A stretch of DNA of 43,328 nt, taken from assembly GCA_037190965.1 (NCBI GenBank), contig JBBCKI010000056.1:1-43328 (forward strand), in the 5' to 3' direction. Both the position numbers and the translations under genes were made by a program. The notes below the pieces were generated by a model. That model ran no database searches. It saw only the letters and a program-made list of their open reading frames with translations, and had not been told where the DNA came from. This DNA is from Chthoniobacteraceae bacterium. Lineage in GTDB: Bacteria > Verrucomicrobiota > Verrucomicrobiia > Chthoniobacterales > Chthoniobacteraceae. This document shows positions 1 through 43,328 of the stretch, piece by piece; position 1 is the first letter of the stretch; each line of letters starts with the position of its first letter.

Positions 1-135
1 GGGATCGATGAAGAGCCGCGTTTGACGCCCATCCCCGCAAGACAGGCTGCTGGGATTGGGATGAGGCTTCGTGAAGCACGGGAGCCGAACCCCGCGCTCG
101 ACGGCGCGAGCGGGCTACCGGTGCTACCGCACCAT
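1..135 (+). repeat. GTAG-REP doublet (REPIN-like) copy 1, 5'-truncated by window edge
   Basis: Shares the spacer (gaagagccgcgtttgacgcccatcccc) and terminal cccgcgctcgacggcgcgagcgggctacc with 8 other copies; cap ggtgctaccgcaccat at 120-135. Confidence 0.9.
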
Positions 136-172
136 GGTGATCCAGCATCGAACCTACATCTCTACTTCAAAA

Positions 173-760
173 CTAGGGCAGAGCGCTTTTGATCGGGATC
201 TGAACCGTGGCGGGAGCCTCTGCGGGCGGGGTGATGGGAATCGGGATCAATCTTGGGGATCCGCTGGCGGGCAACTCGTAAGCGCCGGTTTCAGCAAGGA
301 ATTGTTTGACCGGTTTCGGATCCCTCATGGTGCCATCGACCAGGAAGATCATCAGAACAAGCATCACGACCATGGTCGCGAGGCTGCGCGCTTTTTTCAG
401 TCCAAAGGCGACGATGTAAGGGAGGAGAAGCTGAAAGAGAGTGAGCGCGGAAAGATTCAGGAAGTAAAGCGGGGTGTAGGGGCTCTCTCCTCTCTTATCC
501 AGAAGAAAGGCCGAGGTGACGATGGCAAGCACCAGAAAGAGAAGGGCATGGTCGACGGCAACCTCATCGGGAGGCGCCTCATCGGGCTTTTTGGGACCGG
601 CAGGGCGCAAGGTCACATAGGCGGCAAAAGAACCTCCCAGCGCGAGGAGCGGCCACAGCGGGTAACCATGATCCCGAAAGTCGAACGCATAGCCGACCAA
701 CGCCTGGAGTGCGAATCTTACGCAGGCCAGGAGCAGGATCACTCTGAGGATAAGGTTCAC
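173..760 (-). CDS. Hypothetical multi-pass membrane protein (paralog B of tandem pair)
   Basis: Hydrophobic segments; shares GYPLWPLL, LRP and RGE..TP..FL...LT.FQLL.PY with 778-1317; GTG start at 760 chosen by aligning N-termini. Confidence 0.75.
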   Translation of the reverse strand: MNLILRVILLLACVRFALQALVGYAFDFRDHGYPLWPLLALGGSFAAYVTLRPAGPKKPDEAPPDEVAVDHALLFLVLAIVTSAFLLDKRGESPYTPLYFLNLSALTLFQLLLPYIVAFGLKKARSLATMVVMLVLMIFLVDGTMRDPKPVKQFLAETGAYELPASGSPRLIPIPITPPAEAPATVQIPIKSALP

Positions 761-777
761 GAGATTGGGGCGAACGG

Positions 778-1317
778 TTAAAGATGGGCCGTCGGCAGGG
801 TGCGTTGCGTGGTTTGCCGGGGGGGAGCGGGAAAAATTTCTTTGACGGGCGCAGGGGGACGGATGAGATCGGCCACACTGCAACAACCAAGATCCGAGCC
901 TTTCCAGAGGAGGCCGAGAAGAAGGAAGGCCGCAATCGCGGTGACCGATGCCTGCGCCCGCGCAAAGGGGCGGCCTGCGAGGTAGGGGACCAGCAGTTGA
1001 AAGAAGGTGAGCACCGCCATGTGAAGAAACCAAACCGGTGTCCAGGCTTGCTCTCCCCGACCATGGAGGACCACAGCGGATCCTGTCACTGCAAGCGCAA
1101 GGAAAAGAGTCGATTCGAGGCTTTGCCCATCGTAAACGACCGGCTTTGGCTGGGAATAGTCGGGGCGAAGCCGGGTGTAAGCCCAGAAACAGCCTGCGAG
1201 CCCGAGAAGCGGCCAGAGCGGGTAGCCCTGTTTAAACCGGCAGGCATAGGCGACGATGGCTTCGAGGGCCAGCCACACCATCGCCAGGAGCAGAGGAATG
1301 CGGAGGAAAAGTTTCAC
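778..1317 (-). CDS. Hypothetical multi-pass membrane protein (paralog A of tandem pair)
   Basis: C-terminal part of track ORF 778..2127; GTG start at 1317 after a purine-rich AGAAGAAGA (alternative ATG at 1350); clear paralog of 173-760. Confidence 0.75.
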   Translation of the reverse strand: MKLFLRIPLLLAMVWLALEAIVAYACRFKQGYPLWPLLGLAGCFWAYTRLRPDYSQPKPVVYDGQSLESTLFLALAVTGSAVVLHGRGEQAWTPVWFLHMAVLTFFQLLVPYLAGRPFARAQASVTAIAAFLLLGLLWKGSDLGCCSVADLIRPPAPVKEIFPAPPRQTTQRTLPTAHL

Positions 1318-1416
1318 AGCTCTTCTTCTAATTAGCAATTCCCAGGCCATCAGGAAAAAGACGCAGGCGGGAGGGCTCTGCATCGTCGGGCGAAGGGTGG
1401 TTGTTAGGCTGAAACG

Positions 1417-3222
1417 ATGGAGTCTTTTGCAGAAAGTCCGAAAATCCGGAAAAGTGTTGTCAAAAATAAGAATTCTCTCGTTTGCGAAACCGAGGGCGCA
1501 AAACAGGGAACCGATGCCGTGGTTTCCATCGCGAGCAGCGCCGCTCTCTGGTTTGCCACGTGTGGAAGGATTCTTACTAAGGACCAGCGATTGGTGCGGC
1601 CTGATCCGAATGTCTACCAGCTTCGCATTCTGGAGGCGTATGAATGGTGCATGACGCACGGGGTTCCGTGTCGCATCCTGGCGCTGAAGCCGAGGCAGAA
1701 AGGGAGTAGCACCGTTAGCGCGGCCATTGTTTACCATCATTGCCGCCGGTTTCGATCCCGCGCGGTTCAGATTGCGGATCGGTACAAGAACTCCGATAAC
1801 CTCTTTGCGATCACCGGCAGGTACGCCGAGAACGACGACTTCCCTTGGGGGACTCGTTGGCAGGCGACCGCGGCGACGGCGAGCCTGACGCAGAATGGAA
1901 AGCTCTGGAGCCGGCTCGACAAAGACACCGCGGAGAATCCGCGCGCCGGGCGTTCCGGAACCTTGCAGGTATTGCACGTTTCTGAAGCGGCCCATTTTCC
2001 CAACGATGGGGAGAAATGCGCGGAAAAGACCATGCTCTCGCTGCTCAATTCGCTGGCCGACGTGCCGCAGAGCGTCGCAATCGTGGAGACGACTGCCAAC
2101 GGTGCGGCGGGTTGGTTCTACGAGCATTGGCTCGGCGCGGCCGATTTTGAAAAATTTGCGGCGGGCGAGCGGGGCAACGGCTGGATTAGGATTTTCGCTC
2201 CGTGGTTCGCCTTCGAGGATGGCCGCGTCGCCTTGACGACCGAAGAGTCGGCGGCGGTGGAAATGAGCTTAAGCGGTCCCGAGCAGCAGGGGCGGACTCT
2301 TTACGGCTGGACTCCGGAGCAGATCGCATGGCGACGCTGGACTCTCGCGCAAAAATGCGGGGGCCGGGAGGATCTCTTCAATCAGGAGTATCCCGAAAGT
2401 GATCGCTCCGCCTTTTTGACCAGCGGCCGCCCCCGGTTTTCGATGCCCGGCATGACGCGGCTGCGCGCCACGGCACGGGTGCGACAGCCCCAGGCCGGGT
2501 TTCTACATCGGCGGGCCGGAGAGGAGATTGTCTTTGAGCCGCATGACGCGGGGTGGGCGCAGATCTGGGAGCCGCCACGGGAAGGAGGGCGTTACCTGCT
2601 CTGGTGCGACACCGCGACGGGGCGGGAGCAGACCCGCGAGAGTCGCAACCCCGACCGCCACTCGGTGCTCGTCTTGCGTGGGCCGTTTGCGGAACCCGAT
2701 GGCACGAACGGCAACGCGATGCTGGTGGCTCGTCTTCGCCCTCCGTGCTTTGACGACTGGCATGTGCTGGAGGAAAAAGTGGTCGCGCTCTGCCTCTACT
2801 TCGGGCGCTGCCTTGTGGGGGTGGAAGTTCCCATGGGGCTGACGTTGCTGGAAGGATTGAGACGGGCGGGGATGCCGCTCTTCAAGCGGCGTTCGGCCGC
2901 CGGAAGCGGGGAGGCGATGGAGCGTCTCGGGTTTCAGACCAACTCGGCGACCAAGCCGCTCGTGATTGCCTCGCTGAGCCGCGCCATCGATGGCGATCCG
3001 CCCCTCGATCTTTACGATCCTCACCTGATCGATGAACTGGGCAGCTTTGTGGTGCACGACGATGGCCGCGAGGCGGCCCTGCCCGGGCGGCACGACGATG
3101 ACGTCATGGCCCTCGCCATGGCGGTGCATCATCTTGGTAAGGCGACCTCCTTTCGTCCCGCCAGAGCCGCCCGGCTGACGAAACCGGCGGATTTGCACAA
3201 ATGGCGTCCGCTGCATCGATAG
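1417..3222 (+). CDS. terL: Phage-type terminase large subunit (ATPase plus RNase H-like nuclease)
   Basis: Walker A-like LKPRQKGSST, GRSGT, Walker B VLHVSEAAHF, coupling motif VETTANG, FNQEYP, nuclease LWCDTATG and C-terminal HDDDVMALAMA; 601 aa uninterrupted. Confidence 0.88.
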   Translation: MESFAESPKIRKSVVKNKNSLVCETEGAKQGTDAVVSIASSAALWFATCGRILTKDQRLVRPDPNVYQLRILEAYEWCMTHGVPCRILALKPRQKGSSTVSAAIVYHHCRRFRSRAVQIADRYKNSDNLFAITGRYAENDDFPWGTRWQATAATASLTQNGKLWSRLDKDTAENPRAGRSGTLQVLHVSEAAHFPNDGEKCAEKTMLSLLNSLADVPQSVAIVETTANGAAGWFYEHWLGAADFEKFAAGERGNGWIRIFAPWFAFEDGRVALTTEESAAVEMSLSGPEQQGRTLYGWTPEQIAWRRWTLAQKCGGREDLFNQEYPESDRSAFLTSGRPRFSMPGMTRLRATARVRQPQAGFLHRRAGEEIVFEPHDAGWAQIWEPPREGGRYLLWCDTATGREQTRESRNPDRHSVLVLRGPFAEPDGTNGNAMLVARLRPPCFDDWHVLEEKVVALCLYFGRCLVGVEVPMGLTLLEGLRRAGMPLFKRRSAAGSGEAMERLGFQTNSATKPLVIASLSRAIDGDPPLDLYDPHLIDELGSFVVHDDGREAALPGRHDDDVMALAMAVHHLGKATSFRPARAARLTKPADLHKWRPLHR

Positions 3223-3231
3223 CCCAGTCCG

Positions 3232-3519
3232 CTAATGGCTCGAAACCTTCCTGATGCGTTTTGCCAACTGGCGGCGGGCTTCCTCGGAAAGCCGTGGCGT
3301 GTAGGTGACGGAATAGTGAATGGAACTGCGATTGGGCGAGGATGGCTGCGGCAAGGTCTCTGCAAAGGAAGCGCGGACATTCTTGGATTCACCGACCTCG
3401 ATGACGTCCCATTGGGAGCCCGTCTGCCGCCAGATGACCCAAATGCCTTTGCGCTGCTTTAAGATGCTTGTATCCGGCCACGGTCCGTCGAACTCGCAGC
3501 CCCATCGTTTGAAAGCCAT
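3232..3519 (-). CDS. Small GIY-YIG-like protein, apparently degenerate
   Basis: KGIWVIW...VIEVGESKNVR resembles the GVY...Y(V/I)GES pattern of small GIY-YIG proteins; ATG 3519 preferred over 3567. Confidence 0.55.
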   Translation of the reverse strand: MAFKRWGCEFDGPWPDTSILKQRKGIWVIWRQTGSQWDVIEVGESKNVRASFAETLPQPSSPNRSSIHYSVTYTPRLSEEARRQLAKRIRKVSSH

Positions 3520-3724
3520 CCGTGTAAGTTCCAGAGGAATTTGGTTGTGGTTTCGGAAGACCGCCACTCAGCAGCCCCTCTGCCTGACGAAAGATAATAA
3601 TATTTTAACCGATTTGAACATGGGGGGAAATACGTACGTCCTGGAATGGGAGAGCCTGATCAGAAAGTCGTGCACTCGCGCACGGGAGTTGCTAGAAATC
3701 TCCCGCTTATTTTCACCTTATCCT

Positions 3725-4804
3725 ATGGCCCGCATTGACACGTTCTTCCGGTTCATGCTTGAGCAGAAGGCATCCGACCTTCACCTCTCTTCCGGCAACC
3801 AACCCATCCTCCGTATCAACGGCGACCTGGTGAGGGTGGATTCGCCACTGCTTGATAACGACGATCTCAAGGCGCTTGTTTACGAGATCGCCCCGGAGAT
3901 CAAGATCAAGCAGTTCGAGGAAACCGGCGATGTCGATTTCGGGTACGAATACCCGGGGGTCGCCCGCTTCCGTGCAAACTTTTTCAACCAGAAGTACGGC
4001 ATTGCGGCGGTGTTCCGTCTGATTCCGAGCAAGGTGTTCACCATGGAAGACCTCGGGCTTCCTCCCGTGCTCAAGAAATTTGCCTCGCTTAAAAAGGGGA
4101 TGGTGCTCGTCACCGGGCCAACCGGCTCGGGTAAATCGACCACCCTGGCGGCGATGGTCGATTACGCCAACCTGCACCGCAAGGATCACATCCTCACGGT
4201 GGAAGACCCGATCGAGTTCGTTCACCGCTCCCAGAACTCACTGGTCAACCACCGCGAAGTCGGCGTTCACACCAAGTCGTTTGCCGCCGCGTTGAGGGGA
4301 GCGCTGCGTGAAGACCCGGACATCATTCTCGTGGGTGAAATGCGCGACATCGAAACCATCGAGCTGGCGTTGACCGCCGCCGCCACCGGTCACCTTGTGT
4401 TCGGCACGCTGCACACCTCCAGCGCTCCGAAGACGATCGACCGTATTATCGACGTCTTTCCCACCAACCAGCAGAACCAGGTGCGCGCCACGCTTTCGGA
4501 ATCGCTCAAAGGCGTCATTGCGCAGAACCTGTTCAAGCGTATCGACAAGCCCGGGCGCGTCGCGGGCCTGGAGATCCTCGTGGTCGACAGCCCCATTGCC
4601 AACCTGATCCGCGAGGCCAAGACGCACCAGATCCCCGGGATGATGCAGGTTGGCAAAAAGAAGGGCAACCAGCCGCTGGATGACGCCATCATGGATCACC
4701 TGCGCGCCGCCCGTATTTCGCCGGAAGAGGCCTATGAAAAGGCGATCGACAAGAAGAAGTTCCGCGCCCTGCTTCAGAACCCGCCGGACGACTGGGACGA
4801 ATAG
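3725..4804 (+). CDS. pilT: Type IV pilus retraction ATPase PilT
   Basis: ASDLHL, GPTGSGKSTT, TVEDPIEF, ALREDPDIILVGEMRD, TGHLVFGTLH; start MARID at 3725. Confidence 0.95.
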   Translation: MARIDTFFRFMLEQKASDLHLSSGNQPILRINGDLVRVDSPLLDNDDLKALVYEIAPEIKIKQFEETGDVDFGYEYPGVARFRANFFNQKYGIAAVFRLIPSKVFTMEDLGLPPVLKKFASLKKGMVLVTGPTGSGKSTTLAAMVDYANLHRKDHILTVEDPIEFVHRSQNSLVNHREVGVHTKSFAAALRGALREDPDIILVGEMRDIETIELALTAAATGHLVFGTLHTSSAPKTIDRIIDVFPTNQQNQVRATLSESLKGVIAQNLFKRIDKPGRVAGLEILVVDSPIANLIREAKTHQIPGMMQVGKKKGNQPLDDAIMDHLRAARISPEEAYEKAIDKKKFRALLQNPPDDWDE

Positions 4805-4831
4805 CATCCTTTCCTCAACCTCCCCGATCTC

Positions 4832-6037
4832 ATGAGAAGACCCGAACTTGACGCGATTCTCGGCGGAATGATCGACTCCCACGATGGGATCTCCGATCTC
4901 GTTTTTGCCGTGGGCCGCCCTTTGCAGGTGGAAGCCCAGGGGGTGCTCCGCCCCGTCCGCACGCAACCTAACATTCCCTCGCTCACCGCTTACCAGATCG
5001 AGAAGATCGCGCTCGTGCTGTTGGGGGAGGATCGCCGCCTCATCGGCGAGCTCCTTCGCACCGGTTCGTGCGATTGCGGCTACGGCCTGAGCGATCAGGT
5101 CCGCTTCCGCGTCAATATCTTCCGGCAGCGAGGCAACTGGGCCATCGTCATGCGGCGCTTGCAGACCGAGATGCCGACGCTGTCGAGCTTGAATCTGCCG
5201 ACGATTTTCGAGGATCTCGTCAACCAGAAGAACGGGCTCATCCTCGTCACCGGAGCCACCGGCAGCGGCAAGACGACTACGCTCGCCGCCGTGCTCAATG
5301 AGCTCAATCTCACCAAGGCCGTCCACGTCGTGACGCTGGAAGACCCGATCGAGTTCATCCACAAGCACAAGAAGGCCACCTTCAACCAACGCGAACTGGG
5401 CTCAGATTTCGACTCGTACCCGAGCGGCCTGCGCGCCGCGCTGCGGCAGGCCCCCAAAGTCATTCTCGTGGGGGAAATGCGTGACCGTGAAACCGTGGAG
5501 ATCGCGCTGACGGCCGCCGAGACCGGCCACCTTGTCTTGAGCACCATTCACACCATCGACGCCGGGCAGTCGATCAACCGCATCATCGGCATGTTTCCGC
5601 GCGACGCGGAGAAGCAGCTCCGGCCCCGGCTGGCGGAAACGCTCCGCTACGTCGTCAGCCAGCGCCTCGCGCCCCGGGAAGGGGGAGGGCGCACGTTGTT
5701 GCTTGAGATGATGGGGAGCAACCTTCGGACCCGGGAGGCCATCACGCTGGGTGAAGGTGAAAACCGCGACTTTTACGACATCATCTCCGACAGCGCCTCC
5801 TTCGGCTGGACGACCTTCGACCAGTCGATAACCCGCGCTTACGACATGGGCCTGATCAGCGAGGAGACCGCGCTCCTCTACAGCACCCGCAAGGGGATCG
5901 TCCAGCGGAACATCGACACGATCAAGAAACAGCGCGGTCTCGGGATCGAGATGAGCAGCGGGTTGCGGCTCGACGGCGCCCCCGCCCCGGCTTCCGATTC
6001 ACCCGCCCCAACCAAACGCGGCCTCTTCGGATTTTAG
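4832..6037 (+). CDS. Second PilT/PilU-family ATPase
   Basis: GATGSGKTTT, TLEDPIEF, ALRQAPKVILVGEMRD, ETGHLVLSTIH. Confidence 0.92.
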   Translation: MRRPELDAILGGMIDSHDGISDLVFAVGRPLQVEAQGVLRPVRTQPNIPSLTAYQIEKIALVLLGEDRRLIGELLRTGSCDCGYGLSDQVRFRVNIFRQRGNWAIVMRRLQTEMPTLSSLNLPTIFEDLVNQKNGLILVTGATGSGKTTTLAAVLNELNLTKAVHVVTLEDPIEFIHKHKKATFNQRELGSDFDSYPSGLRAALRQAPKVILVGEMRDRETVEIALTAAETGHLVLSTIHTIDAGQSINRIIGMFPRDAEKQLRPRLAETLRYVVSQRLAPREGGGRTLLLEMMGSNLRTREAITLGEGENRDFYDIISDSASFGWTTFDQSITRAYDMGLISEETALLYSTRKGIVQRNIDTIKKQRGLGIEMSSGLRLDGAPAPASDSPAPTKRGLFGF

Positions 6038-6039
6038 GT

Positions 6040-6516
6040 ATGAGCACTCTTCAGACCCGCAACGATTCCTTTGAGCATGGCGATCTCGCCGCGCTGCTCT
6101 GTGTCGATGACCCGGAATTGCAAAGCCTGGTCATTGACCAGCTTTCCCAACTGGGGTTCGCCTTCCATACCGCCCTTTTTCCCGAGGAGGTTGCCGTCCG
6201 GCTCCGGGCGCGGACTTACGATTTGGTGGTGGTGTCCGAGAATTTCGCCGGATCGGCGGACGCCGAAGCCAACCCCGTCTTGCATGAGCTGGCCCAGTTG
6301 CCGCTGGATCAACGCCGCGTTTCGTATGTGATCCTCATCGGGCCCACGATGGAGAGCCGATCCGACATGCAGGCGTTTGTCCACAATGTCGATCTTACCT
6401 TGCGGCTGGATGAAGCGCCCAATCTGAAGGCGGTTGCGGGACGCGGAATTGTCCGGCAGGAGGAGTTTTATTCCGCGTTTAAAGGGGTGTCGCAGGCCCT
6501 TCGGTCTGGCGGGTAA
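6040..6516 (+). CDS. Receiver-domain-like hypothetical protein in pilT operon
   Basis: LLCVDDP...YDLVVVSEN resembles a CheY-like fold; starts 2 nt after the preceding stop. Confidence 0.6.
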   Translation: MSTLQTRNDSFEHGDLAALLCVDDPELQSLVIDQLSQLGFAFHTALFPEEVAVRLRARTYDLVVVSENFAGSADAEANPVLHELAQLPLDQRRVSYVILIGPTMESRSDMQAFVHNVDLTLRLDEAPNLKAVAGRGIVRQEEFYSAFKGVSQALRSGG

Positions 6517-6576
6517 TCTCCCGTAAACGCTTCGATGGCGTGGGTTGCGGAAATTTTTCGTAGCCGCGCTAAAGCA

Positions 6577-6604
6577 TTGATTTTCGGGCCGCGCTCTCTA
6601 GAGT
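6577..6604 (+). promoter_or_regulatory. Candidate sigma70-like promoter just upstream of the GNAT start
   Basis: TTGATT-16nt-TAGAGT, ending 8 nt before ATG 6613. Confidence 0.35.
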
Positions 6605-6612
6605 CTGCCGCC

Positions 6613-7164
6613 ATGAAATGGACCCGCTGGACGCGTTTCGCCTGGGATCTGACGAGGCTTGCCCCCGCCTATCCCGCCGTCGATTCGCGTTATCAAATAC
6701 GACAAGTCACCGCCGAAGACGAGAAGGCGGTCCGGACGGTCGTGCTCAGCGCGTTCACGCTCGATTCCAATTGGGCCTTCATGATGAACGTGCTTCGGGC
6801 CCAGCTTGAGGCAGCGCTCGATAGCCTTTTCGACGAAAAACGGAGCAACGACGCCGATGGGCCACGCCCCACCGGGCTCGTTGTGACGCACGGCTCCCGG
6901 ATCATCGGCGTCTCGGTATTGACCACCCGCCGCGATGCGGAAAATCACTTGCTGACGGGCCCGTGCATCCTGATGGAGTATCACAACCGTGGCTTGGCGA
7001 CCGCGCTTCTCGCCCAGTCGCTCCTCGTATTGAGGGATGCCGGCATCAAGACCGCCTATGGGATGACGGTGCAGAACGCTCCGACGGGGCAGTTCGTCTA
7101 CTCCAAGTTCGATTCGACGAGCGCCCTCTACCCGCAATCCGCCCCCGATCTCGTCGCGAGTTAG
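6613..7164 (+). CDS. GNAT-family N-acetyltransferase
   Basis: Motif A-like ILMEYHNRGLATALL; start MKWTRW at 6613. Confidence 0.75.
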   Translation: MKWTRWTRFAWDLTRLAPAYPAVDSRYQIRQVTAEDEKAVRTVVLSAFTLDSNWAFMMNVLRAQLEAALDSLFDEKRSNDADGPRPTGLVVTHGSRIIGVSVLTTRRDAENHLLTGPCILMEYHNRGLATALLAQSLLVLRDAGIKTAYGMTVQNAPTGQFVYSKFDSTSALYPQSAPDLVAS

Positions 7165-7165
7165 A

Positions 7166-7327
7166 ATGGTGCGGCAGCACCGGTAGCCCGCTCGCGCCGC
7201 GAGCGCGGGATGGGTGAAGAGTCGCGTTTGATGCCCATCCCCGCAGGGAGGGCTGTTATTGTTGGGATGCAGCCCTCGTGAAGCCAAGAGCGTCGATACC
7301 CGCGCTCGACGGCGCGAGCGGGCTACC
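7166..7327 (+). repeat. REPIN-like copy 2 (cap on the opposite end from other copies)
   Basis: Cap atggtgcggcagcacc 7166-7181; core ggtagcccgctcg...cgagcgggctacc 7182-7327; fills a convergent intergenic gap. Confidence 0.95.
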
Positions 7328-7332
7328 GCTCT

Positions 7333-8454
7333 TTAAAACGCTCCTTGCGGCGGTACGAGGAACTGCCAGTACCAATTGAGAATCGCCGGGCCGGCGAAGA
7401 TCCACACCAGCGCCCCGAGCGCGAGATACGGCCCGAAGGGGATACGGCCCGAAGCCTCGCGCCTGCCGGTGAGCATGAGCGCCACTCCCACAAGGGAGCC
7501 GAACACCGAGGCGGCCACCACGGTAAAGAGAACGGCCTTCCAGCCGAGAAACGCCCCGATGCAGGCGATGAATTTCACATCGCCAAAGCCCATTGCCTCG
7601 CGCGGGATGACGATCTTGGCCACCTTGCCGGTGATCTTGCCGAGGGTTTCCAGCATCACGTCGCCTTCCGGAAGCGCCAGCCGGTTGTAGAAAAACCGGA
7701 GCGTGTCCTGCCCGGCCGGTTTTTCGTCGAGCCGCACTTCCTTGGCCTCCATGATCATGAGGTCCTTCTCCCGGGAGAAAATATCGCTCCACATGAGTTT
7801 GTCATCGCCCACGGCGAACTCCGCGTCATCATCCTTGCGCGTCCAGACGAACTCGGCGGGTGGGTCGAAGGTTTGCTTTGTCTTTCCGAAAGCCAGTTTC
7901 CCCATTTCAACCACGCCCCAGAGCAGTCCGTACCCGAGTGCCGCCCCCGCGAGCGAGAGGAGGAGGCTCATCCAATGAGAGTCCACCCCCATCAAGGACG
8001 GAATCGCGAGGCTGAAGACGACGCCCGCCGCAGTCCCGCCGAGAGTAATCTCATCGGGGATGATGAAGTGATCGAAATCGATAAACGTCGCCGAGATCAG
8101 GAGGCCCGTCAGCACCCAGAGCGGCAGGACCAGTGCCAGCGCGTCCCCTCGTTCGCAGAGATTCCAGACGGCCAGAAAAAGGCAGGCCGTCAGCAGTTCC
8201 ACCCCGAAGTAGCGGAACGGAATCTTCTCTTTGCAGCGTGCACATTTTGCCCGCAGCACCAGCCAGGAGATCAGCGGGATGTTCTGGTAAAATGGGATCT
8301 GCGTTTTGCAATGCGGGCAGAACGACCGGCGCGGTTTGTTGACGCTCAGGTTGAGCGGCAGCCGGTAGATGACGACGTTGAGGAACGAGCCGACCATGGA
8401 GCCGATGACGAAGGCCACGATTTGAAAGAGCGTGAGGGAGAACTCAGGAGTCAC
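7333..8454 (-). CDS. pilD: Prepilin peptidase (A24) PilD
   Basis: GSFLNVVIYRLP, two CxxC (CPHC, CARC), IDFDHFIIPD, AMGFGDVKF, IPFGPYL; GTG start at 8454. Confidence 0.93.
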   Translation of the reverse strand: MTPEFSLTLFQIVAFVIGSMVGSFLNVVIYRLPLNLSVNKPRRSFCPHCKTQIPFYQNIPLISWLVLRAKCARCKEKIPFRYFGVELLTACLFLAVWNLCERGDALALVLPLWVLTGLLISATFIDFDHFIIPDEITLGGTAAGVVFSLAIPSLMGVDSHWMSLLLSLAGAALGYGLLWGVVEMGKLAFGKTKQTFDPPAEFVWTRKDDDAEFAVGDDKLMWSDIFSREKDLMIMEAKEVRLDEKPAGQDTLRFFYNRLALPEGDVMLETLGKITGKVAKIVIPREAMGFGDVKFIACIGAFLGWKAVLFTVVAASVFGSLVGVALMLTGRREASGRIPFGPYLALGALVWIFAGPAILNWYWQFLVPPQGAF

Positions 8455-8527
8455 GTCCGCGATAAACGCCCGGCTCGCGGCGCAAGTCAACGGCAAGATG
8501 CGCGAAATGGGGGAAACTTGGGCGGAA

Positions 8528-8767
8528 CTACCTGCCGCCGCGCACTTCGAAGTAGGTGTGCGGATCTCCCGCCTTGCTTCCCGCGCGCGGCTCAAGATCG
8601 AGTTCCTGATAAGCGGCCTCCAGGGCGCGGGGATCGTCGCGCAGCTCGGGGTAGATCGAGGCCAGCCGCCGTTTGATCCATTCTTTTGCCAGCCTGCGAT
8701 CAAGGGGATGCACCGGCGGCGCGGCTTTCAAAGCGCGCCGGAAGAGGGAAAAGGGGCCGGTTTTCAT
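8528..8767 (-). CDS. Small hypothetical protein (79 aa)
   Basis: Fills the gap between co-oriented genes; protein-like composition; no recognised motif. Confidence 0.55.
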   Translation of the reverse strand: MKTGPFSLFRRALKAAPPVHPLDRRLAKEWIKRRLASIYPELRDDPRALEAAYQELDLEPRAGSKAGDPHTYFEVRGGR

Positions 8768-8788
8768 GGAGCTGTTGGTCGTTGGAGT

Positions 8789-9553
8789 CTAGCGCAACAA
8801 ATGGACGGCAAGAAAGACCGCGTTCATCAGCCCAAGCACCAGCACCGGCTTAAGAGGGAATGAAGACCGGGAGGGCGAAGGGCTCCGGAGGAGCAGCGTA
8901 AGCAGAAACGCCGCCACAAACCAGGCGATAAAATTCTGCACGGGCGGCCACGCGGGGGCGAGTTGGGGATCCACTGCCGGGAACCATCTCCAGTAGTAAC
9001 GCACCTTCCATGCCACGGATTCCAGATTAAGGTCCGTCAGCAGCACGAGGGTGGCCGTCCCGAGGGCCAGAAATCCCCCGCGCGCTTTGGGGAAAACGGC
9101 GAGCACCGCGTACCGGCTGGCGGTGATGATTGTAAACCAAAGGAGCGGGACCGTCAGCGAGAGCGCCTCCCCAAAACGAAGCCCCAGGCGGCCCGTAAAG
9201 TAAAACGGGCCGAAGGGAAACCCGGTTGCAGCTCCCGTCCATGTGAGGAGCGCCGTGGCAATCAGCAGCGCCCCCGCCCAGCGGCGGGCGACCGCCTGCC
9301 CCTCGGCGGCAACAGTGTAGAAATAGACGTTTGCCGCCGCGAGAACGAACCAGACCGTATCGAACCATTTCAGGAGAAAGCCGAGCGTCTCCTGCAACCC
9401 CGCGTTGGAAACCCACTCCTGGATGTGATGCCCGCCGATTCCGAAGGGCATCAGCACGAAGGCGATTACCGTCCAGACGAGGAACCAGGGCCAAAAGAGC
9501 GATGAAGCAATGGCAAACGCCAGTTTGGTCTGGGAGGCGGGCGGATGAGGCAT
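8789..9553 (-). CDS. CruF-like carotenoid biosynthesis membrane protein (hydratase family)
   Basis: TGFPFGPFYFTGRLG, VPLLWF, DLNLESVA, PVQNFIAWF match my recollection of the CruF/carotenoid-synthesis family; multiple hydrophobic segments; start uncertain. Confidence 0.7.
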   Translation of the reverse strand: MPHPPASQTKLAFAIASSLFWPWFLVWTVIAFVLMPFGIGGHHIQEWVSNAGLQETLGFLLKWFDTVWFVLAAANVYFYTVAAEGQAVARRWAGALLIATALLTWTGAATGFPFGPFYFTGRLGLRFGEALSLTVPLLWFTIITASRYAVLAVFPKARGGFLALGTATLVLLTDLNLESVAWKVRYYWRWFPAVDPQLAPAWPPVQNFIAWFVAAFLLTLLLRSPSPSRSSFPLKPVLVLGLMNAVFLAVHLLR

Positions 9554-9567
9554 TACGTTCCTGAGGG

Positions 9568-10254
9568 GTGGGCCGTTCTGTTTATACTTTCTGTCGCACT
9601 CTAGCCAGAGGCATCTTTGCACTCCTTGGGCCGATCCGCGTTTTGCATGCCGAGCGCTCGGACTGCAAAGGGGCGTGCCTTTTTGTTTCCAACCACATTA
9701 GTCATTTCGATCCGCCATTGCTCGAGGTGGCCGCCTACCGGCAGATCGATTTCATGGCGATGACGGAACTCTTCCGTAACCCGATTTCAGCCGCTTTCTT
9801 TCGGGCGACGGGGGCGTTTCCTGCGGATCGGTCGAGGGTCGATCGGGCCGCCGTCCGCACCGCCCTTCGCCGTCTGGAGAGCGGGCGTGCGGTAGGGGTT
9901 TTTCCCGAAGGAGGCATTCGAGTGAGAGCGGCAAGTGTCCTCGAAGGCGGGCCGATGCGCCCCGGAGCGGTCACCCTGGCTCATCTTGCCGATGTGCCGG
10001 TGATCCCTTGTGTGGTGCTGGGGAGTGACGCGCTTTACAATTGGCGACGCTGGCTTCCCTGGCGCCGCGCCCGGTTCTGGGTGGCATTCGGCGAGCCGTT
10101 GCGGGTGCGGCACTATCTTCCCGGCAAAGAGGCGCGCGCCCGGCTGGAGCAGGAACTGACCGCCTCCTTCCAGGCGCTTTGCGTGGAGATCATGGAAACC
10201 TACGGCCTTGGCCCTGATGTATTGCCTCGCACGCCGGAAGAGCACCGGAAGTAA
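9568..10254 (+). CDS. PlsC-family lysophospholipid acyltransferase
   Basis: NHISHFD (HX4D), VFPEGG, VPVIP. Confidence 0.9.
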   Translation: MGRSVYTFCRTLARGIFALLGPIRVLHAERSDCKGACLFVSNHISHFDPPLLEVAAYRQIDFMAMTELFRNPISAAFFRATGAFPADRSRVDRAAVRTALRRLESGRAVGVFPEGGIRVRAASVLEGGPMRPGAVTLAHLADVPVIPCVVLGSDALYNWRRWLPWRRARFWVAFGEPLRVRHYLPGKEARARLEQELTASFQALCVEIMETYGLGPDVLPRTPEEHRK

Positions 10255-10301
10255 TCATTTTTCCGTCGCATGAGGCGGCGGGCTCATTATCTTATTCGTC
10301 A

Positions 10302-11651
10302 ATGCAAGATACCGTCGCCGCCATTTCGACCCCCTTTGGAGAAGGGGCCATTGCTGTGCTTCGGCTGAGCGGCCCCGAGGCCATCGTCATCGCGCAGAGG
10401 GTGTTCCAATGTGCCCGCCCGGGCCTGAGCGTGCCGGAGCTCCCGGCTCGCGTGCAGCACCTGGGGAAGATCGTGGACGGAGCGGGTTGTGTGATCGACG
10501 AAGTGCTGCTTTCGGTCTTTCGCGCTCCCGCCAGCTACACGGGGCAGGAGATGGTGGAGATCGCCTGTCACGGCGGCATCCTTGTCACGCGGCGGTTGCT
10601 GGGGCTCCTGCTGGAAAACGGCGCGCGCGCCGCGGGGCCGGGCGAATTCAGCCAACGCGCCTTCCTCAACGGCAAGATGGATCTGACGCAGGCCGAGGCG
10701 GTCATGGACCTGATCAAGGCGCAAACCGATCTCGCATTGCGGGCCGCCACGGAGCAACTCGAAGGGCGGCTCGGTCACCGCGTCCGCGAGATTCGCGACG
10801 GTTTGCTGGAGCTTCTCGCGCATGTCGAGGCGTTCATCGACTTTCCCGACGAAGACATCGACCCGGAGACGGGCGAAGCCCTGCTGGGCAGGCTTGAGCG
10901 CGCGCGGGAGCAGATCGGGCTTCTGCTTCGTACCGCCGATCAGGGGCGGGTGCTTCGCGAAGGGGTGCGGACGGTCATCTACGGCGCGCCGAACGTCGGC
11001 AAATCGAGCCTGCTCAATGTGCTGCTCGGCTATGAACGCGCCATCGTCAGCGACATCCCCGGCACCACGCGCGATTCCATCGAGGAGGTCATCAACCTCC
11101 GGGGGATTCCGCTACGGCTTGTCGACACCGCGGGCATTCGCGAATCGAGCGATACCATCGAGCGCGAAGGAATCGCGCGCACCTTGCGCCATCTGGAGCG
11201 GGCCGATCTCGTTTTGCATGTCGCCGACGCTTCGCAGCCTCCCGGTGAATTGCCCACGCCCGGGCATCTTCTCGTATTGAACAAGATCGATCTCGGCGAG
11301 CATCCGGGCTGGGCCGGGATCCCCGGGGTGCGGCTTTCCTGCCGGGAGGAGGGAGGCGGGGGAAACGGAGGAATGAGCGCCCTAGGCGACGCGGTCTTTA
11401 GCCGCGTGATGGGGAAGGGGCTGGCGGGAGGCGATTGCACCGTCGCGATCAATGCACGGCATCAGGCTTGTCTTAAAGAGGCAGATCGTTTTGCGCTGGC
11501 CGCGCGGCAATCGCTGGAAAACGGGCTCTCCGTGGAATTCGCCGCCATCGAAATCCGTAGCGCCCTCGACGCGGTTGGCGATGTCGTCGGGCGCGTCGAT
11601 ACGGAAGATTTGCTGGGAAAGATTTTCTCGACGTTCTGTTTGGGGAAATAG
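10302..11651 (+). CDS. mnmE: tRNA modification GTPase MnmE
   Basis: DTVAAISTP, SYTGQEMVEIACHGG, GAPNVGKSS, PGTTRD, DTAGIR, NKID, terminal FCLGK. Confidence 0.97.
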   Translation: MQDTVAAISTPFGEGAIAVLRLSGPEAIVIAQRVFQCARPGLSVPELPARVQHLGKIVDGAGCVIDEVLLSVFRAPASYTGQEMVEIACHGGILVTRRLLGLLLENGARAAGPGEFSQRAFLNGKMDLTQAEAVMDLIKAQTDLALRAATEQLEGRLGHRVREIRDGLLELLAHVEAFIDFPDEDIDPETGEALLGRLERAREQIGLLLRTADQGRVLREGVRTVIYGAPNVGKSSLLNVLLGYERAIVSDIPGTTRDSIEEVINLRGIPLRLVDTAGIRESSDTIEREGIARTLRHLERADLVLHVADASQPPGELPTPGHLLVLNKIDLGEHPGWAGIPGVRLSCREEGGGGNGGMSALGDAVFSRVMGKGLAGGDCTVAINARHQACLKEADRFALAARQSLENGLSVEFAAIEIRSALDAVGDVVGRVDTEDLLGKIFSTFCLGK

Positions 11652-11662
11652 GGAAAGGAAGA

Positions 11663-11824
11663 ATGGTGCGGCAGCACCGGTAGCCCGCTCGCGCCGTCGA
11701 GCGCGGAGTTTGGCTCTCGTGGCTTCATGGGGGCCGCATCCAACACCAGATAGCCCGTCCTGCGGGGATGGGCGTCAAACGCGAGTCGTCACCCATCCCG
11801 CGCTCGCGGCGCGAGCGGACTACC
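11663..11824 (-). repeat. REPIN-like copy 3
   Basis: Cap 11663-11678, core 11679-11824, spacer in reverse orientation; between convergent mnmE and rfbA. Confidence 0.95.
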
Positions 11825-11842
11825 TTGTATGCACACACTCGA

Positions 11843-12736
11843 TCACACGAGAGTGGCCGCGTGTTGCGTTTCGGACAGCACCATCTCCAGATAGCGGCGG
11901 TATTCGTTTTTGGGCAGGCTTTCCACGCGGGTCTGCAACTCGTCTCTCGTCAGAAATCCCCGGTTGAAGCCGATCTCCTCCAGGCAGGCCACCATCAGTC
12001 CCTGCCGGTGCTGGATGGCGGCGACGTAGTTGGCTGCCTCCAGCAGGCTTTCATGCGTGCCGGTGTCCAGCCACGCCATGCCGCGACCGAGCAACTGCAC
12101 ATCGAGCTGCCCGCGACGCAGGTATTCCAAATTGACGTCGGTGATCTCGAGTTCGCCGCGCGGCGACGGCTTCAGGTTTCGGCAGATCTCCACGACCTGG
12201 TTGTCGTAAATATAAAGGCCGGGGACGGCAAAATGGCTTTTCGGCTTCGCCGGTTTCTCCTCCAGGCTGATGGCGTTGCCGGAAGCGTCGAACTCGACGA
12301 CGGCGTACCGCTCCGGGTCCCGCACCTGATAACCGAAGATTCTGGCGCCCCGGGTCAGCGCCAGCGCCTCCCGAAAGAAATCGAGCGGGCCATAGAAGAC
12401 GTTGTCTCCAAGAATGAGGCTTACCCCGGAGTCGCCGATGAAATCCGCGCCGACAAGAAATGCCTGCGCAATTCCCTCCGGGCGTTCCTGCACGGCATAT
12501 TCAATGTGAATTCCGAAGGCTGAGCCATCCCCGAGGATCTCGCGAAACCGGGGGATGTCCGCCGGGGTGGAGATGAGCAGAATCTCACGGATGCCCCCCA
12601 GCATCAGCGTCGCCAGCGGGTAGTAGATCATCGGCTTGTCGTAGACCGGCAGCAGTTGCTTGCAAACCAGCCGCGTCAGCGGGTGAAGCCGCGATCCGGA
12701 CCCTCCGGCGAGGACGATACCTTTTTCGATTTTCAT
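11843..12736 (-). CDS. rfbA: Glucose-1-phosphate thymidylyltransferase
   Basis: [55 protein letters not shown]. Confidence 0.97.
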
Positions 12737-12832
12737 AGGGCAGAAGTCACGTCGTTGCGTTGACCTCGCCACCCTTTCTCCATCCGCATTGGAAGGAAAG
12801 CAGAATCAGGGCATCTGGGTGCCTCGGAAGCG

Positions 12833-13375
12833 TTAGTTTGCTTTTCGAGCCTGTTTGTTGAGAGCCTCGAACCGGGGGCTGGCAAATTCCACTTTCTTGT
12901 CGCCCCGGTCGATGACCACTTTCCACGCCACAAACTGATCGACATGCATCTCTGAAGTGCCGTGCATATGCCCGTTGATCGAGAATTCTCCAAGGAAAAG
13001 GCCGGCTTTGTTGGCAGCCCGGAGTGCTTCGAGTGGTACGGAGCCTTCGAATCGTTGATAATCCGCCTTTTCGGAGGTCCACCGTTGGATCAGAACGGCA
13101 TAGGTGACCTCTCCGGCGGGGATGTCCCTCATTGATTTGTTGGTCACATCCAGCTTGAGCGACATTGTCCTGTCGACCTCAAGCGTCCCTGCGCTGTAAT
13201 ACGAGGCGGCACGATCATTCCTTCGGATAATGCGCTTTTGAATGTCCACCAGCAGACCGTCCTTTTCGGCGGCATCAACCGCGGGCATGGTTGTCATCGC
13301 AACCGCCAATCCCATCAGCGCACACAACCAATTTGGACGAATGACGACCCCTTCGATGAGCTTGAGAAATTTCAT
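12833..13375 (-). CDS. Hypothetical exported protein
   Basis: Signal-peptide-like N-terminus ending AVDA; beta-rich-looking body; no known motif. Confidence 0.6.
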   Translation of the reverse strand: MKFLKLIEGVVIRPNWLCALMGLAVAMTTMPAVDAAEKDGLLVDIQKRIIRRNDRAASYYSAGTLEVDRTMSLKLDVTNKSMRDIPAGEVTYAVLIQRWTSEKADYQRFEGSVPLEALRAANKAGLFLGEFSINGHMHGTSEMHVDQFVAWKVVIDRGDKKVEFASPRFEALNKQARKAN

Positions 13376-13493
13376 AATCCGTGAACAGGTTGGCGGAGGG
13401 TGTCAAACCGAAGACGGCATGGCAAGCCAAAGGGAAGGAGTTTCTAATTCCGCTCGCACCAACGTCGGTTTTCGGATAACCCGAATCCCGTAA

Positions 13494-14456
13494 ATGGCTG
13501 TATTACCGGATAGATCCCTGGTCCTCTCCTATGCGCTTTTCATTTTATTGATCGTGCTGGTGGGATGGTTGCAGTTGGCAACCATTATCGTCGCCGCTCT
13601 TTTCTCGTTCCTTGCGCTTCGGGTGCTCTGCTTCGGCGGTTACAAACGGTCGGCGGTCGCCCTGTTTCTGGTGCTGCTCGCGGCAGTGTTCTATGGGTTT
13701 GTCCTTTTCATCAACCACGCCATCGTGGCGTTGCCGGAGATCGCCTCCACTTCGATTCCCATCATCGTCCGGTATGCGACGGAGCGGGGGATCGAGCTTC
13801 CCTTTAGCGACACGGAAAGCCTGAAATCGCTCGCGCTCGACAGTGTCCGCACGACGGTCGGTTTCGTGGGCAATTTTGCCAAAATCGCCACCAAGGAGTT
13901 CGTCTTTCTGGTGGTGGGAGTCTGCGTCGCTGTCGGGATCTTTATGAAACCGGAGCTTGAGCACAATGGGGAGCCGCAGCCGCTCAATCTCTACACGCTC
14001 CATTTCGGCCGGATCGCGCAGTTTTTCTTCTCGCTCTATCACAGCTTCGAGAGGGTCATGGGGGCGCAGGTAATCATCTCGGCCATCAATACGGGGCTCA
14101 CGGCGATCTTTCTCTATTCTTTTTCGCTCCGTTACGCCCCGGTGCTCGTCGCGATCACCTTCCTGTGCGGGCTCCTGCCGGTGATCGGGAATATCGTCAG
14201 CAACACCATCATCGTCAGTGTGGCGTTTACCGTCTCCCCGCAGTTCGCCGGGTGGGCGCTCCTCTTTCTGGTTTCCATCCATAAACTGGAGTATTTTCTC
14301 AACAGCAAAATCATCGGCAAACGAATCCAGCAGCCGATGTGGCTGACTTTGATCGCCCTGGTGCTCGGCGAACGTCTCTTCGGAATCTCCGGGGTGATCC
14401 TTGCGCCGGTCGTTCTCAATTTCATCAAGGTGGAAGCTTCCCAATATGAGCCTTAA
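13494..14456 (+). CDS. AI-2E (PerM) family transporter
   Basis: Multi-TM; CGLLPVIGN, KLEYFLNSKIIG, FGISGVILAP. Confidence 0.82.
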   Translation: MAVLPDRSLVLSYALFILLIVLVGWLQLATIIVAALFSFLALRVLCFGGYKRSAVALFLVLLAAVFYGFVLFINHAIVALPEIASTSIPIIVRYATERGIELPFSDTESLKSLALDSVRTTVGFVGNFAKIATKEFVFLVVGVCVAVGIFMKPELEHNGEPQPLNLYTLHFGRIAQFFFSLYHSFERVMGAQVIISAINTGLTAIFLYSFSLRYAPVLVAITFLCGLLPVIGNIVSNTIIVSVAFTVSPQFAGWALLFLVSIHKLEYFLNSKIIGKRIQQPMWLTLIALVLGERLFGISGVILAPVVLNFIKVEASQYEP

Positions 14457-14907
14457 TCATCCCAGCGAACCCGCTCCCTCCACTCCCCGTGTGGAGACGG
14501 AGGTGGAAGTAATGTTCTTCGACACCGACTGCGCGGCGGTTGTCCACAACATCGCCTATCTGCGGTTTATCGAAACCGCCCGCACGCATCTCGCCGCGCA
14601 GTTGGGGATGGGACTGCGGGAGATGGCGCAAACCGGCGTCTACCCGGTGGTGGTGCGGACGGAGATCGATTACAAGCGCCCCGCTGCGCTGGGTGACAAA
14701 TTGGTCATCCATGGAGAACTCGCCAGCGTGGAGCGGAGCCGGTTCTGGTGCGCCTTTCGCGTCGTGCGCCCCTCCGATGGGACGTTGATCGCGCAGTCGC
14801 GCCAGATGCTGGCGGTGGTGCAGATGCCGCAGGGGAAAGCGATCCGGCTGCCGGAGGATTGGGCTCGCCGTTACCCGCATCTCGTGGTCACCGGCAGGCA
14901 AGGCTGA
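14446..14907 (+). CDS. Acyl-CoA thioesterase (4HBT/YbgC family)
   Basis: FFDTDCAAVVHNIAYLRFIETAR, EIDYKRPA. Confidence 0.9.
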   Translation: MSLNHPSEPAPSTPRVETEVEVMFFDTDCAAVVHNIAYLRFIETARTHLAAQLGMGLREMAQTGVYPVVVRTEIDYKRPAALGDKLVIHGELASVERSRFWCAFRVVRPSDGTLIAQSRQMLAVVQMPQGKAIRLPEDWARRYPHLVVTGRQG

Positions 14908-14944
14908 TCGAGTCTCTGCCGACGAAGTTCTTTAAACTGTTCCG

Positions 14945-16606
14945 ATGCCTGCGGAGACGCTCCCACTCGACGATGCGCCGATGCTTCCCCCGCTGGTACT
15001 GCGCCCTCCGTTGGGGCCGAGGGTGCTACGGGGGATGGTGCTTGCCCTGGCGGCGATTTTCCATGTGCTCACCGCGGGATGGAACCAGATCGCCAACGGG
15101 CGGGAGGGAGATATCGCGGGGGCAGCGCGTCTCCTGTCGCTGGAGCGGGGGTGGTTCCCTTCGTTTTCCTCAGGGATTGAGTCGCCCTCGGGGCCGCTGG
15201 CGGTTTGGCTCTCCAAGGGATCGATGAACCTTTTAGGGATCGATGAATTCGGCGCGCGGCTACCCGCGGCGCTCGGGGCGGTGGCCATGATTTGGGTGGT
15301 AATGCGCCTTGGAGAATGCTTCGGGGGAACCTGGCGCGGTTTTGTGGCGGGGATGCTTTTGCTTTGCACCCCGGGGATGTTCACGCTGGGGAGAACGCTC
15401 TCCGCAGCGCCTCTGGAAGCCGCTTTCGTGGCGACGGTCTTCCTTTGCCTCGTGCGCGGATACCAACACCGCTCGGGTCGCCGGCAATGGTTTTTCCTGG
15501 GCTGGCTGGCTTTGGCGTGCGCCTTTTTTACAGGGGGCGTGATCCCGGTCGTGATGGTCGTCTCCACCGTCTTGGTGCTGGCGGTGTTTTACCGGAAGGC
15601 ACGGCTCCGGTTCCGCTCCGCGTTGTCGTGGGAGGCGGCTCTTGTCATCGCCCTTGCGGCGGCAGGCGCGGCGGCCTGTGGGTTTGTGGACGTGACTTCC
15701 ACGATTCCGACCCCTGACGCGGGCAGGATTATCGCCGGGCAGGCGGCGTTGCTCTTTCCCTGGTCGTTGTTACTGCTTCCGTCGGCGGGGGTGGTGATCG
15801 TGCGGTTGGCGTTGGGGCGGCCCCTGGAGTGGGGGGAGGCCTTTCCGCTCGTCTGGCTGGGCGTGGGCTTGGCGGTGATTCTTCTTTTCCCGACGGGAAG
15901 CCTGTTTGACACCCTCATGATCTGGCCTGCGGTGGCGCTTTGGGGGGCGCGGGCGCTTGAGATCCTGAGCCGCCGCAGCTTTCTGCGCGGTTGCGCCGCG
16001 GTGTTTGCGCTGGCGGGGTCGAGCCTCGTGTTGACCGGGCGCATCAAGGAGGGGCTGGTCGGAATGTTCCCCGCGATTGCCGATTTCATCAACGGCATCC
16101 CGGCTTTTTTCTGGCCCTCCGTCGCCTCCGTGGTGTTCATCGCGCTGCTCGCCTTCGCATTGTTTGCCGCCGTGGCGTTTGCGCTGGATCTTTCCCATCA
16201 CCGCCGGTTCGCCGTGATCGCCCTCTTTGGGGCGATGCTTCCCTCCGGGTACGCCTTTGTGGACATCGCGGCGAAGCTCGCGCCTTATTTCTCCTACGCG
16301 GAGATCGCCCGGTGCGTAAACGATTCGCACGCCGAGAAACAGGATATCGCTGTGGATGGGACCCGGTTCGGCGCCAGCAGCCTTCTTTTTTATCTCGATC
16401 CGTCGTCCTTGCCTTTCGAGATCGCTCCCGATCCCGCCAACCGCAATGCGGTGGCCGCGCTCTTGGCCGAGAACAGGAAAACCGTTTTGATCACGCGGCG
16501 CACCCGGCTGGCGCTTTGGGATAAGGCGTCAGATCCTCGAAAACTGCAAATCGAGTGCGAATCGGGGGGGAGCCTGCTTCTGAAGCCCTCCGTCACTCCC
16601 CCGTAA
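14945..16606 (+). CDS. ArnT/GT39-like membrane glycosyltransferase
   Basis: Many TM segments; GIDEFGARLPAAL, LFPWSLLL; soluble C-terminal domain. Confidence 0.65.
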   Translation: MPAETLPLDDAPMLPPLVLRPPLGPRVLRGMVLALAAIFHVLTAGWNQIANGREGDIAGAARLLSLERGWFPSFSSGIESPSGPLAVWLSKGSMNLLGIDEFGARLPAALGAVAMIWVVMRLGECFGGTWRGFVAGMLLLCTPGMFTLGRTLSAAPLEAAFVATVFLCLVRGYQHRSGRRQWFFLGWLALACAFFTGGVIPVVMVVSTVLVLAVFYRKARLRFRSALSWEAALVIALAAAGAAACGFVDVTSTIPTPDAGRIIAGQAALLFPWSLLLLPSAGVVIVRLALGRPLEWGEAFPLVWLGVGLAVILLFPTGSLFDTLMIWPAVALWGARALEILSRRSFLRGCAAVFALAGSSLVLTGRIKEGLVGMFPAIADFINGIPAFFWPSVASVVFIALLAFALFAAVAFALDLSHHRRFAVIALFGAMLPSGYAFVDIAAKLAPYFSYAEIARCVNDSHAEKQDIAVDGTRFGASSLLFYLDPSSLPFEIAPDPANRNAVAALLAENRKTVLITRRTRLALWDKASDPRKLQIECESGGSLLLKPSVTPP

Positions 16607-16613
16607 ATGACGT

Positions 16614-16640
16614 AAAAACGCGATAAACATCGCGTTTTTT
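16614..16640. terminator. Bidirectional-type intrinsic terminator
   Basis: aaaaacgcgat-aaac-atcgcgttttt perfect 11-bp inverted repeat just after stop 16606. Confidence 0.6.
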
Positions 16641-16719
16641 CCGGTGGTCACCCGCAACCGCCGAATTCAGGTTGATAAATCCTCCAACCCCCTTCTTAAT
16701 TCCCGGCACGTTTTTCCGC

Positions 16720-19988
<3,269 letters not shown>

Positions 19989-19992
<4 letters not shown>

Positions 19993-21041
19993 TCTCCGGC
20001 GCCGAAGAGTCTGCCGAACGGGAGCGGAACGCCGATGGCGGCGCGATGCTCCCCGGCGGTCTCGCGGTGCTGAACGCGGGAGGGAGCGATCCCGACCAAT
20101 CCTTTGCAGACCGCGCGGGAGAACCCTGCGCGGGGCGAGCGCACGCCCCGGTCAATTACCATGCCTACGCGGCATGCACGGCGGGGAGCTTCCTTCGCAA
20201 GCCGGAGAGCATCCGGCCTGAGCAGAACGCGGTGCTCTTGTTGTTGCGCCGCGATCTGAAGCTCGCGCTCAAGACACTGGTGAGGTTGCAGGCGCTAGGA
20301 AGGAAAGTGGCGGTTTCGCTCAAGGAATCGGGCTGTCATCAAGTCGCCGCTGTGTTGAACGACCCCAAGCGGGTCGCTCTGTTCCGGCAGATTTGCGCGC
20401 GCGCCGACTTCGCCCTCTCCAGCACGCCGGATCTTGTCCCGGTCTATCTCGGGGCGGGTGCACCCCGGGCCGAGTTCGTGCCGACGCCGTATCCGGTCGA
20501 TGCAGCAGCCTGGGATTTTTCGCGCCCTGAGGAAGAACGCCGGGGGATTATGATCGGCACGCGGGAGTTCGAGGTGCCGACTCGTAACCATCTCGGGGCT
20601 TTGCTGGCGCTTCGGTCGCTGGGAGAGCCGGTGACGGTGATCAACGCCGACGGACGGAAAGGCCGGAAAATATTGGCGGCGCTGGAGTTCCCCAATCTCC
20701 GCGTGGTGGAAGGCCGCCTCGGATACTCCGACTATCTTCAATTAATGGCCGGGCACCGCCTGGTGTTTCAGCTCGACCGGAGCGCCGTGCCGGGGCAGGT
20801 CGCGGGTGATGCTTTGCTCTGCCGGGTGCCTTGCGTCGGCGGCGACGGCGCGGTGGAACGGATCGCGTTTCCTTCGCTCTGCGGATTCGGGGCCGACACG
20901 CCCGCGCTGCTCAGCCGCCTCAAAGCGTTGATGAGGGACGATGCGGTTTACGGCAAGGCCGTTGAGGATTCCCAGCGTCTGGCGAGTGAGAAACTATCGT
21001 TTGCGACGGTGGCGAAGCAGTTGGGGGCAGTTTTCGGATAG
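19989..21041 (+). CDS. Glycosyltransferase (GT-B)-like hypothetical protein
   Basis: C-terminal YSDYLQLM...[18 protein letters not shown] resembles the GT4 nucleotide-binding region; 4-nt GTGA overlap with the carB stop; start uncertain. Confidence 0.55.
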
Positions 21042-21089
21042 CCGTCCAGTTCGACTGCATGACGGCAAAGTTACCGGAGGACTCGGCAA

Positions 21090-21250
21090 GGTAGTCCGCT
21101 CGCGCCGTCGAGCGCGGGATGGATGAAGAGTCGCGTTTGGCGTCCATCCCCGCAGGACGGGCTGCTGGCATTGGGATGTGGCCTCCGCGAACCACGGAGC
21201 CGATACCCGCGCTCGGCGGCGCGAGCGTGCTACCGGTGCTGCCGCACCAT
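21090..21250 (+). repeat. REPIN-like copy 4
   Basis: Core 21090-21234, cap 21235-21250 followed by a T-tract; between convergent genes. Confidence 0.95.
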
Positions 21251-21291
21251 TTTTTCTTTTTGGTGCTTTCTCGTCATGCCCCGTTTAGTTC

Positions 21292-21729
21292 CTACCGTTG
21301 CCGCCTTGGCACGGCTTCCCTGGCGAGGAGATCGCACCGTTCATTGAGGTCGTGCCCGGCGTGGCCCTTGACCCAGCGCCAGTCAATCTCATGGCAGGTC
21401 TGCGCGTGGTCGAGAGCCTTCCAGAGATCGTCGTTCTTTACGGGTTGCTTCTCGCGCGTGATCCACCCTTTGGCCTTCCATCCCTTGAGCCATTGGGTGA
21501 TCCCTTTGCGGAGGTACTCGGAGTCGGTGTAAAATTCGATCCGGCACGGTTCCTTCAACACGCGGAGCGCCTCGATGGCGGCCTGAAGCTCCATCCGGTT
21601 GTTGGTCGTCGCGGGATCGCCGCCGCTGACCTCCTTGATGCGCCCGTTCCAGAGAAGGACGGCCGCCCAGCCGCCGGGTCCCGGGTTGCCCTGGCACGCG
21701 CCGTCGGTATAGATGATCACATTTTTCAA
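21292..21729 (-). CDS. rnhA: Ribonuclease HI
   Basis: [44 protein letters not shown] start. Confidence 0.97.
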
Positions 21730-21787
21730 GGGGGGAGAGGAATAGCCTCAAAACTCACGGCTTGCCAAACCGAAAGGTGCGGCGACA

Positions 21788-22576
21788 GTGTGCGTCGTTG
21801 TGAATTTTTCTGTCCTGAAACGATTGTTGTTTCCGGTGCTCGCTCTTTTGCTGATGCCGAATTCATCCGCCCTCTCCGAAGTCTCCGCTGACCTCAACGC
21901 GTTGGTGCTCGCGCAGGTGAAAGCCATGCCGCGAGGCGGGCAATACGCCGTGACGCGGATCGCCACCAGCCGATTGCAGGAGGCCGCTTCTTTCGAGAAG
22001 GGGAAGTTGCAAGTCGCGGCGGATACCGCGACGCCGAGTTACTGCTCCGGGGCCACCTACCTTGTCTTCCTCAAGACCCTTGATGCCCTCCATCGGCAGG
22101 GACGTCTCGATCTGGACCCTGCGACGGCCAATGCGCTGATGGTGCGGGGGCAGCCCGATGGAAGGGGAATCTGGGGGCGCTGGAATGCGAACGGCCCGGG
22201 CACCGCCCGGCTCTTCCATGAACTCAAGCTGGGGCGCAATTTCGACAGCTACGAGCAGGCACGCCCGGGTGACTTCATGAAGATCTTCTGGACGAAGGAG
22301 GTCGGCAAGCACGAGCGAGGGCATTCGGTGATCTATCTGGGGCGTGAGACGGTCAACGGCGTGGAGAGCGTCCGCTTCTGGTCGAGCAACCAGCCCGACG
22401 GCTACGGAGAAAAGACGGTGCCCCGCGCCAAGATTGCTTACGCGATTTTTTCGCGGTTGGAAAACCCCGGTCTCCTGAGCCACTGGGCGGGGCTTCCCGG
22501 CTCCGACCCCTACCTGGCCAGCCTCCTTTCCACCCGGTCCTCCATTCCTGAGGCGCGTTCCAAGAGCGGTTTCTAG
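21788..22576 (+). CDS. Exported hypothetical protein with putative Cys-His catalytic pair
   Basis: Signal-like LLFPVLALLL; SYCSGATY and GHSVIY after a PGDF motif; start uncertain. Confidence 0.6.
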   Translation: MCVVVNFSVLKRLLFPVLALLLMPNSSALSEVSADLNALVLAQVKAMPRGGQYAVTRIATSRLQEAASFEKGKLQVAADTATPSYCSGATYLVFLKTLDALHRQGRLDLDPATANALMVRGQPDGRGIWGRWNANGPGTARLFHELKLGRNFDSYEQARPGDFMKIFWTKEVGKHERGHSVIYLGRETVNGVESVRFWSSNQPDGYGEKTVPRAKIAYAIFSRLENPGLLSHWAGLPGSDPYLASLLSTRSSIPEARSKSGF

Positions 22577-22634
22577 GACTAGAAGAGGCCGGGCTTGCAA
22601 TTCCCCCCGGCATCGCCTCAAAAATGGGTTGTTC

Positions 22635-23744
22635 ATGAAAATTATCGACCGTTACGTCGGCAAGGAAATCCTCGTTGCTTCGTTTTTTGGCGTGGCGGTC
22701 CTCAGTCTCGTCCTGGTGCTGGGCAACGTCTTCAAGCAGTTGCTCGACCTCCTGGTGAACCATGATGTCCCGGTCGAGTACATCCTGAGCTTCATCGGCT
22801 ACATCCTCCCGTTTTCGCTGACCTTCACCATCCCGTGGGGATTTCTCACCGCCGTGCTGCTGGTCTTCGGGAAGCTCTCGGCGGAGAACGAGTTGATCGC
22901 GTTCCGTTCCAGCGGCGTCAGCATGTCGCGGCTTTGCGCCTCGGTGGGCGTCATCGCGGTGGCGTTCTGCGCGATCTGCCTCTACATCAACGTCCGCGTG
23001 GCCCCGGCGGCGCAGGAGAAAATGAAGGCGACGCTTTTCCATATCGCCACCAGCAACCCCCTGGCGATGTTCGGGAGCGACCAGGTGATCGACGAATTCC
23101 CCGGGAAGAAGATTTACGTCGAACGGAAAGAGGGGACGTCGCTTTTCAATATTCTCGTCTACAACCTCGGGGATAAAGGGGAGCCGGTGAGGGTCGTGCA
23201 TGCGCATCGCGGCGAGCTTCAGACCGATCTTGTCAACAAGCAGGTGCTGATGCGTCTGATCGACGCACGTTACGAGGAGCGGGACGAATCCGCCCCCAAT
23301 GACCTCACCAAAATCCGGCAGGGCATCACGATCAAGGAGGGAACCTTCCCGATTTCATTGCAGGAGCTTTACGAGAAGAACAAGCGCCGCCGGAATGTGG
23401 GGCAGCGGACGCTCGAGGAATTGCTCAAGCTAGATGAGACCACCAGCACCGAGCAGGAGCGCACCGCCGCGCTTACCGAGGTCAACAAGCGGTTCTCGTT
23501 TTCGTTTGCCTCCCTCGCTTTTGCGTTGGTCGGGGTGCCTCTGGCGATTACCGCGCACCGCAAGGAGACCTCCATCGGGTTTTTGTTCTCCCTGATGGTG
23601 GCGTTCGTCTACTTCTTCTTCATCATTCTGGCGAACACCGTCCGCGACAATCCCAAGTTCCATCCCGAATTGCTTATCTGGTCGCCCAACGTGATTTTCA
23701 TCGGGCTGGGGATCTGGCTTTTCCGGCGGCTCTCGAAGAAATAA
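22635..23744 (+). CDS. LptF/LptG family LPS export permease
   Basis: MKIIDRYV, GKLSAENELIAFRSSGVS, ALVGVPLAI, LIWSPN. Confidence 0.9.
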   Translation: MKIIDRYVGKEILVASFFGVAVLSLVLVLGNVFKQLLDLLVNHDVPVEYILSFIGYILPFSLTFTIPWGFLTAVLLVFGKLSAENELIAFRSSGVSMSRLCASVGVIAVAFCAICLYINVRVAPAAQEKMKATLFHIATSNPLAMFGSDQVIDEFPGKKIYVERKEGTSLFNILVYNLGDKGEPVRVVHAHRGELQTDLVNKQVLMRLIDARYEERDESAPNDLTKIRQGITIKEGTFPISLQELYEKNKRRRNVGQRTLEELLKLDETTSTEQERTAALTEVNKRFSFSFASLAFALVGVPLAITAHRKETSIGFLFSLMVAFVYFFFIILANTVRDNPKFHPELLIWSPNVIFIGLGIWLFRRLSKK

Positions 23745-23752
23745 GCCGGCAA

Positions 23753-23884
23753 GGTAGCCCGCTCGCGCCGTCGAGCGCGGGTATCGGCTCCCGTGGCTTC
23801 ATAAGGGGCCTCCCCGTCCTGCGGGGATGGGCGCCAAACGCGACTCTTCATCCATCCCGCGCTCGACGGCGCGAGCGGACTACC
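23753..23884 (-). repeat. REPIN-like copy 5 (no cap, internally shortened)
   Basis: 132-bp core versus 144-148 bp in the other complete copies; both GTAG-REP arms intact. Confidence 0.93.
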
Positions 23885-23918
23885 GGGAAGGGTCGCATTC
23901 GCGTGAATTTCAGACCGC

Positions 23919-24983
23919 GTGACAGAATCTTTGATTCCCGGTGGCTTTGAGGTAAAGTGGTCGCTCGTGGTCAACCCTTTTGACAAGCTCCGTGACGCGG
24001 CAAAGAAGCGTTTTCCCAAAGCGGAAAAGGCTTCTTCCGGTGCGAAAAGTCCTTCCGGCCCCAAAAAGGAGGGAGCGCAAACCAAGCTGATTTTGCCCGG
24101 GGATGCCAAACAGGTGGGTCTCAAGCCGTCGACCGGATGGCACAAGCGGAATTTCCTGACAAAGGTTCTCATCCCTTCGCTTTTCATGCCCCGGTCGGGC
24201 GAGCAATTCAGCCCGCTTTATCCGGCTTTGAAGGAGGAGGAGATCGGCGTCACCTGGATCGGTCACGCCTCCTTCCTGATCCAGACCTCAGGCGGGAATC
24301 TTCTGGTGGACCCAAACTGGGCGAAGTGGCTCAAGGTCATCAAGCGCATCCGGCACCCCGGGATGCCGATCCATGATCTCCCCGCCATTGATCTGGTGCT
24401 CGTGACTCATGCTCATTTCGACCATCTTGATCGGCGTTCGCTCCGGTTGGTCGCCGAGGATCAGCCGATTGTCGTTCCCTTCGAGGTGGGCAATCTTGTT
24501 CATGATCTCGGCTTTCGGAGTGTTCATGAGCTTCATTACTGGCAACAGTTCCAGCACGGGCCCGCGAGGATCACCCTGACCCCCTGTCACCATTGGGGCG
24601 CACGGATTCTGCACGATTCACACCGGGGCTTCGGCGGGTACATCATCGAGATTGGTGGGCGCACCATTTACCATTGCGGTGACACCGCGTTTTTCGACGG
24701 CTTCAAGGAAATCGGGCAACGGTTTAACATTGATCTCGCTCTTCTCCCCATCGGCGCTTACGACCCGCCGAGCGGACGCGAGGTGCATATGAATCCTGAG
24801 GAGGCGGTCAAGGCGTTCCTTGATCTGGGCGCGCGCCAGATGGTGCCGATGCACTACGGCTCCTTTCGACTCAGCTACGAACCGCCGGATGAGCCTCTTG
24901 CCCGCCTGCACGCAGCCGCGCGCGATCACGGCATTGCGGACCGCATCGCGGTCATGACCGAGGGGCAGCCCCTGGTTTTTTAA
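23919..24983 (+). CDS. Metallo-beta-lactamase-fold hydrolase (NAPE-PLD/UlaG-like)
   Basis: TWIGHASFLI, THAHFDH, YHCGDT, LPIGAY, HMNPEEA, PMHYG; start uncertain. Confidence 0.88.
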   Translation: MTESLIPGGFEVKWSLVVNPFDKLRDAAKKRFPKAEKASSGAKSPSGPKKEGAQTKLILPGDAKQVGLKPSTGWHKRNFLTKVLIPSLFMPRSGEQFSPLYPALKEEEIGVTWIGHASFLIQTSGGNLLVDPNWAKWLKVIKRIRHPGMPIHDLPAIDLVLVTHAHFDHLDRRSLRLVAEDQPIVVPFEVGNLVHDLGFRSVHELHYWQQFQHGPARITLTPCHHWGARILHDSHRGFGGYIIEIGGRTIYHCGDTAFFDGFKEIGQRFNIDLALLPIGAYDPPSGREVHMNPEEAVKAFLDLGARQMVPMHYGSFRLSYEPPDEPLARLHAAARDHGIADRIAVMTEGQPLVF

Positions 24984-25022
24984 TTTTACCTCTCATTCCA
25001 GCCTCGCCGGGTTATTGGGCAA

Positions 25023-25074
25023 TACTTGGTCAAGTAAGGGTATTTTTAGACAATTTGGATTGCCATTGATCAAG
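25023..25074. promoter_or_regulatory. Candidate paired operator sites upstream of the regulator
   Basis: Palindrome TACTTG-GT-CAAGTA (25023-25036) and related TTGATCAAG (25066-25074). Confidence 0.35.
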
Positions 25075-25129
25075 GGTTGGATCAGTCTCGCTGCATTCTT
25101 TCAGATTCCGGGAATGATCTCGGCTTCAG

Positions 25130-26305
25130 ATGAACGAGAATTCTTCATCCAGAAAACCTTCAGAGAAGGTTCGTCAATTCCTGGTCAAAAAGGGAAATAT
25201 TGGCGAATTGACGCCCGGTACACGTTTGCCCACGGCTGAGGAACTCGCCGCTTTACTCAACGTAAGCGCGGGGACGGTCAAGAACGTCTATCGGGCATTG
25301 TCCCAGGAAGGGCGGGTCAAGACTCAGGTTGGAGTCGGCTCGTTTTGGATGGAATCTCCCGGCACCGCTCCGAAGTCCTATCGGATCGGGTTTGTCATGG
25401 TTGGCAATGGCTTGCCTGTCAGCGATGATTGGTGGACTCGGAACCGCTGGAGCGGAGATATCTTCGGCGGGATTCTTAAGCGAAAGCTGGAGTGCGGTCT
25501 CAATCTCTCGTTGGAGCTATGTGAGGCGCGCGAGAATCAGCAGGAAGAAGGCGGGTTCGACGCGATGATCGACCTCACTTTGAGACCGAACCGGCCTGAG
25601 AGCAATAATGGCGACGGCCGGATCGAGCGAGGCAGGCTACCGCTGGTCGTTCATTTGAATCCGCCCTACGATCAGGCGTGCGTGAATTTTGTTTCGCCCG
25701 ATTACTTCGTTTGCAGCCGGGTACTCGGCGAGGCTTGGCGTCAAACGGGGCGTCGCCGCATCCTTTATGTGACCACCGGCCCATTGGATAATTCGGTCTC
25801 CTCGCGGGTGCGCTACAGCGGACTCCTTTGCGGGCTGGGAGAGGCCATCGGAGAGGGAGTCGAGGTCAAAATTTTCCATGCACGGAATAGTGGGGTGGAC
25901 GGTGGGATGGGAATCGCCGGAATGATGGAAGAAACCGGGTGGATTCCCGACGCGGTTTATTGCGGGGGCGACATCCTTGCACGGGGCGTGGTGCAGGCGC
26001 TTTCTGCCCGTGGGCTTTCGATTCCCGATGAAGTCAGCGTCGTGGGCGGGTGTAAAACGGAATCCGTTTCCGCGGATCTGTTACCGATGACCAGCATGGC
26101 TCATCCCCTCCGAAACGTCGGTTCTGCGCTGCTGGATATGGTTCTTCTCCGTCTGGAACGGGGTGGCCAGGACGTGCCCGGCGTCATCCAGCCGGTGCCA
26201 TTTTCCATCGGAATGACCACGCGCGCCGAGGAGAACGAGATCCTCGCCAAGCATTCGCGCCAAGTCCTTGCCAACGCGCCCTCGGGCGCGGAGTTGCTGC
26301 TTTGA
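25130..26305 (+). CDS. Transcriptional regulator: GntR wHTH plus LacI-type effector domain
   Basis: GTRLPTAEELAALLNVSAGTV...LSQEG...GVGSF; C-terminal PDAVYCGGD...SIPDEVSVVG. Confidence 0.88.
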   Translation: MNENSSSRKPSEKVRQFLVKKGNIGELTPGTRLPTAEELAALLNVSAGTVKNVYRALSQEGRVKTQVGVGSFWMESPGTAPKSYRIGFVMVGNGLPVSDDWWTRNRWSGDIFGGILKRKLECGLNLSLELCEARENQQEEGGFDAMIDLTLRPNRPESNNGDGRIERGRLPLVVHLNPPYDQACVNFVSPDYFVCSRVLGEAWRQTGRRRILYVTTGPLDNSVSSRVRYSGLLCGLGEAIGEGVEVKIFHARNSGVDGGMGIAGMMEETGWIPDAVYCGGDILARGVVQALSARGLSIPDEVSVVGGCKTESVSADLLPMTSMAHPLRNVGSALLDMVLLRLERGGQDVPGVIQPVPFSIGMTTRAEENEILAKHSRQVLANAPSGAELLL

Positions 26306-26327
26306 TACTCCTTTAATCGACATTCCT

Positions 26328-27365
26328 ATGACCACTAGCCAATCCCCAATTCCTGTTGCCATCGTCGCGCTTGGCCGCGCCGGCTGGCATTTGCATCTGG
26401 AGCCGATTTCGAAGATTTCGGGTTTCAAGATCGTTGCCGTTGCCGATCCCGTCGCCGAGCGTCGGGAAGAAGCCGCCAAGCTCACCGGCTGCCGCACGTT
26501 TGAAAACATCGATGACTTGCTGAAGGAAACCGAAGCGCAAGTCGTCGTCGTGGCCACCCCATCTTCGCTGCATTATGCGGAGGCGCTTAAAGTTCTCAAT
26601 TCGGGCAGGCACTGCATTCTCGAAAAGCCGATCGCCATGAACGCCTGCGAGGCCAATGAGATCGTGGAACTCGCCCGGCAAAAGAATCTCAAGCTTTTCG
26701 TTAACCACTCCTTCCTCCATAAGGCCGAGATTCATCATTTCCAGAAGATCATCGAGAGCAACATTCTGGGGCCGATCTTCGAGGTTCGCGCTTTTTGGAC
26801 GAATTATGCGCGGCGGTGGGATTGGCAGACTCTCAAGAAAAACGGCGGTGGCCAGTTGAATAATACCTGCCCGCACGTTCTGTCAGTGGTCCTTCCGCTG
26901 CTGGGCGCGCCGGTGGAGCATGTCCATGCCGATCTCCGCAACATCAAGGATGCCGGGGATGCCGAAGACCATGTGCATCTCGTTCTGCGCGCACAGAACG
27001 GGACGACGGCGGATATCGTCGTTACGAGCGCCATCGCCTACACGGGCGGGCCGCGCTGGATGCTTTGCGGCCGCTACGGAACGCTGACCAGCGACGGTAC
27101 GGTGAGCAAGGTGCGTTACTACGATCCCGCAAAAGCCACGCCGCTGGAGGTGCTCGACACCGCCGCGCCCGGGCGCCAGTACCTCAGTGAGACGCTCCCC
27201 TGGGAGGAGAAGGAAATCCCGGTGGAACCCGCACCCGTCAAGGCGTTTCACGAGAACATCTACGACGTTCTTGCCTCCGGGGCCCCTCAGGTCATCACGC
27301 CGGAAAGCGCCGCCGAAGTTGTCCGCATCACGGAACTGGCTCACACCGCAGCGGCCCGCGCCTGA
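26328..27365 (+). CDS. Gfo/Idh/MocA family oxidoreductase
   Basis: ALGRAG, VVVATP..LH, ILEKP, GGGQLNNTCPH. Confidence 0.9.
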   Translation: MTTSQSPIPVAIVALGRAGWHLHLEPISKISGFKIVAVADPVAERREEAAKLTGCRTFENIDDLLKETEAQVVVVATPSSLHYAEALKVLNSGRHCILEKPIAMNACEANEIVELARQKNLKLFVNHSFLHKAEIHHFQKIIESNILGPIFEVRAFWTNYARRWDWQTLKKNGGGQLNNTCPHVLSVVLPLLGAPVEHVHADLRNIKDAGDAEDHVHLVLRAQNGTTADIVVTSAIAYTGGPRWMLCGRYGTLTSDGTVSKVRYYDPAKATPLEVLDTAAPGRQYLSETLPWEEKEIPVEPAPVKAFHENIYDVLASGAPQVITPESAAEVVRITELAHTAAARA

Positions 27366-27422
27366 TTTTGCGCCAATTCTTTCACCATCCAATCAACGCC
27401 CGTAACCTCTAAAAAACCTGCA

Positions 27423-28325
27423 ATGAATCCATTGAGAATCGCCATGGTCGGTCTGGATACCTCCCATGTCGTTGCCTTCGCCAAGATATTCCATGATACC
27501 TCCAACCCTTATCACGTGCCGGGCGTTCGCGTCGTAGCCGCCTATCCGGGCGGTTCGCCCGATTTTGACCTGAGCATCAACCGTGTTGAAGGTTTCACCA
27601 ATGACCTGCGGGACAATCACGGCGTCAAGATTGTCGACAGCATCGCCCAGCTCAAAGGCGAGAGCGATGTGATCTTCCTGGAATCCGTGGATGGCCGGGT
27701 GCATCTCGAACAGTTCCGGGAGATTGCGGAATGGGGGCTGCCGGTGTTCATCGACAAGCCGCTTTCCGCGTCTTCCGCCGATGCCAGAGCCATCGCGGAG
27801 CTTGCCGCGCGTCACAACGTTCGTGTCTTGACCTCGTCGGCCGTACGCTTCGGCGAGTCGCTCCAGAATGCGTTGAAAGACGAAGAGGGAGGCGCGATTA
27901 CCGGGGGCGACTTCTACGGGCCCATGGCCTTGGTGGACAAGCTGCCGGGCTACTATTGGTACGGCATTCACGCCGCCGAGATGCTCTACGCCACGCTCGG
28001 CGCAGGGTGCCGCGAAGTGCAGGCTTTCCGGCAGGGAGACTACGATGTCATCATCGGCAAATGGGCCGATGGCCGCATCGGCACGATTCGCGGCAACCGC
28101 ACCGGCAATAATGGTTTTGGCGGGATCGTCCACCGCGAGAAGAAGAGCCGCGAGGTTATCCTCGCCGCCGACGCGAAGCCCTTTTATGCGGGGCTTCTTG
28201 AGGCGGTCCTTCGCTTTATCAACGGCGAAGTGGTGATCGCATTGGATGAATCGGTGGAGTTGATGCGCTTTCTCGAAGCCGCTAACGAAAGCGTGGCGTG
28301 CGGTGGTAAGAGCGTTGCTCTGTAG
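27423..28325 (+). CDS. Gfo/Idh/MocA family oxidoreductase
   Basis: MVGLDTSH, VFIDKP, YWYGIH. Confidence 0.85.
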   Translation: MNPLRIAMVGLDTSHVVAFAKIFHDTSNPYHVPGVRVVAAYPGGSPDFDLSINRVEGFTNDLRDNHGVKIVDSIAQLKGESDVIFLESVDGRVHLEQFREIAEWGLPVFIDKPLSASSADARAIAELAARHNVRVLTSSAVRFGESLQNALKDEEGGAITGGDFYGPMALVDKLPGYYWYGIHAAEMLYATLGAGCREVQAFRQGDYDVIIGKWADGRIGTIRGNRTGNNGFGGIVHREKKSREVILAADAKPFYAGLLEAVLRFINGEVVIALDESVELMRFLEAANESVACGGKSVAL

Positions 28326-28342
28326 CCTGATTTTCAGGTCAT

Positions 28343-28377
28343 AAAAAAACGGCGCGGTTTCCCGCGCCGTTTTTTTT
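28343..28377. terminator. Bidirectional intrinsic terminator
   Basis: aaaaaaacggcgcgg-tttc-ccgcgccgtttttttt between convergent genes. Confidence 0.9.
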
Positions 28378-28389
28378 GCAAAAAGAAGC

Positions 28390-28995
28390 TTACTTCATCT
28401 TGGCGTTGAACTCCGCGATGCGGTCCGCCTTGGCGGCGAAGAGTTCGTCCACGGAGTCGAGGATTTCCACGCCCTCGATCTTGTCGCCCTTGGCAATGGA
28501 ATCGACGACGTCCTGACCCTTGGTCACCACGCCGAAGATCGTGTGCCTGCCATTAAGGTGAGGGGTGGGGACATGGGTGATGAAGAACTGCGAGCCGTTG
28601 GTGCCGGGGCCCGCGTTGGCCATGGCGAGGTAGCCCGGCTTGTCGAAGCGAAGCTCCGGCACGCACTCATCTTCAAACTTGTAGCCACGATCCCCCATGC
28701 CGGTGCCCGTGGGATCACCGCCCTGGATCATGAAGCCCGCGATCACGCGATGGAAAACGACACCGTCGTATTTTCCTTTTTGGGAGAGGTTCAGAAAGCT
28801 GGCAACGGTGACGGGAGCCTTGCTCGGGAGGAGCGTCAGGTCGATGTTCCCTTTGGTGGTTTTAAGGACGATGCGGATGTCTTTCATGTTCGGGTTGTTT
28901 TCTGTTTTAACTGACGTGGTTGGCGTATTGTCGCAGGCTGGCAATGCGAGAGCGAGAGCCATCGCAACAAGCCTGCCTAATTGACGAAGGATCAT
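28390..28995 (-). CDS. Cyclophilin-type peptidyl-prolyl isomerase, probable lipoprotein
   Basis: [42 protein letters not shown]; lipobox-like LPAC. Confidence 0.93.
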
Positions 28996-29178
28996 GGTGC
29001 GCGAAACGTAGAGGCCGCTGCGCAAATTGTCCACTCCCGGAAAAAAATGAATCGCTTTCGCCCATGAAACAGAGAAAGAAAACGCGCAAGCAAAATACGT
29101 AAAATTAAGTCGCGAAAATTGAGGCAAAAAAGTTGTCCTGCGTCGCTTTTGAGGCCACTAATTCCGTGCAACACACTC

Positions 29179-30069
29179 ATGGCAACTCCACCGACCACCG
29201 TAAAACTTGGCCTCATCCAGATGAGATGCTCGGCTAATCCGGATGAAAACCTCGCCAAAGCCGTCGGCAAGATTGGCGAGGCGGCCCGTCTTGGGGCCAA
29301 CATCGTCTGTCTGCAGGAACTCTTCCGCTCCGTCTATTTCTGCCAGGTGGAAGACCACGACTACTTCAAGCTCGCGGAGTCGATTCCCGGCCCTTCCACG
29401 GACGCGATCTGCGCCGCGGCCAAAGAGCACGGCGTGGTGGTGATTGCCTCGTTGTTCGAAAAACGCGCCCCGGGGGTTTACCACAACACCGCCGTGATCA
29501 TCGACGCCGACGGCACCATGCTCGGCAAGTATCGGAAGATGCACATCCCCGACGATCCGCTTTTCCTGGAGAAGTTTTACTTCACCCCGGGGGACCTCGG
29601 CTTTCGCGCGTGGGAAACCCGCTTTGGAAAAATCGGCGTCTGTGTCTGCTGGGACCAATGGTATCCCGAGGCTGCCCGGCTCACCGCCCTGCGTGGCGCA
29701 CAGATTCTATTTTACCCCACGGCGATCGGCTGGCATCCCGCCGAGAAGGCCGAGTATGGCGAACGCCAGCACGATTCCTGGGAGACGATCCAGCGTTCGC
29801 ACGCCATCGCCAACGGCTGCTATGTCGCGGTTCCCAATCGTGTCGGCCATGAGGCACCCGATGGAGGCCCCGGCATCGAATTCTGGGGACAAAGTTTTGT
29901 CGCCGATCCGAGCGGACGCATCATGGCCAAGGCCAGTGTCTCTGATGAAGAAATTTTGATAACCCAAGTCGATCTCGCAATGCTTGACCAACAAAGGACG
30001 CATTGGCCATTTTTGAGGGATCGCCGTATTGACGCCTACCAGGGATTGGAGCAGCGTTTTATTGATTAG
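29179..30069 (+). CDS. aguB: N-carbamoylputrescine amidase (nitrilase family)
   Basis: CLQELF, YRKMHIPD, EKFYFTPGD, VCWDQWYPE; adjacent to agmatine deiminase. Confidence 0.9.
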   Translation: MATPPTTVKLGLIQMRCSANPDENLAKAVGKIGEAARLGANIVCLQELFRSVYFCQVEDHDYFKLAESIPGPSTDAICAAAKEHGVVVIASLFEKRAPGVYHNTAVIIDADGTMLGKYRKMHIPDDPLFLEKFYFTPGDLGFRAWETRFGKIGVCVCWDQWYPEAARLTALRGAQILFYPTAIGWHPAEKAEYGERQHDSWETIQRSHAIANGCYVAVPNRVGHEAPDGGPGIEFWGQSFVADPSGRIMAKASVSDEEILITQVDLAMLDQQRTHWPFLRDRRIDAYQGLEQRFID

Positions 30070-30082
30070 TCTGCCGCCCCCT

Positions 30083-31189
30083 ATGACCTCGTCTGCCAAC
30101 TCACCAGAACTACCGGTATCTCCCGAGCCCGGATCCGTCACTCCCCAAACACCTGCTCAACTCGGGTATCGAATGCCCGCAGAATGGGAGCCGCACGAAG
30201 CCACCTGGCTCTCGTGGCCACGCCGCGACGGGATCAGCTTCCCCGGCGCGTTCGACACCATCCCGCCCGTGCTGGCCAAGATGGTCGACGCTCTTGCCGA
30301 CTCCGAGCGTGTTTGCATCAACGTCGGCGGGCCGGAGCACGAACGCGAAGTGCGCGACGCGCTACGGAAACACCGCGCCCGGTCGCAGCATGTCAGCTTT
30401 TACCACATCCCGACCAACGAACCGTGGTGCCGCGATCACGGGCCGATCTTCCTAACGCGCCCGAACGATCCCAAGCCGGTCATCGTCGATTGGGATTACA
30501 ACGCGTGGGGCTGGAAGTACCCGCCCTTCGATCTCGATGACGTCGTGCCGACCGAGATAGGGCGCATCCTCGGGCTGGAAGTTTTCAACCCCGGCATCGT
30601 CATGGAGGGCGGCTCCATCGACGTCAACGGCGCGGGGTCGATGCTCACCACGCGCTCCTGCCTTCTCAACCCGAACCGCAACCCCGATCTCTCCATCAAG
30701 GAGATCGAGCAGAAGTTGCGCGACTACTTCGGAGTCACCAACATCCTGTGGCTGGGCGACGGGATCGAAGGCGATGACACCGACGGCCATGTCGACGACA
30801 TCACCCGTTTCGTTAGCCGCACCGCCGTGGTGACCTGCGTGGAGGATCAGGAGGACGATCCCAACTACGAGCCGTTGCAGGAGAATCTTGCGAAGCTCCG
30901 CGAGATGGACGCCGAAGACGGCACACCGCTCGAAGTCCATGCGCTCCCGATGCCCGGCAAGATTGTCCGCGACGGCCAGCGGCTCCCCGCCAGCTATGCG
31001 AACTTCTACATCGCCAACAAAGTCGTGCTCCTGCCGACCTTTGGCGACAGCGCGGACGGTTGGGCGTCGTCGGTTCTGCAAACCGTTTTTCCAACCCGGA
31101 AGGTGATCGGGATCGACTGCCGTGATCTGATCTGGGGCTTGGGGGCGTTTCACTGCCTCACCCAGCAGCAGCCCAAAGTTCAGGGTTGA
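30083..31189 (+). CDS. aguA: Agmatine deiminase family protein
   Basis: RMPAEWEPH, WCRDHGP, EGGSI, DDTDGHVDD, ASYANF, GAFHCLTQQQP. Confidence 0.93.
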   Translation: MTSSANSPELPVSPEPGSVTPQTPAQLGYRMPAEWEPHEATWLSWPRRDGISFPGAFDTIPPVLAKMVDALADSERVCINVGGPEHEREVRDALRKHRARSQHVSFYHIPTNEPWCRDHGPIFLTRPNDPKPVIVDWDYNAWGWKYPPFDLDDVVPTEIGRILGLEVFNPGIVMEGGSIDVNGAGSMLTTRSCLLNPNRNPDLSIKEIEQKLRDYFGVTNILWLGDGIEGDDTDGHVDDITRFVSRTAVVTCVEDQEDDPNYEPLQENLAKLREMDAEDGTPLEVHALPMPGKIVRDGQRLPASYANFYIANKVVLLPTFGDSADGWASSVLQTVFPTRKVIGIDCRDLIWGLGAFHCLTQQQPKVQG

Positions 31190-31428
31190 TCCCGGGGCGA
31201 TTGAGGATGATGGCCCCCGGCGCGTTATTACGCCCGGGGCGGGTTCTCTTGTGGGAACGATTCAAGTCACGTAGAGTCGCGGATGGGTGCTCAAATTCAT
31301 GTCCCGGACGCCCAGACTTTCGGATTTGGAATAGTGGTTCTTCTTTGTTTCAGTGGAATCCAAGGTGTCGAGCAATAGCCCAATGGAGGATCACACGGAA
31401 TGTATGGGAGAAAGTTATCAAAAGAAAA

Positions 31429-31591
31429 ATGGTGCGGCAGCATCGGTAGCACGCTCGCGCCGTCGAGCGCGGGGTCCGGCTGCCGTGGCTTCATAGAACC
31501 TCATCCCAACACCAGCAGCCCGTCCTGCGGGGAATGGGCGCCGAACGCGACTCTTCACCGATCCCGCGCTCGGCGGCGCGAGCGGACTACC
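31429..31591 (-). repeat. REPIN-like copy 6
   Basis: Cap 31429-31444 preceded by an A-tract, core 31445-31591. Confidence 0.95.
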
Positions 31592-31680
31592 TATCCTCCA
31601 CTGTCGATTTTCAGCGTTCCTCCGGGCTCGCAAATCCATTGGAAATAGCGAGGAACGATTTGAAGCATCGGCGTACGTCC

Positions 31681-31709
31681 TTGCAAGCCGTCCGGCCGTT
31701 CTATAGGCT
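31681..31709 (+). promoter_or_regulatory. Candidate sigma70-like promoter
   Basis: TTGCAA-17nt-TAGGCT, ending 10 nt before ATG 31720. Confidence 0.4.
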
Positions 31710-31719
31710 GGGCGGCCTT

Positions 31720-33057
31720 ATGAAGGTGCTGAAAAAGATCAAGGCGATCAGGAGGATCGCATTCGCTTCATTGCTCGGGGCGTCGATGGCCGGTTCTCTT
31801 GCCTTTGCGGAAGGGGTGACTCCTTTGCCGCTGGACGCCAGCATCGCTCCCGACACTTTGTGGGAGACGTCGGGAGATCAATTTGTGGAAGCCGGTAAGG
31901 AACTGGGCTTCCGGTGGATCTCCAACGCGAAGGACACCGCGCAAACCACCCGGAAGGGGGCGACTCTCTTTGGGCTGCCGGTTTGCCAAACGCTCGTGAG
32001 GGTAAAGGACGGAAAGGTGGATCACGTCACCGCGCTTTTTTACAATCGCGGCGATAGCGGCGAGATCAAAAAGGCGGATTATGACGCGCTGATTGCCAAC
32101 GTGATCGAGGCGATTAACGTTGCCACCGAAACGAAAGGAGTTTCACGCGGCAAAGACGCCTCCAGCGCGGTTAAGGCCGAGGGTATTATTTGGAATACGC
32201 CGAAAGCGACCTACCTTCTGGAGTCGTCATTCACCCGCGAGGCGAATGGCCAGGGGATACCTTTCCGAGGCGAATTTGTGCGCCTGGAGATCACTCCGCG
32301 CGAGCAGCCCAAGTCGATCCTCGCCGAAGCGCAGGCCGCCCGGGAAAAGGCGGCACCGTTTCGGGGGGCGGATCATGTGACCCGCGACACGGCGAATGGA
32401 GATGTCGCCATTAAGGACATCCCGATGGTCGACCAAGGGCAGAAAGGGTATTGCGTCGTTGCCAGCGCCGAACGGGTATTCCGTTATTATGGCGTGCGCG
32501 TGGACGCCAACGAACTTGCCCAACTGGCCAACAGCTCCGCCAGCGAGGGAACCAGCACTTCCGCGATGACCGAATCGCTCAAGAAGCTAACCGCGCGGCT
32601 CAGGATCCGCGTTCGTACGCAGATGGAGTTCGATTACAACAGCTTCGTCGCTCTCGTTAGTGAGTACAACCGGGTGGCCAAGCGCGCGAAGGAGGACAGT
32701 ATCTCAGTCCCCGGCGGCAGAGTCGATATATCCGATATTTACGCGCGCATGAAACCCGACATCCTCCGCGAAGCGCGCAACAAGAGCAAAGGGGCCTTCA
32801 CCACTTTCGAGCGCCACGTCAAAACGAATATCGACAAAGGGGTGCCTGTGCTCTGGTCCGTCATGCTGGGGGTGGTCCCCGAGGGAGAAAAAAAGCAATC
32901 CACCGGCGGGCACATGCGCCTTATCATTGGCTATAACGACAAGAACCAGGAGATCATCTACTCGGATTCGTGGGGGAACGGCCATGAATTCAAACGGATG
33001 CCCAAGGCCGATGCCTGGGCGATCACGACGAACATGGCAACGGTGGAGCCGTTGTAA
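31720..33057 (+). CDS. Exported protein with C-terminal C39-like (papain-fold) peptidase domain
   Basis: Signal peptide; IPMVDQGQKGYCVVAS, GGHMRLIIGYN, IIYSDSWG (Q-C-H-D). Confidence 0.8.
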   Translation: MKVLKKIKAIRRIAFASLLGASMAGSLAFAEGVTPLPLDASIAPDTLWETSGDQFVEAGKELGFRWISNAKDTAQTTRKGATLFGLPVCQTLVRVKDGKVDHVTALFYNRGDSGEIKKADYDALIANVIEAINVATETKGVSRGKDASSAVKAEGIIWNTPKATYLLESSFTREANGQGIPFRGEFVRLEITPREQPKSILAEAQAAREKAAPFRGADHVTRDTANGDVAIKDIPMVDQGQKGYCVVASAERVFRYYGVRVDANELAQLANSSASEGTSTSAMTESLKKLTARLRIRVRTQMEFDYNSFVALVSEYNRVAKRAKEDSISVPGGRVDISDIYARMKPDILREARNKSKGAFTTFERHVKTNIDKGVPVLWSVMLGVVPEGEKKQSTGGHMRLIIGYNDKNQEIIYSDSWGNGHEFKRMPKADAWAITTNMATVEPL

Positions 33058-33126
33058 GCGCCTACCTAGTCAACCGCAGTTAACTCAAGGGGCTTGGCTC
33101 TTTCATGGGACGACGTGAGCCCGCGA

Positions 33127-33289
33127 GGTAGCCCGCTCGCGCCGTCGAGCGCGGGATGGGCGAAGAGTCGCGTTTGACGTTTATCCTTGCAGGATGGGCT
33201 GCTGGGGATTGGGATGCGACCCCCATGAATCCACGGAGGCCGATACCCGCGCTCGACGGCGCGAGCGGGCTACCAGTGCTACCGCACCA
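33127..33289 (+). repeat. REPIN-like copy 7
   Basis: Core 33127-33274, diverged cap to 33289; between convergent genes. Confidence 0.95.
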
Positions 33290-33320
33290 GTCTTCATCCC
33301 GCGCGGGTTGCCGCAGGCTC

Positions 33321-35672
33321 TTACTTCTTGTTCATCGCAGCGGTGAACCAGTCGAAACCGCCTCCTCCACCGCCGCCTGAATTGCGGTTCTGGCTGCCCG
33401 GGCGATTGCCACCCTGCTGGGGCCGTCCACCGCCGCCGGGGCGGGGGCCTCCTCCTCCGGATGAGCGCGTGGTCATGTCGGGCTTGCTCTTCATCGAGAG
33501 GGCGATACGGCTGCGTTCCAAGTCAACCTCCAGCACCGTCACGGTCACCTTCTGCTGCACTTTGACGACATCGGCCGGGTCTTTCACGAAGTTGTCGGAA
33601 AGCTGGCTGACGTGAATAAGGCCGTCCTGGTGGACGCCAATATCCACAAACGCGCCGAATGCCGCCACGTTGGTGACAATGCCCGGAAGCTTCATGCCGA
33701 CCTGGAGATCGCTGATCTTGTTGACCCCTTCGGTAAACGAGAACGCCTCGAACTGCTGGCGCGGGTCGCGGCCCGGTTTGGCAAGTTCGCTCAGAATGTC
33801 GTTGAGTGTGGGGAGGCCGACTTTGTCGGAGACGTATTTCTGAAGGACGATCTTCTTGCGGAGGAGTTCGTTTTTGATGAGATCCTGCACGGAGCAGCCA
33901 AGGTCCTGCGCCATGGTATCGACGATCGGGTAACTCTCCGGGTGCACCGCGCTGGTGTCGAGCGGGTTTGACGCGTCGCGGATGCGGAGAAAGCCCGCCG
34001 CCTGTTCGAACGCCTTCGGCCCGAGGCGCGGAACTTTGAGGAGATCCTGCCGCGATTTGAAAGCGCCGTTCTCGTTGCGGTAGGCGACGATGTTTTCGGC
34101 GATGCCCGGCCCGATGCCGGAGACATAGGCGAGGAGCTGCTTGGAGGCGGTGTTGAGTTCCACGCCGACGCGGTTCACCGAACTGATGACCACGTCGTCG
34201 AGGCTCTTCTTGAGCGCCGTTTGATCCACGTCGTGCTGGTATTGGCCGACGCCGATCGATTTCGGGTCGATCTTCACGAGTTCCGCCAGCGGGTCCATGA
34301 GGCGGCGGCCAATGGAAACCGCGCCGCGCACGGTGATGTCGTGGTCGGGGAATTCCTCGCGGGCCACCTCGGAGGCCGAGTAGATCGACGCGCCGCTTTC
34401 GTTGACCATGACGATCGGCATGGCTGCCGGAAGGTTCAGCTTGCGGACGAAGGCTTCGGTTTCGCGCCCCGCCGTGCCGTTGCCGATGGCGACGGCTTCC
34501 ACTTTGAAGTGCTTGACGAAGGCGAGCACCTTTTCCGCCGCGTCGGCGGCGGAGCGGTTTCCCTGCTCGGGGTAGATGACGTCGTTGTGGAGGAGCTTGC
34601 CCTGAGCGTCGAGCAACACCACCTTGCAACCGGTACGGAAGCCGGGGTCGATGGCGAGGACCGTCCTTTGCCCGAGCGGCGAACTGAGCAGCAACTCGCG
34701 GAGGTTATCCGCAAAGACGCGGATGGCCTCTTCGTCGGCGCGGCGCTTGAGTTCAAGACGCATCTCCGTCTCCATGGCCGGGCCGAGGAGGCGCTTGTAG
34801 CTTTCCTGAACCGCGAGACGAACTTGGTTGGAGGCTGGGGTGCTGCCTTTGACATAAATCGGCTCCAGCGTGCCAAGGGCGGAGACTTCCGACGGATGCA
34901 CGCGCATCATCAGGAATCCTTCCTTTTCCCCACGGCGAACGGCGAGAATCCGGTGCGAGGGAGCCTTGGAGGCCGGCTCGCTCCAGTCGAAATAGTCTTT
35001 GAACTTCGCGCCTTCGGTCTCCTTGCCGGGGAAAACCTTGGAGATCATGGTCGATTCGCTCTGGTAGACGGCGCGGAGCTTGGCGCGGGCATCCTTGTCG
35101 TCGTTGAAACGCTCCGCGAGGATGTCGCGCGCTCCTGCGAGCGCCTGTTCGACCGTGGCCAGCAGCGGCTCCACGGGCGGCTGCGCGGCTTTGGCGGCTT
35201 CGAAGAACGGCGTGGCGGCCTGCACCGGATTGATGTCGGCGGCTTGCGTAAAGAGGAGATCGGCCAGAGGCTCCAGCCCCTGCTCCCTGGCGACCGTGGC
35301 GCGGGTGCGCTTTTTCGGACGGTAGGGGAGGTAGATGTCTTCTAGCGCGGTGAGGGTCTCCGCCCCGGCGATGGCTTTCTTGAGGTCGTCGGTGAGGAGC
35401 TTGCGTTCCTCCAGCGATTTGACGATCGAATCGCGGCGGCCATCGAGTTCCACGAGTTTCTCCATCCGGTCGCGAATGGCGGTGATCGCCACTTCATCAA
35501 GGCTGCCGGTGACTTCCTTGCGGTAACGGGCGATAAACGGAACCGTGGCTCCCTCCTTGAAGAGGAGCGCCGTCGCCATGACCTGACGCGGTTGCAGCGA
35601 AAGCTCGCGGGTGATGGTGTCGAGGTGCTTCTGGGAAAGCGGAGCGGCGGCGGGGAGGGTCGTGGTATCCAT
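33321..35672 (-). CDS. tex: Tex/YhgF RNA-binding transcription accessory protein
   Basis: GATVPFIARYRKE, LAIDPGFRTGCK, NESGASIYSAS, HhH, C-terminal S1 domain. Confidence 0.96.
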   Translation of the reverse strand: MDTTTLPAAAPLSQKHLDTITRELSLQPRQVMATALLFKEGATVPFIARYRKEVTGSLDEVAITAIRDRMEKLVELDGRRDSIVKSLEERKLLTDDLKKAIAGAETLTALEDIYLPYRPKKRTRATVAREQGLEPLADLLFTQAADINPVQAATPFFEAAKAAQPPVEPLLATVEQALAGARDILAERFNDDKDARAKLRAVYQSESTMISKVFPGKETEGAKFKDYFDWSEPASKAPSHRILAVRRGEKEGFLMMRVHPSEVSALGTLEPIYVKGSTPASNQVRLAVQESYKRLLGPAMETEMRLELKRRADEEAIRVFADNLRELLLSSPLGQRTVLAIDPGFRTGCKVVLLDAQGKLLHNDVIYPEQGNRSAADAAEKVLAFVKHFKVEAVAIGNGTAGRETEAFVRKLNLPAAMPIVMVNESGASIYSASEVAREEFPDHDITVRGAVSIGRRLMDPLAELVKIDPKSIGVGQYQHDVDQTALKKSLDDVVISSVNRVGVELNTASKQLLAYVSGIGPGIAENIVAYRNENGAFKSRQDLLKVPRLGPKAFEQAAGFLRIRDASNPLDTSAVHPESYPIVDTMAQDLGCSVQDLIKNELLRKKIVLQKYVSDKVGLPTLNDILSELAKPGRDPRQQFEAFSFTEGVNKISDLQVGMKLPGIVTNVAAFGAFVDIGVHQDGLIHVSQLSDNFVKDPADVVKVQQKVTVTVLEVDLERSRIALSMKSKPDMTTRSSGGGGPRPGGGGRPQQGGNRPGSQNRNSGGGGGGGFDWFTAAMNKK

Positions 35673-35738
35673 TCAGTGGTGGAGCGGCGTCTTTTACACC
35701 ACAGGGGGTTGTGGGTTCAACCCGAAATCCCAAAAGCC

Positions 35739-35897
35739 GGTGCGGCAGTACCGGTAGCCCGCTCGCGCCGTCGAGCGCGGGTATCGGCTCCCGTGACTTC
35801 ATGAGGCCGCATCCCCATACCGGCAGCCTGTCCTGTGGGGATGGACGCCAAATGCGACTCTCCACCCATCCCGCGCTCGCGGCGCGAGCGGGCTACC
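35739..35897 (-). repeat. REPIN-like copy 8
   Basis: Cap 35739-35752, core 35753-35897; between divergent tex and prmC. Confidence 0.95.
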
Positions 35898-35999
35898 ACT
35901 GAGGTTCAAGCGGGAGGGCGTACGCGCGATGCCCGGGCTGGAACTCCAAAATCACAACTTCGCGTTGCGTTCCTTCGCGCGCGCGCCTATTTCAAACGG

Positions 36000-36854
36000 A
36001 TGAAAACCGTGCTCGAAGTGCTTAACGCGACGAAGGATTACTTCGCCAAGCATGGCGTGGAGAGCCCGCGTCTCAATGCGGAGCACCTCATCGCGCACGC
36101 GTTGGGGATGAAACGGCTCGATCTTTATCTGGAGTTCGACCGCCCCCTCGGCGAGCGGGAACTCGAACCGCTGCGGGAGAAGGTGCGCCAGCGGGCGACG
36201 GGGGTGCCGCTTCAACATCTTCTCGGGACAGTGGAGTTTCATGGCCGGGAGTTTCTCACCGATGCGCGCGGTCTCATTCCACGGCCCGAAACCGAATTAC
36301 TGATGGAACTCGTTTTGCGCGAGCCGCTACCGGAAAATCCCCGTGTGCTGGATGTGGGAACCGGCAGCGGGGTGATCGCGTTGACTCTCGCGGCGGAACT
36401 GCCCGGCGCGCGAGTGGAGGCCGTGGACGTTTCGCCCGAGGCGCTCAGCCTTGCCGGGGAAAACGCGGCACGGCTCGGCCTTGCGGAGCGGGTGCATTTT
36501 TTGCAAAGCGATCTGCTTTCTGGCGTGGAAGGCGCTTACGACCTGATCGTGGCCAATCTTCCTTACATCGCGGCGGATGAGATCGCCTCGCTTTCGCGCG
36601 AGGTGCAGCATGACCCGCGCCTTGCCCTCGACGGCGGCGTCGTGGGAAGCGAGATCATTGAGCGGCTGATTACGCAGATCCGGGAGGGCGGACGCCTTAA
36701 AGCGGGCGAGTCCGGCGGTCTCCTTGTGCTGGAGATCGGTCATGACCAGTCGGCCCGTCTCGCCGCCGAACTGGAACGGCAGAATTATCGGGACATTCGC
36801 CCCGTGGCCGATTATCAAGGCGCGCTTCGTTTTCTGTTCGCAAAGTATGGATAA
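36000..36854 (+). CDS. prmC: Release factor glutamine methyltransferase PrmC/HemK
   Basis: GVPLQHLLG, LIPRPETE, LDVGTGSG, ANLPY, ALDGG, LEIG. Confidence 0.93.
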   Translation: MKTVLEVLNATKDYFAKHGVESPRLNAEHLIAHALGMKRLDLYLEFDRPLGERELEPLREKVRQRATGVPLQHLLGTVEFHGREFLTDARGLIPRPETELLMELVLREPLPENPRVLDVGTGSGVIALTLAAELPGARVEAVDVSPEALSLAGENAARLGLAERVHFLQSDLLSGVEGAYDLIVANLPYIAADEIASLSREVQHDPRLALDGGVVGSEIIERLITQIREGGRLKAGESGGLLVLEIGHDQSARLAAELERQNYRDIRPVADYQGALRFLFAKYG

Positions 36855-38109
36855 AATTCTGGTGCATGGGGGTCATAACCTCAACGGCTCGGTTCGGATC
36901 AGCGGTTCCAAGAACTCCGCGCTTCCGATTCTTGCCGCCTGCCTGCTCACCAAGGAACCGTGCGTCATCAAGCACGTTCCGGACCTGAGCGACGTTCACT
37001 ATATGCTCCAGATCCTGAGCCACCTCGGCGCGGAAGTGGAGCGGGCCAGTGGCACCGTCACCATCCGGGCCGAAAAGGTAAAGACCATCGCACCTTACGA
37101 GATCGTCCGCAAAATGCGCGCGTCGGTCTGCGTGCTCGGGCCTTTGCTCGGGCGCGAGAAAGAGGCGACGGTTTCCCTGCCCGGGGGGTGCGTCATCGGC
37201 GACCGCCCGATCGATATTCATCTGCGCGGCTTCGAGACGCTCGGTGCGGCGGTTCGCGTGGAGGCAGGCAACGTCAAAGTTTTTGCGGCGGCGCTCAACG
37301 GCCGCACCATTGACCTCGGGGGAAAATTTGGTTCCACCGTCCTCGGCACCGACAACGTGATGATGGCGGCAGTGCTCGCCAACGGAACGACCGTGATCGA
37401 AAACGCGGCGGCAGAGCCCGAGGTGGTCGATCTTGCCAATTTTCTGAACGCCATGGGCGCGAAGATCGAAGGCGCGGGCACGCGGCGGATCGTCATCGAG
37501 GGGGTCAAGGAACTCTCCGGGGCGGAGCACTCCGTGATTCCCGACCGGATCGAGGCGGGGACTTTTCTCGTGGCCGCCGCAATCGCGGGCAATCGCGTCA
37601 CGCTGCGCCGTGTGGTGCCCGAGCATCTTCTGGCTGTCACCGACTGTCTGCGCACGGCGGGGTTTGGCATTGAATCAACCCGCGACACGTTGACGGTCAT
37701 TGGCAACGGAGGGCCGCAACCCCTGACTCTCAGGACGGAGCCGTACCCCGGTTTTCCCACCGATATGCAGGCGCAAATGTGCGCGTTGCTGTGCAGTCGC
37801 ACCAAGGGGACGAGTTTCATTACCGAGGCGATCTTCCCGCAGCGATTCATGCACGTCTCCGAACTCAAGCGGATGGGCGCGCAGATCTCGCTGGAGGGAG
37901 CGACCGCCCGGATCGACGGCGTGGAGTGTCTGAGCGCCGCGCCGGTGATGGCGAGCGACCTCCGGGCCTCCGCCGCGCTCGTGCTTGCCGGGCTGAGGGC
38001 CGACGGCATCACCGAGGTAAACCGCGTCTATCACATTGACCGGGGCTACGAGTCGATTGACGAGAAGCTCAACGGCCTGGGCGCGCAGATCGAGCGGGTG
38101 AAGGCGTAG
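36847..38109 (+). CDS. murA: UDP-N-acetylglucosamine 1-carboxyvinyltransferase
   Basis: SGSKNSALP, RASV, PGGCVIGDRP, PDRIEAGT, PGFPTDMQ, HIDRGY; 8-nt overlap with prmC. Confidence 0.98.
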   Translation: MDKILVHGGHNLNGSVRISGSKNSALPILAACLLTKEPCVIKHVPDLSDVHYMLQILSHLGAEVERASGTVTIRAEKVKTIAPYEIVRKMRASVCVLGPLLGREKEATVSLPGGCVIGDRPIDIHLRGFETLGAAVRVEAGNVKVFAAALNGRTIDLGGKFGSTVLGTDNVMMAAVLANGTTVIENAAAEPEVVDLANFLNAMGAKIEGAGTRRIVIEGVKELSGAEHSVIPDRIEAGTFLVAAAIAGNRVTLRRVVPEHLLAVTDCLRTAGFGIESTRDTLTVIGNGGPQPLTLRTEPYPGFPTDMQAQMCALLCSRTKGTSFITEAIFPQRFMHVSELKRMGAQISLEGATARIDGVECLSAAPVMASDLRASAALVLAGLRADGITEVNRVYHIDRGYESIDEKLNGLGAQIERVKA

Positions 38110-38233
38110 GGTTGCGCCTTATTGATTGCGACTCCATCGTCGCAATCCGAAGGGGAAACATCGAAATACGATGCCCGTTCCCCATTCCGGATTTCCTCGT
38201 TTTTGCAAGGGTCTCCAGTAAATTGTGGGTCCG

Positions 38234-39280
38234 ATGTTTACGAGCCGCCATTTTAAGCCTGGAAGCGCTCCCGCAACGCTGATTCCTCGAGGAGACACTC
38301 CGCCGCTTATCACGCTCATTCAGTACGACGCCGAAACCTACGAGGAACATCGGGTTGAGCGGATCGAGGAAGTCTTCGCCTGTCGCGATAACTCCAAGGT
38401 GAGTTGGATCAATATCGACGGATTGAGTGATGTAGAAATGCTGAGCCAATTGGGCAAGCATTTCGGACTTCATCCGCTCGCCCTCGAAGACGTGTTGCAC
38501 ACTCCGCAACGCCCAAAAATTGAGGCCTTCGAGAATCATTTTTTCGTGGTGATGGAGATGGCTTATGCCGACGGGCCTTTCAACGTCATCTTCGAGCAAA
38601 TCAGCATTTTCTTCGGCGCAAACTTCCTGATTACGATTCAGGAGGAAGCGTTGCATGACGTCTTCGATCCCGTGCGGGTCCGGCTTCGCAATGGCAGGGG
38701 ATATGCACGGACGCGTGGGCACGATTACCTCGCCTATTCGTTGATTGATGCGGGCGTGGACCACTTTTTTCCGGTGCTCGAACTGCTTGGCGACGCGGTC
38801 GAAGAACTTGAAGACGAACTGCTCGAACACCCCTCGCGGGAATCCCTGATCAAGCTGCAAGAGCTGAAGCGCGCCTTGCTCTTTCTGCGCCGGAATGCCT
38901 GGCCGGTGCGCGAGCTGGTCACCTCCTTAACCCGTGACGAATCGGGCTTGATCAAGCCGGAAACCAAGATCTTCCTGCGCGATTGTTACGATCATACCAT
39001 TCAGATCATGGATGTGATCGAGGGATATCGCGATATCGCCACCGGGATGATGGATATCTATCTTTCAAGTCTAGGCATGCGAACCAATGAAGTGATGCGC
39101 GTGCTGACCGTGGTGAGCACGATCTTCATTCCGCTCACCTTCATTGTCGGTCTTTACGGAATGAATTTTGAATACATGCCGGAACTTAAAACGCGCTATG
39201 GCTATCCTGTCACGGTGGGCGTCATGGTCCTTCTTGCCATCGGGATGCTGGCTGTTTTTCGGAAAAAGAAATGGTTGTGA
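38234..39280 (+). CDS. corA: Magnesium/cobalt transporter CorA
   Basis: HPLALED, QRPK, YGMNF..MPEL, two C-terminal TM helices. Confidence 0.95.
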   Translation: MFTSRHFKPGSAPATLIPRGDTPPLITLIQYDAETYEEHRVERIEEVFACRDNSKVSWINIDGLSDVEMLSQLGKHFGLHPLALEDVLHTPQRPKIEAFENHFFVVMEMAYADGPFNVIFEQISIFFGANFLITIQEEALHDVFDPVRVRLRNGRGYARTRGHDYLAYSLIDAGVDHFFPVLELLGDAVEELEDELLEHPSRESLIKLQELKRALLFLRRNAWPVRELVTSLTRDESGLIKPETKIFLRDCYDHTIQIMDVIEGYRDIATGMMDIYLSSLGMRTNEVMRVLTVVSTIFIPLTFIVGLYGMNFEYMPELKTRYGYPVTVGVMVLLAIGMLAVFRKKKWL

Positions 39281-39300
39281 AGGGGGAAACCCTAATTCAC

Positions 39301-39333
39301 AAAAAGAGCCGCCCCCGAAATCGAGGGCGGCTT
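39301..39333 (-). terminator. Intrinsic terminator for ahpC
   Basis: Minus strand agccgccctcgatttcgggggcggct GC-rich hairpin followed by cttttt; between convergent corA and ahpC. Confidence 0.75.
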
Positions 39334-39359
39334 GAAAGCGGGAGATCGAGATCTTCGCT

Positions 39360-39989
39360 CTAGTTCCGCGAGAGGTAAGCGGCGACTCCTTCGAAGTCGG
39401 CCTTCATTCCTTCTTTCCCCGCGGCCCAGTTGGCGGGGCAGACTTCGCCGTGCTGCTCGAAGAATTGAAGCGCGTCGATAATGCGGAGCGTCTCTTCCAC
39501 ACTGCGGCCCAGCGGGAGGTCGTTGACGAGTTGATGGCGGACAACGCCTTCGCGGTCGATCAGGAAGAGGCCACGGAAGGCGATCAGTTCGCTCGTCGCC
39601 GTCAGGTTGCCTTCTTCATCCACGCCGTATTCGCCATTGAGCACTCCGTAGGCGGAAGCGATGGTTTTGTTGGTGTCGGCAACCAGCGGGTACTCCACGC
39701 CGCCGATACCGCCCCGCTCTTTCGGAAGCTGCAGCCAGCCCCAGTGGGACTCGGCGGTGTCGGTGGAGGCGCCGATGACTTCGACGTTCCGCTTGTGAAA
39801 TTCGCTCAGCTTTTCCTGGAACGCGTGAAGCTCGGTGGGGCAGACAAAGGTGAAATCTTTCGGGTAGAAGAAAAGAACAACGTACTTTTTGTCCCGGAAC
39901 TGCTTGAGCGTGAAGTTCTCCACGATCCGTCCTTTAACGACGGCGCTGGCACTGAAATCCGGGGCTTTTTTTCCGACAAGAACGGGCAT
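39360..39989 (-). CDS. ahpC: 2-Cys peroxiredoxin (AhpC/Prx1)
   Basis: FFYPKDFTFVCPTE and GEVCPANW. Confidence 0.93.
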   Translation of the reverse strand: MPVLVGKKAPDFSASAVVKGRIVENFTLKQFRDKKYVVLFFYPKDFTFVCPTELHAFQEKLSEFHKRNVEVIGASTDTAESHWGWLQLPKERGGIGGVEYPLVADTNKTIASAYGVLNGEYGVDEEGNLTATSELIAFRGLFLIDREGVVRHQLVNDLPLGRSVEETLRIIDALQFFEQHGEVCPANWAAGKEGMKADFEGVAAYLSRN

Positions 39990-40126
39990 AAGTCTTTTGA
40001 GATGGGATGTTTTGGTTCACATGCCCTGGGGAGACAGGGGCCGTTAGTAACTTCCCTGCCGGGATCGTGCAATCCTAAAACTGAAACCTGAACCGGATGA
40101 GGGTGCCCGATTTGGAGAACCGGCGA

Positions 40127-40283
40127 GGTAGCCCGCTCTCGCCGAGAGCGCGGGATGAGTGAGGAGTCGCGTTTGGCATCCATCCCCGCCGGATGGGCTG
40201 CGATGGTTGGGACGCAGCCTTTATGAAGCCATGGAGTCGATGCCCGCGCTCGACGGCGCGAGCGGGCTACGGTGCTCCCGCAC
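40127..40283 (+). repeat. REPIN-like copy 9
   Basis: Core 40127-40270 with compensatory arm cgctctc-gcc-gagagcg; degenerate cap. Confidence 0.93.
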
Positions 40284-40295
40284 TCATTAAACGGG

Positions 40296-40967
40296 CTAAA
40301 ACCGGAAGTCGCCCAAACGTTGCTTCCAGTCCGTGAGCGAAGGAAGGCTGACCGGAATCTCGTTGTGCCCTTTATAGGTGAGGTTCCCGAGGATGCCGAA
40401 GAGAAGGAAATCGGCATAGACCGGTTCGTCACCGAGGAGGAAAGGGGTGCTCGAGAGCATCTTTTCGTAAGGGGTCAGAACTTTGAGCGCGGCTTCCATC
40501 AGCGCGGGGCGTTCCGCGCCGCGCCACTGCTCCACGCAACCCCGGCCAAACTTGCGCTCCTTGTGACGGATGATCATCGTCCTTTCCTGCGCGTCTTTGA
40601 CGGAATCGATGTAAAACGGATCGCTCAGCCGGAAGGTGATGCCCTCGACTTCGTTCTCCAAATGCTGGATGACGAGGCTTTGCAACCCCTCTAGCCGAAG
40701 CGGGAAGAGGCGGCCGTCCGCGTAATGCTCGTCGAGATAACGGGCGACGTCCTGGCTTTCCGGCGTGGATTCGTAGATCACACGCCTGCCGTCGGTTTCA
40801 TCCACCAGCACCGGCACCTGATAGTAAGCGCCCCCGGTCAGTTCGATGATCTCGCGGCGATCGCCATTATTGACATTGACGGTTTCAAACGGCACCCCCA
40901 GGGAGCGAAGGAGGGTGGTGACGGGGATGCAGAAGGGGCTGTGTTCGAGCTGATAAACGGTAATCAT
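40296..40967 (-). CDS. Glutathione S-transferase-like protein
   Basis: YQLEHSPFC, QVPVL, FLLGDEPVYADF; ATGA overlap with the upstream gene. Confidence 0.8.
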   Translation of the reverse strand: MITVYQLEHSPFCIPVTTLLRSLGVPFETVNVNNGDRREIIELTGGAYYQVPVLVDETDGRRVIYESTPESQDVARYLDEHYADGRLFPLRLEGLQSLVIQHLENEVEGITFRLSDPFYIDSVKDAQERTMIIRHKERKFGRGCVEQWRGAERPALMEAALKVLTPYEKMLSSTPFLLGDEPVYADFLLFGILGNLTYKGHNEIPVSLPSLTDWKQRLGDFRF

Positions 40968-41728
40968 ATCGTCGAAATCTCCGTGAGCGTTCTGTGGACG
41001 CATTCGTCCAACAGCGCCATTTGTACACGAACGCGCAGGTCGAGTGCAAACTCGCTCGGAGTTTCGATGGTAAAGGTCCGCTTCGAGTGGTTCTTGTGAA
41101 GGTAAAGCGCCTCGGGGATCATCGGGAACCGGCGCAGGTTGAGCTTTCGCCGTACCAGCCCGGCCTTCGAGGCCCGCCGCCCGTCGATCGTGGTGCGGCC
41201 TTCGATGGGAATCATGGAGCGGACCCGATCCAGCAGCGCTTCGCCCCAGAAGGGCGTGGCCCGCTCGATCTCGTAGAGGTAAAGCCCCTGGCCGTCGTAG
41301 TCTTCGTGCAACGTCATCGAAAGCGCGAAACGATACGGCTGGATAAGCGCTTTTAATGCCTGAATCTGCGGCACTTCGTCGTGATGAAAGGTGCGGTTGA
41401 GATCACGGCCTTGCTCGTCGAGCCGGGAGTTGTTGACGAGGCCCCAGGGGTTGAGGCACGGGAAGATGACGAACGGGAGATTCCGCAGAATGCCCGGGTT
41501 TTCCTCCGCCCAGCGGAGCAGTCCCTCCGTGGCGGCCGGTTCGTCGCCGTGGATCCCTGCGGAGAGATAAACGCCCCCTTCCGGTGAGCGCCGGGAGGCG
41601 AGCACGAACAATTCATGTCCGCTGGCTTCGGCAAACGGGCGCAGGGTCAAACCCGCCGCGCGGGCTGCCTTGCGCCAGCGCTGGATGAGGAATTTGTAAT
41701 CGTGACAACGGAACAGCGTCGAATCCAT
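40964..41728 (-). CDS. M14-family zinc carboxypeptidase/amidase
   Basis: AGIHGDE, NPWG, RDLNR, LHED, IETPS. Confidence 0.85.
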   Translation of the reverse strand: MDSTLFRCHDYKFLIQRWRKAARAAGLTLRPFAEASGHELFVLASRRSPEGGVYLSAGIHGDEPAATEGLLRWAEENPGILRNLPFVIFPCLNPWGLVNNSRLDEQGRDLNRTFHHDEVPQIQALKALIQPYRFALSMTLHEDYDGQGLYLYEIERATPFWGEALLDRVRSMIPIEGRTTIDGRRASKAGLVRRKLNLRRFPMIPEALYLHKNHSKRTFTIETPSEFALDLRVRVQMALLDECVHRTLTEISTI

Positions 41729-41759
41729 GGCAATCGCCTTCCTGACCTCACTTTTGCTT

Positions 41760-43145
<1,386 letters not shown>

Positions 43146-43249
43146 GCTGGGAGCATGAAAGCGCAGGTTGGGGGAAAGCGCTAGAGGAAAACCGGAAAGC
43201 GGAGAGTGGAAAGGGGAGAAGAAGAAATAGAGGGCTTATGGCCAAAGGC

Positions 43250-43328
43250 GGCGTCGCGGAGCTCCGCCCTCCCTCTACCGCGCGGCAAGCGCGCGCAGGG
43301 CGATTTGGCAACGGAGGGCGGAGCTCCG
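43250..43328. repeat. Second REP-like family (GGAG foot), inverted pair, truncated by window end
   Basis: ggcgtcgcggagctccgccctcc (43250-43272) and inverted ggagggcggagctccg (43313-43328). Confidence 0.7.

Follow-up and report, generated by a model that had tools for sequence, protein, structure and literature searches.

A scattered set of phage-head genes inherited by a soil and lake clade of Verrucomicrobia, probably used to pack host DNA into virus-like particles

The window, i.e., the whole stretch of DNA that was analysed, was 43,328 bp in length and represented one whole contig (JBBCKI010000056.1) of the Chthoniobacteraceae assembly GCA_037190965.1 (the source genome, G000). Its terL gene (1417–3222, plus strand) encoded a large terminase of 601 aa without an internal stop. 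The N-terminal ATPase had a Walker A-type motif (KPRQKGSST, residues 91–99), a Walker B motif with E190 (LHVSE, 186–190) and a coupling motif with T226 (ETTANG, 224–229), and the C-terminal RNase H-fold nuclease had D398 (CDTATG, 397–402), E470 and D561 (HDDDV, 559–563). The five motifs from which the initial annotation had recognised an intact ATPase and nuclease were therefore all present. KPRQKGSST, LHVSEAAHF and WCDTATG were unchanged across all 16 close sequences (15 clade copies and one prophage copy), and K91, R93, E190, T226, D398, E470 and D561 were invariant in an alignment of 67 terL homologues.

Assignment to the large-terminase family, as first proposed, was supported by sequence profiles and structure alike. 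The product matched PHROG 2 ‘terminase large subunit’ (E 2.5e-12), a profile built from the 67 homologues matched T4 gp17 over both domains (E 3e-14), and the AlphaFold model (pLDDT 89.5) had T4 gp17 as its top Foldseek match (E 1.3e-22), the best among many terminase matches, with a predicted C-terminal fold matching gp17 nuclease domains. A Pfam scan of the product gave no match, and a single-sequence PDB search returned nothing, so that a profile was needed. Identity to gp17 was 16–17%, with the catalytic acidic residues aligned. The Walker A motif of TerL had the form KxRQxGSST, and not GKT as in gp17; however, this form is common to related prophage terminases, and its deviation is therefore no sign of inactivation. 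The protein thus combined the N-terminal packaging ATPase motifs and the C-terminal RNase H-fold nuclease with acidic triad that are expected of a large terminase.

Both immediate neighbours of terL were on the minus strand, as described previously. Upstream was a divergent membrane-protein gene (778–1317), a host gene without phage family match that adjoined terL in five of the six genomes of the genus, next to its tandem paralogue (173–763, minus strand; 41% identical over 167 aa). Downstream was a small antisense gene (3232–3567, minus strand) with no Pfam or PHROG match, a homologue of which sits between terL and the portal gene in three relatives (G001, G002, and G005); on the basis of this gene order, it is read here as marking a former terL–portal junction. 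Two PilT-family ATPase genes followed (3725–6037, plus strand), and lie outside the set of phage-derived genes described below (the kit). The neighbours of terL varied over 16 loci, with pilT at two, the portal gene directly downstream at three, and purine genes or a 3D-domain gene at others. The adjacency to pilT that the initial annotation had raised was thus not a shared feature of the orthologues, and this neighbourhood is incidental. No phage Pfam family was detected among the 35 other window ORFs scanned, and the three of these run against PHROGs gave no match.

The left break of the contig fell in a dispersed intergenic repeat of ∼135 bp (1–135, no strand assigned) with an internal inverted repeat and 308 BLAST matches on 62 contigs of the source genome, possibly a MITE or REP-like element. 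Further copies in the window were located at 7207–7328, 11663–11799, 21116–21250, 23753–23858, 31429–31565, 33153–33289, 35739–35872, and 40152–40283. Because the contig ends in this repeat, the DNA to the left of the window is unseen in G000. Depth was even across terL and pilT, the contigs did not extend the left end, and relatives carry host genes to the left of terL.

The description of terL as an orphan held locally, since it stands alone in the window, and did not hold for the genome, in which an isolated portal gene, a capsid operon, and a candidate terS were located elsewhere, in line with the scattered loci that had been envisaged. Using the portal of a relative and the split prophage of G002 as queries, three loci were found in G000, each among host genes: an orphan locus with the portal gene and an 89-aa gene after it (C72:59640–61861), a scaffold–capsid–small gene–adaptor operon (C66:16107–20329), and a lysis/fibre cassette (C51:6698–10129). 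The portal was podovirus-type (SU10-type, PF23899) and the capsid protein belonged to Phage_capsid_3, with PHROG or Pfam matches obtained for terL, portal and capsid. In the single-contig genome G170, the capsid gene was at 0.70 Mb, the portal at 1.26 Mb, terL at 2.25 Mb, the TerS candidate at 3.15 Mb and a 73-aa gene at 4.99 Mb, and five separate sites on one contig indicate that the dispersal is no assembly artefact. The kit loci were flanked by housekeeping genes.

The peripheral genes were more variable. The adaptor was shortened to about 150 aa in 11 genomes, an endolysin of the G000 type was full length in four of the 17 clade genomes, and a different lysis-like cluster preceded the head operon in G021. 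An ESM Atlas search with the 89-aa gene returned nothing, and a viral-contig search found no relative with the capsid and five loci at 30–35% with terL. A solo phage-derived 101-aa gene without family match was also present in the source genome (G000:C30:103567–103872); homologues of this gene come last in the head operon of at least eight clade genomes and stand alone in four of the five other genomes of the genus. In genus g8, the head operon (L111–L120) was followed in 10 of 10 genomes by two short same-strand genes, which we take to encode ribosomal proteins L21 and L27 from their appearance.

Among 151 genomes of the family Chthoniobacteraceae, terL was matched in 23, comprising 16 close matches (G000 included) and seven at 27–38%. 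The close orthologues were 69–82% identical to the query and came from three genera (6 of 6, 9 of 10, and 1 of 1 genomes); the gene was whole in 14 of the 16, cut by a contig end in G169, in two pieces in G166, and was not found in the clade genome G165 (90% complete). The 17 genomes formed one clade with a support of 100 in an rpoB+secA tree of 29 genomes, G003, which had neither gene, being placed by genus only. Capsid (80–93%) and portal (60–78%) were detected in all 17, and outside the clade the family had just three distant capsid and six distant portal matches. Instead of the patchy, prophage-borne pattern that would have contradicted the initial annotation, terL was clade-wide (16/17), and its closest matches were these orphan orthologues, ahead of a prophage copy (65%).

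The terL, portal and capsid trees followed the host tree, sharing 9 of 11 (14 taxa), 12 of 13, and 9 of 13 splits with it, respectively, compared to at most 3–4 for 1,000 random trees. One conflict between gene trees and host tree recurred, namely the position of G036. In both the terL and the portal tree, the prophage copy of G002 fell outside the clade, with weak support (57 and 67). On the host tree, dN/dS was 0.075 for terL, far from the value near 1 expected of decay, 0.078 for portal and 0.042 for capsid, compared to 0.048 for secA and 0.024 for rpoB; six pairwise terL values were 0.09–0.20, and G003 was left out of the dN/dS analysis. By itself, a low dN/dS is also compatible with an active phage; taken together with the dispersal and the congruence of the trees, it indicates that the kit is almost certainly domesticated and maintained by the host.

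The same data bear on the suggestion that TerL was repurposed alone as a host translocase or nuclease, e.g., with the adjoining type IV pilus genes. The gene is monocistronic and beside pilT in the source genome, which would suit such a role, yet the pilT link was as rare as stated above, the portal gene lay directly downstream at three loci, and terL was co-distributed and had co-diverged with portal and capsid. Because of this co-inheritance, the stand-alone reading is unsupported, and we consider it very improbable.

Prophage debris, or a fragment of a prophage created by the assembly, is a further explanation for a terL located 1.4 kb from a contig end, in a genome with two real prophage regions and in a clade in which one genome is devoid of terL and another has a split copy. 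However, the head and tail genes of these prophage-like regions (G000:C34:1450–37100 and C62:15000–43500) were unrelated to the scattered kit, and both regions were rejected as the source of terL because their terminases were unrelated and G000 contained a single terL match. Given also the dispersed parts in G170, the host-matching trees and the low dN/dS of terL, debris is the least credible of the explanations considered here, and the initial annotation was right to set it aside.

Relatives of the kit do occur as prophages. One in a clade member had terL at 65%, capsid at 77% and portal at 53% identity. The prophage at G002:C7:94000–151453 (L019, L051, and L052) was related to the kit, had terS downstream of terL, and was interrupted by host-like genes over about 17 kb. 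The prophages G002:C7, G514 and G485 had homologues of the terL, portal, scaffold, capsid, adaptor and lysis genes of the kit. Unlike the kit, such temperate podovirus-like Verrucomicrobiae prophages were clustered and had replication or recombination genes as well as very large probable internal or ejection proteins (1,367–2,240 aa). When 138 structural-region proteins of related prophages and loci were compared with G000, no such very large proteins were found, and few of the tail proteins had matches outside its two prophages. Similarly, searches of G004, G036 and G170 did not reveal the 1,367-aa prophage protein, and a tail-like gene (313–335 aa), confined to a single genus in which all 10 genomes had it, was without a match in G000. 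In the single-contig genome G514 (C1:5.61–5.89 Mb), three related prophage-like sets were observed, one of the portals being separated by 260 kb from the closest capsid and terL; this portal-separated set is possibly in the course of breaking up.

Beyond the family, 12 of 401 sampled genomes of the class matched the TerL profile strongly. A second set was identified in family f48, in two of 34 genomes belonging to two genera and in none of the 32 genomes of a third genus. In these two small genomes, terL, portal and a capsid operon were on three contigs in housekeeping surroundings (L359, L360, L361, L362, L323, and L324), the capsid operon including an 810-aa gene, a 134-aa head protein and a 430-aa gene. 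The f48 TerL was 45–46% identical and formed a separate branch in a quick tree, the support labels of which are unreliable after re-rooting. These observations suggest that this phage family was captured a second time, as seen in two genomes only.

A candidate small terminase gene (TerS candidate; G000:C30:19890–20354) was first flagged by a promoter scan. Searches of G000, G004, G036 and G170 with phrog_51 and the TerS of the G002 prophage gave no clear TerS, although a match at E 0.09 later proved to be this candidate, which was also the best of 3,724 G000 proteins for two of four prophage TerS queries (E 0.004 and 0.007). Of the 17 clade genomes, only G169 (76% complete) lacked the gene, and none of four outgroups had it. 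The gene came after two phage-derived genes in G001, G002, and G005, and was itself followed by lysis genes in G002.

The profile phrog_645, labelled ‘Rnase E’, was matched by 62 of the 63 members of the candidate family, the G000 protein spanning profile positions 66–146 of 196. A search with one distant relative yielded 22 phage records, including six annotated as ‘terminase small subunit’ and four as ‘Rnase E’; two phages carried both labels in twin records. In phage Lilbeanie, the related gene directly preceded and overlapped terL. Out of 65 profile matches, the 38 longer distant ones were scanned: 37 matched phrog_645 and 24 had an N-terminal HTH-type Pfam match, compared to 0 of 63 in the clade family. 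From the HTH plus helical core, the gene position before terL and the twin-record annotation, PHROG 645 appears to be a small-terminase family. The candidate was modelled as a helix-hairpin-helix. Two results spoke against the assignment: fold searches lacked specificity (helical hairpins in the PDB, with a best Z of 7.5; a best E of 0.25 in BFVD), and alignment to four prophage TerS with hhalign gave a probability of 8%. The ESM Atlas lead was the T5 TerS family at 0.88. A tblastn match in phage ZL12 (E 3) was discarded as chance, being on the opposite strand to the annotated gene, and a viral-contig search with P0217 found none. The TerS of the G002 prophage had an extra N-terminal region that the candidate lacked. 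From its family matches, the gene likely encodes a small terminase devoid of the N-terminal DNA-binding domain. The TerS of RcGTA, the gene transfer agent (GTA) of Rhodobacter capsulatus, also lacks a DNA-binding helix-turn-helix, and the available text of PMC6854486 proposes loss of this domain as the cause of random packaging.

A putative terL promoter (1354–1410, plus strand) consisted of an upstream box, GAAAAAGACGC, located 63 bases ahead of the ATG, and a −10-like TAGGCT (1405–1410). The portal and scaffold upstream regions had in common an ATTTKRCGC-like box some 63 bases ahead of the start, and a box model trained on one locus placed 15 of 15 and 14 of 17 regions of the other locus in the top 10% relative to G000 upstream regions. 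With a two-element model (box and −10) trained on the portal, the top 5% of background was reached by 12 of 15 scaffold regions, by 10 of 16 terL regions, nine of these ten being from one genus, and by none of the 17 regions of the operon-internal capsid gene; the data had been seen before this model was built, and the position of some windows was extrapolated. In G000, it ranked the portal 1st, the lysis cassette 5th and the scaffold 7th of 3,677, while the terL site shared the register of the portal promoter but was degenerate and reached only the top 27% of background. The box alone recognised 2–4 of 16 terL upstream regions and was found in none of six TerS-candidate upstream regions. An earlier model with a fixed TGC element was abandoned, as it left the terL upstream regions unrecognised. 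A response-regulator gene (G000:C29:86902–87522) ranked 3rd of 3,689 in that first model, at the portal/scaffold offset, and low in the second.

In 4.2 Mb, a palindrome, GGTGTAWTACACC, had exactly two occurrences: one preceded the 73-aa gene (C19:97239), the other a two-gene operon (C64:74251). The palindrome was ahead of the 73-aa gene in 16 of 16 host-locus copies and 0 of 4 prophage-like copies, and ahead of the gene pair with the TerS candidate in three of three cases. The 73-aa gene was matched in exactly the 17 clade genomes of the 151, the G001 matches being weak prophage-like copies only. From its distribution, the palindrome is a putative operator before two further phage-derived loci, and we infer from the two motifs that the kit would be under two tiers of control, an early one that is repressed and a late one that is activated. 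Two near-copies of the palindrome, 27 bp apart, were also located between genes at G000:C59:53909–53948, ∼0.8 kb upstream of a 128-aa ORF, a possible autoregulated repressor locus.

Taken together, the comparative genomics show that the common ancestor of the three Chthoniobacteraceae genera captured a podovirus-derived kit from a prophage, and that the parts of this kit then became scattered to at least five host loci and were passed on by vertical descent. Upon induction, one promoter type, recognised here as a motif, would drive portal, scaffold–capsid–adaptor and terL. By analogy with RcGTA gp1, the TerS candidate would load TerL on host DNA largely irrespective of sequence, and TerL, judging from its modelled T4-like fold, would cut, dock on the portal and fill proheads by headful packaging, a logic taken from RcGTA as presented in the available text of PMC6854486 and PMC7947584. 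The particles would leave by lysis, carrying random host DNA in the manner of a GTA. Thus, this soil and lake clade of Verrucomicrobia probably uses its scattered phage-head kit to pack its own DNA into virus-like particles. The dispersed GTA-like system envisaged in the initial annotation gained support from the portal, the scaffold–capsid–adaptor operon, the likely TerS and the lysis cassette found at other host loci. The reading that we favour, with moderate confidence, is a GTA-like system under host regulation that packages host DNA by the headful; the missing delivery proteins keep this well below the near certainty attached to domestication.

Three of the six GTA criteria in the available text of PMC9662315 correspond to what was found in the clade. 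The terL, portal and capsid matches point to Caudoviricete-derived particle proteins; the five G170 sites with host flanks agree with full endogenisation, often at several loci; and, apart from the G036 conflict, inheritance was vertical with host co-diversification. The other criteria given there are a whole genome that cannot be packaged, packaging of mostly random host DNA, and delivery of this DNA to other cells; the kit loci are megabases apart, making co-packaging implausible, and the lack of an HTH in the TerS candidate bears on random packaging only indirectly. No clustered module with integrase or replication genes and no patchy presence, as expected of a prophage, was found. In the open-access literature, no described GTA in Verrucomicrobiota was found. 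Compared to the 17-gene cluster of RcGTA, with terS beside terL and a tail (PMC6854486 and PMC7947584, as far as their available text goes), the SU10-type portal and the Phage_capsid_3 capsid imply that the kit was captured independently.

The closest working analogue of the kit is the podovirus-like FpGTA of Faecalibacterium, which, according to the available text of PMC12946183, likewise has a podovirus-like TerL, portal, scaffold and capsid and a possible TerS without DNA-binding domain, and a second locus with structural and lysis genes that is missing in some strains. No tail is visible on FpGTA particles, which nonetheless package host DNA (PMC12946183, available text). Unlike the kit, in which the parts are each at their own locus, FpGTA has terS, terL, portal and capsid in one 10.5-kb operon; it also belongs to a different phylum, and its particles and packaged DNA have been demonstrated (PMC12946183, available text).

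The nature of the conserved core, which comprises head and packaging proteins, with ejection and most tail proteins not found, allows other uses to be considered. The kit could form a head-only viriform, in which the terminase, with a TerS without DNA-recognition domain, the portal and the capsid at separate loci are run by a two-tier regulon and the ejection and most tail proteins have been shed; this is put forward tentatively. Essentially tail-less, DNA-filled heads could alternatively borrow the tail and ejection proteins of related podoviruses, comparable to tail-borrowing satellites, or act as a decoy diverting the packaging of these phages onto host DNA, i.e., as satellite-like transfer or defence. 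The closely related prophage residing in a clade member would provide such a helper; however, a lysis cassette with the kit promoter type in G000, the position of lysis genes after the TerS candidate in G002, the apparently tail-less FpGTA that packages host DNA nonetheless (PMC12946183, available text), and the possibility that diverged tail genes have been missed make this dependence less probable still. The intact nuclease and motor, with no delivery apparatus recognised, might also point to programmed self-destruction, in which the terminase would fragment the chromosome into heads for suicide, nutrient or eDNA release with no gene delivery. PBSX offers a comparison for such a suicide mechanism. 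Nevertheless, a capsid kept at 80–93% identity with its dN/dS of 0.042, and a retained adaptor, are beyond the needs of killing, and self-destruction is improbable. GTA-like packaging of host DNA hence remains the preferred interpretation.

If the ejection proteins are truly absent, the kit would represent a new use of a phage head, and, if the head-only reading is true, heads filled with host DNA would take their tails from related phages or have a role different from transfer. The TerS candidate without DNA-binding domain provides an independent test of the domain-loss route to random packaging, while the promoter box and the operator are handles for inducing and detecting particles. Verrucomicrobiae may have domesticated one podovirus family on two occasions, in this clade and in the two f48 genomes. 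Finally, because fully fragmented kits escape both prophage and GTA finders, such systems may be much commoner than has been counted.
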